64,000 bases of DNA, taken from contig JAHEJN010000001.1 of assembly GCA_024638845.1 (NCBI GenBank), positions 84,344-148,343 on the forward strand. The letters run 5' to 3'. Made by a program: the position numbers and the translations under genes. Positions 1 to 64,000 of the stretch are shown in pieces; within the stretch, counting starts at the first letter, position 1; each line of letters starts with the position of its first letter. A model generated the notes under the pieces. It saw only the letters and a program-made list of their open reading frames with translations, did not search any database and was not told the origin of the DNA. The DNA comes from Acidimicrobiales bacterium. GTDB lineage: Bacteria > Actinomycetota > Acidimicrobiia > Acidimicrobiales > JAHEJN01.

Positions 1-1431
1 ATGTCAGCGAGCCCATCTGCGTGTCCGACCCTTCGCTTCCTGGGCGGAACGCGCACGGTCACTGGCAGCCGGTTCCTCCTCGACCGGCCCCAGTCCACCG
101 CGACCGGCGCTCGCTTCCGACTTCTCGTCGACTGCGGCATGTTCCAGGGACGCAAGGAGCTGCGGCTCGCGAACTGGGCGCCCTTTCCGGTGCCGCCCGA
201 CTCGATCGACGCCGTCGTCCTCACCCATGCCCACATCGACCACAGCGGCTATCTCCCGGCGCTCGGTCGCAACGGATTCCGTGGCCCGATCTACGCGACT
301 CCTGACACGATAGAACTGTGCCGAATCATGCTGGCCGACGCCGCCCACCTCCAGGAGGAGGACGCGCGCCATGCGAACAGGAAGGGCTACAGCAAGCACA
401 AGCCCGCTCTTCCGCTGTTCACGAGCGCCGACGCCGCGGCGTTGATGACGCAGTTCCGCCCCGTCGACTACCACGTCCCCCACCGGCTGGGTCCCGATGT
501 GGCTATCACGCTGCAACCGGCCGGGCACATCCTCGGATCCGCCTCGGTGCTGGCCGAGGTGGGGCCCCAGCCCGGCCGGCGGGTGTTGGTCAGCGGCGAC
601 CTCGGGCGGTCGAACCACCCGCTGTTGCGACCGGCACCTGATCCCCCCGACGCCGATGTGATCCTCGTCGAGTCGACGTATGGCGATCGTCTCCACCCAT
701 CGGCCGACGACGAGATCGGGGAGCTCGTGACGGCCATCACCGACACGGCCGGCCGAGGTGGAATGGTCGTGATCCCCGCGTTCGCGGTCGATCGGACCGA
801 GGTGGTGCTGCACACGCTCTCCCAGCTCATGAGCGACGGCCGAATCCCACGCCTACCCATCCATGTCGACAGTCCGATGGCGCTGCGCGTGCTCGACGTG
901 TACCGGAAGGCAGCCGACACCGCCGATCCGCAGCTCCGCGAGTCGGCCTGGCGATCGATCGCCTTCGACGCCGGCCAGATCCACGAGTGCCCGACCGCCC
1001 AGCAGTCGATTGCGCTGAACGAGCTCACGTATCCGTCGATCATCATCTCGGCGTCGGGGATGGCCACCGGCGGCCGCGTGCTGCATCATCTGGCCCGGCT
1101 GCTCCCCGATCCGGACAACTGCGTCCTGCTCACCGGCTTCCAGGCTGCCGGCACCCGGGGCCGGTCGCTGGCCGACGGCGCCACGAGCGTGAAGATGTTC
1201 GGCCGCTACGTACCCGTTCGCGCCGGTGTGCACATGATCGACGGTTTCTCCGTCCACGCCGACGCTGCGGAGATCACCGAGTGGCTCCGTCGGGCATCCC
1301 GACCGCCCGAGACGTGCTACATCGTCCACGGCGAAGAGCATGCGAGCGAAGCCCTCCGGCACCGCATCGAGACCGACCTCGGCTGGACGACGGTGGTGCC
1401 ACGTCAAGGAGAGATCGTCCGCCTCGACTGA
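1..1431 (+). CDS. MBL-fold metallo-hydrolase of the beta-CASP / RNA-processing nuclease type
   Basis: 476-aa ORF. It has N-terminal LRFLGGTRTVTGSRFLL, the metal motif HAHIDHSG (HxHxDH) and C-terminal FSVHAD, as in beta-CASP nucleases. The ATG sits at window position 1, so the true start could lie upstream. Confidence 0.8.
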   Translation: MSASPSACPTLRFLGGTRTVTGSRFLLDRPQSTATGARFRLLVDCGMFQGRKELRLANWAPFPVPPDSIDAVVLTHAHIDHSGYLPALGRNGFRGPIYATPDTIELCRIMLADAAHLQEEDARHANRKGYSKHKPALPLFTSADAAALMTQFRPVDYHVPHRLGPDVAITLQPAGHILGSASVLAEVGPQPGRRVLVSGDLGRSNHPLLRPAPDPPDADVILVESTYGDRLHPSADDEIGELVTAITDTAGRGGMVVIPAFAVDRTEVVLHTLSQLMSDGRIPRLPIHVDSPMALRVLDVYRKAADTADPQLRESAWRSIAFDAGQIHECPTAQQSIALNELTYPSIIISASGMATGGRVLHHLARLLPDPDNCVLLTGFQAAGTRGRSLADGATSVKMFGRYVPVRAGVHMIDGFSVHADAAEITEWLRRASRPPETCYIVHGEEHASEALRHRIETDLGWTTVVPRQGEIVRLD

Positions 1432-1505
1432 AGCCCGCCCCGCGCCCCGCGAACGGAGACCAGGCTCGGTCATGCGCCCCCGGTCCGTCGCCGGAACGAG
1501 ACCCG

Positions 1506-1579
<74 letters not shown>

Positions 1580-1610
1580 GTGCCCCCGAGGGGTGCACAG
1601 CCCGCAAACT

Positions 1611-2405
1611 CTATCGGGGTGTGCTGCGAGCGTCACCCTTGCCGGGGGCCTGCGCCGGAGGGCGTTTCGACGCCGTTCTTGCCTGGGAGGCCTGACGACG
1701 AACCTGTTGTGAAGGGCGACCCGAACGACGGGGACGGAACCGGGCCGACTCCTCCTCGATGACCGTGACGCGGAGACCACCGGTGAGATCGCTGATGAGA
1801 TTGAAGAGCACCGCAAGCAAGACGTTGAACGCCGTGCCCGCGATGACGAGGACGAATCCGCTGAGTGCCACGCCGCGGAAGATCCGCTCGGCGTTGATGG
1901 TGAACTCCTCGAGCGCGAACAACTCGCGGACGAAGTTCTCGATCTTCTCGATGACGCCGGCCGACTCCGCGGCTCCCCACAACATCACCCCGGCGATCAT
2001 CAGGATGACCCAGAGGCACAGGTAGAAGATGACCGAGATCTTCAGCACCGACCACGGTTCGATGTGCCGGACGATGCGGCGGACCCGACGGGCCTGCAGG
2101 CGAACCCGTCGTCGGCGCTCGCGGCTGGGAAGGTCGCCGGCCCGCAAGGCTCGCTTCGGTGGTGGGGTGGCGGCCGGAGGCACCACGAGGCTGTTGTCTT
2201 GGGTCGGAACCGGGGCGTTCTGATCGAACACGGATGGAGAGTCGACCGTCGGTGCAACGAAGACCGACTCGGCGACACCGTTGTTGGCCGCGACGACCTC
2301 GTCCTCGTCCTGGCCACCAACGGCAGGAATCGCGCCGGTCAACGGCTCGGCTTCTTGCGACACAACTCGAAGTGTACGGGATCGACCACCGGCAACGGTT
2401 GGCAT
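1611..2405 (-). CDS. DUF3566-type transmembrane protein, the conserved actinobacterial gene found downstream of gyrA
   Basis: The C-terminal core IEPWSVLKISVIFYLCLWVILMIAGVMLWG...LLAVLFNLISDLTGGLRVTV is typical of DUF3566. The ORF runs to 2450. I place the start at ATG 2405, with GTG 2363 as an alternative. The start is uncertain. Confidence 0.65.
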   Translation of the reverse strand: MPTVAGGRSRTLRVVSQEAEPLTGAIPAVGGQDEDEVVAANNGVAESVFVAPTVDSPSVFDQNAPVPTQDNSLVVPPAATPPPKRALRAGDLPSRERRRRVRLQARRVRRIVRHIEPWSVLKISVIFYLCLWVILMIAGVMLWGAAESAGVIEKIENFVRELFALEEFTINAERIFRGVALSGFVLVIAGTAFNVLLAVLFNLISDLTGGLRVTVIEEESARFRPRRSGRPSQQVRRQASQARTASKRPPAQAPGKGDARSTPR

Positions 2406-2968
2406 AGGCCCGAAGAAGGTCCGAATCGGGCGAGAGCGGGTACGAACCACCCGGCCACGTCGATGGCCAGACCCCGCTCGTGGAGGGAGGTGCCCGGGGG
2501 CGCGACAGGATAGGGATTCTCGGCTCGGTGCTCCCAGAGGCGGCGCTGCTCGGCCTCCGAGCGAGCCCCCGACACGATCGGGATCGACCGTCCCATGGCT
2601 GCCTCTGTGGTCCCGATGGCGGCAACGAGAGCAGGGGCGAGACCACGAGCGTCGACGGCTGACCCACGGGCAGCGCCGACCCGCTCGACCCTGCCGATGC
2701 GAGCCGTCACGATGACGCCGCCGCCCTCGGCCACGATCGAGACCGCGTCGACACCGTTGGCCGCCGCGACATCAGGGGCGGTGCTCGGTGCCACGACGGC
2801 GGCGAGAGCCGTGGCGTCGGCTGCGGTCTGCGCGGCCGCGAGTCGATGGGCGTGCATCCCGACCCGCACGACGATCCACAGCACACCCACGGCGACAGCC
2901 AGCAGCAGGGCCGAGAACGGAATCGCCTGTGCTCGCTCGTATCGATTGAATGTTTCGCGGTCGGCCAC
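2339..2968 (-). CDS. Membrane-anchored M15B/VanY-like D-Ala-D-Ala carboxypeptidase family protein
   Basis: 209 aa with an N-terminal TM helix (FSALLLAVAVGVLWIVV). It carries the motifs SGARSEAEQRRLW, SLHERGLAIDV (H-x3-G-x-A-x-D) and DPVHFE. Confidence 0.7.
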   Translation of the reverse strand: MADRETFNRYERAQAIPFSALLLAVAVGVLWIVVRVGMHAHRLAAAQTAADATALAAVVAPSTAPDVAAANGVDAVSIVAEGGGVIVTARIGRVERVGAARGSAVDARGLAPALVAAIGTTEAAMGRSIPIVSGARSEAEQRRLWEHRAENPYPVAPPGTSLHERGLAIDVAGWFVPALARFGPSSGLCQPLPVVDPVHFELCRKKPSR

Positions 2969-3007
2969 GGCTCCTCCTGCAAGCGTTGTCGCAGGGGAAG
3001 TGCGGCT

Positions 3008-5521
3008 TCAGTCGTTGTCGACGACGGTGTCGGCGGCGTCACCACCGGCCGGGTCGTCGCCATCTTCATCTTGGTCGGCTTGGGTTACCGGCGCAAGGGC
3101 CGCGACCGACGCCTCGTCGGGTACGTTCATGACTCGGACACCGGTGGCATCGCGGCCCTGAACCGAGATGTCGGAGACCGCCATGCGAATGATCACTCCC
3201 GAGGACGCGATCACGAATACCTGATCATTGTCGTGTACAGCCAACACGCCGGCCACCTCCTTGCGGGCGCCGGTCAGCTTGATGCCGCGCACACCCAGGC
3301 CGCCGCGACCCTTGGTGGGGTACTTGTCGACCGGCGTGCGTTTCCCGTAGCCCGAGCTGGTGATGTGCATCAGCGAGGTTCCGTCCTCGGCCACTGCGGT
3401 ACCGACCACCTCGTCGTCGCCCCGGAACTTCATGCCGATCACACCGGCCGCCGAGCGACCCATAGGACGCACGTCGCTCTCGCTGAAGCGGATGGTCTGC
3501 CCCGCCCGTGACGACACGAGGATGTCGTCTTCGCCGCTCGTGGGCATCACCGAGACCAGCTCGTCACCGTTGTTGAGCTTGATGGCGATGAAGCCGTCCC
3601 GGCGGCTCTTGTCGTACTCGTTGAACTTCGTCTTCTTCACCCGTCCGAGTCGGGTGGTGAAGAAGAGATACCGGTTGGTCTCGTAGTCGCGCGTGTCGAT
3701 CACCGCGGCCACCGCTTCGTCGGGATCGAGCTGGAGGAGGTTCACGATCGCCGTTCCTCGCGCCGTGCGACTGGTCATGGGCACTTCGTGGGCCTTGATG
3801 CGGTAGACCTTGCCGAAGGTGGTGAAGAACAACAGGTAGGCGTGCGCGCTCGTGTGCATGAGTCGGGTCACGTAGTCGCCGTCGCGGAGATTGGCACCCG
3901 ATACACCCCGACCGCCACGGCCCTGGGTGCGGAACTCGTCGACCGACACGGTCTTCACGTACCCGAGCGACGAGAGGGTGAAGACGAGCTCCTCGTCGTC
4001 GATGAGGTCCTCGATGTCGAGCGCACCGGGATCGTGGGTGAGCACGCTGCGGCGCTCGGTGGCGAACTCGTCGCGGATGGCCGCCATCTCTTCCTTGATG
4101 ACCGCACGCAGCTCGGCCTCGTCGCCGAGAATGGCTTCGAGCTCGGCGATGGTCTCGGCCAGCTTCGCCATCTCCTCGTCGAGCTCGGCTCGGCCCAGGC
4201 GGGTGAGGCGACCCAACGGGAGATCGAGAATGTGATTGGCCTGGACCTCGGTGAACTCGAACCCGTCGGCCATGAGACCCTCGCGAGCCTCGCTGCGGTC
4301 GGCGGACCCACGGATCAGGGCGATGATGGCGTCGAGCATGTCGAGGGCCTTGAGCAGCCCCTCGACGATGTGGGCCCGCGCCTGCGCCTTGGCCAGACGG
4401 AACTCGGAGCGACGGGTAACGACATCGATCTGGTGATCGACATAGGCCACCAGGGCGTCGCGGAGGTTCAGCGTCCGCGGAATGCCGTCGACCAGAGCAA
4501 CCATGTTCGCCGAGAAGGTGGTCTGCAGCGGCGTGTACTTGAACAGGTTGTTCAGGATCACCAGCGCGGGAGCGTCGCGCTTGAGGTCGAACACGAGGCG
4601 GGTCTTGCCCTTGGCCGACTCGTTGCGAATGGCACGAATACCGTCGAGGTCGCCGCGATCGACCATCTCGGCCGCTTTCTGGGCGATGGCATCGACGTTG
4701 GTCTGATACGGGATGGCGGTGACGACGATCTGGGTGGGACCGTGCCCGTCCGGTTCGACGATCTCGGCGTCGGCTCGCATGCGAATCGACCCGCGACCGG
4801 TGCGGTAGGCGTCCTCGATGCCGGCCCGGCCCAGGATCTTGCCGCCGGTCGGGAAGTCGGGGCCTTTGACGAAGGCCATCAGGTCGTCGGGGGTGGCCTC
4901 GGGGTTGTCGATCAGGTGCACCGTGGCATCGATGACCTCGCCCAGGTTGTGCGGCGGGATGTTCGTGGCCATTCCCACCGCGATGCCCTGGCCGCCGCTG
5001 ACCAGCAGGTTCGGGAAGCGGCTCGGCAGGGCAATCGGCTCGATACGCGAGCCGTCGAAGTTGTCGGTGAAGTCGACGGTGTCCTCGTCGATGGAGGCCA
5101 ACATGTGCATCGCCAGCGACGACAGCCGACACTCCGTGTAGCGCATCGCGGCGGGAGGGTCCGACGGCGAACCGAAGTTGCCGTGGGGCGAGATCAGGGG
5201 ATGGCGCAACGAGAAGTGTTGGCCCAGGCGCACCAGTGCGTCGTAGATGGCGGTATCACCGTGTGGGTGGTACTTGCCCATGACGTCACCGACGACTGTC
5301 GCACACTTCACGTGGCTGCGATCGGGACGAATCCCCTGGTCGTGCATGCTCCAGAGGATGCGGCGGTGAACCGGCTTGAGGCCGTCACGTGCGTCGGGGA
5401 GGGCCCGCGACACGATGACCGACATGGCGTAGTCGAGGAACGACTGCTCCATCTCCTCCTGGATCTCGATGGCCTCGATGGCGCCGCCGAGCGGCGCGTC
5501 GGAGGGTGGGAAATCGCTCAT
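3008..5521 (-). CDS. gyrA: DNA gyrase subunit A
   Basis: Motifs include [26 protein letters not shown], the active-site Tyr region [10 protein letters not shown] and C-terminal beta-pinwheel repeats. The ORF extends to 5572. I moved the start to ATG 5521 (MSDFPP...), 19 nt after the gyrB stop. Confidence 0.95.
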
Positions 5522-5540
5522 ACCTGATCCTCTCGCCGAC

Positions 5541-7553
<2,013 letters not shown>

Positions 7554-7621
7554 TCACCTGGGAAATCACAACTACGAGAGTCTATCAGAGCCGGTGCCTG
7601 TTCCGAGGCACTGCGGACCCC

Positions 7622-7948
7622 TCATCGAGGCTGGACGCGCACCACGATCTTGGTGACCGCGCGAGGGCCGACGAGCTCGTCGATGCGTTCGATCACCACC
7701 GGTTCGAGCAGCCGGAGCTGCGTGCTCCAGGCCGGGTCATGGGCCGCCACCGTCAGATGGGATTTCTCGAGACCGACGGGCTGGCAATTGGCGGCCACGG
7801 CCTCGCCCACGAGATCGCTCCACCGGCCGAAGATCACGCTCAACGCCGCCGCCGACGGCACCCCGATCGATCGGGCCACCCGGTCGAGCCCGTCCTCGAG
7901 CGGACGCGGCTCGCTTCCTCTTCCGGTCGGCAGTGGTTCCCATGGCAT
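7622..7948 (-). CDS. dciA: DUF721 / DciA-family protein (putative replicative helicase operator)
   Basis: 108 aa lying between recF and gyrB, as Rv0004 does in mycobacteria. It has the motif W..LVGE..A....P..L....L.V......W...L. Confidence 0.75.
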   Translation of the reverse strand: MPWEPLPTGRGSEPRPLEDGLDRVARSIGVPSAAALSVIFGRWSDLVGEAVAANCQPVGLEKSHLTVAAHDPAWSTQLRLLEPVVIERIDELVGPRAVTKIVVRVQPR

Positions 7949-7951
7949 GCC

Positions 7952-9064
7952 TCAGTCTGTCCCGAACGAGCGCGACGCGCTCGCTCCTTCGCCGACGAGG
8001 CGACCGTCGGTGACCGAAATCGTCTGGTCGGGGCGGGCGCCATCGGGCAGCGGACCGGCCGTCGAGATGAACACCTGGCCGACGGGCAGAGACTGGAGCA
8101 GAGCCGCAGACCGACCGGGGTCGAGCTCGGAGAACACGTCGTCGAGGAGCAGGATGGGGCTCGAGCCGTGCACCTCGGTCAGGTGCTGATGGGCCGCCAG
8201 ACGCAACGACAAGGCGACCGTGCGCTGTTCGCCCTGCGACGCGCGGTTGCGGGCGACCAGGCCGGCGAGAACCAGCTCGATCTCGTCGCGGTGGGGCCCG
8301 ACGGTGGTCAGGCCGCGTCGAACGTCGGTGGCACGAGCCTCGGCCAGCGAGGCGGCGAGACCGCTCTGGCGCCACGGTGGACGATACGTGGCCTCCAGCT
8401 CGTCGAGGGTGCCGCTCAGGCGACGATAGGCGTCGTGCAGTGTCGGACGCAGCTCGTCGAGCGTCACTGCTCGCAGCTCGGCCCACTGCTCCCCGAGGGT
8501 GCTGAGCTTGGCGTCCCACACGTCGAGGGTGGTCTCGGCACTCGCGTCGAGTCGACCGCGGGCCCCCTTCAAGAGAGCGTTGCGCTGGCGCAACACCTTG
8601 TCGAGATCGTCACGGAGCTGATCATTCGCCGCGTTCCGGTTCACCAGCAGATCGTCGAGGAAGTCGCGGCGGCCGGCCGGGCCGCCCTTCACCAACTCGA
8701 GGTCATCGGGCGTGAACACCGACACGAGCAGCAGACCGAGCAGGTCGCGCCGGCGGGCCAGCCGTTGGCGGTTCACTTGCACGCGGCTCCGACCGCGACC
8801 TCCGATCTCACACTCGATGAGCAACTCCCGTGTGTCGCGTCGGGCCATGCCGCGAACGACTGCGTTGTCGGCGCCGTGGCGGACCATCACCTCGGGGCTC
8901 ACGCCCCGCAACGATCGCAACGTGGCGAGGTAGCCGATCGCCTCGAGCAGATTGGTCTTTCCCTGACCGTTGGCGCCGGTGACCACGACCAGACCGGTCG
9001 AGAAGGCCACGTCTACCTCGACATACGAGCGGAAGTCGCGCAGTGCCAGCTGCTCGACCTGCAC
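7952..9064 (-). CDS. recF: DNA replication and repair protein RecF
   Basis: 370 aa with Walker A GANGQGKTNLLEA and an SMC-like signature/Walker B region ILLLDDVFSELD. It sits immediately downstream of dnaN. Confidence 0.95.
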   Translation of the reverse strand: MQVEQLALRDFRSYVEVDVAFSTGLVVVTGANGQGKTNLLEAIGYLATLRSLRGVSPEVMVRHGADNAVVRGMARRDTRELLIECEIGGRGRSRVQVNRQRLARRRDLLGLLLVSVFTPDDLELVKGGPAGRRDFLDDLLVNRNAANDQLRDDLDKVLRQRNALLKGARGRLDASAETTLDVWDAKLSTLGEQWAELRAVTLDELRPTLHDAYRRLSGTLDELEATYRPPWRQSGLAASLAEARATDVRRGLTTVGPHRDEIELVLAGLVARNRASQGEQRTVALSLRLAAHQHLTEVHGSSPILLLDDVFSELDPGRSAALLQSLPVGQVFISTAGPLPDGARPDQTISVTDGRLVGEGASASRSFGTD

Positions 9065-9069
9065 GACCT

Positions 9070-10164
9070 CTACGACACCCGTACGGGCATCAACAGGTAC
9101 AAGAAGTCCTCGTCACCGACCGAGCGCAGAACCGCCGGCTTCAGGGCGTCGACGGTCTCGAGACGGATCTCCTCACCCGTCGACACTTCGACGCCGGTCA
9201 ACAGGTACTCGGGATTGAACGCGACCGTCAGATCGAGCCCGTCGTAGGTCGCATCGATGGCCTCGTGGGCCTGACCGACGTCCTGGGTCATGGCAATGAG
9301 CTCGAGCCCGTCGGCGGTCATGGCCATGCGCAGTGGTGTGCTCTCCTGGGCCAGCAGGCGAACCCGTCGGATCGCATCGAGCAGCTCGCCACGCGAGACC
9401 ACCAGATTGTTGGGGTGGTTCTCGGGGATCAGTCCCCGGTAGTTCGGGAAGTCCCCTTCGATGAGACGCGTGGTCAGCACCGTCGTCCCGATCGAGAACG
9501 AGGCTTCGTTGTCGCCGAGGTGCAGGGTGATCTCCTCGGTGGTGCCGATCACCCGACCCAGTTCGGCCAACGCCCGCGACGGTACGAGCACCTGTTGACC
9601 CTCGGCGAGGATCGATGTGCCCGGAAGATCTCGCACCGCGAGACGATACGAGTCGGTGGCGACCAGTCGCAGCCCGTTCGGCTCGGCGGCGAGCAACACG
9701 CCCGTGAGGATGGGCCGTGAATCGTCGGCACTCGCGGCGGGAACGACCTGACGAAGCGCATCGGCCAACGCCTTGGCATCGATGGTCATCGCCTCACCGG
9801 TGGCCACGCCCACCTGGGGGAATTCCTCGGCCGCGATCGTGCGGAGGGAGAAGTCCGAGCGGCCCCCTGCGATCTGCACGTCACCGTCGGCGAGCTCGAG
9901 GGTGACTGCACCCGGTTCGATGGCCCGAACCACGTCGGCAACGAGCTTCGACGGGATCACCACGACGCCATCATCGACGCCGGCCACCTCGATCGACGAG
10001 GTGATGGTGAGATCGAGATCACTCCCGGTGACCGTGAGCGAGTTGTCGTGCAATTCGAGACGCAGGCCGGCGAGAACCGGGAGACTTCCGCCACGGCTGC
10101 TGACGGCACGGCCTGCTGTCGCGAGCGCCTCGGCCAACACGTCGCGTTCACATCGGAACTTCAC
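9070..10164 (-). CDS. dnaN: DNA polymerase III beta sliding clamp
   Basis: The ORF runs to 10257. I moved the start to GTG 10164 (VKFRCERDVL...), which matches canonical DnaN N-termini. A GAGGAA Shine-Dalgarno-like element lies just upstream. Confidence 0.93.
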   Translation of the reverse strand: MKFRCERDVLAEALATAGRAVSSRGGSLPVLAGLRLELHDNSLTVTGSDLDLTITSSIEVAGVDDGVVVIPSKLVADVVRAIEPGAVTLELADGDVQIAGGRSDFSLRTIAAEEFPQVGVATGEAMTIDAKALADALRQVVPAASADDSRPILTGVLLAAEPNGLRLVATDSYRLAVRDLPGTSILAEGQQVLVPSRALAELGRVIGTTEEITLHLGDNEASFSIGTTVLTTRLIEGDFPNYRGLIPENHPNNLVVSRGELLDAIRRVRLLAQESTPLRMAMTADGLELIAMTQDVGQAHEAIDATYDGLDLTVAFNPEYLLTGVEVSTGEEIRLETVDALKPAVLRSVGDEDFLYLLMPVRVS

Positions 10165-10404
10165 AGCTGCTGTTCCTCTACTTTCTTGATAAAGACTAGT
10201 TCTAGTAGTAGGGCTGTGGATCTGTGGGAAAGCGGTGTTTTCCCTGGTCAGACCCATCAGGTCCTTGTGGATTGTGTGACACCATGTTCACAGGTGTCGG
10301 TCGGTGACCGGGTGATGGTGGGGACAACGTCGTGTCGCCCACAGGCCGCCGGGGGTTGCCCACAGTGGCTGAGGACGGAGGTGTGGACCGGCTGGGCCCC
10401 ACGC
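10165..10404. promoter_or_regulatory. Probable oriC core in the dnaA-dnaN spacer: an AT-rich element plus at least 6 DnaA-box-like 9-mers
   Basis: There is an AT-rich run ctctactttcttgataaagactagttctagtagtag (~10176-10212). TGTGGA/TCCACA-type boxes occur at 10215-10223, 10223-10231, 10266-10274, 10335-10343, 10356-10364 (TTGCCCACA) and 10382-10390. Confidence 0.6.
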
Positions 10405-11793
10405 TCACACCTCGCCGTTCTTGATGGACTGGATCATGGCCGTGACCTGGTCGTAGATCTGTCGTCGCTCGGCCATCTGCTTGGAGATCTTGTCGACGGC
10501 GTGGATGACGGTGGTGTGGTCGCGGCCACCGAATTCCCTGGCGATGGCGGGGTAGCTCAGGTCGGTGAGCTCACGGAACACGTACATGGCGATCTGGCGG
10601 GCGGTGACGAGCGGGCGATGCCGTCGTGCACCCTGGATCTCGTCGATGGTGAAGCCGAACTTCTTCGATGTGGCCTCGAGTATGAGCTCGGGGGTGACCG
10701 GCCGTGGCTGTCGGGAGTCGACGATGTCGCGGAGTACGTCCCGGGCCAGATCGGCATCGAGGGGTTTGTTGGTGAGGCTGGCATAGGCGCAAACTCGGAT
10801 GAGGGCACCCTCGAGCTCACGGATGTTCTCGGTGATGTGGGTGGCGATGAACTCGAGCACGTTCCGGGGTACGGGGACCCCGGTGGACTCGGCCTTGCGA
10901 CTGAGGATGGCCAGTCGGGTCTCGAGATCGGGCGGTTGGATGTCGGTGATGAGGCCCATCTTGAACCGGCTACGGAGCCGGTCCTCGAGGGTCGAGATCG
11001 AGTCGGGGGGGCGGTCGGAGGAGATCACGATCTGCCGGTTGGCCTGATGGAGAGTGTTGAAGGTGTGGAAGAACTCCTCCTGGAGTCCCTCCTTGCCTTC
11101 GATGAACTGGATGTCGTCGACCAACAACACGTCGATGTCGCGGTACTTGCGTTTGAAGTGCTGACGGGTGTTCGTGCGGATGGCGTCGACGAACTCGTTG
11201 AGGAATGTCTCGGTGCTGACGTACTGGACGGAGTACTCGGGGTAGTTCTCGATGACGTAGTGGCCTATGGCCTGTAGGAGGTGGGTCTTGCCCAGACCTG
11301 CGTCGCCGTAGATGAACAAGGGGTTGTACGACTTGGCCGGTGTCTCGGCCACGGCGAGCGACGCCGCCTGGGCGAAGCGGTTGGACTGGCCGGTGACGAA
11401 GGTCTCGAAGGTGTAGCGCGGGTTGAGCGAGCCCTCGATCACCGGGCCGCTGCCGCTGGTGGACGGGATGTCGTCGACCACGAGCTCGGGCTCGACCAGA
11501 GCGGGGAGGTCTTCCTCGTGGGTGCTGAACTCGGGGCGCACGTCGATGACCAGATCGAGATGGGCGGCACCGGCGGTGGAAAGCGCATCGCGAACCAGGC
11601 TCAGGTACCGCCCCTCGACCCGTTCCTTCACGATCGCGTTGGGTACCGACAACACGAGCGTCTCGTCGACGACGCCGACCGGCTGGGTGTTGTTGAACGT
11701 CGACTGCCAGACCGCGTCGGAGACCTCGGCTCGAATGGTCGCCGCACAGGAATCCCACACGTTTCCGGGATCGATGTCGTTCACAAGGGGCAT
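10405..11793 (-). CDS. dnaA: Chromosomal replication initiator DnaA
   Basis: It has AAA+ Walker [14 protein letters not shown], Walker B LLVDDIQF and the C-terminal box-binding [13 protein letters not shown]. The ORF extends to 12039. I moved the start to ATG 11793 ([13 protein letters not shown]...). Confidence 0.93.
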
Positions 11794-11843
11794 CCTGACT
11801 GCTGTTCGGCCGCCGAGGACAGCCAAGCTACGGGGCTTCGTGG

Positions 11844-11875
11844 GCATCCACAACCGCATCCACACATGTGGAAAA
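11844..11875. promoter_or_regulatory. Cluster of three DnaA-box-like motifs upstream of dnaA (autoregulation or second origin module)
   Basis: GCATCCACA occurs at 11844-11852 and 11856-11864, and inverted TGTGGAAAA at 11867-11875. The cluster lies 50-80 bp upstream of the dnaA start, within the 485-bp dnaA-rpmH spacer. Confidence 0.5.
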
Positions 11876-12278
11876 CCTCGGGTCTGCTGGTCATGGAATC
11901 TCTCTTGCGGTACCCGGGACTGGTCGCTCCTCGACCACGTTGCGGAGTCGCATGCAGCGAAGAGGCGAGGACTCGGGAACCTAGCACCCGATCGCTGGAG
12001 GTGCCAGTGGAGCGGGGCCCGATCATTTCGGCAGGTCACATGCCATTTTCATCGGACGGGCCCGAGCCGCGGTCGTTCTCGCGTCCCATGATCACGTCGG
12101 CAGCGTTGCGGTCGACGATCATGGGCTCTAGCGTTGCATCGTTCTCTGCACAGGAGACATCGACGCTTGTGAACTCGTGAACGGCGGCCAGGTCGTGACC
12201 CGGCCCCCGAACCACCACCGGTGTCGAGCTCTTCGCCGGGTCGCGGTGTCGACCCACTCTCCCTAGAGGAATCCCATT

Positions 12279-12413
12279 GTGAAGCGCACTTATCAGCCCA
12301 ACGTCCGCAAACGGGCGAAAAAGCACGGCTTCCGGCATCGCATGTCGACCCGAGCCGGTCGAGCCATCATCAATGCTCGTCGCCAGCGCGGAAGGGCACG
12401 GCTGTCGGCCTGA
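12279..12413 (+). CDS. rpmH: 50S ribosomal protein L34
   Basis: This gene is not listed in the ORF track. It has a GTG start preceded by AGAGGAA. Its translation is [44 protein letters not shown], ending at stop TGA 12411-12413. Confidence 0.95.
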
Positions 12414-12751
12414 TCGGTGCGATTCGGACGCGTTCGACCTTCCTGCGCCTCCGATCCGATGCCGTTCGCGTTCGTCATGGCTGGCTCCAGATCGCCCATC
12501 TCTCGCCCACCGACGGCGACCACATCGGGCTTGCCTTCGCGCTCACCCGGCAGGTCGGCACGGCGGTGCGCCGGAATCGGATCCGGCGCCAGATCCGGCA
12601 CGTCTTCGCCGATCTGGTCCGGGCCGAGAACCCGCTCGTCGTTCCCGGGGACTACCTCGTGACCGTCCGTGACCCGCGACCCGACATGGCCCACGACGAG
12701 GTCGCCGCGGCGGTCATCGGTGCGCTCGAGCGGCTCGAGGCCCGACGATGA
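12410..12751 (+). CDS. rnpA: Ribonuclease P protein component
   Basis: The core is [13 protein letters not shown]...[28 protein letters not shown] (RNR motif). No in-frame ATG, GTG or TTG lies near the conserved N-terminus. The start is provisionally CTG 12410, with ATC 12413 or ATT 12422 as alternatives, overlapping the rpmH stop. Confidence 0.8.
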
Positions 12752-13029
12752 GATCGCCGCTCGCGTGGGTGTTCGATCGCGGTATCGCGCTGTATCAGGT
12801 TGCCCGAGCCGGACGACCCTCTCCGTGTCGCCATGTGCCGACGTGTTCGGTCTATGGCCGCGAGGCGATCGCCAACCACGGCGCGCTCAAGGGCGGGTGG
12901 TTGACCCTGCGACGAATCGGACGCTGCAATCCGTGGGGATCCGAGGGGTATGACCCCGTTCCCCCGGTCCGGGTACGTACCTCGGCCCCGTCCTCCCTAT
13001 CGGCTGACCCTTGGTGTGGTGACTCATGA
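12748..13029 (+). CDS. yidD: Membrane protein insertion efficiency factor YidD
   Basis: 93 aa with the motif [37 protein letters not shown]. It has a 4-nt overlap with rnpA and with yidC. Confidence 0.88.
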
Positions 13030-14213
13030 CCAGCGTTCTCGACGGCCTGTTCGACTTTCTCGCCACGCTCCTGAACTTCTTCTACGGCCTGTGGCCCACC
13101 AGTATCAACTACGGCATGGCCATCGTCATGCTCACCTTGGTGGTGTTGCTGGTCTCGGCTCCCCTCACCTTCAAGCAGACCAAGTCGATGATCGCCATGC
13201 AGCGGCTGCAGCCCGAGGTCAAGGCCCTCCAGGCCCAGCATCGGGACGATCGCGAGCGACTGAATCAGGAGATGATGGCGCTCTACCAGGCCCACGGGGT
13301 CAACCCGCTGGGTGGCTGTCTGCCCATGCTGGTGCAGTTGCCGCTGTTCCTGGTGTTGTTCAACGTCGTCCGGGGGATCACCCGGCGCCTCACCGAGACC
13401 GGATTGGGCATCGGCTCGGCCGGCTTTGCCCGCGGGTTCGAGTCGGTCGCCCTGACCGAGGGCCGGCCTACCGGCTTCTCGGCCATTCCGGTGAGCGACT
13501 TCGCCCCCCGCGACTTCAATCCCGCCTATCTCGATCAGTCCGACGAGATGTACCGCGACCTCACCGCCAACAACGAGATGGTGTCGTTCGGGTTCGACCT
13601 GTCACGATCGGCTCGTCAGGTCGTCGGCGACGGCATCGCCACATCGTGGCCCTACTTCTTGATCATCATCATCGTGTTCATCACCTCGTTGGTCCAGCAA
13701 CGCCAGATCAGAGGCCGACGAGACGAGCACGCGGCCGTGAACAGCCAACAAGAGATGATCATGAAGATCCTGCCCTTCATGTTGCCCGTGTTCTCGTTCA
13801 CCTTCGCCGCCGCCGTCACGCTGTACTTCGTGGTGTCGAACCTGTTCCGGGTCGGTCAGCAGTCCCTGATCACCCGTCAGTTCTACAGCGATGAGGCCAA
13901 GGCCGCCTCAGAGGCCAAGGTGGCCGAGATCAAGGCGAAGCGCTCATCGGGCGAGGCAACGCCGTCGCCGCAGAAGACCAAGGCCGCGCCGGACAAGAAG
14001 TCCGCCTCGGGCGGTTCGAGAAGCGCCCACGGAAGTCGTCGACCGACCAGCCGTCCGCCTCGTAAACGGCGAGCCAACGATCCCAAGAACCGCCCGAGTC
14101 CCGCGAAGTCGTCGAGCTCGGGCGACAAGCCCGTCAAACCCCAGAAGAAGTCGTCCGGTCGAGTCACGCCCAAGAACGAACCCAACTCGACCCGCCGGCG
14201 GAGAGGAAAATAG
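13026..14213 (+). CDS. yidC: Membrane protein insertase YidC with a long basic C-terminal tail
   Basis: 395 aa. The YidC/Oxa1 core includes [12 protein letters not shown]...[22 protein letters not shown]. The C-terminus is K/R/S/P-rich. Confidence 0.9.
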
Positions 14214-14215
14214 TC

Positions 14216-15157
14216 ATGGAATGGGTCGAAACCACCGGAGAGACCATCGAGGAGGCCCGACGACATGCGTTGGATGCCCTCGGCGTCCCGTTCGACGATG
14301 CCGAGATCGAGGTGCTCGAAGAAGCGAAGTCGTCCATGTTCGGGTTGCGCAAGTCGACAGCCCGAGTGCGGGCACGGGTCCGACCCGTCCAACCACGCGC
14401 CAAGGCCGAGCGACGGGATCGCTCGCGGCGCAAGAGCGGCGGCGACCGATCGGGTCGCAACGACAAAAGCGGCCGCAAGAAGGGCGATGGCTCGGAGCGC
14501 GGCGGTCGTGGTGAGCGAGCGCGCGGAGCGACCGGAAAGACCGGAAAGGCGGCCGGAGGCTCCGATGACCCCCGGGCTTCCTCCCCGAAATCGAGCTCGA
14601 GCGACCAGAAACCAGCGAAGAAACCGAAGAACGGTGCCGATGCGCCGCAGAAGGAGCAGGCTCCGATGACCGATGACAACGACGAGATCATGGACGCCGC
14701 CGGCCAGGCTGCGGTGGTCGAGGAATTCCTCGAGGGGCTGCTGGAGGCCTTCGATGCCGACGGCGATCTCGAATCGGTGGCGCTCGACGAGGAAACCTAC
14801 GAGGTCCGGGCCCACGGTGGCGAGCTGGGGCTGCTCATCGGTCCCAAGGGGGCGACGATGCAGGCAATCCAGGACATCGCTCGTACCGCTGTCCAGCAGG
14901 TGGCCGACGGTCAGCTGACCGGTCGGGTCCACATCGACATCGGTGGCTACCGCAACAAGCGTCGCGCCGCGCTGGCCGAATTCGCCACGCGTTTGGCCGA
15001 GTCGGTACGAGAGAGCGGCCAGCCCAAGGTGCTCGAACCCATGCCGGCCACCGACCGCAAGGTCATCCACGACGCGGTGGCCGAGCTCGATGGGGTCATC
15101 TCGACGTCAGAAGGCTACGACGACCGGCGCCACATCGTGTTGGCTCCCTCCGACTGA
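14216..15157 (+). CDS. jag: Jag/KhpB-family RNA-binding protein (Jag_N, KH and R3H domains) with a long basic low-complexity insert
   Basis: It has N-terminal MEWVETTGETIEEARRHALDALGV, a KH-like GPKGATMQAIQ and an R3H end LEPMPATDRKVIHDAV...DDRRHIVL. Confidence 0.85.
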   Translation: MEWVETTGETIEEARRHALDALGVPFDDAEIEVLEEAKSSMFGLRKSTARVRARVRPVQPRAKAERRDRSRRKSGGDRSGRNDKSGRKKGDGSERGGRGERARGATGKTGKAAGGSDDPRASSPKSSSSDQKPAKKPKNGADAPQKEQAPMTDDNDEIMDAAGQAAVVEEFLEGLLEAFDADGDLESVALDEETYEVRAHGGELGLLIGPKGATMQAIQDIARTAVQQVADGQLTGRVHIDIGGYRNKRRAALAEFATRLAESVRESGQPKVLEPMPATDRKVIHDAVAELDGVISTSEGYDDRRHIVLAPSD

Positions 15158-15162
15158 CGGCG

Positions 15163-15798
15163 ATGGACCCGGAGGCGAGCGATGCGCCTCCACCGAAGAT
15201 CTCCACTGCGCTCCGCCGCGAGCTCGAGTCCTCCCAGGAACTGGGGCTGATCGGGCCGTCGTCCATCGACGACCATATCCGCCACGCCCTCGGCTATCAC
15301 GCCGCGATCGGGACAACACCCGGCGCGGTCGCCGATCTCGGCTCGGGCGGAGGGATTCCTGCGCTGGTGTTGGCCGAGCAATGGCCCGACTGCGAGTTCA
15401 CCCTCATCGACGCCCGGGAACGGGTCATCGCCCGCCTCGACGTGATGGTCGCCCGCCTCGGATGGAACGATCGCGTGACCCTGTGGCTCGGGCCTGCGGA
15501 GACAGCCGGACACGCCGCCGACCTGCGGAGCGGCTTCGACGTGGTCACCGCCCGAGGCTTCGGCCCACCGCCGATGACCGCGGAGTGTGGGGCACCGTTG
15601 CTGCGGTTGGGAGGGACGCTGGTCGTGAGCGAGCCCCCGACCACCGCGTTGCGTTGGCCCGCCGCCTCGATCATGTCGCTCGGCCTGCGCCACACCGATC
15701 GGGCCACTGGCCCCTACGTGGTCATGGAGCTGGTCGCGCCGTGCCCATCACGGTTTCCCCGTCGTCGGGGGCTCCCCCGGAAGATGCCGCTCTGGTAG
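15163..15798 (+). CDS. rsmG: 16S rRNA (guanine527-N7)-methyltransferase RsmG (GidB)
   Basis: 211 aa with the SAM motif ADLGSGGGIPALVLA. It occupies the conserved position upstream of parA. Confidence 0.9.
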   Translation: MDPEASDAPPPKISTALRRELESSQELGLIGPSSIDDHIRHALGYHAAIGTTPGAVADLGSGGGIPALVLAEQWPDCEFTLIDARERVIARLDVMVARLGWNDRVTLWLGPAETAGHAADLRSGFDVVTARGFGPPPMTAECGAPLLRLGGTLVVSEPPTTALRWPAASIMSLGLRHTDRATGPYVVMELVAPCPSRFPRRRGLPRKMPLW

Positions 15799-15799
15799 A

Positions 15800-15815
15800 C
15801 GTTTCACGTGAAACC
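15800..15815. promoter_or_regulatory. parS site (14/16 match to TGTTTCACGTGAAACA)
   Basis: The sequence is CGTTTCACGTGAAACC, with a perfect palindromic core GTTTCACGTGAAAC at 15801-15814. It lies 2 nt after the rsmG stop. Confidence 0.85.
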
Positions 15816-15847
15816 ATCGAACGATCGGTGCGGGAATCGCCGGGAGA

Positions 15848-15863
15848 TGTTTCACGTGAAACA
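15848..15863. promoter_or_regulatory. parS site (perfect 16-mer consensus)
   Basis: TGTTTCACGTGAAACA is read directly from the sequence. It is 48 bp from the first site and about 115 bp upstream of parA. Confidence 0.95.
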
Positions 15864-15979
15864 TCGTCACCGGAGGGCCGGGACCATCAAGGAATCGAGA
15901 TCGGCCACGGGGTAGGATCCTTGACCGTGTCACGCGAGCTCAACAGGATGCGCGCCGACGGCGCGGCCGAAAGGGGATC

Positions 15980-16846
15980 ATGGTGAGTGTCACCGAGGGC
16001 CGGAAGCCCGAACTCGACACGGCGGATCCCGTGGTGAGCGAACAGATCGCGGCCCAGCCGTCCGAAACCAGGCCCGAGCTGCCACGCGTCATCGCCATCG
16101 CCAACCAGAAGGGCGGGGTGGGCAAGACCACGACGACGATCAACCTCGGCGCGGCGCTGGCCGAGCTCGACTTCCGGGTGTTGATCATCGATCTCGACCC
16201 GCAGGCCAATGCGTCGACCGGTCTCGGTCTGGATCCTCGCACCCTCACCTCGGCGATGTACGACGTGCTGCTACGGGACGTTCCCCTCGACGAGGTGATC
16301 GAGTCGACCGAGATGAAGAACCTCTTCGTCGGCCCATCCAGCCTCGATCTCGCCGGCGCCGAGATCGAGCTGGTGCCCGCGTTCTCCCGCGAGCGCAAGC
16401 TACGTCTCGCGGTCGACGAGGTGATCGACGATTACGACTACGTGCTCATCGACTGTCCGCCGTCACTGGGCCTGATCACCATCAATGGTCTCACCGCCGC
16501 CCGAGAAGTGCTGGTCCCGATCCAGTGCGAGTACTACGCGCTCGAAGGGTTGGGACAACTCCTGCGCAACATCGATCTCGTGCGGCGGAACCTCAATCCC
16601 GACCTACACCTGTCCACGATCGTCCTGGTGATGTACGACGCCCGCACCAAACTCTCGGCCCAAGTGTCCGACGAGGTCCGACAGCACTTCGGGGCCAAGG
16701 TCTGTCGTCAGGTCGTTCCCCGTTCGGTCCGGCTGTCGGAGGCCCCGTCGTTCGGGCAGCCCATCACGGTGTTCGACAGCACCTCGCGAGGGGCGATCGC
16801 CTATCGGGGCATAGCGGAGGAGGTGTCGGGTGGCCGCGCGACGTAG
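15980..16846 (+). CDS. parA: Chromosome partitioning ATPase ParA (Soj)
   Basis: 288 aa with the deviant Walker A ANQKGGVGKTTTTINLG. Confidence 0.93.
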   Translation: MVSVTEGRKPELDTADPVVSEQIAAQPSETRPELPRVIAIANQKGGVGKTTTTINLGAALAELDFRVLIIDLDPQANASTGLGLDPRTLTSAMYDVLLRDVPLDEVIESTEMKNLFVGPSSLDLAGAEIELVPAFSRERKLRLAVDEVIDDYDYVLIDCPPSLGLITINGLTAAREVLVPIQCEYYALEGLGQLLRNIDLVRRNLNPDLHLSTIVLVMYDARTKLSAQVSDEVRQHFGAKVCRQVVPRSVRLSEAPSFGQPITVFDSTSRGAIAYRGIAEEVSGGRAT

Positions 16847-17759
16847 CGGGCTCGGCCGGGGTCTCGGAGCACTCATTCCCGGTGATGTTGCCGAGGGCGA
16901 CGACGTACCGACCCAGTCGAGTGGCGCCGCGTATCGCGAGCTTCCGATCTCGGCCATCAGCCCCAATCGCCGGCAACCGCGTGACACCTTCGATGCCGCC
17001 AGTCTGGAGGTGCTGGCCGCTTCCATCGCCGAGATCGGGGTCCTTCAGCCGATTCTGGTCAGAACCACCGGGAGTGACACCTACGAACTGGTCGCCGGAG
17101 AGCGACGGTGGCGCGCGGCGCAGGTGGTCGGATTGGCCACCATCCCGGCGCTCGTGCGCGAGGTGGGGGACCAGGGCGCGCTCGAACAGGCCATCGTCGA
17201 GAACCTGCATCGCAGTGATCTGAATCCCCTCGAGGAAGCAGCCGGGTATCAGCACCTCATCGACGAGTTCGGGCTCACCCAGGACGCTGTCGCGAACCGA
17301 GTGGGCCGCAGTCGGTCCGCGGTCACGAATCTCCTGCGGTTGTTCCAGTTGGCTCCTGCCGTGCAGGGTCTGTTGGCCGACGGTGAACTGAGCGCGGGCC
17401 ACGGCCGGGCCCTCTTGGCGATCGAGGATCCGGCCCGGCAGCTGCAACTCGCACGCCTCGCGGTGCGCGAAGGGATGTCGGTTCGGGAGCTGGAGCGCCG
17501 GGTGAAGGGCGACGATGACGCCGCGAGCACCGATGCGGTCCGCCGATCCGGGTCGCGATCGAAGGGTGAAGGGCGCGGCGACGCTGATCGTCCGGTCGCG
17601 CTGCTCGAGCTCGAACGGCTCCTCGAAGACCACCTCCAGACCAAGGTCGAGGTGGTCATCGGCGCGGGAAAGGGCCGGATTTCCATCGATTTCGCCGATC
17701 TCGACGACCTCGAACGCATCTATCTAGCGATGGTCGACGGTTCTCCGAACCCGGAATAG
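16830..17759 (+). CDS. parB: Chromosome partitioning protein ParB (Spo0J)
   Basis: 309 aa with the ParB box GERRWRAA and an HTH region GLTQDAVANRVGRSRSAVTN. It overlaps the parA end. Confidence 0.93.
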   Translation: MAARRSGLGRGLGALIPGDVAEGDDVPTQSSGAAYRELPISAISPNRRQPRDTFDAASLEVLAASIAEIGVLQPILVRTTGSDTYELVAGERRWRAAQVVGLATIPALVREVGDQGALEQAIVENLHRSDLNPLEEAAGYQHLIDEFGLTQDAVANRVGRSRSAVTNLLRLFQLAPAVQGLLADGELSAGHGRALLAIEDPARQLQLARLAVREGMSVRELERRVKGDDDAASTDAVRRSGSRSKGEGRGDADRPVALLELERLLEDHLQTKVEVVIGAGKGRISIDFADLDDLERIYLAMVDGSPNPE

Positions 17760-17897
17760 CCAAACCCTGAGGTGGTGGATTAGGGTAGCGCGTCCCTGGA
17801 CTCGACCTTGATTGTCCACACCTGTGGGTAAACCTGTGCGTAGCTGCTCACGAGAGGTGGCAAATCCGCTGCTCTTCGTGACGATCCGTGGCGGTTT

Positions 17898-18875
17898 TCA
17901 ATCCGAGAGCGGCCGCTGCAGCCACTCGACGACCGCGTCGCCCAGGGCCAGGGCGAGGGGTTCGCCGAGGTCGGCAACGGTGTCGCTGGGCCCGATTCGA
18001 CACGCCACCGCCGGCATGCGCGTCTCGCGTAGCACCGAGAGCCGCATTCCTCGGGGCGGCCCCACCGCGATCCCATATTTTGACACTTCTCGTGACAGAA
18101 GTGCGGCGAGGGTGCGGCCGCCACTCGACTCGTAGCCGTCGGTGGCGAAATAGGCGATGTGGCCGTCGCCGTCGGACGCCACCAGCCCCACATAGGCGGC
18201 GGCGTCGTGCTCGTTGGCGGCGGCGGCGTGGGTCGATCCGTCAGGGTGGTGGACGATGGCGACGTCGAGACCTCGCTCGGCCAGCGTGCGACCGAGCGTC
18301 TCGGTGAGCGCGCCGAGGTCGCCCAGATCACCGACCACCACCCGGGCGGGCGTGGTCGACAACACCGGTCGGAGAAGGCGCTCCCGTTCGCGAACGCTGG
18401 CCACCGAGGGCTGACCGGTGCGAGGGCCAACCCTCAACAGTTCGATGATGGTGTCGCGGCCACACACGTTGTCGACGGGAACGCCGACGTTCTGCTGGAA
18501 CTCACCCACCGCCCGCGCCGAGTCGGGACCGAAGATGCCGTCGATGCGGCCCGCGTCGAAGCCGAGCGATCCGAGGCGCCGCTGGAGCTCGGCGACGTCT
18601 TCACCCCGCAGCATCGGTTGACGGAGGTAGAGCGGGCGCTCACCGAAACCGAAATCAGCCTCGAGCAGCGCCGTCCAGGTCTGGAAGCCGCATATCCCGT
18701 CGGGGAGAAGGCCCCGGCTGGTCTGGAACGCCAGCACCTGGGCCTTCGTCTCGGCACCGAAGACATGGCGGTGGTCCGCGGTCGTGATGAAGCCCACCCG
18801 ACCGAGGCGTCGACGCAGTTGGTGGACGGCATCACCGGAATCGCCCTCGTGTAGCGGAAGTCCTTCGATGGAAAT
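17898..18875 (-). CDS. cwlM: CwlM-like protein: two PG_binding_1 domains plus an N-acetylmuramoyl-L-alanine amidase (Amidase_3) domain
   Basis: PG-binding repeats are GDSGDAVHQLRRRLG...LLPDGICGFQTW and GEDVAELQRRLGSLGF...IDGIFGP. The amidase-like C-terminus is LSVLRETRMPAVACRIG. The proposed start is ATT 18875, preceded by AGGAG at 7-nt spacing (see findings). The ORF track extends to 19064, inside trxA. Confidence 0.78.
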   Translation of the reverse strand: MSIEGLPLHEGDSGDAVHQLRRRLGRVGFITTADHRHVFGAETKAQVLAFQTSRGLLPDGICGFQTWTALLEADFGFGERPLYLRQPMLRGEDVAELQRRLGSLGFDAGRIDGIFGPDSARAVGEFQQNVGVPVDNVCGRDTIIELLRVGPRTGQPSVASVRERERLLRPVLSTTPARVVVGDLGDLGALTETLGRTLAERGLDVAIVHHPDGSTHAAAANEHDAAAYVGLVASDGDGHIAYFATDGYESSGGRTLAALLSREVSKYGIAVGPPRGMRLSVLRETRMPAVACRIGPSDTVADLGEPLALALGDAVVEWLQRPLSD

Positions 18876-18987
18876 CGGACTGCTCCTGATCGACCCGTTC
18901 GGTTGGCGTCGGTCACGGTAACAGCAAACCCCCGAGCCCGAGCTCGGGTGTATGCCCAGTGGGGCCGATGATCGCCGGGGGAGGAGG

Positions 18988-19317
18988 TCAGCCGATGAAC
19001 TCACCGAGATCGTCGAGGAGCGCGGCCTTGCCTTTGGCGCCCACCATGCGCTTGGCCGGAGCACCCTCGTTGAACACGATCAGCGTGGGAATGCTCATGA
19101 CCTCGAAGCGGCGGGCGATGTCGGGGGCGTCGTCGACGTTCACCTTGGCAATGGCGACCTGACCGTCGAGCTCGCCGGCCAGTTCCTCGAGAACCGGAGC
19201 GATCATCTTGCACGGTCCGCACCACTCGGCCCAGAAGTCGACGAGCACCGGACCGGCCGCGCGGCCGATCTCCTCGTCGAAGGTATCGGTCGTGAGATGA
19301 GTGATGCCTTCGGCCAT
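18988..19317 (-). CDS. trxA: Thioredoxin
   Basis: It carries the active site WAEWCGPCK. I moved the start to ATG 19317 (MAEGITHLTTDTFDEEI), giving 109 aa. Confidence 0.93.
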   Translation of the reverse strand: MAEGITHLTTDTFDEEIGRAAGPVLVDFWAEWCGPCKMIAPVLEELAGELDGQVAIAKVNVDDAPDIARRFEVMSIPTLIVFNEGAPAKRMVGAKGKAALLDDLGEFIG

Positions 19318-19434
19318 GATGTTCCTTCCGGGTTCAGCGGGTCGCCGAACGAGATCTGGTGCTGCAACGCTATCGGACGCCGAGCAGGTACGGCAGGGCA
19401 AACCCGACCTGTCGGGTCGGTATTCCCGGCCGGT

Positions 19435-20400
19435 TCAGTCCTCGTTGGCCTCGAGCCATCGTTCGGCATCGATGGCGGCCTGACAGCCCGATCCCGCTGC
19501 CGTGATCGCCTGACGGTAGTAGTCGTCCTGGACGTCGCCGCAGGCGAACACCCCGTCGATCAACGTGCGACTCGAGTCGGGCTCGGTGAGGAGGTAGCCG
19601 TTGTCCTTCAGTGGAAGCTGGCCGTCGAAGAGCCACGTGTTCGGCTTGTGGCCGATGGCGACGAAGACGCCGGCGAAGGAGAGCTCTTCACGCTCGCCGG
19701 TGCTGGTGTCCTCGACCACCACACCCGACAGCTTGGTGTCGCCGCAGTACTCGACGACCCGGCTGTTCCAGCGGAACTCGATCTTCGGGTTGGCGAAGGC
19801 GCGATCCTGCATGATCTTGCTGGCACGTAGCTCGTCGCGACGATGGATGACCGTGACCTTCGACGCGAACTTGGTGAGGAAGATCGCCTCCTCGAGCGCC
19901 GAGTCGCCACCGCCGACCACGGCGATCTCGAGGTCTCGGAAGAAGAACCCGTCGCAGGTGGCACAGGTGGACAGGCCGTGCCCGACCAGTTCGTTCTCGT
20001 TGGGCAGCCCGAGCATCAGCGACTGCGCCCCCGTGGAGATGATGATGGTCTCGCCTCGATACGTGGGCTCGGATGCTTCGGGGTCGCCGACCCATACGCC
20101 GAACGGCCGACTCGAAAGATCGACCCTCGATGCTCTCACCGTGACCAGCTCTGCGCCGAAGCGCTGGGCCTGGTCGCGAAACATCTGCATCAGCTCGGGG
20201 CCCATCACGCCGTCGGGAAACCCGGGGTAGTTCTCGACATCGGTCGTCAACATCAGCTGACCGCCGGGTTGATCGCTCGTCGACGACGGCTCGCCCTCGA
20301 GCACGAGCGGCTCGAGATTGGCCCGGGCGGCATAGATGGCGGCGGTGAGCCCCGCGGGACCCGACCCGATGATGATCGTCTTGTGGGCGTCGACAGACAT
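19435..20400 (-). CDS. trxB: Thioredoxin-disulfide reductase
   Basis: It has the FAD motif IIIGSGPAGLTAAIYAAR, redox-active CATCDG and the NADPH motif VVGGGDSALEEA. I moved the start to ATG 20400 (MSVDAHKT...). Confidence 0.95.
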   Translation of the reverse strand: MSVDAHKTIIIGSGPAGLTAAIYAARANLEPLVLEGEPSSTSDQPGGQLMLTTDVENYPGFPDGVMGPELMQMFRDQAQRFGAELVTVRASRVDLSSRPFGVWVGDPEASEPTYRGETIIISTGAQSLMLGLPNENELVGHGLSTCATCDGFFFRDLEIAVVGGGDSALEEAIFLTKFASKVTVIHRRDELRASKIMQDRAFANPKIEFRWNSRVVEYCGDTKLSGVVVEDTSTGEREELSFAGVFVAIGHKPNTWLFDGQLPLKDNGYLLTEPDSSRTLIDGVFACGDVQDDYYRQAITAAGSGCQAAIDAERWLEANED

Positions 20401-20461
20401 GACGGCGAACTCCTGGCAGCGATGACGGTGTGAGGGGGGAACCCGGGGGCTACTCCCGAGG

Positions 20462-20809
20462 TCAGCCGGCTGCGCCTCGGGGGCGCCGACTCCAGCACAG
20501 AACGCCGGCCAGCGTGAACACGACCCCAATGACGAGATAGATCGGCCCCGTCGAGCCGGGGAAGATCTCGTTGAGACCGCGTACCGATGCGGCCGTCACC
20601 AGCACCAGCGCAACGGGCAACAGCAGGAAGATGATCAAGCCGTAGACCACGGTTCGGGCAATTCCGATGGCGGGCCCGGAGGTCTTCACCCGGACACTGT
20701 CGATGAGGTCGACGATCTTGGTGGTGGCCTGCTCGGGCCAATCGGGTGGTAGGCCGGGGATGCCGGCGCCACTCGGGCGTTCGATCTCGGAGGGTTCTGT
20801 GCTCGACAT
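20462..20809 (-). CDS. Hypothetical membrane protein (2 predicted TM helices)
   Basis: 115 aa with hydrophobic segments VVYGLIIFLLLPVALVLVTAA and IYLVIGVVFTLAGVLCW. I recognised no family motif. Confidence 0.5.
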   Translation of the reverse strand: MSSTEPSEIERPSGAGIPGLPPDWPEQATTKIVDLIDSVRVKTSGPAIGIARTVVYGLIIFLLLPVALVLVTAASVRGLNEIFPGSTGPIYLVIGVVFTLAGVLCWSRRPRGAAG

Positions 20810-20852
20810 GGCGGCAGCCTATCGTCGGAGTGCCCGAGGATGCCGAGTCGAC

Positions 20853-21761
20853 CTACAGGCCGATGAGCGAGACCGGTGTACACGCCGGGGCGTCGAGCTC
20901 GAAGATCGCGACGACCCGGATGTCGGGATCATCGGGCGCCGGGAAGGCGACGGCGCCCACGTCGATGCCGTTCAGCATCGTCTCGGTGACTCCGAGGATT
21001 TCGTTCTCGAGCCCGTCGATGTACGCGACCGTGCATGCAGGCAACGGAGCCTCTGCGTCGAAGTCGTCGGCACCGGTTCGGTCGGTCGCGTCGATCGCGT
21101 CGAGCAGGGCCTCGGTCAGGGCGAGGGCATCGGCCTGCGGCTCGATGACGAACCGCACCAGCACGTCGCGCTCGGAGAGGGCGGCCGACTCCTCCTCGGC
21201 CGCCGGTGCCTCGGCGGCGGGCTCCGCGCTCTCGCCCATGGCTTCGTCGGCCATCATCTCGGGCTCGGCCGCCGGTTCGGCCGGGGCTTCCGCGGCCAGC
21301 TCCTCGGCCCGCGCACCGGCCTCGTCGTCGGCGGCGGCATCGGTCTCTGCGTCGGCGGCGGCATCGGTCTCTGCGGCGGCCGTGTCGGCCGAGGCGACCG
21401 TCTCGCTCTGGTTTCCAGAGTCGCGGTTCAACAGGACGAGGGACCCGGCCAACATGAACAAAGCGATGACCGCGGCGACCGAGGCGATACGCACAACGCG
21501 TGCCGATCGAGCCCGTCGAATCGAGAGCGAGGTGACGTTGGCGGCGGTACTCGACGCTCGGAGCGCGGCAGAAACGGCCTGGTCGCGATGGCCATCGGGT
21601 GAAGCACCGACCGGCGCAGCGACCGCATCCCGCACCGCCCGAAGGGTGACCGCACGGGCCGTGAGCTCGGCGGACCCCTCGACTCGCGCCACCTCGTCGA
21701 CGGTTGCTTCACCGTCGAGGTAGGCCGAGACGAGCTCGTCGAGAGTGGGGTCGTCGTTCAT
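20853..21761 (-). CDS. Single-pass anti-sigma factor with an acidic Ala-rich extracytoplasmic region
   Basis: Its start overlaps the sigma stop (ATGA). The N-terminus LVSAYLDGEATVDEVARVE resembles anti-sigma N-termini. The TM helix is VVRIASVAAVIALFMLAGSLVLL. It contains an in-frame 24-bp tandem duplication. Confidence 0.6.
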   Translation of the reverse strand: MNDDPTLDELVSAYLDGEATVDEVARVEGSAELTARAVTLRAVRDAVAAPVGASPDGHRDQAVSAALRASSTAANVTSLSIRRARSARVVRIASVAAVIALFMLAGSLVLLNRDSGNQSETVASADTAAAETDAAADAETDAAADDEAGARAEELAAEAPAEPAAEPEMMADEAMGESAEPAAEAPAAEEESAALSERDVLVRFVIEPQADALALTEALLDAIDATDRTGADDFDAEAPLPACTVAYIDGLENEILGVTETMLNGIDVGAVAFPAPDDPDIRVVAIFELDAPACTPVSLIGL

Positions 21762-22333
21762 GAGGATTCGGGGGTAGGACGCTCGACGGCAGGGTTGTGG
21801 TTCCCGAGCGATTCGGCCAGGCGGGATCGGCCTCGAGCGATACGCGAGCGCACCGTGCCGGCGGGGATGGCGAGAGTCTCCGCGATCTCGGCATAGTCCA
21901 TACCCAGCTGGTCGCGCAGGACGATCGGGGCCAGGAACTCATCGGGGAGCTCGGCCAGGGCATCGTCGATGGCCATCCGCTCGACGACGCCGGTATCGAA
22001 GGCGGGGGAGGGGTCGACCTCCACTGCCGGATGGTCGGGAAGTCCGGGCACAGCACGGCGACCACGTCGACGCAGTTCGTCGAGACAGGCGTTCGTGGCA
22101 ACCCGATACAGCCATGTCGTGAACTTGGCCCGGCCGTCGAAGCGGTCGATACGTCGGGCGATGGTGATCAGGGCTTCCTGGGTCGCGTCGGCGGCGTCGG
22201 CGTCGTTGCCCGCCATTCGGCGGCAGATGGACCAGACGCGGTCGTAGTGACGTCGGAGCAGCGCGTCGAGCGCGGCCTGGTCACCGTCTCGTGCCGCTTC
22301 GGCGAGCGCAAGGTCACTGACCTCGGGACTGAT
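21758..22333 (-). CDS. ECF (group 4) RNA polymerase sigma factor, in the SigM-like position
   Basis: Region 2 is DQAALDALLRRHYDRVWSICRRMAGNDADAADATQEALITIARR and region 4 is MDYAEIAETLAIPAGTVRSRIARGR. The track ORF starts at ATG 22216, inside region 2. The conserved sequence continues upstream with no canonical start, so I provisionally use ATC 22333. Confidence 0.78.
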   Translation of the reverse strand: MSPEVSDLALAEAARDGDQAALDALLRRHYDRVWSICRRMAGNDADAADATQEALITIARRIDRFDGRAKFTTWLYRVATNACLDELRRRGRRAVPGLPDHPAVEVDPSPAFDTGVVERMAIDDALAELPDEFLAPIVLRDQLGMDYAEIAETLAIPAGTVRSRIARGRSRLAESLGNHNPAVERPTPESS

Positions 22334-22360
22334 GGGTGGATCGTAGTTTCCTGCCGTAGT

Positions 22361-23965
22361 TCAGCCGGGGAACAGGGTGATCTCGTTGATCTCGGCTCGT
22401 ACCGGGGGAGGACCATCACCGAGATCGGTGATCCACATCAACACCGCCCGAGCCGAGGTGCCACCGAGCTCGGCGCGCAGGCTGCCGTTGATACCGCTCT
22501 GGGTGACGAGGGCCGATCCCCAACCGGCTCTGCTGTCGGGAACCTCGTTGGCGAGGTAGAGCTCGGCCGCCCAGCCCTGGGTAGGGCTCTCGATCGTGAC
22601 CACGTCGACGGCAACCTCCTGGTCGAGCTCGATCACCACACCCACCCCCGCCTTGAGCCCGCCGAGATCGCGTGAGTCGTAGCCCTCCGTGGTCCAGCTC
22701 GTGGTCGGGTCGCCATCGACGGTGAGGGCCACGTCGGCATCGTTCTCACCGGGGACCCCGGTTCCCTCCGGGTCGAAGGTGCTGACCGCAACCACGCGCG
22801 GCGCGACGACCGGGCTCTCGGCCGTGTCGGCGTCGGAAGGGTCATCGGGGGGATCGACGTCGCCGAGGGCCGGCGTCGTCTCTTCTTCGAGGCCGACCGC
22901 CTCGCGAGCGCGGGTCACGGCACTGCGTCCGACATCGGTGGTGCCGATCAGCGCACCGGCGACCGCCAGCGCCACGGCGATCACGACGATGAGCACAGTG
23001 GGGACGATCCAGCGCCTCTCGGTGGTCAACAGCGCCGCTGGCGGTTCCGCGGCCACCAGCGTGGTCGAGTCGACGGGGGCCTCGGTGAGCACCGTGGCGT
23101 CGTCGGCCGCGAGGAGGGCTGCCCGCAGCTCGGCGGCCGACACATACCGATCGTCGGGCTCGCGAGCCATGGCTCGGTGCACCACCGCATCGAGGGAGGG
23201 AGGCACGGTTCCCCGTGAGCTCCGAACCCGCGGTGGGTCTTGGTGAAGTCGGGCCAGGGCGATGGCGAGGTTGGTGTCGCCGGAGAAGGGTGCCTGGCCC
23301 GTGAGGCACTCGTAGAGCACGACACCGAGGGCGTAGACGTCGGCGCGCCCGTCGACGGGCCCACCCTCGACCTGCTCGGGGGCCAGGTATTTCGCCGTGC
23401 CGATGAGCGTGCCGTGGTCGGTGAGATCCTGGCCGGCGTCGGGCTTGGCGATGCCGAAGTCGGTGACCTTCATGCGGCGGTCGTCGACGAGCATGATGTT
23501 GCCCGGCTTGATGTCGCGATGCACCAGCCCGGCCTGATGGGCGGCATGGATGGCTTCGGCCACCTGGGTGCCCAGCTCACGGGTGAGCTGCGGCGACAGC
23601 GAGCCGTGTTCGTCGAGGAAGGCGCGCAGATCGACGCCTTCGAGCAGTTCCATCACGATGGCTTCGACCCCGGGTTCGGTGACGGTGTCGAAGATCGACA
23701 CGATGCCGGGATGCGAGAGGCGGGCGGCGAGCCGGGCCTCTGACCGGAAGCGCTCGAGGAAGATCGGATCATCGGCCAGATGTCGAAGGAGCACCTTCAC
23801 CGCGACACGGCGACCGAGGACGCCGTCGTCGGCGGCCCAAACCTGAGCCATCCCACCCGTCGCGAGGAGCTCGACCAGCCGATAGCGACCGGCGAGCAGC
23901 CGGCCGGTGGTCACCGGATCGGCATGTCGGTCGGAGTTGCGCGCAGCGTGGTCGATGTCGGCCAC
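22361..23965 (-). CDS. Transmembrane Ser/Thr protein kinase with an extracellular discoidin/F5-8-type-C-like domain
   Basis: It has VAVKVL, the catalytic loop HRDIKPGNIML, DFGIA and APE. The TM helix is WIVPTVLIVVIAVALAVAGALIG. The C-terminal roughly 150 aa (DGDPTTSWTTEGY...AVLMWITDL) look like a carbohydrate-binding beta-sandwich. Confidence 0.88.
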   Translation of the reverse strand: MADIDHAARNSDRHADPVTTGRLLAGRYRLVELLATGGMAQVWAADDGVLGRRVAVKVLLRHLADDPIFLERFRSEARLAARLSHPGIVSIFDTVTEPGVEAIVMELLEGVDLRAFLDEHGSLSPQLTRELGTQVAEAIHAAHQAGLVHRDIKPGNIMLVDDRRMKVTDFGIAKPDAGQDLTDHGTLIGTAKYLAPEQVEGGPVDGRADVYALGVVLYECLTGQAPFSGDTNLAIALARLHQDPPRVRSSRGTVPPSLDAVVHRAMAREPDDRYVSAAELRAALLAADDATVLTEAPVDSTTLVAAEPPAALLTTERRWIVPTVLIVVIAVALAVAGALIGTTDVGRSAVTRAREAVGLEEETTPALGDVDPPDDPSDADTAESPVVAPRVVAVSTFDPEGTGVPGENDADVALTVDGDPTTSWTTEGYDSRDLGGLKAGVGVVIELDQEVAVDVVTIESPTQGWAAELYLANEVPDSRAGWGSALVTQSGINGSLRAELGGTSARAVLMWITDLGDGPPPVRAEINEITLFPG

Positions 23966-23992
23966 GTTAGAGCTCGCTCGGTGCCACGTGGG

Positions 23993-24841
23993 TCAGGCGG
24001 TGGCGGGAGTTGTGTAGGCGATCCCGACGATTCCCTGCCCGCCGTGGGTACCGATCACCGGACCGATCATGCCCATGCGGACACGGTCGAGGTCGATGAG
24101 GTCGCCGAGACTGGCAACGAATTCGTCGATGTCGGGGGCGGCTGCGTGCACGATGGCGAAGTTCTCGGCGTCGGGCGCCTCGGCGATCTTGTCGCGCAGC
24201 CAACCGAGCGCCCGCTTCCTCGTCCGTTGGCGTCCGGCTTCCTCGACCACGCCGCTGCTCAGATCGAGCAACGGCTTGATGGCCAGCATCGATCCCACGA
24301 GCGCCTTGGCTCCCCCGACCCGACCTCCCTTCTTCAGATTCTCGAGGGTGTCGAGCACGCCGTAGACGCGGGTTCGGTCGCGGAGATCCTCGACCAGTGC
24401 GACGACTTCGTCGGCCGACGCACCAGCCGCGGCGGCCTCGGCTGCCCTGAGGACGATGGTGCCCAGCCCGGCAGTGATCGTCCGCGAGTCGACCACGCGC
24501 ACGTCGAGCTCGGCGGCCATGGCGTCGGCGGCCGCCTTGGCCGACTGACCCGTGGCCGACAACTCGAACGACAGATCGATGCAGACGACCGCGGTAGCAC
24601 CCTGGTCGGCCATGGCCCGGAACTCCTGTTCGAAGCGACCGGGCGACGGCGCTGACGTCTCGGGCAGGCCGGCGAAGGAGGCCATGCGGGCGTAGAACGT
24701 CTCGGGATCGAGCTGTTCGCGATCAACGAACTCCTCGTCGCCGAACCGGATGTTCAACGGCACCACGCCGATGCCGGCTGCTTCGCTCTGGGCGTTGGTG
24801 AGGTCGCACGCGCTGTCGGTCACGATGCGCACATTGGTCAT
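23993..24841 (-). CDS. DegV family fatty-acid-binding protein
   Basis: 282 aa with N-terminal VRIVTDSACDL and an overall DegV pattern. Confidence 0.85.
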   Translation of the reverse strand: MTNVRIVTDSACDLTNAQSEAAGIGVVPLNIRFGDEEFVDREQLDPETFYARMASFAGLPETSAPSPGRFEQEFRAMADQGATAVVCIDLSFELSATGQSAKAAADAMAAELDVRVVDSRTITAGLGTIVLRAAEAAAAGASADEVVALVEDLRDRTRVYGVLDTLENLKKGGRVGGAKALVGSMLAIKPLLDLSSGVVEEAGRQRTRKRALGWLRDKIAEAPDAENFAIVHAAAPDIDEFVASLGDLIDLDRVRMGMIGPVIGTHGGQGIVGIAYTTPATA

Positions 24842-24867
24842 GGAGAAATCCTTCGTCGGTGCCAGGT

Positions 24868-26898
24868 TCAGACCTTCTGGGGCGTGGGCACGTTACGGGC
24901 CGGGTCAGCGTCGGCCACGATCAGGCGACGGTTCGGTCGCCGACTTCTCCGGGTGCGTATCCACCAGACGAGCAGGAACAGTAGTGCAATCCCGGCAATG
25001 ATCAGCCCGAGGCCGCTGAGGGCAGTGGACCGAATTCTCACCCGGGTCGAGTCGAGGGTGATGCCACGGTCGGGGGAGGAGAGAGTGAGGTCGAGGACGG
25101 AGTCGCCAGAGGTCCGAGCCGAGACGTCGAGGGAGATCTCGTGCACGCCCGGTGGGATGTCGACGACCACGCTGTCGCCTTCGGGGAACTCGAGCTTCTC
25201 GCTGCTCATCGACACGAGCAGCGACACGTCGCGACCGATTCCGTTCTCGATCACCACTGGAACGGCTCCATCGCGTGCGGCAAAGGTGATGCGTCGAGGC
25301 GGATCGATGAGGCGGATCGCCGCAATCGACTCGTTGACCTCGGCGGTGATCGCACGGAGGTACTGGTCGGACTGCGTGGCCGAGAGCCCGGTGGTGCCCG
25401 CGATGAGAAGCAGATCGTTCATCTCCGCGAGGGCCAGGTCGTCGGGGCCGACGAGGCGGGAGAAGCTGAACAGCGAGGCAGCCGCGGTGCTGTAGCGGCG
25501 GGAGAAGGCCGACAGGTCGAACGCGGGTGTGCTCTCGATCTCGCGATCGAGGATGAAGCCGAGGTCGGCGTTCTGGCCGCCCTCGAAGGCCGAACCCACG
25601 GTGTCGAACCACATGTCGACGGTGACCGGTACCAGGATCGGGTTCCCGTCGAGACCATCGAGCACGATGCGCAGCAGGCCTGCGTTGGCGCTCCAGTCGT
25701 CGGGCGGTGCCGCGATGACCCCGCGTGGCCGGCCGGGTTGATCGAAGAAGAGAACGGACATCTCGGCGAGGATCTGGTGCGCCGCCAACGTGGGATCGGC
25801 GCCGACGGCGAAACGGGTGGCGAGGGCCTCATCGATCGCCGCCGAGGGGTATCGCTGCCCGTTCGCGTCCTCGACCAGGAACTGCTGGGTCAGCGTCAGC
25901 GGGAAAGCAGACGGGTCGAGCGCCTCGAGCTGGTCATCCTCGAACACGATCTGCTCGTACCCGAGACCTCCGAGGGTCGCGAGGCTGTTGGGCGTCAACG
26001 TGCTCCCCGCCAGCCAGATGTTGGTTGCCGGTTGGATGCCGAGCAGATCGATGGTGGTCGTGAGGCCGGTGGCGAGAGCGTTGAGGTACTCGCTGTCGAG
26101 GCCGGCATCGAGCCATGCGGTGATGTCGAGATCGACGAAGGGCCTCGGCAACAGGAGCCGGCCGTTCAGGGCGTCTCGCAGCGCGTTGAGGCGAGCGTTG
26201 TCGAGCGAGCTCACGGTCTCGGGCGACACCGAAAGGGTTGCCGGCACGTCGGGCACCGCTCGGAGAGCCGACGTGAGCGAGTCGATGCTGCCCTGATCGG
26301 CAGGTGTGACCGCGACGACGCCGTCGGATTGGAGCGCCACGTCGGTCCGAAGGGGCACCGTGAGCGCAACGGCGAGCGGTTCCTCGCCGGCGAGGGTGTC
26401 GGGTACCAGCACGATGTGGGTGGTGAGGCGCGAGATCCGGGTGCCGTCGATGTCGAGCAGGGACACCTCGACCGGGTACACGCCGGGATCGACGAGCGTG
26501 AGGCGGCCCGGTTCGGGATCGACGGTGAGCGGCACCGAGAAGGAGACCTGCGACTGGCCGTCGAGCGCGCTCGACACCACGAGGAGTGGGAGATCGCGAG
26601 GCCCGTCGGTGATGCTCGATTCGAATTCACTGCGATTGTCGACCTTCGGGTGCACGGTGAGCTCGACACTCCCGCCGGCGGGTCCCTCGACGTCGAGGTC
26701 GATCTGGAAGACGCCGTCGGATCGGACCCATGAGGTCTGGGAGGCGACGCGGAGGTTGCCGGGAGCTCCGGCCCCCGCCTCGGGTGTCGGAGCGAGCGCG
26801 GTCACGAACGCAATCATCAGCACCAGGGCGACCAGCACGCGGGGGCTCGTGACGGCGACCCACCGGTCTTCAGGCATCGAGTCGCCGCTCCATGACAC
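24868..26898 (-). CDS. Large secreted, C-terminally anchored protein, DUF6049-like (Rv3909-like position)
   Basis: 676 aa with an N-terminal signal/TM segment (VLVALVLMIAFVTALAP) and a C-terminal TM (LGLIIAGIALLFLLVWWI). The family assignment rests on gene context and architecture only. Confidence 0.55.
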   Translation of the reverse strand: MSWSGDSMPEDRWVAVTSPRVLVALVLMIAFVTALAPTPEAGAGAPGNLRVASQTSWVRSDGVFQIDLDVEGPAGGSVELTVHPKVDNRSEFESSITDGPRDLPLLVVSSALDGQSQVSFSVPLTVDPEPGRLTLVDPGVYPVEVSLLDIDGTRISRLTTHIVLVPDTLAGEEPLAVALTVPLRTDVALQSDGVVAVTPADQGSIDSLTSALRAVPDVPATLSVSPETVSSLDNARLNALRDALNGRLLLPRPFVDLDITAWLDAGLDSEYLNALATGLTTTIDLLGIQPATNIWLAGSTLTPNSLATLGGLGYEQIVFEDDQLEALDPSAFPLTLTQQFLVEDANGQRYPSAAIDEALATRFAVGADPTLAAHQILAEMSVLFFDQPGRPRGVIAAPPDDWSANAGLLRIVLDGLDGNPILVPVTVDMWFDTVGSAFEGGQNADLGFILDREIESTPAFDLSAFSRRYSTAAASLFSFSRLVGPDDLALAEMNDLLLIAGTTGLSATQSDQYLRAITAEVNESIAAIRLIDPPRRITFAARDGAVPVVIENGIGRDVSLLVSMSSEKLEFPEGDSVVVDIPPGVHEISLDVSARTSGDSVLDLTLSSPDRGITLDSTRVRIRSTALSGLGLIIAGIALLFLLVWWIRTRRSRRPNRRLIVADADPARNVPTPQKV

Positions 26899-27568
26899 AG
26901 AGGTCGGTCGAGCGACGGGTGAAGCCGAGGTCTGCGTAGAACTGGAGGGCCGGAGTGTTGTCGGTCGCAGTGTTCACCAACATGGTGGTTGCGCCCCGCC
27001 GCGACGCCCACTGGCGGGCGTCGTCGACGAGATGTCGACCGAGGCCGACGCGCTGCCGGCTGGGATCGACGGCCAAGCGCTGGAGATACGCGGTCGTTCC
27101 GGCCACGCCGGTTATGGCGTACCCGAGCGGTTCCAGATCGGCTGCGACTCGGAATCGCGTGATCGGCGTTGCCTCGAGCGCGTCGACGAGAAGTGCGTGG
27201 TCGAATCGCCACAGCTCGGGGAAGCACCGTCGGTCGAGAGCCAGGATCTGGTCGTGATCACGGTGCCGGCCCCGCCGGACCTCGGGGGTCCGCGAGCGTG
27301 GAGCCCGCACGAGGGTGCAGTGCAACAGAGCGAGGCGCCCGGCGACGGTGAAGTCGTTGGCGATGAACGCAGCGGCCTCGACCGGGCTCAAGGCGGACGT
27401 CCGCACCCGGTCGATGCCCTCTCTGCTCAGTTCGTGGATCAACTCCTCGAGGGCGAGGGCGCAAAGGGGTCGGTCGCTGGCCGGGAAGAGGTGTACGCCC
27501 GTCGGGTTGTCGTGCCAGGGAGCGAGCCGCAATCCCTCACGCACGTCGGAGGTGCGGAGGTCAGCCAT
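26870..27568 (-). CDS. GNAT family N-acetyltransferase
   Basis: 232 aa with acetyl-CoA motif A LQRLAVDPSRQRVGLGRHLVDDA and C-terminal ALQFYADLGF. Confidence 0.75.
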   Translation of the reverse strand: MADLRTSDVREGLRLAPWHDNPTGVHLFPASDRPLCALALEELIHELSREGIDRVRTSALSPVEAAAFIANDFTVAGRLALLHCTLVRAPRSRTPEVRRGRHRDHDQILALDRRCFPELWRFDHALLVDALEATPITRFRVAADLEPLGYAITGVAGTTAYLQRLAVDPSRQRVGLGRHLVDDARQWASRRGATTMLVNTATDNTPALQFYADLGFTRRSTDLCVMERRLDA

Positions 27569-27653
27569 GGGCGCCTCGGTCGCAGCCGGAGATCATGGAG
27601 GACAGACTACGACCTCGGCACCGGAACGTTTCTCCGCCACTAACGTCGGGACC

Positions 27654-28664
27654 GTGAGCATTGCTCTGGTCACCGACGAACGTTTCACCGATCACCAGCC
27701 CGGACGACATCATCCCGAGCGGCCCCAACGGCTGCACGCGGTCCTGCGGGGGCTCGAGCCGTGGACTGACGCGCTGGTCCCTCTGGCGCCCACTCCGGTC
27801 GATGACGCATCGGTCCTGGCGGTGCACGACGAAGCCGTGCTGCACCGGGTCGTCGAGACGGCCGCCGCGGGAGGGGGTCGCATCGATGCCGACACCGTGA
27901 TGAGCCCCGGCTCGTTGGTCGCCTCCCGGCTGGCGGCCGGAGCCGGTCTGGTCGCCATCGACGCGGTGAGGCGTGGCGAGGCCGCCACTGCGTTCTGTGC
28001 CGTGCGACCACCGGGTCATCACGCAACCAGGTCGGTGTCGATGGGGTTCTGCCTGCTCAACAACATCGCAATAGCGGCCCGACATCTCGCCGCCCTCGGT
28101 GAGCGGGTCGCCATCGTCGACATCGACGCGCACCACGGCAACGGCACCCAGGATGTCTTCTTCGACGATCCCCGGGTGCTGTTCATGTCGATCCATCAGT
28201 ATCCGTGGTACCCGGGATCGGGTGCCCTGGACGAACGAGGCGTCGGCGAAGGCTTCGGGTCGACGCTGAATGTGCCCCTGCCCGCCGGTGCGGCCGGCGA
28301 CGTGTACCGCCGCGCCGTCGACGACGTGTTCGTGCCCGCCATCGAGAAATTCCGCCCCGACTGGGTGCTGGTGTCGGCCGGCTTCGACGCACACCGATCC
28401 GACCCGTTGACCGATCTCGGCCTGTCCGCCGGTGACTACCACGCCCTCGTGCAGCGGATCGTCGCGGCATCGCCGGTTCGGCGGGTGGTGGCGTTCCTCG
28501 AGGGGGGCTATGACCTCGAGGCGCTCACGGCATCCACGACCGCCCTGGTGGGAGCGCTGCTGGGCGAGACCCCCGCCCTCGAAGCCTCGACCAGTTCCGG
28601 CCCCGGGGCCGACGTCGTTGCCACAGCTGCGGCGTTGGTCTCCGCCGTGCCAACGGGTACTTGA
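27654..28664 (+). CDS. Histone deacetylase-family (class II HDAC/AcuC-like) deacetylase
   Basis: Motifs are RPPGHHA, DIDAHHGNGTQ and EGGYD. I moved the start to GTG 27654 (VSIALVTDERF...). The upstream 113 codons of the track ORF overlap the GNAT gene antisense. Confidence 0.85.
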   Translation: MSIALVTDERFTDHQPGRHHPERPQRLHAVLRGLEPWTDALVPLAPTPVDDASVLAVHDEAVLHRVVETAAAGGGRIDADTVMSPGSLVASRLAAGAGLVAIDAVRRGEAATAFCAVRPPGHHATRSVSMGFCLLNNIAIAARHLAALGERVAIVDIDAHHGNGTQDVFFDDPRVLFMSIHQYPWYPGSGALDERGVGEGFGSTLNVPLPAGAAGDVYRRAVDDVFVPAIEKFRPDWVLVSAGFDAHRSDPLTDLGLSAGDYHALVQRIVAASPVRRVVAFLEGGYDLEALTASTTALVGALLGETPALEASTSSGPGADVVATAAALVSAVPTGT

Positions 28665-29923
28665 CCGTGCCCTTCGCCCACCTCGGGGAGGTCGTCGACG
28701 AGATGGCGCCGATCGCCCGGGCGTTCCACGGCACGGGTCACCGGGTGTACCTGGTCGGGGGAGTGGTACGTGATCTCTGGCTCGATCTGCCGCTCGATCC
28801 TGCAACCGACATCGATCTGACGACCGACGCGGTTCCGGTCGAGACCAAAGCCATCGTGGGGCCGATCGCCGACGCAGTGTGGGCTCAGGGTGAGCGCTTC
28901 GGCACCATCGGCTTCCGGATCGGTGGTCGCGCCATCGAGGTGACCACCCATCGGTCCGAGGCCTACACCGCCGAGTCACGCAAACCCCACGTCGCCTTCG
29001 CGACCGAGATCGACACCGATCTCTCCCGGCGGGACTTCACCGTGAACGCGATGGCCATCGAGCTCCCGGCCGGTGAGCTCGTCGACCCGTTCTCGGGGGT
29101 CTCCGATCTCGTCGGTGGCCACCTCCGCACCCCGCTCGGTGCCGTCACGGCTTTCTCCGACGACCCGCTGCGCATGCTGCGCGCGGCGCGCTTCGCGGCG
29201 CGGTACGACCTCGCTCCGGCCGACGACGTGGTGCAGGCGATGACCGAGATGGCCGACCGGCTCGACATCGTGGCCGTCGAGCGAATCCGCGACGAGCTCG
29301 ACAAGCTGCTCGAGGTCGACGATCCCGGCGACGCCTTCCTCCTCTTGCACGCGACCGGGCTGCTTCGTCGGGTGTTGCCGGGCGTGGCCGCCGCCCTCGA
29401 CCGAGACGATCAGGCTCCCGTGCGAGCGGTCGGCCAGGCCGATCCTGCCGATGATCTCGCCCGGCTCGCAGCCCTCGCATGGTGGGACACGTCGGACCAT
29501 CGGCTGGCGGGGGTTCGGGCCTGGAGCGCGAGGATGCGCCTCCCGAACGCCGTGGCGGATTCGCTCGGAGCAATAGTTGTCGGGGCCGCCACGGTCGGCG
29601 ATGCGTTGGCGGGGGTACCCGCCAGCCGGCGCTGGGCCTTTCGCACCGGCCAACAGCGACAACGTGCCCTCGACCTCGCCCTGCGCGTCGACCACGATGC
29701 GACCCATCGGCTGATGGTTGTACTCGACCACCTGGCTGCGACCGAGGACCTCGACGATCCGGGCGTTCCCCTCGACGGCTCCGATGTCATGGAGCTCCTC
29801 GGCATCGGCCCCGGTCCACGGGTGGGGCAGGCGTTGGCCCACCTGCGAGACCTCCGGTTCGAGCACGGGCCACTGAGTGTGTCCGAGGCCCGAGCGGCAC
29901 TCGAATCGCTTTCGATGCGTTGA
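28661..29923 (+). CDS. CCA-adding tRNA nucleotidyltransferase / poly(A) polymerase family protein
   Basis: 420 aa with YLVGGVVRD, DIDLTT and RDFTVNA motifs. TTG 28661 overlaps the HDAC stop, and GTG 28667 is an alternative start. Confidence 0.85.
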   Translation: MTVPFAHLGEVVDEMAPIARAFHGTGHRVYLVGGVVRDLWLDLPLDPATDIDLTTDAVPVETKAIVGPIADAVWAQGERFGTIGFRIGGRAIEVTTHRSEAYTAESRKPHVAFATEIDTDLSRRDFTVNAMAIELPAGELVDPFSGVSDLVGGHLRTPLGAVTAFSDDPLRMLRAARFAARYDLAPADDVVQAMTEMADRLDIVAVERIRDELDKLLEVDDPGDAFLLLHATGLLRRVLPGVAAALDRDDQAPVRAVGQADPADDLARLAALAWWDTSDHRLAGVRAWSARMRLPNAVADSLGAIVVGAATVGDALAGVPASRRWAFRTGQQRQRALDLALRVDHDATHRLMVVLDHLAATEDLDDPGVPLDGSDVMELLGIGPGPRVGQALAHLRDLRFEHGPLSVSEARAALESLSMR

Positions 29924-29998
29924 TCGGTTCCACGGCGTACGGCACCCGATTGCCACCCTGGCCTCGCGTCCAGACCGATCGCGGCCTACTCTCGGGGC

Positions 29999-30388
29999 GT
30001 GCCCATCCGACCAGATGCCGTTTCCCGTGAGGGTTCACGTCCGGGTGAGATCGACTATCGACTCGCGCGCCTGGCGCTCGTCACCGAATATCGGGCCGGT
30101 CACCTGTCGGTGAACGACGTGTGTGACGCCCACCCCGAGCTCATTCGTGCGGCACAGCAGGTGGGCGAGCCCACCACCGATCTCTGTCCGATCTGCGAGG
30201 ACGCGAACCTCGTCATCGTGCGGTACGTGTTCGGCCCGCGGCTTCCCGCCCACGGCCGCTGTGTCACCACGGCCGCCGAGATGGAACGCCTTCGCCAGCG
30301 CAAGGGCGAGTTCACCGTGTACGCGGTCGAGGCCTGCCCCAGTTGCGCGTTCAATCACCTGCGGCGTTCGTACCCACTCAAGCGGTAG
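29999..30388 (+). CDS. Conserved actinobacterial Cys4 zinc-ribbon protein (DUF5318-like)
   Basis: 129 aa with CPICED...CPSCAF Cys pairs. The family name is recalled from memory, not verified. Confidence 0.5.
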   Translation: MPIRPDAVSREGSRPGEIDYRLARLALVTEYRAGHLSVNDVCDAHPELIRAAQQVGEPTTDLCPICEDANLVIVRYVFGPRLPAHGRCVTTAAEMERLRQRKGEFTVYAVEACPSCAFNHLRRSYPLKR

Positions 30389-30467
30389 ACGGTAGCGAGC
30401 CCCTCGCGGTACGATCTGCGCATCTGCCGGCAGCCTTCTGGGCGCTGGACTGAATGGAGACAACGAC

Positions 30468-31325
30468 ATGACCAAGCCCGTCACGGTTCCCGCGATCGCG
30501 GCCGCCAAGGTCCGCAACGGCGACGCCCCCCTCGTCATGCTCACGGCCTACGACGCCCCCGGAGCCCGCATGGTCGACGAAGCCGGAGCCGATCTGATCC
30601 TGGTCGGCGACTCGCTCGCCATGGTGGTGCTCGGCTACGACGACACCCTCCAGGTCACCGTCGACGACATGGCGCATCACACTGCGGCCGTCGCCCGGGC
30701 CAAGCCACGCGCGCTGATCGTCGGCGACCTGCCGTGGATGAGCTACCACGTCTCCGTCGAGGAGACCGTACGGAACGCAGCGCAACTCGTTCGCGCCGGC
30801 GCCGCGTGCGTCAAGCTCGAGGGCGGCGCCGAGCGCATACCGATGATCGAGGCGCTCATCTCGGCGCAGATCCCCGTGATGGGTCATCTCGGGCTCACGC
30901 CGCAGTCGGTCAACGCCTTCGGCGGATTCCGCGTCCAGGCCAAGAGCACCGAAGCCGCACTGCGACTCGTCGCCGAGGCCAAGGCCCTCCAACACGCAGG
31001 AGTGTTCGCCATCGTCATCGAGGGCGTCCCCGACGAGGTGGCAGCGCTCGTCACCGAGTCGCTCGACATACCGACCATCGGCATCGGTGCCGGCGCCTCC
31101 TGCGATGGCCAAGTGCTCGTCTTCCACGACGTCCTCGGTATCGAGGATCGGTTCGTGCCCAAGTTCGTGCGCCGCTATGCCGACGTGAAGTCGGTGGCGG
31201 TGGCGGCGTTGAAGGCCTATGCCGACGACGTGCGTTCCGGGGCGTTCCCCGACCACAGCGAGAGCTACCACCTCGACGAGGAGACCTCGACGGAGCTGGC
31301 CCTGTACGGCCGCTCGACCGATTAG
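30468..31325 (+). CDS. panB: 3-methyl-2-oxobutanoate hydroxymethyltransferase
   Basis: 285 aa with MLTAYDAPGARMVDEAGADLILVGDSLAMVVLGYDDT, VKLEGG and a GHLGLTPQ core. Confidence 0.93.
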   Translation: MTKPVTVPAIAAAKVRNGDAPLVMLTAYDAPGARMVDEAGADLILVGDSLAMVVLGYDDTLQVTVDDMAHHTAAVARAKPRALIVGDLPWMSYHVSVEETVRNAAQLVRAGAACVKLEGGAERIPMIEALISAQIPVMGHLGLTPQSVNAFGGFRVQAKSTEAALRLVAEAKALQHAGVFAIVIEGVPDEVAALVTESLDIPTIGIGAGASCDGQVLVFHDVLGIEDRFVPKFVRRYADVKSVAVAALKAYADDVRSGAFPDHSESYHLDEETSTELALYGRSTD

Positions 31326-31404
31326 TCGCCCGGGCCGACCTGCTCAGCCCACTCTGAGCGCCGGCTCGTCGCGGCGGCCGTACGCTGCTGTGGTGTTCTT
31401 GATC

Positions 31405-32025
31405 ATGCCGTGGTACGAGATCGTGCGACGCACTCCCCAGGTGATCTTCGGCCTGATGCTCTTCGGGGTGGGTGTGGCCATGATGAAGGCGGGCAGTCTC
31501 GGGTTCGGCGCCTGGAACGTGTTCCACGAGGGGGTGGCGGAACGTACGCCGCTGTCACTCGGTGCGGTGATCGTGCTGACCGGGCTGTGCATCGTGACGC
31601 TGTTCGTACCCCTCGGTGAGAGGATCGGTCCGGGGACACTGCTCAATGCGTTGGTCATCGGCACGACCGTCGACCTGGTGCTGCGGGTGCTCGACGAGCC
31701 ATCGGCCATGGGTTGGCGCATCGCGCTCATGGTCGCGGGTCCGGTGATCATCGGCCTCGGTTCGGGTCTCTACATCGGTGGCGGGCTCGGCCCCGGTCCC
31801 CGCGACGGCTTGATGACCGGGCTCCATGGGCGCGGCTTCGCCATCTGGAAGGCTCGGACCGGAATCGAGATCACCGCGCTGACCGTCGGCCTCGTGCTCG
31901 GCGGCACGATCGGCATCGGCACCGTGTGGTTCACCCTGGGTATCGGCCCGCTCGTGCAGTTCTTCCTCCCCCGTTTTCGGCGTCCACCGCCGGTCCTCGG
32001 ACCGCCGTTGTTGTCGCGCAGCTGA
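31405..32025 (+). CDS. YczE/YitT-like integral membrane protein
   Basis: It begins MPWYEIVRRTPQVIFGLMLFGVGVAMMKAGSLGFGAWNVFHEG and has 5-6 hydrophobic helices. I chose the start at ATG 31405. The track ORF from 31219 overlaps the panB end. Confidence 0.55.
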   Translation: MPWYEIVRRTPQVIFGLMLFGVGVAMMKAGSLGFGAWNVFHEGVAERTPLSLGAVIVLTGLCIVTLFVPLGERIGPGTLLNALVIGTTVDLVLRVLDEPSAMGWRIALMVAGPVIIGLGSGLYIGGGLGPGPRDGLMTGLHGRGFAIWKARTGIEITALTVGLVLGGTIGIGTVWFTLGIGPLVQFFLPRFRRPPPVLGPPLLSRS

Positions 32026-32050
32026 TCACCGCCTCGGATAGGTTGGTCGC

Positions 32051-32518
32051 ATGGAACCGGAGACGTGGGGCTTGATCTGGCTCGTCGCCGCCGCTGTGCT
32101 TCTCGGTGGTGAGCTGATTCTTCCCGGGTTCATCCTGCTGCCCTTCGGCGTCAGCGCAGCATTGGCCGCCGTCCTCGGATTCATGGGGGTTTCCCCGGCC
32201 ATCGGTTGGCTGGTGTTCATCTTCGGCGGGTTGATCGGTTTCGGGATCCTCTGGAAGTACGCCCGCGAGTCCCTGGAGGGCATTCCCATGCCCATGGGTG
32301 TCGGTGCCGACCGTCTGGTCGGCATGCGCGGAACCATGGTCGGGGAGATCGCGGGTGGTGCCACGGGCCGCGGCATGGTGCGGCTCGGTTCCGAGGAATG
32401 GCGGGCCGAGTCGGTCGACAGTCGTCCGATCGCCAACGGAGTCGAAGTCGAAGTCATCGAGGTGAAGGGAACGGTGGTCAAGGTGCGAACCGCCAACTCC
32501 TTCCAAGGAGAATTCTGA
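32051..32518 (+). CDS. NfeD family membrane protein (OB-fold C-terminus)
   Basis: 155 aa with two N-terminal TM helices and C-terminal [16 protein letters not shown]...[13 protein letters not shown]. It sits 1 nt upstream of the SPFH gene. Confidence 0.8.
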
Positions 32519-32519
32519 A

Positions 32520-33500
32520 ATGGTCGGTCTCATCGTTCTCGGCATCATCGGTTTCGGCCTCATCGTCTTCCTCGCGGCGGCGGTCAAGATCGTGCGCCCC
32601 TACCAGCGGGGCATCGTCGAGCGTCTCGGCAAGTACAAGGCCACCATGGAGCCGGGTCTGCACATCCTGGTGCCGTTCATCGACAAGATGAGGCTGGTCG
32701 ACATGCGCGAGCAGGTCGTCGATGTTCCACCCCAGGAAGTGATCACCGCCGACAACGTGGTGGTCTCGGTCGACGCAGTGGTGTTCTACGAGCCCACCGA
32801 CCCCCAGCGGCTCGTGTACAACATCGCCAACTTCGTGTTGGCCATCACCAAGCTGGCCCAGACCAACCTGCGTAACCTCGTCGGTGATCTCCAGCTCGAC
32901 GCTGCGCTGACCTCCCGCGACACCATCAATACCGCGCTGCGCAACATCCTCGACGACGCCACCGACAAGTGGGGCGTGCGAGTGGTTCGAGTCGAGATCC
33001 AACGCATCGATCCGCCCGTCGACGTGATGAACGCGATGCACGAGCAGATGAAGGCCGAGCGCACCCGTCGGGCCACTGTCACCGAGGCGCAGGGCTTCCG
33101 CGAGGCCGAGATCACCCGGGCCGAGGGCGACAAGCAGTCGCGGATCCTCGAGGCCGAGGGTGTGCGCGAATCGGCCATCCTCGAGGCCGAGGGCGAGGCG
33201 CAGGCGGTGCGGACCCGGGCCGAGGCCGAGCGTTTCCGCCTCGAGCAGGTAGCCGCCGGTACCGGCGAGGCAACCCGTCTCGAGTTCCTCGGTATCCACG
33301 CCGGCGCCCCCGATTCGGAGCTGCTTGCAGTGAAGTATCTCGAAGCACTGGCCCGACTGGGCGACGGACGGGCCACCAAGCTGATCGTGCCGGCCGACTA
33401 CGCCGGCGTGCTCGGCGCAGTATTGGGTGTGGCCGAGGCCATGCGCGACAACATCGACGGCGACGACCTCACCACCCTGCCCCCGCCCCCCGCCGACTAG
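32520..33500 (+). CDS. SPFH/Band 7 (stomatin/QmcA-like) protein
   Basis: 326 aa with an N-terminal [17 protein letters not shown], and a coiled-coil EA/RA-rich region. Confidence 0.9.
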
Positions 33501-33606
33501 ATGTGATGACCGGGAACGATGTCCCTGGCGGGATGGGATTGTTGGTCCGCTGAAAAGGTGAGCCCTCCTCGCTGCCCCGAATCCCAACGCTCAGTGGCGG
33601 ATACCG

Positions 33607-34272
33607 CTATCGAACGTGGGGGTTTCGGATTGGCGAGTCGGATCGGTGGATGCTGACGGCGTAGTCGGCCGCGTCGTCGGCCGACACGGCGGCGAGTGGC
33701 TCGCCGTCCCAGGTGGCCCAACGGTGGATGAGCTCGAGGCCGAGGTCGGCGCAGAACGCGTCGTACTCGGCCAGACCGATGCCCGCCACCGGGCTGCCGG
33801 CGAGGGAGAAGCCCGCGACCAACCGTCCGCCCGGCGCCACGTGTCGGGCCATGTTGGCGATCACCGTCGATTCGGTGCCCTCGGGCACGAACAGCATCAC
33901 GTTACCGGCCAGGAGAACGAGGTCGAAGGTCCGACCGAGGTCGACGATGCCGATGTCGGCGAGCTCCCAGTGAAGGTCGGGTCGTCGGGACCGGGCGACC
34001 GCGAGCATGTCGGGGTCGACATCGACCCCGACGACATCGAACCCCTGGCGATCGAGCTCGACTGCGACGCGACCCATGCCACACCCCGCGTCGAGCACCG
34101 ATCCCCCCATGTGCAGCAGTCGTGCCACCGCATCCGCCTCACCGTGGGCGTGCTCGCCCGTCGCTTGCATCTCGGCGAACCGATTGGCGTAGGACTCGAG
34201 CTCGACGTCGCGGCGCCACTGTGCCCAGCGGCGGTTCACCCTCGGGTCGGTGTGATCGCTCGTCGAGGCCAC
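33607..34272 (-). CDS. Class I SAM-dependent methyltransferase
   Basis: 221 aa with motif I VLDAGCGMGR and post-I DVVGVDVDPDML. Confidence 0.8.
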   Translation of the reverse strand: MASTSDHTDPRVNRRWAQWRRDVELESYANRFAEMQATGEHAHGEADAVARLLHMGGSVLDAGCGMGRVAVELDRQGFDVVGVDVDPDMLAVARSRRPDLHWELADIGIVDLGRTFDLVLLAGNVMLFVPEGTESTVIANMARHVAPGGRLVAGFSLAGSPVAGIGLAEYDAFCADLGLELIHRWATWDGEPLAAVSADDAADYAVSIHRSDSPIRNPHVR

Positions 34273-34607
34273 GCCGGTGAACCTACTCGTAGAAACTCTC
34301 GGCCTTCATGTATCAGCGCCCGGGGCAACCGCTCATGTGTTCATGCTGCGGCGATGGACTCCCGGATTCTCGACCTCGGTCGAGCCGCGACGTTCATGGC
34401 GGGTCGCCTCAGATGTCACCAGTGAACCGATTCGACGGGCACGGCTCACCCGAGCCGCCGGATCGGTTCACGGTGGGAACGCTGTGGGTCGGTCAGGCGG
34501 GGCCGACCCACAGCAAGCATGCGCACGGTTGTCGCTGGGGCGGCGAGAACCGCGGCGCTGAGCGAGCGTCGATCGACACACCCCCTCCGTCGATCGGCGC
34601 GACGAGT

Positions 34608-34649
34608 ACGAAGGTGTCCTGCCCGGGCGGACCGGCAGGGCACCTTCGT
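34608..34649 (-). terminator. Long hairpin 7 nt downstream of the S8 peptidase stop (candidate terminator, no U-tract)
   Basis: The arms are acgaaggtgtcctgcc (34608-34623) and ggcagggcaccttcgt (34634-34649). The stem is 16 bp with one mismatch and a 10-nt loop. Confidence 0.45.
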
Positions 34650-34655
34650 CGCGTC

Positions 34656-36005
34656 TCAGAAGCCCTGGTTGACGATGACGCCGTAGTCGGGGAGCCGGAA
34701 CAGCCCCGGTCGACCCAACACGAGCGCGACCGCCTCGAGCGCGGTGCAGTTCCGCAGCTGGATCTGGCGAGCGATCGCCGCCACGACTCGCGGCGCCGCG
34801 AACGACGTGCCGCTCCACATGGCCCATCCCTCGAAGTCGTCGGGATCGGGGAGATCGGTGCCGGGCGGGGGGTCGAATCCACCGTTCCACTTGTCGAAGA
34901 AGATGCTGACGACGTCTTCCCCCGGAGCCGACGCGTCGACCCAGGATCCGTGATTCGAGAACCACGACGGTCCGCACGGGCCTACCGACCCGACCCCGAT
35001 GACCTCGTTCATCGCGGCAGGAAAGGTCGGGCGGCAGGTGGCGTCGTTGCCGGCCGAGGCGACGACGACGACGTCGCCCCGAACCAGCCGTCGAATGCGC
35101 CGGGCCAGGATGGGCGGAGGTGTGTCGCTCTCGTAGTAGCCACTGAAGGAGAGGTTGAGTACCGCCTGGGCGCACACACCCGCGGCGGCCCAGTCGGTGC
35201 GAATCGTGTCGAGGGCATCGGCGATGTCGCTCTCGTAGCCGACTCCGTCGTTGCGGATCGGGCCGAGCCCGCGCAGCGAGGTCTTCGGAGCACCGGCCAG
35301 GACAACGCCCTGGATGAAGCCGTTGTGGCCGGCTGCGGGGTCGAGAACCAGGTTGTCGTCGGGGTCGGGGAGCTCGATCAGGTCGCCGCTCGGCAGCTTC
35401 CACAGTCCGGTGCCGCTCTCGCCCGGCGGTACTTCGAGGTAGCCGGTGTCGATCACTCCCACCTGGGGCTTGCCTACTCCTGCGGCGAGCTTGTGGGCGA
35501 AGGGCAGCTTCGGTGGAGCGTAGGGCCGGGCGGTGCTGCGACGGCTGAACGACATCGGGTCGGTCACGATCGTGCCGCTGAAGCTCATGGGAGCCGAGTA
35601 GTACAGCCCGCTGAACGACATCGGGTTCGCCAGGATGGCGCCGCTGAACGACATCGGCGTGGCCGTCAGCGAGTCGACCATGTAGGCGATGTCGGGCGTG
35701 GCCACGTGGCCGGCGCTGCGCAGCGCTTCGACGAGCCGGGGGATGTCCTGCGGTGTGTCGAACTCGAGGATCACGAAGTCGCTACGGAGAGCGATGTCGA
35801 CGCGACCCGCTGTGAGCTCGTCGAGGAGCGCCTGGGTTTGCTCCCCGATCTTCCGCAGTTCGGGAAGGGTCACCTCTTCGTCGGCCAGAACGAGGAGGCG
35901 ACGCGGGTGATAGGCGTAGGGGCCGCTGGGTCCTTCACCGATGGCGACGTCGGTGAGCGGGTCGGGGCCGGGAAACTCGGTCGGCTTGTCGTCGTTGTCC
36001 GCCAC
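34656..36005 (-). CDS. S8 (subtilisin-family) serine peptidase, no signal peptide, with a PMSFSG repeat linker
   Basis: 449 aa with a GTG start preceded by AAGAGG. The catalytic D is in VGVIDTGY (D186), H in AAGHNGF (H227), the oxyanion N in ASAGND and S in SGTSFAAP. The acidic N-terminus MADNDDKPTEF has no signal-like segment. Confidence 0.85.
   Translation of the reverse strand: MADNDDKPTEFPGPDPLTDVAIGEGPSGPYAYHPRRLLVLADEEVTLPELRKIGEQTQALLDELTAGRVDIALRSDFVILEFDTPQDIPRLVEALRSAGHVATPDIAYMVDSLTATPMSFSGAILANPMSFSGLYYSAPMSFSGTIVTDPMSFSRRSTARPYAPPKLPFAHKLAAGVGKPQVGVIDTGYLEVPPGESGTGLWKLPSGDLIELPDPDDNLVLDPAAGHNGFIQGVVLAGAPKTSLRGLGPIRNDGVGYESDIADALDTIRTDWAAAGVCAQAVLNLSFSGYYESDTPPPILARRIRRLVRGDVVVVASAGNDATCRPTFPAAMNEVIGVGSVGPCGPSWFSNHGSWVDASAPGEDVVSIFFDKWNGGFDPPPGTDLPDPDDFEGWAMWSGTSFAAPRVVAAIARQIQLRNCTALEAVALVLGRPGLFRLPDYGVIVNQGF
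35541..35657 (-). repeat. Four in-frame tandem 33-nt (11-codon) repeats encoding PMSFSG-x5
   Basis: Residues 117-155 read PMSFSGAILAN/PMSFSGLYYSA/PMSFSGTIVTD/PMSFSR. The plus-strand core gctgaacgacatcgg occurs at 35544-35558, 35610-35624 and 35643-35657. The copy at 35574-35591 encodes the same peptide with different codons. Confidence 0.9.
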
Positions 36006-36087
36006 AGGGACCTCTTTTCGTCGTGGGCTCGCAGACTCGGGACCGATCGTCGAGCCTGCCGATGACTACGACCGTATTCTGTGACCG

Positions 36088-38766
36088 ATGAGCGTGCCCG
36101 TAGTCGATGTACAACTCGAACGAGCCCGCCACGCAGCCAGCCTCCGGCAGGCCGATCCGAGCGAGGCGCTGGCGCTGGCCGAAGCCGTTCTCGCCGATGA
36201 CGCGAGCTCCGCGTCGGCCACGGTGGTGGCCCTCGTCGCCAAGGGAATGGCGATTCGTGAGCTCGGAGACCTGGACGGATCGCGTCGGCTCCACGAGGAG
36301 GCGATCGACCGGGGTGACCGACTCGGCCTGGGCCACGAGGTTGCGCTCGCCCGGAGCTCGCTGGCCGGCGTGTTGAGCGATCTCGGCGAACCCGAGCTGG
36401 CCCTGGCCGAGGCCGAACGGGTCAAGGGCGTGGTCACCGGAACCGACCTCGCCGAGCTGGAGGTACGACGGGCGCGCGCCTTCGAGCGAATGGGCCGGAT
36501 CAGCGAGTCGATCGACGCCTATACCCGGGCGATCGACGTGATCGACGAATCGGGCGACGACATCCTCCGCGCCCGCGTGCGATGCAATCGGGGGATCACA
36601 TTGGCCTACGGTGGTCGGGTCGAGGCGGCCACCCTCGACTTCGCGGTCGCCGAGGAGCTTGCGGTGGCCCAGGGTCACGATCTGCTCGCTGGGGGAGCGG
36701 CGCACAACCTCGGTTTCGTGCTGGGTCGCAGCGGCGAGATCGTGGCCGCCCTCGATGCCTTCGAGCGGGCTCGCGACCGCTACGAGAGGATCGACTTCCC
36801 CGGCCGGGCGCGCGGCGTCTTCGAGGCCGATCGTTGCGCCGTTCTTCTGGCGGCCGGGCTCACACGCGAAGCGAAAGGGTCGGCGGCGGCCGGCGTGCAG
36901 GCGCTCGAATCGGTCGCCGACGTCGTCGATCTCGCCGAGGCCCGCTTGTTGCTCGGACGAGCGTGTCTCGCCGCCGGTGACGCATCCGCCGCCGTGACCC
37001 ACTGCGCCCAGGCGGCCGAAGAGTTCGGCGCGGCTGGTCGACCCGGATGGTTGGCCATGGCCCGCTACACGACGCTTCGAGCGCGGGCGGCATCGGGTGC
37101 GGTCGAGGGTTGGGACAGTGAGGCGAGCGAAGTGATCGACGCACTCGAGGAGCACGGCTGGTCGACCGAGGCCGACGACGTGCGCATCTTCGTCGCCGAG
37201 CTCGCCCTCCGACACGAAGACACTCACCGGGCTCGCCGTGAGCTCCAACGGGCCTCCCAGGCCCGACGATCGGGGCGAGTCGACCGTCGGGCGCAGGCGT
37301 GGTTGGCGACCGCCATCCTCCGACGCTCCGACGGCGATCGCCGCGGTGCGTTGGCAGCGCTCCGCGCCGGCCTCCGCATCATCGACGAGCACCGAGCGGT
37401 CCTCGGCGCCACCGAGCTCCGAGTCGGTGCGTCGAGCCACGCGGTGTCGCTGGCCGCGCTCGGACAGCACCTGGCGCTCGAGTCGGGCCGCCCGGGCACG
37501 GTGCTGCGATGGGCCGATCGTCTGCGGGCGTCGACGCTCACGTTGGTGCCCACTCGACCGCCCGAAGACGAGGCCCTGGCCGGCGAGCTCGTCGCCCTGC
37601 GCTCGGCTCGGGCCGATCTCGAGGCGGCGCGCCTCGCCGGCAATGACGATCGCAACGCCCGGCGAGAGGTCGGTCGTCTCGAATCGGCGATACGCGACCG
37701 GGCTCGCCGCGTCGGCGCACGAGACGACGCCGTGCGACATGAGCTGAGGGTCAGCGACATCGTCGAGCGGCTCGGCCCCGCCCACTTCGTCGAGTACCTC
37801 GAAGACGAGGGGAACCTCCACGCCGTGACCGTCACACGGGGGCGCGCCTCGTTGCACCATCTCGGCCGCGCGTCGCAGCTCGATGCGCCCCTCGACGGTG
37901 CACGATTCGCCATGCAGCGCCTGGCGACGAGGCGGGGGAGCGCCGCCGCGCGAGCCGCGGCGCTGGCGTCCCTCGTCGTCTCGTTGGACGACCTCGGGCG
38001 CATTCTGATCGACGATCTCGTGCCCCAGGGAACGGGAGGTGTGGTGATCGTTCCCACCGGTGCGCTCCATCTGATGCCGTGGGCCGGGTTTCCCCGGCTC
38101 CGCGCACGCCCGCTCACGGTGAGCCCGAGCGCGTCGATCGGCCTGGACGGCGGGCGCGTTCGGTCCGACCGTCGCCGGCCGACCGGGGTGGCGTTGATCT
38201 CGGGACCCGACCTTCCCGGCGGCCGCACCGAGGTTCGGCGACTCCGCCGGGCCCATGGTGACTCGACCATCCTCACCGGCCGAAACGCCACGGTGAGTGC
38301 CACCCTCGATGCACTCGGTTCGGCCCGGGTGGCCCACATTGCCGCCCATGGCGAGTTCCGCTCCGACAGCCCGATGTTCTCGTCGCTGCACCTGTACGAC
38401 GGGGCGCTCACGGTGTACGACCTCGAAGGGCTCCGATCGGTGCCCGAGACCGTCGTGTTGCCGGCATGTGACGCCGGTGTGGCCGATGTGTGGGCGGGCG
38501 ACGAGCTCCTCGGTACCGCGAGCGCCCTGCTCGGGCTCGGGGTGGCCAATGTCGTCGCCCCTGTCGCCGCACTACCCGATGAACAGACCGCTCCCGTGAT
38601 GCTTCGGTTCCATCGACACCTGTCCTCCGGGTTCGACCCGGCATCCGCCCTGGCCAGAGCGGCTGCTCGGTGCTGGACCAGCAGCGACCCGGCCGACGCC
38701 GCGGTGGCGACCGCCATGACCTGTTTCGGCGTGTATCGCGGCGCCGATGTATCACGACCGACCTGA
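36088..38766 (+). CDS. TPR-repeat + CHAT-domain (caspase-like Cys/His) protease
   Basis: 892 aa. The N-terminal roughly 450 aa are Ala/Leu-rich helical repeats of TPR type. The C-terminal CHAT core is VVIVPTGALHLMPW..., HIAAHGEF (His754, codon 38347-38349), SPMFSSLHL and VVLPACDAG (Cys794, codon 38467-38469). I saw no P-loop, signal peptide or TM. Confidence 0.85.
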   Translation: MSVPVVDVQLERARHAASLRQADPSEALALAEAVLADDASSASATVVALVAKGMAIRELGDLDGSRRLHEEAIDRGDRLGLGHEVALARSSLAGVLSDLGEPELALAEAERVKGVVTGTDLAELEVRRARAFERMGRISESIDAYTRAIDVIDESGDDILRARVRCNRGITLAYGGRVEAATLDFAVAEELAVAQGHDLLAGGAAHNLGFVLGRSGEIVAALDAFERARDRYERIDFPGRARGVFEADRCAVLLAAGLTREAKGSAAAGVQALESVADVVDLAEARLLLGRACLAAGDASAAVTHCAQAAEEFGAAGRPGWLAMARYTTLRARAASGAVEGWDSEASEVIDALEEHGWSTEADDVRIFVAELALRHEDTHRARRELQRASQARRSGRVDRRAQAWLATAILRRSDGDRRGALAALRAGLRIIDEHRAVLGATELRVGASSHAVSLAALGQHLALESGRPGTVLRWADRLRASTLTLVPTRPPEDEALAGELVALRSARADLEAARLAGNDDRNARREVGRLESAIRDRARRVGARDDAVRHELRVSDIVERLGPAHFVEYLEDEGNLHAVTVTRGRASLHHLGRASQLDAPLDGARFAMQRLATRRGSAAARAAALASLVVSLDDLGRILIDDLVPQGTGGVVIVPTGALHLMPWAGFPRLRARPLTVSPSASIGLDGGRVRSDRRRPTGVALISGPDLPGGRTEVRRLRRAHGDSTILTGRNATVSATLDALGSARVAHIAAHGEFRSDSPMFSSLHLYDGALTVYDLEGLRSVPETVVLPACDAGVADVWAGDELLGTASALLGLGVANVVAPVAALPDEQTAPVMLRFHRHLSSGFDPASALARAAARCWTSSDPADAAVATAMTCFGVYRGADVSRPT

Positions 38767-38781
38767 GGCGCTCATGTACAC

Positions 38782-39384
38782 ATGCAACGCGCCCCTGCCA
38801 CCCGCCTCCTACAGTGCCCACCTGTGAACCGAAGTTCCGATTCGAACGCCGAGCTGTTGCGGGCGGTGATCGATGGCAACGCCTCGGCCTGGAACGAGCT
38901 GGTCGAGCGCTACGGCCGGCTCGTGTGGTCGATCACCCGTTCGTTCCGGCTCGACGAGGCCGCTGCCGCCGACGTCTCCCAGACCGTCTGGCTCCGCCTC
39001 ACCGAGAACTGCACCAAGATCACCGACCCGACGAAGCTGGCTTCATGGCTGGCCACGACCACCCGCAACGAGTCCCTGCGAGTGGTGCGCCAACGGCAGC
39101 GAACCCGGCCGTCCGAGCTCATCGACGAGGGACCCGACCCTCTGGCCCGCCCGGTCGGCGATCGTCTGCTCGACGACGAGACCATCGGCGAGGCCATCGA
39201 CGCCTTCGTGATGCTGAGCGACGAGTGTCGCCAGCTCCTGCGTCTGGTCTGTGCGGTGCCTGCGATCGACTACGCCACCATCTCGGAGATCACGGGGCGG
39301 CCGATCGGCAGCATCGGCCCCACGCGGAGTCGCTGCCTCGATCGACTGCGCCTCAACATGGCCGAAGCGGGGGGAGAGAACTGA
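38782..39384 (+). CDS. ECF-type sigma-70 family RNA polymerase sigma factor
   Basis: Region 2 is WNELVERYGRLVWSITRSFRLDEAAAADVSQTVWLRL and region 4 is LSDECRQLLRLVCAVPAIDYATISEITGRPIGSIGPTRSRCLDRLR. GTG 38824 is an alternative start. The gene lies 15 nt after the CHAT stop. Confidence 0.85.
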   Translation: MQRAPATRLLQCPPVNRSSDSNAELLRAVIDGNASAWNELVERYGRLVWSITRSFRLDEAAAADVSQTVWLRLTENCTKITDPTKLASWLATTTRNESLRVVRQRQRTRPSELIDEGPDPLARPVGDRLLDDETIGEAIDAFVMLSDECRQLLRLVCAVPAIDYATISEITGRPIGSIGPTRSRCLDRLRLNMAEAGGEN

Positions 39385-39842
39385 TGACCGACGAATCACC
39401 GCTCACCGACGACGAGCTGCTCGTCCTGTTGGCCCAGGCGATCGCCACGACCGACCCGATCCCCGGACACGTCCTCGACGCAGCCAAGGGCTCGTACGCT
39501 TGGTTCGGCATCGACGACGAGCTCGCGGCGCTCACCTTCGACTCGGTCAGCGAGGATCTGGTCGGCGCCCGGTCGGCCACCACCTCCGACCGCCAGCTCA
39601 CCTTCACCAGTCCTGGTGTCGAGGTCGAACTGGCGATCATGGGCGACGGCGAACGCCGCCTGGTCGGCCAGTTCACCCCACCGGCCGAGGCAACGATCGT
39701 GCTCGAGACCACCGATGCCACCCGCGAGACGACCGCCGATCATCTCGGTCGTTTCAGCTTCGCCGACGTGGCCGGCGGCCTGCTCCGCCTCACCATCGTG
39801 TCGGGGGCCACCCGCGTGAAGACCGAGTGGATCATCGTCTGA
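39384..39842 (+). CDS. Hypothetical soluble 152-aa protein, translationally coupled to the sigma factor (candidate anti-sigma or partner)
   Basis: Its ATG overlaps the sigma stop (cTGATGa). It has an acidic N-terminus MTDESPLTDDELLVLL and a beta-rich C-terminus GRFSFADVAGGLLRLTIVSGATRVKTEWIIV. It has no TM helix and no zf-HC2 motif. It is read from the C-terminal part of track ORF 38670..39842. Confidence 0.6.
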   Translation: MTDESPLTDDELLVLLAQAIATTDPIPGHVLDAAKGSYAWFGIDDELAALTFDSVSEDLVGARSATTSDRQLTFTSPGVEVELAIMGDGERRLVGQFTPPAEATIVLETTDATRETTADHLGRFSFADVAGGLLRLTIVSGATRVKTEWIIV

Positions 39843-39854
39843 GCGCCGGCTCGG

Positions 39855-40796
39855 CTAACGGGCGTACTGCGCCTTGAGCCAAGCCGCAACTTCGCTGACC
39901 GCTTCGTTGGCGCGATCGACGGCCGCTCCCCACGTGACGAAGGCGTGGCACGTGCCCTCGTAGAGCGAGTAGTCGACGTCGACGCCGGCGTTGCGCAGCA
40001 CGGCGGCGTAGGCGCGACCCTGAGCGAGGAGCGGATCGTACGATGCGGCCACGATCAGTGCGGGGGCCAGGCCCGAGTGGTCGGCCGCCCGCAACGGCGA
40101 CGCCCGCGGGTCGAGGATGTCGGGCACGCCGTGGGCGCCGGTGAGCTGGTCGATGAGACCCTTGTTCACGAAGGCGTCGACGGTGAGCATGCTCTCGGAC
40201 ATGTCGGCCAGGTCGACCTGGGGATACACGAGCGCCTGGCAGGTGGGCTGGGGATCGCCCGCGCCCTTGGCTTCGAGGCAGACGAGCGTGGCCAGACACG
40301 CGCCGGCCGAATCGCCGCACACGCCGATACGAGCGGGGTCGCCGCCGAAGGACGCCGCGTTCTCCCGCACCCAGTTGTAGGCGGCGAGCGCGCTCTCGAG
40401 CGGGCCGGGGAACGGATGTTCGGGCGTGCGGTCGTAGTCGACGTTCACCACGATGCAGTCGGCCTGCTGGGCGATCTCGGTGCAGGTCGGGTTGAACGCC
40501 TCGGCGTCGAGGAGCATGAGCCCCCCGCCGTGGAAGAACACGAGCACCGGCAGGGCGTCTTCGGTGGCGCGGGGTATGTCGATGATCACTGGCACGTCGC
40601 CCGCGGGGCCCGGAACCTCCTCCCGACGGATCTCGGCCATCTCGACGCCGGGGGGCGACAGCGCGACGTGCCCGGCTCGGGCCCCGGCGCGGATCTCGTC
40701 GAGTGTCGGCTCGGTTTCGGGCTGGGGCTGGGACGCGATGTGATCGAGCACGGCCTGGACCTGCGGATCGAGGTTCACCATCTTCTTGTCTCCCAC
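39855..40796 (-). CDS. Alpha/beta hydrolase, hormone-sensitive-lipase-type esterase
   Basis: 313 aa with the oxyanion motif FFHGGGLML, the nucleophile elbow GDSAGA and a C-terminal catalytic His region CHAF. Confidence 0.85.
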   Translation of the reverse strand: MGDKKMVNLDPQVQAVLDHIASQPQPETEPTLDEIRAGARAGHVALSPPGVEMAEIRREEVPGPAGDVPVIIDIPRATEDALPVLVFFHGGGLMLLDAEAFNPTCTEIAQQADCIVVNVDYDRTPEHPFPGPLESALAAYNWVRENAASFGGDPARIGVCGDSAGACLATLVCLEAKGAGDPQPTCQALVYPQVDLADMSESMLTVDAFVNKGLIDQLTGAHGVPDILDPRASPLRAADHSGLAPALIVAASYDPLLAQGRAYAAVLRNAGVDVDYSLYEGTCHAFVTWGAAVDRANEAVSEVAAWLKAQYAR

Positions 40797-40842
40797 GACG
40801 ACGGAGGTACGCGCTGAACGTAGCTCAAACGGGCGGTCTCGG

Positions 40843-40927
40843 CGGAGGGAGGGGGATTCGAACCCCCGGGACCTTGCGGCCCGCTGGTTTTCAAGACCAG
40901 TGCAATCGTCCGCTCTGCCATCCCTCC
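40843..40927 (-). tRNA. tRNA-Ser (anticodon UGA) with a long variable arm
   Basis: The reverse complement is GGAGGGATGGCAGAGCGGACGATTGCACTGGTCTTGAAAACCAGCGGGCCGCAAGGTCCCGGGGGTTCGAATCCCCCTCCCTCCG. The acceptor stem is GGAGGGA/TCCCTCC, the anticodon loop is CTTGAAA and the T-arm is GGGGGTTCGAATCCCCC. Confidence 0.85.
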
Positions 40928-40958
40928 GCCGACGAGGGTATCGGTCGGTGCAAACCGG

Positions 40959-41915
40959 TCAATCGATGATCGTGGAGCGGATGTCGGCTACCCATGCGTC
41001 GGCATCGGCCCAGGCGTCGGCGTTCTCGGCGGGTCGCTTCTCCCCCGGCAGTCCGGCGGCGGGGAACGAACCGAGGAACTTCACGCCGTGGCCCTTCCAC
41101 CGCAGATCGCGGAGCGCATCGGCCACGACCTCGTCACCGATGTGGCCGTCGCAGTCGATGAGGAAGCAGTAGTCACCGAGGCCCTGCTTGGTCGGCCGCG
41201 ACTCGAGCTTGGTGAGGTTGATGCCGCGGCCGGCGAACTCCTGGAGAATGGCCAACAACGACCCGGGTTGATCGGCGCGCTGGAAGATGACGATCGACGT
41301 CTTGTCGTGGCCCGTCGGTGTGGGCACCCCCTCGGGCGCCACCACCACGAAGCGGGTCTCGTTCCCCGGATGGTCCTCGATGTCGGCGGCCAGGATGTCG
41401 AGGCCGTACATCTCGGCGGCCAGCGACGTTCCGATGGCGGCGATCGATCCATCGGCCGCCTCGGCCACGATCTCGACCGCCTCGGCGGTCGCGTTCGCCG
41501 CCCGCAGGTCGACGGCGGGCAGGTTCTCCCTCAGCCACCCGCGGCACTGGGCGATGGCGATGGGAATGGACACCACCGTCTCGACGTCGGGAAGCGATGT
41601 GCCCGGTTGCACCAGCAGGTTCATGACAATGGGAATCACCACTTCCCGCTGGATCTTGAGCTCGCTCTCGAACGCGAGCGTGTCGATGGTGACGTTCACC
41701 GAGCCCTCTATCGAGTTCTCGATGGCCACGAAGGCGAGGTCGGCGTCGCCGTGCTCGACGGCGTAGAAGACGTCGGGAAAGGTGCGGTGCAGCGAGTGCT
41801 CGGCCTCGACGAGATCGGGCTGGGTTCTCAACGCCTGCTCGGTGAAGGTGCCGGCCGGACCGAGGTAAGCGACGCGAAGTGAGGAGGCAGTGGTCACGGC
41901 CGAAAGGATAGGCAT
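40959..41915 (-). CDS. pheA: Prephenate dehydratase (PDT + ACT domains)
   Basis: It begins VAYLGPAGTFTEQA, has TRFVVV, and its ACT region is PGSLLAILQEFAGRGINLTKLESRP. I moved the start to ATG 41915 (MPILSAV...). The remaining 234 codons of the track ORF are antisense to larB. Confidence 0.9.
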   Translation of the reverse strand: MPILSAVTTASSLRVAYLGPAGTFTEQALRTQPDLVEAEHSLHRTFPDVFYAVEHGDADLAFVAIENSIEGSVNVTIDTLAFESELKIQREVVIPIVMNLLVQPGTSLPDVETVVSIPIAIAQCRGWLRENLPAVDLRAANATAEAVEIVAEAADGSIAAIGTSLAAEMYGLDILAADIEDHPGNETRFVVVAPEGVPTPTGHDKTSIVIFQRADQPGSLLAILQEFAGRGINLTKLESRPTKQGLGDYCFLIDCDGHIGDEVVADALRDLRWKGHGVKFLGSFPAAGLPGEKRPAENADAWADADAWVADIRSTIID

Positions 41916-41951
41916 GGCGCATCGTCGTCGGTTACCGATAAGGATGGGGGA

Positions 41952-42749
41952 GTGGACGAGACCACCCTGCGCCTCCTGCTCGACGAGATCCGGGCCGGCA
42001 CGTGCCGGCCCGACGACGCCGTCGCCGTTCTGCGGCGCCTTCCGTTCGCCGATCTCGGCTTTGCGCGCATCGACCATCACCGGGCATTGCGGCAGGGAAC
42101 CGCCGAGGCGGTGTACGCCCCCGGCAAGACGGCCCAGCAGTGCGTGGCCATCGTCGGGGAGCTCCTCGGTGGCGATGCCTCGCCGGTGATCCTCACGCGC
42201 GTCGACGACCATCAGGCCGACGCCGTGCTCGGCGCTCACGGCGACGGTGAACGAACGGGCAACACCATCGTGTGGCGGCCCGCTCCACTCCTGGCGCCCG
42301 ATATCGGTTCCGCCACCGTTCTGATCGTCACCGCCGGTACCGCCGACCAGGCCGTCGCCACCGAGTGTCGCACCGTCCTCGTCGCCCACGGCGTTCGCGT
42401 CGAACGAGTCGACGACTGTGGCGTGGCCGGGCTGCACCGTCTCCTGTCCGAGATCGACCGCGTGGCCCGCGCCGACATCGTCATCGTGGTCGCCGGAATG
42501 GAGGGTGCGCTGGCCAGCGTGATCGGTGGTCTCGCCGGCGGTCCCGTCATCGCCGTGCCTACCAGCGTGGGCTACGGGTCGTCGCTCGAGGGAATCACGG
42601 CGCTGCTCGGCATGCACGCCTCGTGTGCCTCCGGCATCACGGTGGTGGGGATCGACAACGGCTTCGGTGCCGCCGTCGGCGCCGTGCGCATGCTCACCCT
42701 GATTGCCGACCGCACCGGCGCCGACACTCGCGAGGCGACCGGAGCGTGA
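41952..42749 (+). CDS. larB: Nickel-pincer cofactor biosynthesis protein LarB (PurE-like)
   Basis: 265 aa with N-terminal FADLGFARIDHHRALRQGTAEAVYAPGKT and a PurE-like core VLIVTAGTADQAVA...VVAGMEGALASVIGG. Confidence 0.82.
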   Translation: MDETTLRLLLDEIRAGTCRPDDAVAVLRRLPFADLGFARIDHHRALRQGTAEAVYAPGKTAQQCVAIVGELLGGDASPVILTRVDDHQADAVLGAHGDGERTGNTIVWRPAPLLAPDIGSATVLIVTAGTADQAVATECRTVLVAHGVRVERVDDCGVAGLHRLLSEIDRVARADIVIVVAGMEGALASVIGGLAGGPVIAVPTSVGYGSSLEGITALLGMHASCASGITVVGIDNGFGAAVGAVRMLTLIADRTGADTREATGA

Positions 42750-43972
42750 ACTCCCTTCCCACCATTGCGTGGTTCCACTGCTTCTCGGGCATCGCCGGCG
42801 ACATGGCCCTCGGGTCGCTCGTCGACGCCGGCGCCGACGTCGAGGAGATCCGACGCATCCTCGATCGTCTCCCGGTGAGCGGCTGGGAGCTCCGGGTCGA
42901 ACCCACGCTGCGGGGCGGCATCGGGGCGACCAACGCCACCGTGGCGGTGCAAGAGTCGTCGGTGGTCCGAACCGCCGCCCACATCCATGGGCTCATCGAC
43001 GAGGCCCGTCTGCCCGAGCGGGTGCGGTTGCGCTCACAGGCGGTGTTCACGGCGCTCGCCGATGCCGAAGGGCAGGTCCACCGCCGCCCGGCCGATCAGG
43101 TGCACTTCCACGAAGTGGGCGGACTCGACGCGATCATCGACATCGTCGGCACGTGCGCCGCGCTCGAAGTGCTCGCCGTCGACGAGATCCACACGAGCTC
43201 CATCGCCACGGGGGTGGGCATGGTGCAGTCCGAACACGGCCCCATGCCGAATCCTGCACCGGCCACGGTCGAGCTGCTCTCGGGCGTCCCCTCCCACGGA
43301 GTGCCGATCGACCTCGAGCTCACCACTCCCACCGGCGCGGCCCTCGTAGCCGCCCTCGGGGCCGGTTTCGGGCCGATGCCCCACATGACGGTGCGAGCCA
43401 GCGGGTTCGGTGCCGGCGACGCCGACCTCGTCGATCGACCCAATGTCACCCAAGTGGTGCTCGGTGAGCGCACGGCTGCGGCCGCCGACGGGCAACCTGT
43501 CACCCAGCTCGAGGTGAACGTCGACGACGTCACCGGCGAGACCTTGGCCCATGCTCTCGCCGCCGTGCTCGAGGCGGGTGCCCACGATGCATGGATCACC
43601 CCGATCCTGATGAAGAAAGGTCGCCCCGCTCACACGGTCAGTGCGCTGTGTGACCCGATTCTCGCCGCACAAGTGGCCCGCACGCTGGTGCGGGAGACGG
43701 GTTCGCTCGGTGTGCGTGGTCGCCAGCTCGAGCGATGGCCACAGGCCCGCACCGTCGAGCAGGTCGACGTCGAGGGGCGGCCGGTGAGGGTGAAGGTGTC
43801 CGAGGGGCGAGTGAAGGTCGAACACGACGACGCGGCGATCGTGGCCGAGCGCACCGGGCTTCCGTTGCGCGAAGTCGTGTCGCTGGCCGAGGAGGCGTGG
43901 CGCCGACGTCAGCCCGCTTCGGTCGACGAATCCGATCCCGATGGAGATGAACCTCCCGATCTGTTGGCCTAA
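42746..43972 (+). CDS. larC: Nickel insertion protein LarC (DUF111)
   Basis: GTG 42746 overlaps the larB stop (GTGA). It has N-terminal IAWFHCFSGIAGDMALGSLVDAGAD and HFHEVGGLDAIIDIVG. The N-terminal 158 codons of the track ORF are an Arg-rich overlap artefact. Confidence 0.82.
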   Translation: MNSLPTIAWFHCFSGIAGDMALGSLVDAGADVEEIRRILDRLPVSGWELRVEPTLRGGIGATNATVAVQESSVVRTAAHIHGLIDEARLPERVRLRSQAVFTALADAEGQVHRRPADQVHFHEVGGLDAIIDIVGTCAALEVLAVDEIHTSSIATGVGMVQSEHGPMPNPAPATVELLSGVPSHGVPIDLELTTPTGAALVAALGAGFGPMPHMTVRASGFGAGDADLVDRPNVTQVVLGERTAAAADGQPVTQLEVNVDDVTGETLAHALAAVLEAGAHDAWITPILMKKGRPAHTVSALCDPILAAQVARTLVRETGSLGVRGRQLERWPQARTVEQVDVEGRPVRVKVSEGRVKVEHDDAAIVAERTGLPLREVVSLAEEAWRRRQPASVDESDPDGDEPPDLLA

Positions 43973-43983
43973 GGTGTGCTTCC

Positions 43984-44703
43984 GTGGTCGAGGAGGCGAA
44001 CTCGGAGCCTGAAGCATCGGAGGGCGCCGACCGCTCGACCCCGCGTCGAGCTCCGGTTCTCGGCGTGTGCGGCGGTAGCGGGGCCGGCAAGACCTACCTG
44101 GTTCGTCAGATCCAGAGTCGATGTGCCGCGATCGGCATGCGGGCGGCGCAGGTGTCCTTCGACGCCTACTACCACGACCTGCAGCACCTCACCCCCGCCC
44201 AGCGCAGCACGGTGAACTTCGATCACCCCGACTCCCTCGACGGTGACCTCTTCGCCCGACACGTGAACCGCCTGGCCACCGGCGAACCCATCCAGGTGCC
44301 GCTCTATGACTTCTCGACGCACACCCGCACCGCCGACACCGCGTCGGTCGGCCCCGCCGACGTCATCGTGCTCGACGGCATCCTGTTGTACGCCTTCGAG
44401 TCGGTACGAGCCGGCATCGATCTCTCGATCTACCTCGACGTCCCCGCCGGCCTGCGCCTCGACCGCAGGGTGGCACGCGACACAGTCGAGCGGGGGCGCG
44501 ACGTCGCCGACGTCGAGCGTCAGTGGAAGGAGTTCGTCGAGCCGATGCATGCGCAGTTCGTCGAGCCGTTCGCGACCTCGGCCGACGTCGTCGTGCGCTA
44601 CGGCGAAGATCGCAACGACCTTCTCGACCACTTGATGAGCCGCTTGTTGTCGCTGGCGACCGATTCGGCCTCGGCCCTCGCCGAGTCGCCCGCCCATGAC
44701 TGA
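43984..44703 (+). CDS. udk: Uridine kinase / phosphoribulokinase-family nucleoside kinase
   Basis: It has the P-loop GVCGGSGAGKTYL, NFDHPDSLD, and VIVLDGILL ... IYLDV. Confidence 0.78.
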   Translation: MVEEANSEPEASEGADRSTPRRAPVLGVCGGSGAGKTYLVRQIQSRCAAIGMRAAQVSFDAYYHDLQHLTPAQRSTVNFDHPDSLDGDLFARHVNRLATGEPIQVPLYDFSTHTRTADTASVGPADVIVLDGILLYAFESVRAGIDLSIYLDVPAGLRLDRRVARDTVERGRDVADVERQWKEFVEPMHAQFVEPFATSADVVVRYGEDRNDLLDHLMSRLLSLATDSASALAESPAHD

Positions 44704-45433
44704 CGCACCGGCCTCGGAAGAACACGGCGAGCGGCTCTACTTCCGACAGCTCCTGTCGGGCCGCGATTTCGCGGTGGGCGATCCGCTGGCGGCCCAGATG
44801 CGCAACTTCGTGTACGTCATCGGCGATCGCGAGTCGGGCAAGGCCGTCGTGATCGATCCGGCCTACGATCCGCTCGGGGTGGTCGAGCTGGTCGAGAACG
44901 ACGGTCTCACCGTTGCCGGCGCTCTGGCAACCCACTATCACCCCGATCACGTCGGCGGCGCCATGATGGGTTTCGACATCATGGGTTGTCGCGAGCTGCT
45001 CGAGCAGCGGACGGTGCCGGTCCACGTGCACGCCGACGACGCCGAGTTCGTGCGGAAGGTCACCGGGCTCGGCGAGTCCGACCTCATCTCCCATCACACC
45101 GGCGACCACCTCGAGATCGGCGCCGTTCGCATCGAGCTCATCCACACCCCGGGCCACACTCCCGGGAGCCAGTGTTTTCTGGTCGACGGCCGCCTCCTGG
45201 CCGGCGACACCCTGTTCCTCGATGGGTGTGGCCGCACCGACCTGCCCGGCGGCGACCCGGCTCAGCTCTACGAGAGTCTCACTCAGCGGTTGGCGAAGGT
45301 GCCCGACACCGCCACGTTGTATCCCGGCCACCTGTACTCGCCCGATGCCTCGGCGTCGATGGGCCACACCCGGCAACACAATTTCGTGTTCGCACCGAAG
45401 TCGGCCGAACAGTGGCTGGCCATGTTCGGCTGA
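44696..45433 (+). CDS. MBL-fold metallo-hydrolase (glyoxalase II-like)
   Basis: 245 aa with THYHPDHVGG, HTPGHTPGS and a DTLFLDGCGRTD motif series. Confidence 0.82.
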   Translation: MTDAPASEEHGERLYFRQLLSGRDFAVGDPLAAQMRNFVYVIGDRESGKAVVIDPAYDPLGVVELVENDGLTVAGALATHYHPDHVGGAMMGFDIMGCRELLEQRTVPVHVHADDAEFVRKVTGLGESDLISHHTGDHLEIGAVRIELIHTPGHTPGSQCFLVDGRLLAGDTLFLDGCGRTDLPGGDPAQLYESLTQRLAKVPDTATLYPGHLYSPDASASMGHTRQHNFVFAPKSAEQWLAMFG

Positions 45434-45527
45434 GCGTCTCCACCGTTCGCCCTAGTGACGGGCCCGATGACTCAGGGACCTCTGCTCATGGTGTCACTCG
45501 GCGTGGACCGACACACTTGAATCTGCC

Positions 45528-46247
45528 GTGGGAGATGGCGCGGGCGGGCGTCGGTACGGTCCACCGGTTTCCGATTCGTCATCTCCCACGGTCACGTTCT
45601 GGCGATTCTCGGGAACTCCTCAATCGCGATGGTCGACCGCCGACGAGGGGACGGTCACATCCGCCGACCTCCGGGCCATCATGGATCCTTCATACCTGCC
45701 TCCACCGCCGAGACTCGAGGCCGTCGAGCTGCCGCTGACCATGCTGCCGCCCCCTCCACCGGCCCCCTTGGTCGAGGCGTACCGGCGCAGCGACGACGTG
45801 TTGCTGACGCCCGAGCTCCGATCGGCCTTTCGCGGCTACAACCGCGACGACGTACACCGCGCCCTCGACGGCATGCGCAAGCGCATCGTGATGATGCGGG
45901 CCGATCTTGAACGGGCCCAGGCCTTCGCCACGCTCGCCGACGAGATCGTCACGCAGGCCCGGCTCACCTCCGCCGAGATGCTCGCCGAGGCCGCCCTCGA
46001 GGCAAATCGAACGGTGGCCGACGCCCAGGTCCTGTCGCAACAGCTGCTCGACGAGACCCAGCAGAAGTGCCAGAACGCGGCGCGGCGGGGTATCCGCGCC
46101 GCCTTCGAGATGGCCGGCGTGCTCGGGTACACCGACACCCGCCAGGACCGGTTCGACAACCAGTTCGAGCAGGAAGCCTTCGATCGCTTCTTCGAGGGTG
46201 ACGCAGCGGAACCGGATGCTGCTCGCGCCTGGATGGTGGCGAGCTGA
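45528..46247 (+). CDS. DivIVA-domain-like coiled-coil protein
   Basis: The motif FRGYNRDDVHRALDGMRKRIVMMRADLERAQ matches the DivIVA N-domain signature and is followed by coiled coil. The start is uncertain, with ATG 45681 as an alternative. Confidence 0.55.
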   Translation: MGDGAGGRRYGPPVSDSSSPTVTFWRFSGTPQSRWSTADEGTVTSADLRAIMDPSYLPPPPRLEAVELPLTMLPPPPPAPLVEAYRRSDDVLLTPELRSAFRGYNRDDVHRALDGMRKRIVMMRADLERAQAFATLADEIVTQARLTSAEMLAEAALEANRTVADAQVLSQQLLDETQQKCQNAARRGIRAAFEMAGVLGYTDTRQDRFDNQFEQEAFDRFFEGDAAEPDAARAWMVAS

Positions 46248-46339
46248 CCGCAGAGTGGACGCCGACCCGTCGGAGTACCGCCGTAGCGGCCTAGCATGCA
46301 CGCAGCACTGCGGAGTGTGCCGAGGGAGGATCGTCAACC

Positions 46340-46642
46340 ATGCGCTGGTCGCGTCTACGTCGTCGACGGGCGATGGGCCACTCGGGACCGCTCGACTGCG
46401 CGGCGGCCGCGACGCTCCTGCAGGAGTACCTCGACTCCGAGCTCGAGCCCGGCCACGCCCGGCGCGTCGCCGAACATCTCGAGGTGTGCCGTCGATGTGG
46501 TCTGTCGGCCGAGACGTATCGATCGATCCGATCGTCACTCGAGCGATCACAGCAGGCGCCAGCCGACGCGCTCGACCGATTGCGCCACTTCGCCGATCAC
46601 GTTGCCGATCAACCCCCGGGGATAGCGTCGTCCGACGCGTGA
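46340..46642 (+). CDS. zf-HC2-type putative anti-sigma factor (soluble, RsrA-like architecture)
   Basis: 100 aa containing CAAAATLLQEYLDSELEPGHARRVAEHLEVCRRC (H-x3-C-x2-C). No TM helix is present. The internal ATG (MGHSG) is an alternative start. Confidence 0.6.
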   Translation: MRWSRLRRRRAMGHSGPLDCAAAATLLQEYLDSELEPGHARRVAEHLEVCRRCGLSAETYRSIRSSLERSQQAPADALDRLRHFADHVADQPPGIASSDA

Positions 46643-46650
46643 TCCTGCCC

Positions 46651-47955
46651 ATGAGATCGATTCTCCGCCTGTGTCGCGTCCTCGGCGTTCTCACTCTGTT
46701 CGCGGTCCTGGCGACGACGCCGGCTGGAGCCCAGTCCGACAGCGACACTGCGCCCGACGTCGAGGCACCCGACATCGTCCTGACGGCAGTGGACACAGAA
46801 TTGCTGGCGGCGCTCGAGACGGTGGATCTGGTCGACGAGTGGACGGCGGTGGGCACTCTCGATCCGCGATCGACCCTGGTCAGTGTCACCGGCGCCAACA
46901 TCGACGTCACTCGGCGCTCGCTGCTCGACGCCGCAACCGAGCTGGCCGAGATACGCGAGGTGGGCCATCGACTCGAAGCGCTGCTGGCCCAGCTCGACGA
47001 GATCGAGGCGCAGCTGGAGTCAGAGCACCGACACGTCGACGCCGAGGCCGCCGTCACCACGCTTGCGCTGGGGGTGATCGACGACGCCCTCGCCGACGCC
47101 GCGGTCGCTCGATACGTGCGGGGTCGGGTTCTCCCGCCGACCGGTGAGGATCTCGAGGCCGTCTACACCGATGCCACACACTCCACCCTCGTCGACGTCG
47201 CCGTCGAGGACCTGCTCGGGCACCACGGCCGGCTGGTCGAGGCGCTCGCCGACAAACGTTCGGAAGGGGCCGACCTCGCCGCCGCACGCACTCGGTCCCA
47301 GGCCACCCGGCAGGCCACACAGACCGAGCTCGATGCGCTGCGGCCGCGCTGGGACGAGCTCGAACTGGCCGTGCCCGAGATGCTCGTCGACCTCCGCGAC
47401 CAACGTCTCAACGGCACAGTGGTGGGCCTCGGGCTCACACTGGTGACGCTCGACGCCTACCTCACCGGCGAGGCCGTCACCGCCGAACGACGTCCCGATT
47501 GCGGTCTTCGTTGGCAGGCCATCGCCGCCATCGGACGGGTGGAGTCGAACCATGGTCGCGACCAGGGTGGCCGGGTCCTCGGCGACGGCCGGCTGTCGTC
47601 CCCCTTCCTCGGCCCACTGCTCGACGGTTCGTTGGCGGGCACTCAGGTCGTCGTCGACAGCGATGACGGCGCAGTCGACGGCGACGCCGCGTTCGATCGC
47701 GCCGTGGGGCCGTTCCAGTTCCTGCCCAACTCGTGGAAGACCGCCGGTGTCGACGGCGACGGCGACGAGATCCTCGAGGTGCAGAACATGTACGACGGCG
47801 CGGCCTCGGTGGGCGAATACCTCTGTTCGCGCGTCTCGCCGCTCACCGACGAGGGCATGCTGCGAGAATCCTTCCTGCGGTACAACGCCTCGGGCGCGTA
47901 TGCCGACAAGGTCGCCGGCTGGATGCAGACCTACGACGAGTTCGTGCTGGGCTGA
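46651..47955 (+). CDS. Secreted lytic murein transglycosylase (MltB/SLT_2-like) with an N-terminal coiled-coil region
   Basis: The signal peptide is MRSILRLCRVLGVLTLFAVLATTPAGAQS. The C-terminus has IGRVESNHG, AVGPFQFLPNSW, and DGDGD...NMYDGAASVGEYLC. I chose the start at ATG 46651, within track ORF 45907..47955. Confidence 0.75.
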   Translation: MRSILRLCRVLGVLTLFAVLATTPAGAQSDSDTAPDVEAPDIVLTAVDTELLAALETVDLVDEWTAVGTLDPRSTLVSVTGANIDVTRRSLLDAATELAEIREVGHRLEALLAQLDEIEAQLESEHRHVDAEAAVTTLALGVIDDALADAAVARYVRGRVLPPTGEDLEAVYTDATHSTLVDVAVEDLLGHHGRLVEALADKRSEGADLAAARTRSQATRQATQTELDALRPRWDELELAVPEMLVDLRDQRLNGTVVGLGLTLVTLDAYLTGEAVTAERRPDCGLRWQAIAAIGRVESNHGRDQGGRVLGDGRLSSPFLGPLLDGSLAGTQVVVDSDDGAVDGDAAFDRAVGPFQFLPNSWKTAGVDGDGDEILEVQNMYDGAASVGEYLCSRVSPLTDEGMLRESFLRYNASGAYADKVAGWMQTYDEFVLG

Positions 47956-47974
47956 TCCGCGAGGCGCACGGTGG

Positions 47975-48027
47975 GCAGAGGCCACGCTGCGGCCCTGCGG
48001 AAGCATGCAGGAGCCGGTGGCCTCTGC
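47975..48027 (+). terminator. Hairpin with an 11-bp perfect stem 20 nt after the transglycosylase stop (candidate terminator)
   Basis: gcagaggccac (47975-47985) pairs with gtggcctctgc (48017-48027). The 31-nt loop contains an inner cctgc/gcagg pairing. There is no U-tract. Confidence 0.4.
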
Positions 48028-48124
48028 GCCATCCGTGTCAACGGAGATCCGTGCGAGATGATCCCGTCTCCTTCAATCGGACCGGTGGTGTCGATCTTTA
48101 GTCTCGGCTGGCAGACTCGTTCCG

Positions 48125-48334
48125 ATGTTCCTCGGAGAGAACCTTCTGGCCTATCTGGTGCTGGCGATGGGCGGGGCGCTCGCCGCCGGCAACCTCATGG
48201 CCCTCATCCGTCCTCCCGAGCGGCCCCGAAGCGAGACCGACCTCGACCGTCCGCCGCTGGGCCGGACCATCCTCATGATCATCGTCGGCGTGGTGGCGGC
48301 GGGGTGGTCGCTCGCAAGCCTTGTTGCCGGATGA
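48125..48334 (+). CDS. Small hypothetical membrane protein (2 TM)
   Basis: 69 aa with hydrophobic helices LLAYLVLAMGGALAAGNLMAL and ILMIIVGVVAAGWSLASLV. Support comes only from ORF and hydropathy logic. Confidence 0.4.
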   Translation: MFLGENLLAYLVLAMGGALAAGNLMALIRPPERPRSETDLDRPPLGRTILMIIVGVVAAGWSLASLVAG

Positions 48335-48378
48335 GGTGACGCACTAGAACGGACCGAGCGGCAAGCGAAAGGGGCGCC

Positions 48379-49161
48379 ATGGGCGACCTGGTGAAGTTGG
48401 AGATCGACAAGGAGAAACGGGTCGCCACGGTGCGACTCGATCGACCACCGATGAACGCAATCAGTGCCGCGCTCGTTGCCGATCTGGGCGCGGTGATTAC
48501 AGAGGTGGCGGCCAACGACGATGTTCGTTCCGTCGTGCTGTGGGGAGGACCGGATATCTTCGCCGCCGGCGCCGACATCAAGGAGTTCCCTGAGCTCGAC
48601 CACGACTCGGCGCTCGAGCTCTCCACTCGACTGAACCGGACCTTCCTGGCGTTCGAGAACCTGCCCCAGATCACCGTTGCCGCCGTCAACGGGTATGCGC
48701 TCGGCGGCGGGTGTGAGCTGGCCATGACCGCCGAGTTCAGGATCGTCGGCGACGACGCCGTCTTCGGTCAGCCCGAGATCCTCCTCGGCCTCATCCCTGG
48801 CGCAGGCGGCACCCAACGACTGAGCCGGCTGGTCGGAATCACCAAGGCCAAAGAGCTGAACTACTCGGGCCGGATGGTGAAGGCCCCCGAGGCACTGGAG
48901 ATCGGTCTGGCCTCGGCGGTGCATCCGGCCGAGGACGTCTACGACGCCGCGGTCGAGCTCGCCGCCGGGTATGCGGCTGGTCCGGCGGCATTGCAGATGG
49001 CCAAAGCGGCGATGATGCGCGGGTTGCACCTTCCCCTCGACGCAGCGGTGAAGGTCGAGGCCGAGGAGTTCGCCAAGTGCTTCGCCACCGACGACTGCGC
49101 CATCGGCGTCGAGAGCTTCATCGAGCACGGACCGGGCAAGGCCACCTTCACCGGACGGTGA
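48379..49161 (+). CDS. Enoyl-CoA hydratase/isomerase (crotonase) family protein
   Basis: 260 aa with FAAGADIKEF and AAVNGYALGGGCELAM oxyanion-hole motifs. Confidence 0.9.
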   Translation: MGDLVKLEIDKEKRVATVRLDRPPMNAISAALVADLGAVITEVAANDDVRSVVLWGGPDIFAAGADIKEFPELDHDSALELSTRLNRTFLAFENLPQITVAAVNGYALGGGCELAMTAEFRIVGDDAVFGQPEILLGLIPGAGGTQRLSRLVGITKAKELNYSGRMVKAPEALEIGLASAVHPAEDVYDAAVELAAGYAAGPAALQMAKAAMMRGLHLPLDAAVKVEAEEFAKCFATDDCAIGVESFIEHGPGKATFTGR

Positions 49162-49170
49162 CGCCGACCT

Positions 49171-50403
49171 TCACCCGAAGACGATCCCTTCGGCGCGAAG
49201 CGAGCGCAACCGCTCGAACGAGATGCCGTGGTCGAGCAGGACCTCGTCGGTGCTCGCACCCAGCGCATCGATGTCGATCACGAAGTCGGCCGCGGTCTGG
49301 CTGAACTCCACCGGCGGCCGCGGCAGGCGCATGGGTCCTGCGGTCGGGTGGTCGAACTCGTCGACGATGGCATTGTGCAGCACCTGAGCGTCGGCCAATG
49401 CGTTGTCGAGCGATTGCACGGGGGCCGAGGGCACCTGGTTCTGCCGGAGGCGTTCGAGGATGTCGGCGGTGGCGAAGGTGCGGAACTCTGCGTCGACCAG
49501 CTTCGAGATCACGGGCAGCGTGTCGGCGTGCTGGCGGATCGTGATGTCGGAGAAACGCGGCTCGTCCCACCACTCGGGCTTGTCGAGGGCCCGGACCAGG
49601 CCGTGATACTCGCGGTCGCTGCCGGCCACGTACACGACGTGGCCGTCGGCAGTGGGTTGGAGTCGGTACGAGCGCGGGATCGACAGACCGGGTACGGCCT
49701 TGGCGCCGGTGAAGGTGTGGGCGGTGAAGACGTCGGCCCACAGCCAGTACAAGGTGGCGTCGAGCAGCGAGAGATCGATCACCTGGCCTCCGGCACCCCT
49801 TTCCCTGGCGAAGAGCGCGGCGGTGATCGCCTGGGCGGCGAACATGGCCGCCGACTTGTCGCAGATGAGGGTGCGAATCAGGTCGGGCTCGGCGTCGGCG
49901 GTCCGCTTCTGGATCGACGCCACACCGACGAGGGCCTGCACGATCTGGTCGTACACCCGCCAGTCGGCGTAGGGGCCGTCGGGGCCGACCCCGCTGATCG
50001 AAGCCACCACGAGCCGCGGGTTCAGGGCATGGAGCGCGTCGGGCCCGAGCCCGAGCCGATCAGCCACGCCGGGCCGCCAATTCTGGACGACCACGTCGCA
50101 CTGCTGGGCGAGCTCGAGGGCGACCTCGACCCCTTCGGGTGTCTGCAGGTCGAGCACAACCGATCGCTTACCCCGATTGCACGCCGCGTACATGGCCGAG
50201 ATGGTGCCCACCCGATGGCCGAGCATGCGCGAGATGTCGCCGATGCCGGGGGGCTCGATCTTGACCACCGATGCTCCCTGATCAGCGAGGATCTGGGCGG
50301 CGAGCGGCCCCGACACCACCGCCGAGAAGTCGAGTACCCGTACTCCGTCGAGGGGTCCGTTCATGGGGGAAGTGTGGCTCACTTCGCCGACCGACGGGGG
50401 CAC
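49171..50403 (-). CDS. Type III (CaiB/BaiF) CoA-transferase family protein
   Basis: It has GPLDGVRVLDFSAVVSGPLAAQILADQGASVVKIEPPGIGDISR. ATG 50364 is an alternative start. Confidence 0.88.
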   Translation of the reverse strand: MPPSVGEVSHTSPMNGPLDGVRVLDFSAVVSGPLAAQILADQGASVVKIEPPGIGDISRMLGHRVGTISAMYAACNRGKRSVVLDLQTPEGVEVALELAQQCDVVVQNWRPGVADRLGLGPDALHALNPRLVVASISGVGPDGPYADWRVYDQIVQALVGVASIQKRTADAEPDLIRTLICDKSAAMFAAQAITAALFARERGAGGQVIDLSLLDATLYWLWADVFTAHTFTGAKAVPGLSIPRSYRLQPTADGHVVYVAGSDREYHGLVRALDKPEWWDEPRFSDITIRQHADTLPVISKLVDAEFRTFATADILERLRQNQVPSAPVQSLDNALADAQVLHNAIVDEFDHPTAGPMRLPRPPVEFSQTAADFVIDIDALGASTDEVLLDHGISFERLRSLRAEGIVFG

Positions 50404-50418
50404 CTCGGGTGTGGGGGC

Positions 50419-51591
50419 TCAGAGCAGGGGAGCGAGATCGCCGTTGCCCACGACGTCGACCGAGGCGAGATCGAGCCACGCGGCGTAGGTCTCGAGCTCG
50501 TGGCGCAACTCCCGGGCCACGTGGAGTCGATCGACCTCTGGCTCGGCCCAGGCTCCCTTGACCACGAGGGTGGAGGCGGACCGGTCGGCCTTCAGGTCGA
50601 CCCGTGCTACCAGCTCACCGTCGAGGAGGAACGGCAGAACGTAATAGCCGTACACCCGTTTGGCCTCGGGCACGTAGATCTCGATCCGGTAGTGGAAGTC
50701 GAACATCCGCAGCGCTCGTGGACGGAACCACACCACGGGGTCGAACGGCGACAACAGCGTGCGCGTGGGTACCGAGTGCGGCGCGACCGCCTCGGGGTGG
50801 AGGTAGGCGGGCTTCGACCAGCCCCGAACATCGACGCGTTCGAGGCGCCCTTGTCGTTCCAGCTCGTCGAGCAGCGGCCGGGTGACGGGCATACGGATCC
50901 GGTAGTAGTCGCCGAGGTCCTCGGCGGTGCCGACTCCGAGCGAGCGGGCCGCGAGGACGAGCAGCTCCTTCTGGGCCTCATGAGGCGGTAGCGCGGGCTG
51001 GGCCAGTATGTCGGGCGGGAAGACCCGCTCGGTGACGTCGTACACGCGCTTGAACCCGATGCGGTCGGCGGTGGTCACGAGGCCCATGTCGAACAGGTAC
51101 TCCAGGGCGAGCTTCCCGTGGTCGCGGCCCCACCAGGGGCCACTCCGGGGGCCTCGGTCGTCGAGGTCGCTCACGGTGAGGGGACCGCGACGGCGAACGA
51201 TGTCGAGCACGTCGTCGATGTAGCCGGGCCGCTCTTGCTTCAGGCGGTCGAAGGAGCTCCAGTGCGGCTCGTCGGCCATCCGAAATCCCATGAGGTGGCG
51301 GTGGCGCACGGGCAACAGCGCCGCCTCATGGGCCCAGTACTCGAAGAGCGCACCCCCGTAGGCCCAGCGATCGAGCGATTCGCGATCGTAGGGACCGAGG
51401 CGGGAGTACACGGGCATGAAATGGGCCCGGCACACGATGTTGACCGAGTCGAGCTGCAACACCCCCACCCGGCCGAGCACCCGGCTGAAGTGACGGGCAT
51501 CGACGCGCCCGCTCGGTCTGGCATCGCGAAAGCCCTGCGCGGCGAGCGCGATCCGCCGAGCCCGGTCGTTGCTGATGATCGACGGTGCCAC
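50419..51591 (-). CDS. YcaQ/AlkZ-family winged-helix DNA glycosylase (interstrand crosslink repair family)
   Basis: 390 aa with RRIALAAQGF...VGVLQLDSVNIVCRAHFMPVYSRLGPY...FEYWAHEAALLP, typical of DUF1006/YcaQ. Confidence 0.8.
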   Translation of the reverse strand: MAPSIISNDRARRIALAAQGFRDARPSGRVDARHFSRVLGRVGVLQLDSVNIVCRAHFMPVYSRLGPYDRESLDRWAYGGALFEYWAHEAALLPVRHRHLMGFRMADEPHWSSFDRLKQERPGYIDDVLDIVRRRGPLTVSDLDDRGPRSGPWWGRDHGKLALEYLFDMGLVTTADRIGFKRVYDVTERVFPPDILAQPALPPHEAQKELLVLAARSLGVGTAEDLGDYYRIRMPVTRPLLDELERQGRLERVDVRGWSKPAYLHPEAVAPHSVPTRTLLSPFDPVVWFRPRALRMFDFHYRIEIYVPEAKRVYGYYVLPFLLDGELVARVDLKADRSASTLVVKGAWAEPEVDRLHVARELRHELETYAAWLDLASVDVVGNGDLAPLL

Positions 51592-51674
51592 CGCAGCAGA
51601 CTACGGGTTCCTTCTCTGCGACCCCGCTGCGCGAAACTGCCCGGATTCATCCGGTCCCCAAGAAGGCAACCACC

Positions 51675-52340
51675 ATGCGACTGAACCTGACCGCCGACGA
51701 GCTGCTCTCCACGACACGCGCGGTGCGCAAGCGACTCGACTTCGATCGACCGGTCGAACCGTCGGTGCTGAAGGAGTGCCTCGAGTCGGCCGTACAGGCA
51801 CCTACCGGCGGGAACTCCCAGGGGTGGCGATTCATGGTGGTCACCGATGCCGACAAGAAGGCCGCCGTCGCCGAGCTCTACCGGAATGCTTGGTATGACT
51901 ACTACGAACCCATGGACCGAGAGCCCCGGAGCGACAAGGGGAGACAGCTCAAACGGGTGATGAGCTCGGCCACCTACCTTGCCGACAACTTCGAGCGGGT
52001 GCCGGTGTGGGTCATCCCGTGCATGCCAGGGCGCCTCGACAACCTGCCCAACCTGATGGCGGCCGGAGCCTACGGGTCGATCCATCCCGCCACCTGGAGC
52101 TTCATGCTCGCGGCTCGTGACCACGGGCTGGGTACCTCGTTCACCACCCTTCACCTGACCTACGAACAGCAGGCTGCCGAGATCCTGGGCATCCCCTTTG
52201 CCGACTACACCCAGTGCGCGCTGGTCACCGTCGGCTACACGGTCGGTACCGACTTCAAGCCGGCCAGCCGCCCGCCCGTCGAGACCGTGACCTACTGGGA
52301 CACCTGGGGCGACGAGGCCGACTTCTCCAACCCGGCGTGA
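51675..52340 (+). CDS. Nitroreductase family protein
   Basis: It begins MRLNLTADELLSTTRAVRKRLDFDRPV...AVQAPTGGNSQGWRFMVV. I moved the start to ATG 51675. Confidence 0.8.
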   Translation: MRLNLTADELLSTTRAVRKRLDFDRPVEPSVLKECLESAVQAPTGGNSQGWRFMVVTDADKKAAVAELYRNAWYDYYEPMDREPRSDKGRQLKRVMSSATYLADNFERVPVWVIPCMPGRLDNLPNLMAAGAYGSIHPATWSFMLAARDHGLGTSFTTLHLTYEQQAAEILGIPFADYTQCALVTVGYTVGTDFKPASRPPVETVTYWDTWGDEADFSNPA

Positions 52341-53185
52341 GCCCCGAGACGCCGTTGCGCGTGCGCTCGTCAGAGGGCGTCGCGCTCACGGTGCACCACT
52401 TCGGCGGTCCGGCCGGCGCCCCCGTGCTGGTGATGTGCCATGCCACTGGGTTTCACGGCCGCGTCTTCGAGCCCATGGCGCGCACGCTCACCGATCGATA
52501 CCGGTGCGTGGCCCCTGATCTCCGGGGTCACGGCACCACGACGGTGACCGATCGGACCACTTTCAGCTGGGATCGAGTGGCCGACGACCTCCTCGCCGTT
52601 GTCGAGGCGGTCGGAGGCGGGCCGATCCGTGCGTTCGGGTGGTCACTCGGCGGCGCCGCCATCGCGGCCGCCGAGCTGCGCAGGCCCGGCACCGTGAAGG
52701 CGGCGTTCGTGTTCGAGCCCATCATCGCCTCGCGCGCGTTCCTGGCGGCCTCCTTGGCCACGGAGAACCCGCTGGCCGAGGGCGCCCGCCGCCGAAAGGC
52801 CGTCTTCGAGAGCCGCGAGCAGGTTCTCGAGCGCTACCGTTCACGGCCGCCGTTCGCGTCCGTCGATCCCGAGGTGCTCGGGGCCTACGTCGAACACGGT
52901 TTCGCCGATCAACCCGATGGCACCGTGAGACTGCGCTGTGACCCCGCGACCGAAGCCACGTTGTTCGAGGCGTGGCGGTGCGGTCTCTTCGACGACCTCT
53001 CGGTCCTAGCCCCTCGGTTCACGGTCGGCATCGGTGGTGAGGACACCCTCACGACCGCCATGGGTGTGATGGCGGTCGACGCCATGCCGCAGGCGACGTT
53101 GCGGGTTTTCGACGATCTCACCCATTTCGGCCCGCTCGAGGCTCCGGGGCGCATAGCCGAGGCCGTGGCCGAGGCGGTGGGGTAG
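52337..53185 (+). CDS. Alpha/beta-fold hydrolase
   Basis: GTG 52337 overlaps the nitroreductase stop. It has VLVMCHATGFHG, the nucleophile elbow-like FGWSLGG and C-terminal LTHFGPLE. Its 3' end lies in a 33-bp tandem duplication. Confidence 0.8.
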   Translation: MSPETPLRVRSSEGVALTVHHFGGPAGAPVLVMCHATGFHGRVFEPMARTLTDRYRCVAPDLRGHGTTTVTDRTTFSWDRVADDLLAVVEAVGGGPIRAFGWSLGGAAIAAAELRRPGTVKAAFVFEPIIASRAFLAASLATENPLAEGARRRKAVFESREQVLERYRSRPPFASVDPEVLGAYVEHGFADQPDGTVRLRCDPATEATLFEAWRCGLFDDLSVLAPRFTVGIGGEDTLTTAMGVMAVDAMPQATLRVFDDLTHFGPLEAPGRIAEAVAEAVG

Positions 53186-53228
53186 GCAGCCGAGGCCGTG
53201 GCCGAGGCGGTGGGGTAGGCAGCCGAGG
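53155..53228. repeat. 33-bp direct tandem duplication (2 full copies plus an 8-nt partial) spanning the hydrolase stop codon
   Basis: agccgaggccgtggccgaggcggtggggtaggc occurs at 53155-53187 and again at 53188-53220, followed by agccgagg. Both full copies are identical and each contains the TAG. Confidence 0.9.
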
Positions 53229-53531
53229 TCAGTCGGGTGACGACAGCGACTGGAGCAGCGCGGCCACGGTGGTGTCGGCTTCGAGGGGATGGCGAAGGGG
53301 TCGGGAGTCGAGGATCTCGTACCGGTTGCGACGCCCGATGCGCTCGTGGCGCAGGTAGCCGCCCTCCTCGAGCTCGTGGACGATTCGCTGCACCGCCCCC
53401 GGCGTGATTCCCACCAGATCGCTGATGTCACGTTGACGAAGCTCGGGGTTCCGGCTGATCGCGACGAGCACGTGGGCGTGGTTGGTGAGGAAGCTCCAGG
53501 GTGGTCGTTCCGGTCGCTGGTCGAGGTGCAT
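53229..53531 (-). CDS. Winged helix-turn-helix transcriptional regulator (ArsR/MarR-like), divergent from the mrp operon
   Basis: 100 aa with the HTH LRQRDISDLVGITPGAVQRIVHELEEGGYLRHERIGRRNRYEI. Confidence 0.75.
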   Translation of the reverse strand: MHLDQRPERPPWSFLTNHAHVLVAISRNPELRQRDISDLVGITPGAVQRIVHELEEGGYLRHERIGRRNRYEILDSRPLRHPLEADTTVAALLQSLSSPD

Positions 53532-53551
53532 CAGTCAGAGCATAATACCTA

Positions 53552-53603
53552 CTATCTAATATCGCAATTTTATTGTAGTTGATAGAAAAGCGATATAGGA
53601 TAG
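53552..53603. promoter_or_regulatory. Imperfect inverted repeat in an AT-rich divergent promoter (candidate operator)
   Basis: CTATCTAATATCGC (53552-53565) and GCGATATAGGATAG (53590-53603) are 12/14 complementary arms with a 24-nt AT-rich spacer. The surrounding 80 bp is about one-third GC by my count. Confidence 0.55.
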
Positions 53604-53608
53604 TTGCT

Positions 53609-55825
53609 GTGATTGCCTCGGACACCACCCCCTCGCCGGCAGGCCGAGCGGTGTTCGGCCTCGCGGCCCTCCCGCTTGCCGGGCTCACCGTCTGGGCGAC
53701 GGCGCTGCTGGCCGGCGACGGTTCGGCGACCTTCTCCGTCACCTGGGTGGCCGATCTCGACCTGGTGATCGCCTTCCACATCGGGCCGATGGCGGCGTTG
53801 CTGACGGTCATCGTGGCGGGGATCGGCGCCCTCGTGATGGTGTACTCCGCCGGATACTTCTCGAAGGACGCCGAGGGAGTCGTCCGGTTCGCGGTCACCC
53901 TGCTCGCCTTCGGCCTGGCGATGATCGGCCTGGTGTGGGCCGACAGCGTCTGGACCCTGTTCCTGTTCTGGGAGCTCACCTCGATCACGTCATTCCTGCT
54001 CGTCGGCTTTCGCAATCGTCGGGCCGAGGCCCGTGCCGCGGCCCGCCGGGCGTTCATGATCACGGCGGCCGGCGGGTTGGCGCTGCTCGCCGGCCTGGTG
54101 ATCCTCGTCGACGGCACCGGCACCGACTCGCTGCAATCGCTCCCGCAACTCGAGGGCTCCGAGGCCGGCATTGCCGCAGTCCTGGTGATGATCGCCGCAG
54201 CCACGAAGTCGGCCCAGGTGCCGTTCCACGTCTGGCTTCCCGGCGCCATGGCCGCACCGACGCCGGTCAGCGCCTACCTGCACTCGGCCACCATGGTGAA
54301 GGCGGGAGTGATTCTCGTCGCAATCACCGGGCCGGCCTTCACCGACGTCGCCGTCTGGAAGAACCTCGGCCTCGCGCTGGGCGGAGCATCGATGCTCTGG
54401 GGCGCGATCGGTGCCCTCCGTCATGTCGACGGCAAGCAGATCCTGGCGTGGGGCACGGTGTCCCAGCTGGGGCTGATGATCGTCTTGCTGTCGCTCGGTG
54501 AGCCCAAGGCAACCTTTGCCGCCCTCTCGATCATCGTTGCTCACGCCGCTTTCAAGGCGGCGCTGTTCATGGTCGTCGGCGAAGTCGACGTCCGGGCCGG
54601 AACCCGAGACATCCGCGAGCTCGACGGCTTGGCCCGCTCGATGCCCATCGCGTTCGCGGTGGCCGCGGTCTCGGGAGCGTCGATGGCGGGTGTGCCGCCG
54701 CTGCTCGGCTTCATGGCCAAGGAGGCGGCCATCGAGGCGGGCCTCAAGTCGAAGGGATTCGGGGCCGTTGCCGTGACCGCGCTCATCGTCGTGGGTTCGG
54801 TGCTGACGGCGGCCTACACCCTGCGCTTCCTCATCGGCATGTTCGGGGGCCGTTCCGATACGCCGACCGAGGTCAGCGCTCGTCGGTGGCCGATGACGAT
54901 GCCGGCAGTCGCCTTGACGGTGCTCAGCCTCGGAGGCTACGTAGCAGCGGGAACGGTGACGACCCTGGTGACGCGGGCGGCCGGCACCCTCGATCCGGCC
55001 GCCGCCGAGTTCGCGCTTCTCCGATGGCCCGGGTTCACCGTTGCCTTCGGACTCTCCGCGGGAATCGTGGTGGTGGGCGCTGCCCTCGGGCTGGTTCTCG
55101 CCAGGGAAGCGTCCTCGCCGCCGGCGGCGATCGGAGCCGGCCTGGTCGATCGCGGCATCGACGAGGTCGTGGTGACCGCCCGTCGGGTCACGGCGCAGGT
55201 GCAGCACGGCTCCCTGCCCGTCTATCTGGTCGTGGTCATGGGCGTTGCCACCCTCGCCGTCGCCCCGTTCTGGTTCGCCGTCGACCTCGACGTCCTGTAC
55301 CGGTGGGACACACCGGTACAGCCGATTCTGGGGCTTGCCGTCGTCGTCGCCGCGATCGTCACCGCACGAATCGACTCACGTCTCGGCGCGGCTCTCGGCC
55401 TGGGCGGACTGGGCATCGGTGTCGCCGGGTTGTTCGCCACCTACGGTGCGCCCGATCTGGTCATCACCCAGCTCCTGGTCGAGACGGTGGTGGTGGTCGG
55501 GTTCGTGATCGGCCTCGGCCATCTCACCCGTCGATTCCCCTGGGCCGACCGGCGATGGCTCGTCACTCGCGTCGTCATCTCCGTCGCGACAGGAGTCTCT
55601 GTGGCCGTAGCCCTCGTCGCGAGTCGGTCGCAGCCGAACGGTACTCCGCCGAGGGAGGCGCTCGTCACCGAGGCCGTGCAGACCGGTGGCGGGAACAACG
55701 TGGTGAACGTGATCCTCACCGACGCTCGCGGTCTCGACACGCTGGGGGAGATCGTCGTCCTCGCCGTCGTCGCCATCGGCGTCGTCGCTCTGGGCGCGGC
55801 CGGGGGGAGACGTCGCATCGCATGA
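53609..55825 (+). CDS. mrpA: Na+/H+ antiporter Mrp/Mnh subunit A
   Basis: It is NuoL-like, with WELTSITSFLLVGF, KSAQVPFHVWLPGAMAAPTPVSAYLHSATMVKAG and an MbhB-like C-terminal part. The start is GTG 53609, or TTG 53579 as in the track. Confidence 0.9.
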   Translation: MIASDTTPSPAGRAVFGLAALPLAGLTVWATALLAGDGSATFSVTWVADLDLVIAFHIGPMAALLTVIVAGIGALVMVYSAGYFSKDAEGVVRFAVTLLAFGLAMIGLVWADSVWTLFLFWELTSITSFLLVGFRNRRAEARAAARRAFMITAAGGLALLAGLVILVDGTGTDSLQSLPQLEGSEAGIAAVLVMIAAATKSAQVPFHVWLPGAMAAPTPVSAYLHSATMVKAGVILVAITGPAFTDVAVWKNLGLALGGASMLWGAIGALRHVDGKQILAWGTVSQLGLMIVLLSLGEPKATFAALSIIVAHAAFKAALFMVVGEVDVRAGTRDIRELDGLARSMPIAFAVAAVSGASMAGVPPLLGFMAKEAAIEAGLKSKGFGAVAVTALIVVGSVLTAAYTLRFLIGMFGGRSDTPTEVSARRWPMTMPAVALTVLSLGGYVAAGTVTTLVTRAAGTLDPAAAEFALLRWPGFTVAFGLSAGIVVVGAALGLVLAREASSPPAAIGAGLVDRGIDEVVVTARRVTAQVQHGSLPVYLVVVMGVATLAVAPFWFAVDLDVLYRWDTPVQPILGLAVVVAAIVTARIDSRLGAALGLGGLGIGVAGLFATYGAPDLVITQLLVETVVVVGFVIGLGHLTRRFPWADRRWLVTRVVISVATGVSVAVALVASRSQPNGTPPREALVTEAVQTGGGNNVVNVILTDARGLDTLGEIVVLAVVAIGVVALGAAGGRRRIA

Positions 55826-56283
55826 TCACCCCCCGCTCACCCATAGTCGCACTCGGCGTCGGCGTCGCTGCTCCACCCGCGGTACTGGTGGCGATCTACT
55901 TGTTCTTCGCCGGCCACAATCAGCCTGGCGGTGGCTTCGCGGCCGGCCTCGTGCTGGGTGCGCTGGTGGCATTGCGAGCCATCGCCGGCAGGCGGGCACC
56001 GGCTACGAGCACGACCTTGCTCTGGATCGGCGCAGGGCTGGCTGCAGGGGTGGCGGTGCTGCCGGTCGCGTTCGGTGACGCCGTGCTCGATCAGCGCGTG
56101 GTCGACGTCACGGTTCCCCTTCTCGGCAAGGTCAAGAGCGGCACGGCGCTGGTGTTCGATGCCGGCGTCGCCGCCATTGTGGTCGGACTGGTGATGGCGG
56201 TGCTCGACGGGTTGGGCATCTCCCGTATCGCCGATCCTTCACCCGAATCCGAGACCGCGGCGAAGGTGGAGGGCGGGTCGTGA
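55822..56283 (+). CDS. mrpB: Na+/H+ antiporter Mrp/Mnh subunit B
   Basis: Its ATG overlaps the mrpA stop (ATGA). It has LFFAGHNQPGGGFAAGLVLG. It is read from the C-terminal part of track ORF 54886..56283. Confidence 0.85.
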   Translation: MITPRSPIVALGVGVAAPPAVLVAIYLFFAGHNQPGGGFAAGLVLGALVALRAIAGRRAPATSTTLLWIGAGLAAGVAVLPVAFGDAVLDQRVVDVTVPLLGKVKSGTALVFDAGVAAIVVGLVMAVLDGLGISRIADPSPESETAAKVEGGS

Positions 56284-56669
56284 ACGCCACCCTCGTCGTG
56301 ACGGTGGCCGGGCTGGTCTCGGTCGGTACGTATCTCGTCACCGCGCGTTCCCTGAGCAGGATCATTCTCGGGTTCTCGATGCTCGGCCATGGCGCCGTGC
56401 TCGCGTTGTTGAGTGCCGGTGGCCCGGCGGGGGAGACCCCGCTCGCCGATCGCAGCTCACCCGAGGAGATGTCGAATCCACTCCCGCAGGCGTTGTCGCT
56501 CACCGCGATCGTGATCTCCTTCGGCCTCACCCTGTTCCTGCTCGCATTGGCCCGACGTCAGAACGCCCTCTCGGGCGACGATCTCGTCGAGGACGACCTC
56601 GAGGACCGGCGGGTGGCCCTGCTCGCGAACGAGGAGTCCCCGGAACCCGTCTCCGAGGATGCGGCGTGA
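56280..56669 (+). CDS. mrpC: Na+/H+ antiporter Mrp/Mnh subunit C (NuoK-like)
   Basis: 129 aa with VGTYLVTARSLSRIILGFSMLGHGAVL...NPLPQALSLTAIVISF. Confidence 0.9.
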   Translation: MNATLVVTVAGLVSVGTYLVTARSLSRIILGFSMLGHGAVLALLSAGGPAGETPLADRSSPEEMSNPLPQALSLTAIVISFGLTLFLLALARRQNALSGDDLVEDDLEDRRVALLANEESPEPVSEDAA

Positions 56670-58144
56670 GCACGGTCGTTGCCCTCAGCGTGGTCGGACC
56701 TCTCCTGGCCGCCGCGCTGACGCTCGCGCTTCGCGCCAGGCACCGTCTTCGCGATGCCGTCGTCCTCACCACTCTGGTGGGAGTCACGGCGGCGGCCGTG
56801 GCCATTCTCATCGAGGTCGAGAGGAGTGGGACCATCGTCGTCCGGGTGGGCGGCTGGGATCCCGAGCTCGGCATCGTCCTGGTCGCCGACATGTTCGCCG
56901 CTCTGGTGCTGGTGGTGGCGATGGCCACGATTCTGGTGGTCGAGATCTTCGCCATCGGCCAACGACGCAGTGCCGCGGGTGCCGATCCCGATGTCGTCGT
57001 ACCGGTCTTGCTCGTGCTCACGTCGGGCGTTGCGCTGGCCATCGTCACCGGTGATCTGTTCACCCTCTTCGTCGCCTTCGAGATGATCCTGGTGGCGAGC
57101 TATGTGCTGCTCACCCACCAGGGTCGGCAGGGGCAGATCCGCTCGGGCATGACCTATGTGGTGATCAACCTGCTGGCCTCGACCTTCTTCTTGCTGGGCG
57201 TGGCCTTCGTGTACGCCGCGACCGGAACCGTCAACATGGCGCTCCTGGCCGAACGAATTCCCGAGCTCGACACGGGAACCCGAATCGGAATCGGAACGTG
57301 GTTCCTGGTGGTCTTCGGCTCGAAGGCGGCGATGTTCCCGTTGTTCTCGTGGCTTCCCGACAGCTATCCGACGGCGCCGACCACCATCACGGCGGTGTTC
57401 GCGGGCTTGCTCACCAAGATCGGCGTGTACTCGCTGATCCGCTTCCAGACGCTCACCGACATGGTCGATCTGGGCCCGGTCGTGCTGGCCGGGGCGGGAG
57501 CAACGATGCTCGTCGGTGTGGCCGGGGCGTTGGCCCAGGACGACATGAAGCGCATCCTGTCGTTCCACATCGTGAGCCAGATCGGCTACATGCTGCTCGG
57601 ACTCGGCTTGTTCTCGGTGGCAGGGGTGGCCGGAGCGATCCTGTTCCTCGTACACCAGATACCGGTGAAGACCGTGCTGTTCCTGGTCGGTGGCCTGGTC
57701 GAGTCGACCCACGGCACGTCGTCACTCGATCGCATCGGCGGCCTGGCCATGCGGTGGCCGCTGTTGGCTGCACTGTTCGCAGTGCCGGCGTTGAGCCTGG
57801 CAGGACTGCCGCCGTTCTCCGGGTTCGTCGCCAAGCTGGCGCTCATCGATGCTGCCATCGCATCGAAATCGACCGCCATCGTGATCGTTGCCCTGGCCGG
57901 AAGCCTGCTCACCTTGCTGTCGATGACCAAGATCTGGCTGGGAGTCTTCTGGGGGGAGCCGGCGGGTGCTCCGGCGGTGCCGAGTGTTCGCGGATCGCTC
58001 GGCACGATGGTGTTGGCCACCACGCTGGCGGTGGCGGGCACCCTTGCCGTGGCCGTCTTCTCCGGGCCGCTCTGGGACATGAGCGAGCGAGCGGCCGTCG
58101 AGCTCCTCGACCGCCAGCCCTACATCGAGGCGGTGATCCGATGA
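56666..58144 (+). CDS. mrpD: Na+/H+ antiporter Mrp/Mnh subunit D (NuoN/M-like)
   Basis: 492 aa and polytopic, with FVAFEMILVASYVLL and KAAMFPLFSWLPDSYPTAPTTITAVFAGLLTKIGVY. Confidence 0.9.
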   Translation: MSTVVALSVVGPLLAAALTLALRARHRLRDAVVLTTLVGVTAAAVAILIEVERSGTIVVRVGGWDPELGIVLVADMFAALVLVVAMATILVVEIFAIGQRRSAAGADPDVVVPVLLVLTSGVALAIVTGDLFTLFVAFEMILVASYVLLTHQGRQGQIRSGMTYVVINLLASTFFLLGVAFVYAATGTVNMALLAERIPELDTGTRIGIGTWFLVVFGSKAAMFPLFSWLPDSYPTAPTTITAVFAGLLTKIGVYSLIRFQTLTDMVDLGPVVLAGAGATMLVGVAGALAQDDMKRILSFHIVSQIGYMLLGLGLFSVAGVAGAILFLVHQIPVKTVLFLVGGLVESTHGTSSLDRIGGLAMRWPLLAALFAVPALSLAGLPPFSGFVAKLALIDAAIASKSTAIVIVALAGSLLTLLSMTKIWLGVFWGEPAGAPAVPSVRGSLGTMVLATTLAVAGTLAVAVFSGPLWDMSERAAVELLDRQPYIEAVIR

Positions 58145-58662
58145 CGCGGCAGCTCCATTCCCGCCGAGTAGTGACCGCGGTCCTCCTCGTGTTCACATGG
58201 TGCGCGCTCTGGGGCGAGGTGTCGGTGGCCAACGTGGTGTCGGGGCTCGTGCTCGCGTCGTTGACCCTGATGCTCGGGCTCGGGCCGGGCACGCGCGGGC
58301 GAATCGTACTGCGACCCCTTCTGCGGTTCGCCCGACTGGTGCTGGGAGATCTCGTGGTGTCCACGCTCAAGGTCTCGTACGAGGTGGTGACGCCCACCGA
58401 CCGAACCCGGGAGTCGATTGTTGCGGTCGATGTGCCCTACGGGACGCGCAGTCACCTGCTGCTGCTGGTGGTGGCGGTCACCGTCACCCCCGGCACCGCG
58501 GCCGTCGACGCCGATTTCGAGTCGGGAACGCTCTATCTCCATCTGCTCGATCACCAGCGGCGCGACGAGGTCGAGAGGCACGTCCAGGAGCTGGCCGGTC
58601 TGGCCTGCGCGGGCCTGCCCGTCGCCGAGCCCATGACCCACGGGGAAGGAGTGCAGCCATGA
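58141..58662 (+). CDS. mrpE: Na+/H+ antiporter Mrp/Mnh subunit E
   Basis: Its ATG overlaps the mrpD stop. It has LLVFTWCALWGEVSVANVVSGLVLA and LVVAVTVTPGT, which are MnhE-like. Confidence 0.8.
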   Translation: MTRQLHSRRVVTAVLLVFTWCALWGEVSVANVVSGLVLASLTLMLGLGPGTRGRIVLRPLLRFARLVLGDLVVSTLKVSYEVVTPTDRTRESIVAVDVPYGTRSHLLLLVVAVTVTPGTAAVDADFESGTLYLHLLDHQRRDEVERHVQELAGLACAGLPVAEPMTHGEGVQP

Positions 58663-58916
58663 TCGTGGCCGTTGCCACCGGAGGGTTCGTCTTCGCCGGA
58701 CTCTGCGCGCTGGTGCGGGTGCTCGTCGGCCCGTCGCTGGCCGATCGAGTGGCTGCGCTCGACGTCGTTCTCGTCTCGGCCATGGGGGCGATTGCCGTCG
58801 ACGCCGCTCGACGCGACGACCCGTCCGCGTTGATCGTTCTCGTGGTCATGGCGGTCGTGGGGTTCACCGCAACCGTTGCTGCGGCCAGGTACATCATGAG
58901 CGAGGAGAAGTCCTGA
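58659..58916 (+). CDS. mrpF: Na+/H+ antiporter Mrp/Mnh subunit F
   Basis: 85 aa with ALVRVLVGPSLADRVAALDVV, the MnhF motif. Confidence 0.8.
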   Translation: MIVAVATGGFVFAGLCALVRVLVGPSLADRVAALDVVLVSAMGAIAVDAARRDDPSALIVLVVMAVVGFTATVAAARYIMSEEKS

Positions 58917-59239
58917 TGGAGACTGTTGCCGGATCGATCATGGTGCTCGGGGCTGTGGTTGCGGTACTGGCCGGCGTCGGGGTCCTGCGGTTCCGCACGT
59001 CCTACGCCCGATTCCATGCGGCCGGGAAGGCGAGCCCCGTGGCGTTCATGATCGTGGCGGTGGGCGCGTCGCTCGACCTCGGATGGGGCGGTGCCTCGCG
59101 GTTGGCGGTGGCCGTCGGGGCGATCGTGCTCACGTTGCCGGTCGCCGTGCATCTGCTGTTCCGGGCCGTTCATCGCACCACGCCCGGCGATCATCTCGTG
59201 GTCGATGAGCTCGTGCCCGCCGAGCGTCGGCCATACTGA
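58916..59239 (+). CDS. mrpG: Na+/H+ antiporter Mrp/Mnh subunit G
   Basis: 107 aa with GVLRFRTSYARFHAAGKASPVA, the MnhG motif. Confidence 0.85.
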   Translation: METVAGSIMVLGAVVAVLAGVGVLRFRTSYARFHAAGKASPVAFMIVAVGASLDLGWGGASRLAVAVGAIVLTLPVAVHLLFRAVHRTTPGDHLVVDELVPAERRPY

Positions 59240-59252
59240 TCCGGAGAATCGC

Positions 59253-59792
59253 ATGGCCGACGAAGCCTTCACCCCGAACACCGACGATCTCGTCGTCAAC
59301 AACACTCGGTTCGCCGAGCGTTTCGACGGCGGTGATCTCCAGGTTGCGCCCTCCCGCCGCCTCGCGGTCGTGTCGTGCATGGACTCGCGTATGGACACGT
59401 TCCAGATCCTCGGTCTGGCCAACGGCGAGGCCCACATCGTCCGCAATGCCGGCGGAATCATCACCGACGACGTCATCCGATCGTTGTGCCTGTCGCAGCG
59501 CCTGCTCGGGACCCGCGAGATCCTGTTGCTGCACCACACCGACTGCGGTCTGCAGAAGGTCGACGAAGACGTGTTCAAAGCCGAGCTCGTCGCCGACACG
59601 GGGATGAAGCCGTGGTGGGCCATCGAGTCCTTCGACGACCCCTACGAGGATGTCCGCCAGTCGATGCGACGGCTGATGCTCACCCCGTTCCTGGCCCACA
59701 AGGACAACATCCGGGGCTTCGTGTACGAAGTGGCCGACGGTCGGGTGTACGAGGTCGGGTCCGAACCCATCGCCTCCCCCCACGCCGGGTAG
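59253..59792 (+). CDS. Beta-class carbonic anhydrase
   Basis: The zinc ligands are SCMDSR and HHTDCG. I moved the start to ATG 59253 (MADEAFTPN...), 13 nt after mrpG. Confidence 0.88.
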   Translation: MADEAFTPNTDDLVVNNTRFAERFDGGDLQVAPSRRLAVVSCMDSRMDTFQILGLANGEAHIVRNAGGIITDDVIRSLCLSQRLLGTREILLLHHTDCGLQKVDEDVFKAELVADTGMKPWWAIESFDDPYEDVRQSMRRLMLTPFLAHKDNIRGFVYEVADGRVYEVGSEPIASPHAG

Positions 59793-59799
59793 CGGCGGC

Positions 59800-60411
59800 A
59801 TGATCGAGATCGTTGTCGCCGACGACGGCCGCCCCCGCTGCTCGTGGGGGGCATCGACGCCCGATTACCTCGCCTACCACGACACCGAGTGGGGGTTCGG
59901 CGTCGTCGACGATCATCGCCTGTTCGAGAAGCTCTGTCTCGAAGGGTTCCAGTCGGGCCTCTCGTGGCTGACCATTCTGCGCAAGCGGGAGTACTTCCGG
60001 GAGGCCTTCGCCGACTTCGATCCGAACGTGGTGGCCGAATTCGGTGAGCCCGATGTCGAACGCCTGCTGGCCGATGCCGGCATCGTGCGTCATCAGGGCA
60101 AGATCCGGTCGACGATCAACAACGCGGCGCGGGCAGTGGAGATGATCGGCGAGCTCGGCTCGCTGGCTGCGTACTTCTGGCCGCACTGTGCCATCGACCA
60201 GGCTCCTCCGGTCGAGGTCGTCTCGATCACCGACGCGTCGACGGCCATCGCCAAGGACCTCAAGAAACGAGGATGGAGTTTCGTCGGGCCCACGACCGTG
60301 TACGCCTTCATGCAGGCCATGGGGCTGGTGAACGACCATCTGGCCGACTGTTGGGTCCGTGACGATGCCGAGCGGTCGCGTCGGGCGGCGCGGGCGGCCG
60401 TGCTGGGCTAG
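59800..60411 (+). CDS. tag: DNA-3-methyladenine glycosylase I
   Basis: 203 aa with YHDTEWG, LCLEGFQSGLSWLTILRKRE and C-terminal Cys/His zinc-site residues. Confidence 0.9.
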   Translation: MIEIVVADDGRPRCSWGASTPDYLAYHDTEWGFGVVDDHRLFEKLCLEGFQSGLSWLTILRKREYFREAFADFDPNVVAEFGEPDVERLLADAGIVRHQGKIRSTINNAARAVEMIGELGSLAAYFWPHCAIDQAPPVEVVSITDASTAIAKDLKKRGWSFVGPTTVYAFMQAMGLVNDHLADCWVRDDAERSRRAARAAVLG

Positions 60412-60530
60412 TTGCCAGGGGTCGCCGGGAACGTCAAGAGGTGCAGCAGCTGATGGCGACACGTCGTGGCAACGATGCCGCCCTCTTGCACCGAGCGGAA
60501 TAGAGTTTCGCGTATGTCCTGTGCACGCCA

Positions 60531-61970
60531 ATGAGGCATGCCGAGGCGTTCGACCAGTCACTGGCTGTGGCGAACTCCTTTGTCTTCACGCGCGCCGTGC
60601 GCCGCTATCAGCAGGAGATACTCGATCACGGCCACTTCCGAGTCGTGTGCCCACGCACCGGCCGCCGCCTCGCCCCGACGGTGTGCCATGTGGCCGATAG
60701 CAGTGGTCCGGCCTACGGCGATATCTCCGTCGCCTACCGTGTGCCCTGCGAACCGGCCATCTGGCTACTGGCCGGCAGCGTCAAGGATGGCTTCCCGCTG
60801 AGCGAGGCCTACCAGCCCTCAGGGGACACCTCATTGTGGTCCCTGGGCGAGACCCATGCCGAGCAGAATCGCCCGTGGAAGACCCTGCTGCAGGCACTGG
60901 AAGCGGACCTCGATGCGGCGCCTCTGCCTGCTGTGTCGCCGGGGAAATCCGCCCTGCTGCTGGGCCATCCGAACTTCGCTCACAATCTGTGGAATGAACT
61001 CCCCGCGGTCGATGCCTATACCCGTTCCCGGCAAGGCCCGGAGGATGGTGGCATCCTGCGGGTCACCGCCGTCTACGAACCGCTGCTGCCGGTCGAGGAC
61101 TTCAGCGGTGGTGTCGCGATGGACGTCACCAGACTCGACCGCTTCGACCATCTGGCGGGCTTCCAAGCGGTGATGACCACTCGGCTCGGCGCCACGCAGA
61201 TACCCGCTGACCTGCGCAACAAGGTAACCCGGCTGCTCCATGAGCGCCGCGACCCGCAACTCACTGATCCCGCACTCACTGCGCTGCGCGCATGCCAGCC
61301 GGTGGTGTGGCTGTCGGCGCGCCTCGACGCCCGCACGGCGGACAACCAGGAGGAACTGCTGTGGCGCCTGGTCACCGTCATGGCAGCGGCCTTTCCTCGG
61401 GTGGGTTTCGTTCTCGATGGGTTTTCCTATCCCAACGACTTTCACCGGGCGATCTACCGTCAGCCGAGCGGCCGTGGGCCGTTACGCCTGCTGCGCAAGT
61501 TGGTCCGTAAGGGTGTCCTGAGTACCGCCATCCGGGCTCGAGCGCGCCGCGTCGGCGCCTGGACGTGCAGCCTCGAGCGCCGACTCGGCGGGCGCATTGC
61601 CAACCCGATCGTGAACGTCACGGGGATGAGTCTGGCCAACGCGATCTCGGTGGCGTCCAGCGCTGACTACTACGTGTGTCATGGCGGCAGCCTGCAGCAC
61701 AAGATCGCGTGGCTGCACAATATTCCCGGCACCGTGCACTGCAACACCGCAAGCCTCCAACCGGGCGTCGCAACCTGGCTGGCCGACCAGCTCGAAGGCG
61801 GTGTCAGGCCAGGGCTGGTGTCCACGCGTTGGATAGAAGACCTGGAGAGCATCCGCACCGTCCGCCAGGTGGAGCGCAACCGCGACTACCACATTGCCGA
61901 TGTCGAAGGCGCGGTCGATGAGATCGTTGGCGCCTTGCAGGCCAGCATGGCTGCACCACCTCCGGCATAG
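60531..61970 (+). CDS. Hypothetical 479-aa protein with atypical codon usage; weak GT61/DUF563-glycosyltransferase-like motifs
   Basis: This is a long uninterrupted ORF. The motifs GHPNFAHNLWNELPAVD and YYVCHGGSLQHKIAWLHNIPGTV loosely resemble the N-x-x-H-x-x-x-E-x-L-P and HG-x-x-L-x-N...PG-T patterns of DUF563 enzymes. The function is not established. Confidence 0.55.
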   Translation: MRHAEAFDQSLAVANSFVFTRAVRRYQQEILDHGHFRVVCPRTGRRLAPTVCHVADSSGPAYGDISVAYRVPCEPAIWLLAGSVKDGFPLSEAYQPSGDTSLWSLGETHAEQNRPWKTLLQALEADLDAAPLPAVSPGKSALLLGHPNFAHNLWNELPAVDAYTRSRQGPEDGGILRVTAVYEPLLPVEDFSGGVAMDVTRLDRFDHLAGFQAVMTTRLGATQIPADLRNKVTRLLHERRDPQLTDPALTALRACQPVVWLSARLDARTADNQEELLWRLVTVMAAAFPRVGFVLDGFSYPNDFHRAIYRQPSGRGPLRLLRKLVRKGVLSTAIRARARRVGAWTCSLERRLGGRIANPIVNVTGMSLANAISVASSADYYVCHGGSLQHKIAWLHNIPGTVHCNTASLQPGVATWLADQLEGGVRPGLVSTRWIEDLESIRTVRQVERNRDYHIADVEGAVDEIVGALQASMAAPPPA

Positions 61971-62027
61971 GCACCGGCAGTATGGCGACGCTCCGCCCGG
62001 CGCACACAACCGGGTGCTGGGTCGCGA

Positions 62028-63935
62028 CTACGGCTCGATCAGTCGCTGGGTCGTGAACACGGTGAGCGAGTCGAACAGCCGCCTCAGGGCGTCGACGTCA
62101 CCCGAGACGTCGAAGGTGCCCGCCTCGATCTGATCGTCGAGCGTGGCCAACCGGCCGAGAACGTCGGCGAGGGCGGCTCGCGAGCACGTGAGCGCCGCGT
62201 CGGCGTCGGGGGCGTGCTGAAACGGCCGCTGATGGAGGGCGGCGTGAACGACGCCGAGAACGTGGTGCTCGTCGAGATCGGTGAAGGTGACGTTGACCAC
62301 GAGCGAGGACGTCCCGTCGGCATCACCGAAGGCCTCCGGGTCGAAGCGCACGCCCATCGAGTCGAAGATCTGCTCGGCGGTCATGGCGTGCACGAACAAC
62401 CGTCCCCGCGGTGCCCCGTAGTCGGGCGTGCCGTGACGGAGCTCGTGGGCGCCCATCAGGTAGGCGTTGCGCCAGGTGGCCGACTCCGACCGATAGCCGA
62501 GCTGTTCGAGGGCGTCGGCCTGGAGTCGGCGGGCGGCCGTGTGGTCGGGATCGGCGAACACGACGTGGTTGACCACCTGCGCCACCCATCGGTAGTCGCC
62601 GTTGTCGAAGGCGCGCTGCGCCGCAGCCATCACGGCATCGGCGCCGCCCATCAGCTCCACGTACCGTTCACCGGCCTCGACGGGTGGTAGCGGATCGAGG
62701 TTGGCGGGGTTGCCGTCGTACCAGCCGAGATAGCGGGTGTAGACCGACTTCGCGTTGTGCGAGACCGTGCCGTAGTAGCCCTGCACGTGTGAGTCGCGCG
62801 CGAAGCACGCCGGAAGGCTGAGTGCCTCGGCGATCTCGGTCGGCGTGTGGCCGAGGTTGGCCAGACGCATGGTCTGGTCGTGCATCCAGCGGTACACGTC
62901 GCGTTGGAGCACGAGGAACCGCCTGACGTCGCTGGTGCCGAATCTGGGCCAGTGGTGGCTGGCGAACATCGTGTCGGTGTCGTCGCCCCACAATTCGAGC
63001 GCCTCGGCGATGTACTTCGACCAGTACAGCGCATCGCGGGTCTGGGCGCCCCTGATCGGGTACACGTTGTGCAGGGTGTGTGTGCAGTTCTCGGCCATGC
63101 AGAGCAGCGCCTTGTCGGGGAAGAAGAAGTTCATCTCCGCGGGCGCCTCGGCCTCGGGCGTGTTCTGGAACACGATTCGGATGCCGTCGACAGTGAGCTC
63201 GGTCCCGGTCTCGTGGATGGTCTCGGTCGGCGCGATGAGCCCGACGGGCCCGAGGGGAATGGCGCTGCCCAGGCCGCAGTCGACCTGGCCGACCGGGCCG
63301 TTGGCGAGCAGCGGCCCGAACTGGTACATCGCCCGGCGGGTCATGATCGGCCCAGCGATCACGTTCTCGCGCACCACCTCGTGGAGGAACCCGTCGGGCG
63401 CGATGACCCGAACGTCGCCGCGGGCCACCGCTTCGGGCGAGGTGACGCCGAGCACGCCACCGAAGTGATCGACGTGGCTGTGGGTGTAGATCACCGCGGC
63501 GACCCGTCGCTCACCGAGGATGTCGTTGGCCAACTCGAGACAGGCGGCGGCCGTGGTCGTCGTGGTCAGCGGATCGATGATCACCCATCCGGTGCGACCG
63601 GCGAGGAAGGTGATGTTGGAGATGTCGTAGCCGCGGGCCTGCCACACGCCGTCGGCCACCTCGAAGAGGCCGTGATGGGCGTTGAGGGTGGCCTGGCGCC
63701 AGAGCCCCGGGTGCACCGTGTCGGGCGCGGGCGCGCCGTGACGCAGGAAGTCGTGCCGGGCGATGTCCCAGACGGCGTTGCCGTCGAGCTCGATGCGACC
63801 GGTGGGGTGGCTCCCGATCCGGCCGCGGGTGGCCCGGTCGGTGTCGGCCGGGTCGTCGAACGACAGAACGGCGGCGGCCGCTCGGTGGGCCGATCGGGTG
63901 GTCGCTGACGCAGGTTCGGGGTCGATCTCGGCCAT
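62028..63935 (-). CDS. MBL-fold alkyl/aryl-sulfatase (SdsA1/YjcS/BDS1 family)
   Basis: 635 aa with HPGLWRQATLNAHHGLFEV, GYDISNITFLAGRTGWVIIDPL and YTHSHVDHFGG, plus C-terminal dimerisation and SCP2-like regions. Confidence 0.88.
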   Translation of the reverse strand: MAEIDPEPASATTRSAHRAAAAVLSFDDPADTDRATRGRIGSHPTGRIELDGNAVWDIARHDFLRHGAPAPDTVHPGLWRQATLNAHHGLFEVADGVWQARGYDISNITFLAGRTGWVIIDPLTTTTTAAACLELANDILGERRVAAVIYTHSHVDHFGGVLGVTSPEAVARGDVRVIAPDGFLHEVVRENVIAGPIMTRRAMYQFGPLLANGPVGQVDCGLGSAIPLGPVGLIAPTETIHETGTELTVDGIRIVFQNTPEAEAPAEMNFFFPDKALLCMAENCTHTLHNVYPIRGAQTRDALYWSKYIAEALELWGDDTDTMFASHHWPRFGTSDVRRFLVLQRDVYRWMHDQTMRLANLGHTPTEIAEALSLPACFARDSHVQGYYGTVSHNAKSVYTRYLGWYDGNPANLDPLPPVEAGERYVELMGGADAVMAAAQRAFDNGDYRWVAQVVNHVVFADPDHTAARRLQADALEQLGYRSESATWRNAYLMGAHELRHGTPDYGAPRGRLFVHAMTAEQIFDSMGVRFDPEAFGDADGTSSLVVNVTFTDLDEHHVLGVVHAALHQRPFQHAPDADAALTCSRAALADVLGRLATLDDQIEAGTFDVSGDVDALRRLFDSLTVFTTQRLIEP

Positions 63936-64000
63936 TCCCGCATGGTGGCACGAATCACGGTCGGAGGGCGGCGGAGGCTAGGGGATGACTTCGACGCGCA

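Follow-up and report, generated by a model that had tools for sequence, protein, structure and literature searches.

The locus examined here raises the question of why a bacterial subtilase should carry several copies of the same short peptide between its prodomain and its catalytic domain. The protein, referred to as S8, is encoded on the minus strand (34656..36005) of a 64,000-nucleotide stretch of DNA from an Acidimicrobiales bacterium, hereafter the window; it comprises 449 residues, opens with a GTG start codon and has a 99%-identical database counterpart of the same length (P0001). Its initial assignment as an S8 peptidase is borne out by a match to Pfam PF00082 (E=3.2e-12, 46.8 bits against a cutoff of 21.8), by a fold that resembles subtilisins (Foldseek, E about 1e-14) and by the invariance, in an alignment of 107 homologues, of D186 (35448-35450), H227 (35325-35327), S401 (34803-34805) and the oxyanion residue N320, as expected of Peptidase S8. 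Because the catalytic triad and the oxyanion Asn are invariant, the catalytic domain (34659..35522, minus strand; AlphaFold pLDDT above 90) should be that of an active enzyme. S8 contains neither a signal peptide nor a transmembrane segment (maximum 19-residue hydropathy 1.18), and upstream of its start the stop-to-stop frame holds only 20 codons; judged from its sequence, the protease is cytoplasmic.

The view that the N-terminal ~110 residues form a prodomain is upheld by structural modelling. AlphaFold (pTM 0.89) predicts a domain at about residues 20-112 (35670..35948, minus strand), with a strand-helix-strand-strand-helix-strand topology and a pLDDT of about 95 over residues 20-110, which is packed on the catalytic domain with high confidence; VATPDIAYMV, the last strand of this domain, corresponds to AxPNHVxF in the family consensus. 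The best full-length Foldseek matches (about 450 columns) are unautoprocessed pro-subtilisin E (3whi), PCSK9 and Pro-Tk-subtilisin. A Pfam search of residues 1-110 with E up to 1 matched no family, Inhibitor_I9 included, and it is by predicted fold only that S8 appears to be a zymogen of the pro-subtilisin type.

Between the two domains lie, exactly as the preliminary description had placed them, four PMSFS(G/R) units, one every 11 residues, which occupy residues 117-155 of S8 (35657..35541, minus strand) and are preceded by TAT and followed by RSTARP. In translation, PMSFSG is followed by the spacer AILAN in copy 1 (residues 117-127, 35625..35657), by LYYSA in copy 2 (residues 128-138, 35592..35624) and by TIVTD in copy 3 (residues 139-149, 35559..35591), while copy 4 (residues 150-155, 35541..35558) reads PMSFSR and is fused to the mature N terminus; the three spacers are, as had been pointed out, all different. 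Three copies share an identical 15-nt core, ccgatgtcgttcagc (gctgaacgacatcgg on the plus strand), with perfect copies at 35544, 35610 and 35643 and none elsewhere in the 64 kb window, and the third copy is indeed recoded as ccc atg agc ttc agc ggc, its core opening with CCC ATG AGC rather than CCG ATG TCG. In the S8 gene, Tandem Repeats Finder detects a repeat of 3.5 copies whose period is 33 nt. Four identical pentapeptides in an exact 11-residue register that is kept in orthologues are far beyond chance. With a pLDDT of 30-55 in the full protein and in a prodomain-deleted construct alike, the array is predicted to be disordered. The question had been raised whether the repeats occupy the S8 active-site cleft as a pseudo-substrate; AlphaFold docks none of them there, with or without the prodomain, which is weak negative evidence, and the models neither support nor exclude cleft binding.

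Such arrays are found at the same place in 97 of 107 close S8 homologues. Across the S8 family their period is 5, 6, 10 or 11 residues and they contain from 2 to more than 17 copies; the units differ by lineage (SPVYA, NPFYA, PFRGH, PYPGGG) and are uniform inside any one protein. Copy number is labile, ranging from 2 to 4 in the period-11 clade and from 3 to more than 17 in period-5 arrays, and a higher-order periodicity in the DNA of one array (locus L022) shows expansion by duplication. The residue after Pro is hydrophobic in every one of the 97 arrays (V 44, M 33, F 9, L 5, A 5, I 1). In the window's clade P, M and F are invariant in 104 unit copies, from proteins down to 39% identity, and the four-copy layout is common to orthologues down to 54% identity. 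In answer to the check that had been proposed, orthologues retain an array, in varying copy number, but the hexapeptide PMSFSG is not invariant: only P, M and F are fixed among orthologues, and positions 3 (S/T/H/R/K) and 5 (S/N/A/T/G) vary, orthologous units being, for example, PMTFNG, PMHFAG and PMRFAS, with L085 of the T/N type. These two positions change together across copies, being the same within a protein in 31/32 and 29/32 proteins, respectively; despite this uniformity the unit cores have diverged at synonymous sites, and the spacers are copy-specific and old. Variant codons inside the family arrays comprise 74 synonymous and 14 non-synonymous changes (84% synonymous, where roughly 25-30% would be expected without constraint), an excess which indicates that the peptide is under selection. 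The earlier argument for selection on the peptide, and against recent slippage, is strengthened by these codon counts and by the 87%-identical orthologue L086, in which both the TCG/AGC difference between the Ser codons and the spacers are kept. A role of the repeat at the DNA level was rejected, as the copies vary synonymously and conservation is at the peptide level.

The array begins a few residues past the last prodomain strand and, in agreement with its original placement between prodomain and catalytic domain, ends at the canonical pro/mature junction. Alignments with mature thermitase and AK.1 protease, in which S8 residue 158 corresponds to thermitase chain residue 9 and S8 residue 172 to AK.1 protease chain residue 25, put mature residue 1 at S8 residues about 148-151. 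With D186 taken as Asp32 of subtilisin BPN', F154 falls opposite the Tyr that is P1 at the junction of BPN', and this residue of copy 4 would be at or near P1 of the canonical autoprocessing site; the alignments suggest that the pro/mature junction of S8 lies at about residues 148-155. The mature domain opens with the nearly invariant motif S-T-A-R-P (residues 157-161, 35523..35537, minus strand; family consensus SSARP/STARP), which is located 25-30 residues N-terminal to the catalytic Asp and in which A159 and P161 are conserved in at least 90% of 107 sequences. Throughout the period-11 clade the final copy is fused, at a constant distance, to the invariant STARP motif that opens the mature domain. 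CHAT-linked relatives that lack an array have one TP[ML]G-type motif at the array position, and the arrays thus look like amplifications of the junction.

The genes around S8 are also conserved. A divergent intergenic region of 82 bp (36006..36087), presumed to be a shared promoter region, separates S8 from the gene for an 892-residue TPR-CHAT protein (36088..38766, plus strand), with TPR_12/TPR_1 repeats at residues 48-150 and a CHAT domain at residues 636-867, in which LPACDAG contains the candidate catalytic Cys and AHGEF is the His motif. The neighbouring CHAT gene noticed at the outset is thus a real TPR-CHAT gene, with the qualification that it lies on the plus strand, divergent from S8; it is kept in about 45/80 related loci and in the syntenic loci L085 and L086. 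Directly 3' of it is the gene for a 200-residue ECF-type sigma-70 factor (38782..39384, plus strand; Pfam Sigma70_r2, NCBIfam TIGR02937 above cutoff), which is conserved beside the module in related loci, and the sigma stop codon is overlapped by the fourth module gene (39381..39842, plus strand), encoding a small protein of about 153 residues whose C terminus is weakly CarboxypepD_reg-like (Pfam PF13620, E=6.6e-4, below cutoff). At the position of the small protein L085 and L086 have unannotated genes of 149-152 residues, and in L082 a CarboxypepD_reg gene is beside the sigma gene. In every array-bearing locus with a readable flank a TPR protein gene adjoins S8; the other domains of this partner vary, being either CHAT or a cyclase with AAA_22/AAA_16 (cyclase-NTPase-TPR), and TPR is common to both. 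The partner is a cyclase-NTPase-TPR protein without a CHAT domain in at least 9 array-bearing loci, and many CHAT-linked S8s are without an array. Since arrays occur with either partner type, S8 is the constant element.

Several other features of the locus were considered. A six-frame search of 28 loci located the unit motif only within S8 arrays, and in none of the sigma factor, CHAT or small-protein genes, which therefore have no cleavage or docking motif in common with it. The 62-residue array segment had no significant match in a 5.8-billion-protein database, in which short biased queries cannot reach significance. Against the anti-phage defence models of PADLOC the components gave weak partial matches only, one to a generic subtilase model (E=1e-7) and one to BovA (E=1.9e-5, about 90 residues). 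The methyltransferase gene downstream of S8 (33607-34272) was rejected as a modifier of the repeats, being present in the two closest syntenic loci and in 0/80 other loci, and two ORFs opposite the CHAT and S8 genes, of 818 aa (minus strand, across the CHAT gene) and 585 aa, were dismissed as shadow ORFs of a 67.5% GC genome.

We tentatively favour the explanation that the array consists of iterated, active-site-directed junction motifs that gate the activation of a cytoplasmic subtilase zymogen. Each unit would follow the pattern Pro, hydrophobic, (x), aromatic, small, small (P-M-S-F-S-G here, P-V-Y-A-S in most relatives) and would be a substrate or pseudo-substrate presented on a disordered tether that links the catalytic domain to the docked, inhibitory prodomain. 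S8 would be made in an inactive form, and its activation would require a cut in the tether, which an S8 molecule would make in itself (in cis) or, as seems more plausible, in another S8 gathered with it on the partner protein (in trans), this partner being TPR-CHAT in the window and cyclase-NTPase-TPR in other clades. The presence of several exposed sites of identical sequence would make such a cut more likely or determine its kinetics, and the S8 so activated would in turn have its effect further down, in the window presumably on the ECF sigma pathway. Binding of the units in the S8 cleft, their cleavage and the sequence of these steps are what we infer. The position of the array at the pro/mature junction, its substrate-like grammar, the attachment of copy 4 to STARP, the single junction motif of array-less CHAT-linked relatives, the occurrence of arrays with either partner type, selection on the peptide, the invariant triad, the docked prodomain of the model and the precedent of the LIPY/F pseudo-substrate are the reasons for which this explanation is favoured. 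Pro at P2 followed by a hydrophobic residue at P1 is the pattern of classic subtilisin substrates such as AAPF, and the Pro-hydrophobic pair of the unit matches it; the commonest unit, PVY↓AS, also resembles the BPN' junction, AHAY↓AQS. On the other side, some arrays of more distant CHAT-linked relatives (PYPGGG, PHGPTP and YPNPGG) would make poor subtilisin substrates and would need to be uncleavable pseudo-substrates. It should also be stressed that the canonical substrate-binding segments NLSFSGY and ASAGND are nearly invariant across the S8 family, whereas unit sequences vary widely; the joint change of positions 3 and 5 is therefore without an obvious match in the cleft, which counts against the gating explanation. 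Mutual information between these positions and catalytic-domain columns gave signals in the variable 189-215 insert, which are confounded by phylogeny. Self-cleavage at Asn-Pro or Asp-Pro (NPTH-type) was also considered and set aside, since the models show no structured surroundings for the array and the residue ahead of Pro differs among the window's copies (T, N, A, D).

The main rival explanation, possible although we consider it doubtful, is that the array serves the partner's TPR domain as a multivalent short-linear-motif ligand, the unit co-evolving with the TPR groove, and that it tethers S8 to the partner or aligns several partners for proximity-induced activation. TPR superhelices typically bind short extended peptides, and a large TPR protein is located beside every array-bearing S8 with a readable flank even though the other partner domains differ. 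Units that are lineage-specific and uniform per protein, and whose positions 3 and 5 have changed in parallel in old copies, would fit a single variable receptor, the cleft segments of S8 being, by contrast, nearly invariant, and predicted disorder is usual for motifs of this kind. Against this candidate ligand, many S8s in the CHAT-sigma module have no array, so coupling needs none, and the junction position and substrate-like grammar are left unexplained. The unit motif, moreover, recurs in no neighbouring gene, and the co-variation test is confounded by phylogeny. A bolder and improbable idea is that S8 is a self-encoded peptide dispenser, which on activation would cut its own array into identical ligands of 5-11 residues for the partner TPR sensor, or present it uncut as a multivalent scaffold; unit lengths of 5-11 residues match typical TPR-bound signalling peptides. 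If true, S8 would be an intracellular counterpart of RRNPP-type signalling and a feed-forward switch or timer for an ECF sigma factor or a cyclic-nucleotide output, with a TPR-CHAT caspase-like protease or a cyclase-STAND NTPase as partner, and the lineage-specific units would be private codes co-evolving with each TPR groove. In cyanobactin PatE (PatA/PatG) and Kex2-processed fungal repeat proteins a subtilase cuts a precursor with repeated peptides, and in RRNPP systems a TPR receptor binds a signalling peptide; shared with these are, here, tandem identical peptides of 5-11 residues, a subtilase and a TPR protein nearby. RiPP and signalling precursors, however, stand alone, with a leader or secretion signal and their own conserved maturation enzymes, whereas in the window the protease carries the repeats within its own chain, flanked by its prodomain and its catalytic domain; a secretion signal is absent, and so is a conserved modification enzyme, the methyltransferase being kept in close relatives only. 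The NCBIfam PatA/PatG model scores the window's S8 at 25 bits against a cutoff of 421.

It could also be proposed that the units are cleavage sites for the neighbouring caspase-like CHAT protease, which would release S8 from its prodomain. The adjacent divergent TPR-CHAT gene, in an arrangement kept in about 45/80 loci, and the candidate catalytic Cys and His motif of its CHAT domain are consistent with this, and so is the reported preference of Csx29, a related CRISPR-associated TPR-CHAT protease, for cleavage C-terminal to Met or Leu, to which P-M↓S would correspond. The substrate of Csx29 is a partner protein that belongs to a sigma-factor pathway (PMC10028731). Similar arrays, however, occur in at least 9 loci in which the partner has no CHAT domain, and many CHAT-linked S8s are array-less; thus cleavage or docking by CHAT, as originally envisaged, fails as a general explanation. 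CHAT cleavage cannot account for the family-wide arrays, although it could apply in the window's clade, and we judge it unlikely. Finally, the array might be a slippage-prone, Pro-containing flexible spacer whose length and disorder matter and whose sequence is read by nothing. The labile copy number (2-4 in period-11 and 3 to more than 17 in period-5 arrays), the hypervariability of units across lineages, the predicted disorder and the duplication-driven expansion evident in the DNA periodicity of L022 would all suit such a spacer. It is hard to reconcile, however, with the synonymous excess of 74:14, with the invariance of P, M and F in 104 copies, with the hydrophobic residue after Pro in 97/97 arrays, with the encoding of Ser as TCG in three copies and AGC in one, or with the parallel shift of positions 3 and 5 in old copies; a passive spacer is already disfavoured and, in our view, highly improbable.

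S8 both resembles and departs from known subtilases. The classical pro-subtilisins (subtilisin E/BPN', Tk-subtilisin, PCSK9) have an I9-type prodomain that assists folding and inhibits the enzyme, and their autoprocessing takes place at one junction only. The window's S8 has, like these, an Asp-His-Ser domain, an alpha/beta prodomain that is docked in the model and junction-like units at the junction. In its family, by contrast, a disordered tether of 20-100 residues carries from 2 to more than 17 copies of the junction, where the single site of a pro-subtilisin runs straight into the cleft; the window's S8 is, moreover, apparently cytoplasmic, has no Pfam I9 match and is linked to a TPR gene. 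In the intracellular subtilisins (ISPs) of Bacillus and Planococcus an N-terminal, Pro-centred LIPY/F motif with a neighbouring aromatic residue crosses the active site and inhibits the enzyme until it is removed (PMC6220982), much as is proposed here for the units. Both ISPs and S8 are cytoplasmic proteins without a signal peptide, and the ISP structures 2x8j, 2wv7 and 7y6m are among the sequence matches of S8. ISPs, however, lack a prodomain and carry in its stead an extension of 18 residues with a single [LVI]-[IFLV]-P-[YFH] motif, whereas S8 has a 110-residue prodomain, and the T/N/A/D-P-M-S-F units fail the LIPY/F pattern (PMC6220982) in that Pro precedes the hydrophobic residues.

The gene set of the window is that of ECF54-type neighbourhoods of Actinobacteria, in which an ECF sigma factor is accompanied by subtilase, CHAT and carboxypeptidase-like genes but by no anti-sigma factor (PMC8999054; PMC7826278), and for which proteolytic regulation exists as a proposal only (PMC8999054 section 3.3; PMC7826278). 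S8, TPR-CHAT, the ECF sigma factor and the small CarboxypepD_reg-like protein are kept as a set across Actinomycetota; the window's sigma factor itself matches the generic sigma70-ECF model TIGR02937, and its likeness to ECF54 is by gene neighbourhood. Some array-bearing S8s pair with cyclase-NTPase-TPR proteins and are outside the ECF54 description. No description of the repeat arrays was found in the literature searched, including PMC8999054, PMC7826278 and PMC11506125, where the gene association alone is recorded. TPR-CHAT proteins take part in sigma control in craspase (Csx29/Csx30/RpoE; PMC10028731) and in the system of the anti-sigma factor DdvA (PMC11506125). As in these systems, the TPR-CHAT gene of the window is beside an ECF sigma gene, which suggests a proteolytic switch upstream of transcription; unlike them, the module adds a second protease, S8, with its repeat array. 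The genes flanking TPR-CHAT (S8, the sigma factor, a small beta-rich protein, an esterase and the methyltransferase) gave no Cas Pfam match that would indicate a Cas7-11 or Csx30/Csx31 type III-E context.

Cytoplasmic subtilases must be kept tightly off, and the sole well-described means of control is the single LIPY/F pseudo-substrate of Bacillus ISPs. The array represents a second, widespread design, present in Acidimicrobiia, other Actinomycetota and some Chloroflexi, in which a reiterated, selected and concertedly evolving motif array is placed at the zymogen junction and the gene, wherever the flank could be read, adjoins that of a TPR signalling protein. As such it points to an undescribed control of protease activation. 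The parallel change of two unit positions in all copies leads to the prediction that a single co-evolving receptor exists and can be identified. The arrays also provide an experimental handle on ECF54-type modules, in which the association of subtilase and CHAT genes has been noted since 2015 while the mechanism was never tested, and they are relevant, more broadly, to the possible activation of a second protease by bacterial caspase-like and STAND platforms.

The S8 protein (449 aa) is encoded on the minus strand of the window (34656..36005, GTG start; window GC 67.5%). Translation of nt 35657..35541 gives residues 117-155 as PMSFSGAILAN-PMSFSGLYYSA-PMSFSGTIVTD-PMSFSR, in exact agreement with the preliminary description of this DNA, and Tandem Repeats Finder returned a period of 33 nt at the array. 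The 15-nt core ccgatgtcgttcagc, described as common to three copies, was recovered with zero mismatches at 35544, 35610 and 35643 and is absent elsewhere in an exact-match search of the whole window; copy 3 does encode the same residues through other codons (ccc atg agc ttc agc ggc). Judged by its match to Pfam PF00082 and by D186, H227, N320 and S401, which are invariant across 107 homologues, the protein is a true subtilase, in which no signal peptide or membrane segment was found. Very long antisense ORFs overlie the S8 gene (34308-36065, plus strand, 585 aa) and the adjacent CHAT gene (35935-38391, minus strand, 818 aa). Their Arg/Gly-rich translations and frame statistics are those of shadow ORFs in a high-GC genome and they were rejected as genes; such ORFs could mislead gene callers.

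An AlphaFold model built on a 107-sequence alignment (mean pLDDT 87.6, pTM 0.89) contains a confident alpha/beta domain at residues 20-110, packed against the catalytic domain, and residues 113-152 at pLDDT 30-55. The best full-length Foldseek matches were unautoprocessed pro-subtilisin E (3whi), PCSK9 and Pro-Tk-subtilisin, indicating that the N-terminal domain is a docked prodomain; a prodomain had been suggested for the first ~110 residues. Pfam I9 gives no match to this domain. The protein belongs to family S8, and its predicted fold is that of a zymogen of the pro-subtilisin type. Identity as an ISP was rejected because the prodomain is present and a match to LIPY/F is absent. Alignment pairs S8 residue 158 with residue 9 of mature thermitase and S8 residue 172 with residue 25 of the AK.1 protease, which locates the canonical N-terminus of the mature enzyme at residues ~148-151, within copy 4. 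When D186 is set to Asp32 of BPN', F154 lies opposite the Tyr that occupies P1 at the junction in BPN'. The array was still disordered in a model from which the prodomain had been deleted, and structure prediction therefore speaks neither for nor against binding in the cleft.

A homologue search among 5.8 billion proteins yielded 325 relatives, and 97 of the 107 homologues listed with their N-terminal region have a tandem array in the corresponding position, with a conserved S-[ST]-A-R-P motif and the catalytic Asp following just downstream. The array segment searched by itself, a short and biased query, gave no significant hit in that database. The number of repeats does vary, as relatives at 39-99% identity have 2-4 units with a period of 10-11, typically DPM[RHT]F[AST]x. 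In more distant relatives the period is 5 and the number of units 3 to more than 17 (SPVYA, the commonest, SPAYA, NPFYA, SPFHA, NPLHA, NPLRG and SPMF[AG]), and scanning 185,579 species genomes brought in loci with units of period 6 (FANPAT, PYPGGG, ANPYPG, HPSTWP, PGVIGS, PVMSGN, PAYLGN, SDPLHH, HPFTQS) and period 5 (PFRGH, PTRWG, NPWRA). Pro is present in every unit, and the residue that follows it is hydrophobic in 97/97 arrays (V 44, M 33, F 9, L 5, A 5, I 1). CHAT-linked S8 relatives from other Actinomycetes lack an array; one TP[ML]G-like motif stands in its place, which suggests that the arrays arose by amplification of the junction segment. Named sources are mostly Acidimicrobiia (Ilumatobacteraceae), Solirubrobacterales and other Actinomycetota, with some Chloroflexi. 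Database names for the homologues are generic ("S8 family serine peptidase"), and their sole domain flag, Extensin_1, is a spurious product of the repeats. In two public assemblies the arrays are broken by runs of N, translated X (L005, about 7800-7900; L006, about 7500-7650), so wherever repeats were collapsed in assembly or by masking, the copy numbers in databases are probably too low. In period-5 relatives P0035-P0120 (for example P0046, P0057 and P0072) a conserved Cys-rich motif, CxCC(C)xPHP, separates the array from the last strand of the prodomain; it is absent from the window S8 protein and may be a metal- or redox-sensing site.

It could be argued that the array is a sequence-independent spacer. 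This reading is highly improbable, as it is contradicted by the codon statistics. In arrays delimited in the DNA of 27 loci, distinct variant codons, scored against the column majority codon, comprised 74 synonymous and 14 non-synonymous changes, whereas roughly one quarter would be synonymous in unconstrained sequence; the PFRGH array of L007 has five synonymous variants and zero replacements. In the PVMSGN array of L022 (7761-7904) two synonymous codon versions alternate (CCG..GGC AAC and CCT..GGT AAT) with a 36-nt higher-order DNA period, indicating expansion through two-unit duplications without amino-acid change. In the period-11 clade to which the window belongs (32 proteins, 104 copies), substitution is practically absent at P and F and rare at M. 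Position 3 of the unit is S, T, H, R or K and position 5 is S, N, A, T or G in different proteins, and the hexapeptide is thus not invariant as such; within one protein, however, the copies agree at position 3 in 31/32 cases and at position 5 in 29/32. Recent homogenisation is ruled out. In the window and at L086, L085 and L087 (orthologues of 87%, 62% and 54% identity), each spacer is specific to its copy and orthologous between loci, with spacer 2 being xYYxA and spacer 3 x[IL]V[TA]D in 4/4; the unit cores within each of these genes diverge at synonymous sites, and L086 keeps the window's serine codon pattern, TCG/TCG/AGC/TCG. The copies are therefore old, and yet positions 3 and 5 have changed alike across all of them (S/S, T/N, H/A), which implies that one and the same lineage-specific site reads every copy. 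The earlier case for selection on the peptide is thereby confirmed and strengthened. In a co-variation analysis the signal was confounded by phylogeny.

The CHAT neighbour, proposed previously to cleave or dock the repeats, is a real TPR-CHAT gene (36088..38766, 892 aa), but it lies on the plus strand, divergent from S8. Immediately after it on the same strand comes an ECF sigma factor gene (38782..39384), and then an ORF of unannotated type of ~153 aa (39381..39842) that overlaps the sigma stop codon and whose C-terminus weakly resembles CarboxypepD_reg (E=6.6e-4, short of the Pfam cutoff). Synteny is full in the two closest orthologous loci, L085 and L086, where genes of similar size occupy the position of the small ORF; the downstream methyltransferase is conserved only in closest relatives. 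Of 80 related loci searched by tblastn with the window proteins, about 45 have TPR-CHAT, in most cases together with the sigma factor, from Acidimicrobiia to Micromonosporaceae, Pseudonocardia, Amycolatopsis and even Anaerolineales. The unit motif does not recur in the neighbouring genes. TPR-CHAT contains SPMFSS just past its AHGEF His motif (38251-38268, plus strand, about aa 722-727); this lies in what we take to be the conserved CHAT motif H.G......P..S.L, and its likeness to PMSFS was judged a superficial coincidence. An antitoxin-like AbiEi_4 gene separates the methyltransferase from the Band_7/NfeD genes in L085 (8414-9343) and L086 (8410-9339), a position represented in the window by merely about 100 bp (about 33500-33607). 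By gene neighbourhood, the window module matches the context of ECF54, whose neighbourhoods hold subtilase, CHAT and carboxypeptidase-like genes and for which proteolytic regulation was proposed but never tested (PMC8999054; PMC7826278). The ~153-aa ORF is probably the 'carboxypeptidase' component noted there, and is a candidate regulator or substrate.

Cleavage of the units specifically by CHAT is an unlikely reading that may apply in the window's clade. It cannot be general, as array-bearing S8 proteins occur with another partner. In 8/8 loci examined, and for P0039, an array-bearing S8 without a CHAT neighbour has immediately upstream, on the same strand, a gene for a protein of ~870-1180 aa comprising Guanylate_cyc, AAA_22/AAA_16 NTPase and TPR domains (L003, L004, L005, L007, L008, L010, L016 and L040, with gene ends at about 7200-7900; L083, 5386-7980). 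The L010 partner additionally has SARP Trans_reg_C/BTAD domains, and the readable part of the L019 partner is its TPR region. This is a second two-gene module of this S8 family, apparently undescribed. The period-5 proteins P0046 and P0071 have TPR-CHAT partners instead, so TPR rather than CHAT is the domain common to the partners. For P0071, the TPR-CHAT partner is called as three separate genes (L082 5094-7874, minus strand; TPR 533 aa, 165 aa of unassigned domain, CHAT 168 aa), reflecting either a frameshifted or decaying gene or an assembly error.

The main rival, in our view possible but rather doubtful, is that the array is a multivalent ligand for the TPR domain of the partner. This best accounts for the constant TPR association, and explains the co-ordinated, lineage-specific shifts at positions 3 and 5, since the substrate-binding segments of S8 (NLSFSGY and ASAGND) are nearly invariant. 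It leaves unexplained, however, both the junction position and why many CHAT-linked S8 proteins lack arrays. The best-supported reading, which we hold tentatively, is that the units are a reiterated zymogen junction motif, an active-site-directed substrate or pseudo-substrate on a disordered tether. In the period-11 clade the last unit joins the mature N-terminus with constant spacing, and the units share a grammar of P-hydrophobic-(x)-aromatic-small-small (PVY-AS, PMRF-AS, PMSF-SG). Subtilisins prefer Pro at P2 and a hydrophobic residue at P1, and the grammar resembles this preference and the BPN' junction, which we take to be AHAY|AQS. A precedent is LIPY/F of ISP, a Pro-centred pseudo-substrate that silences a cytoplasmic subtilase (PMC6220982). 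If the units are directed at the S8 active site, exposing several identical ones would make it easier for zymogens assembled on the TPR partner to process one another in trans, a proposed likeness to proximity-induced caspase activation on STAND platforms, and S8 would act next on the sigma pathway. The junction-motif and TPR-ligand readings are mutually compatible.

Sigma control involving TPR-CHAT proteins has precedents in craspase (PMC10028731) and DdvA (PMC11506125), but the partners and topology there are unlike those of the window module. No description of the arrays was found in the searchable literature, outside which most subscription journals fall, and this is not proof of absence. 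The array is a widespread feature of these subtilases that is clearly under selection and directly testable.
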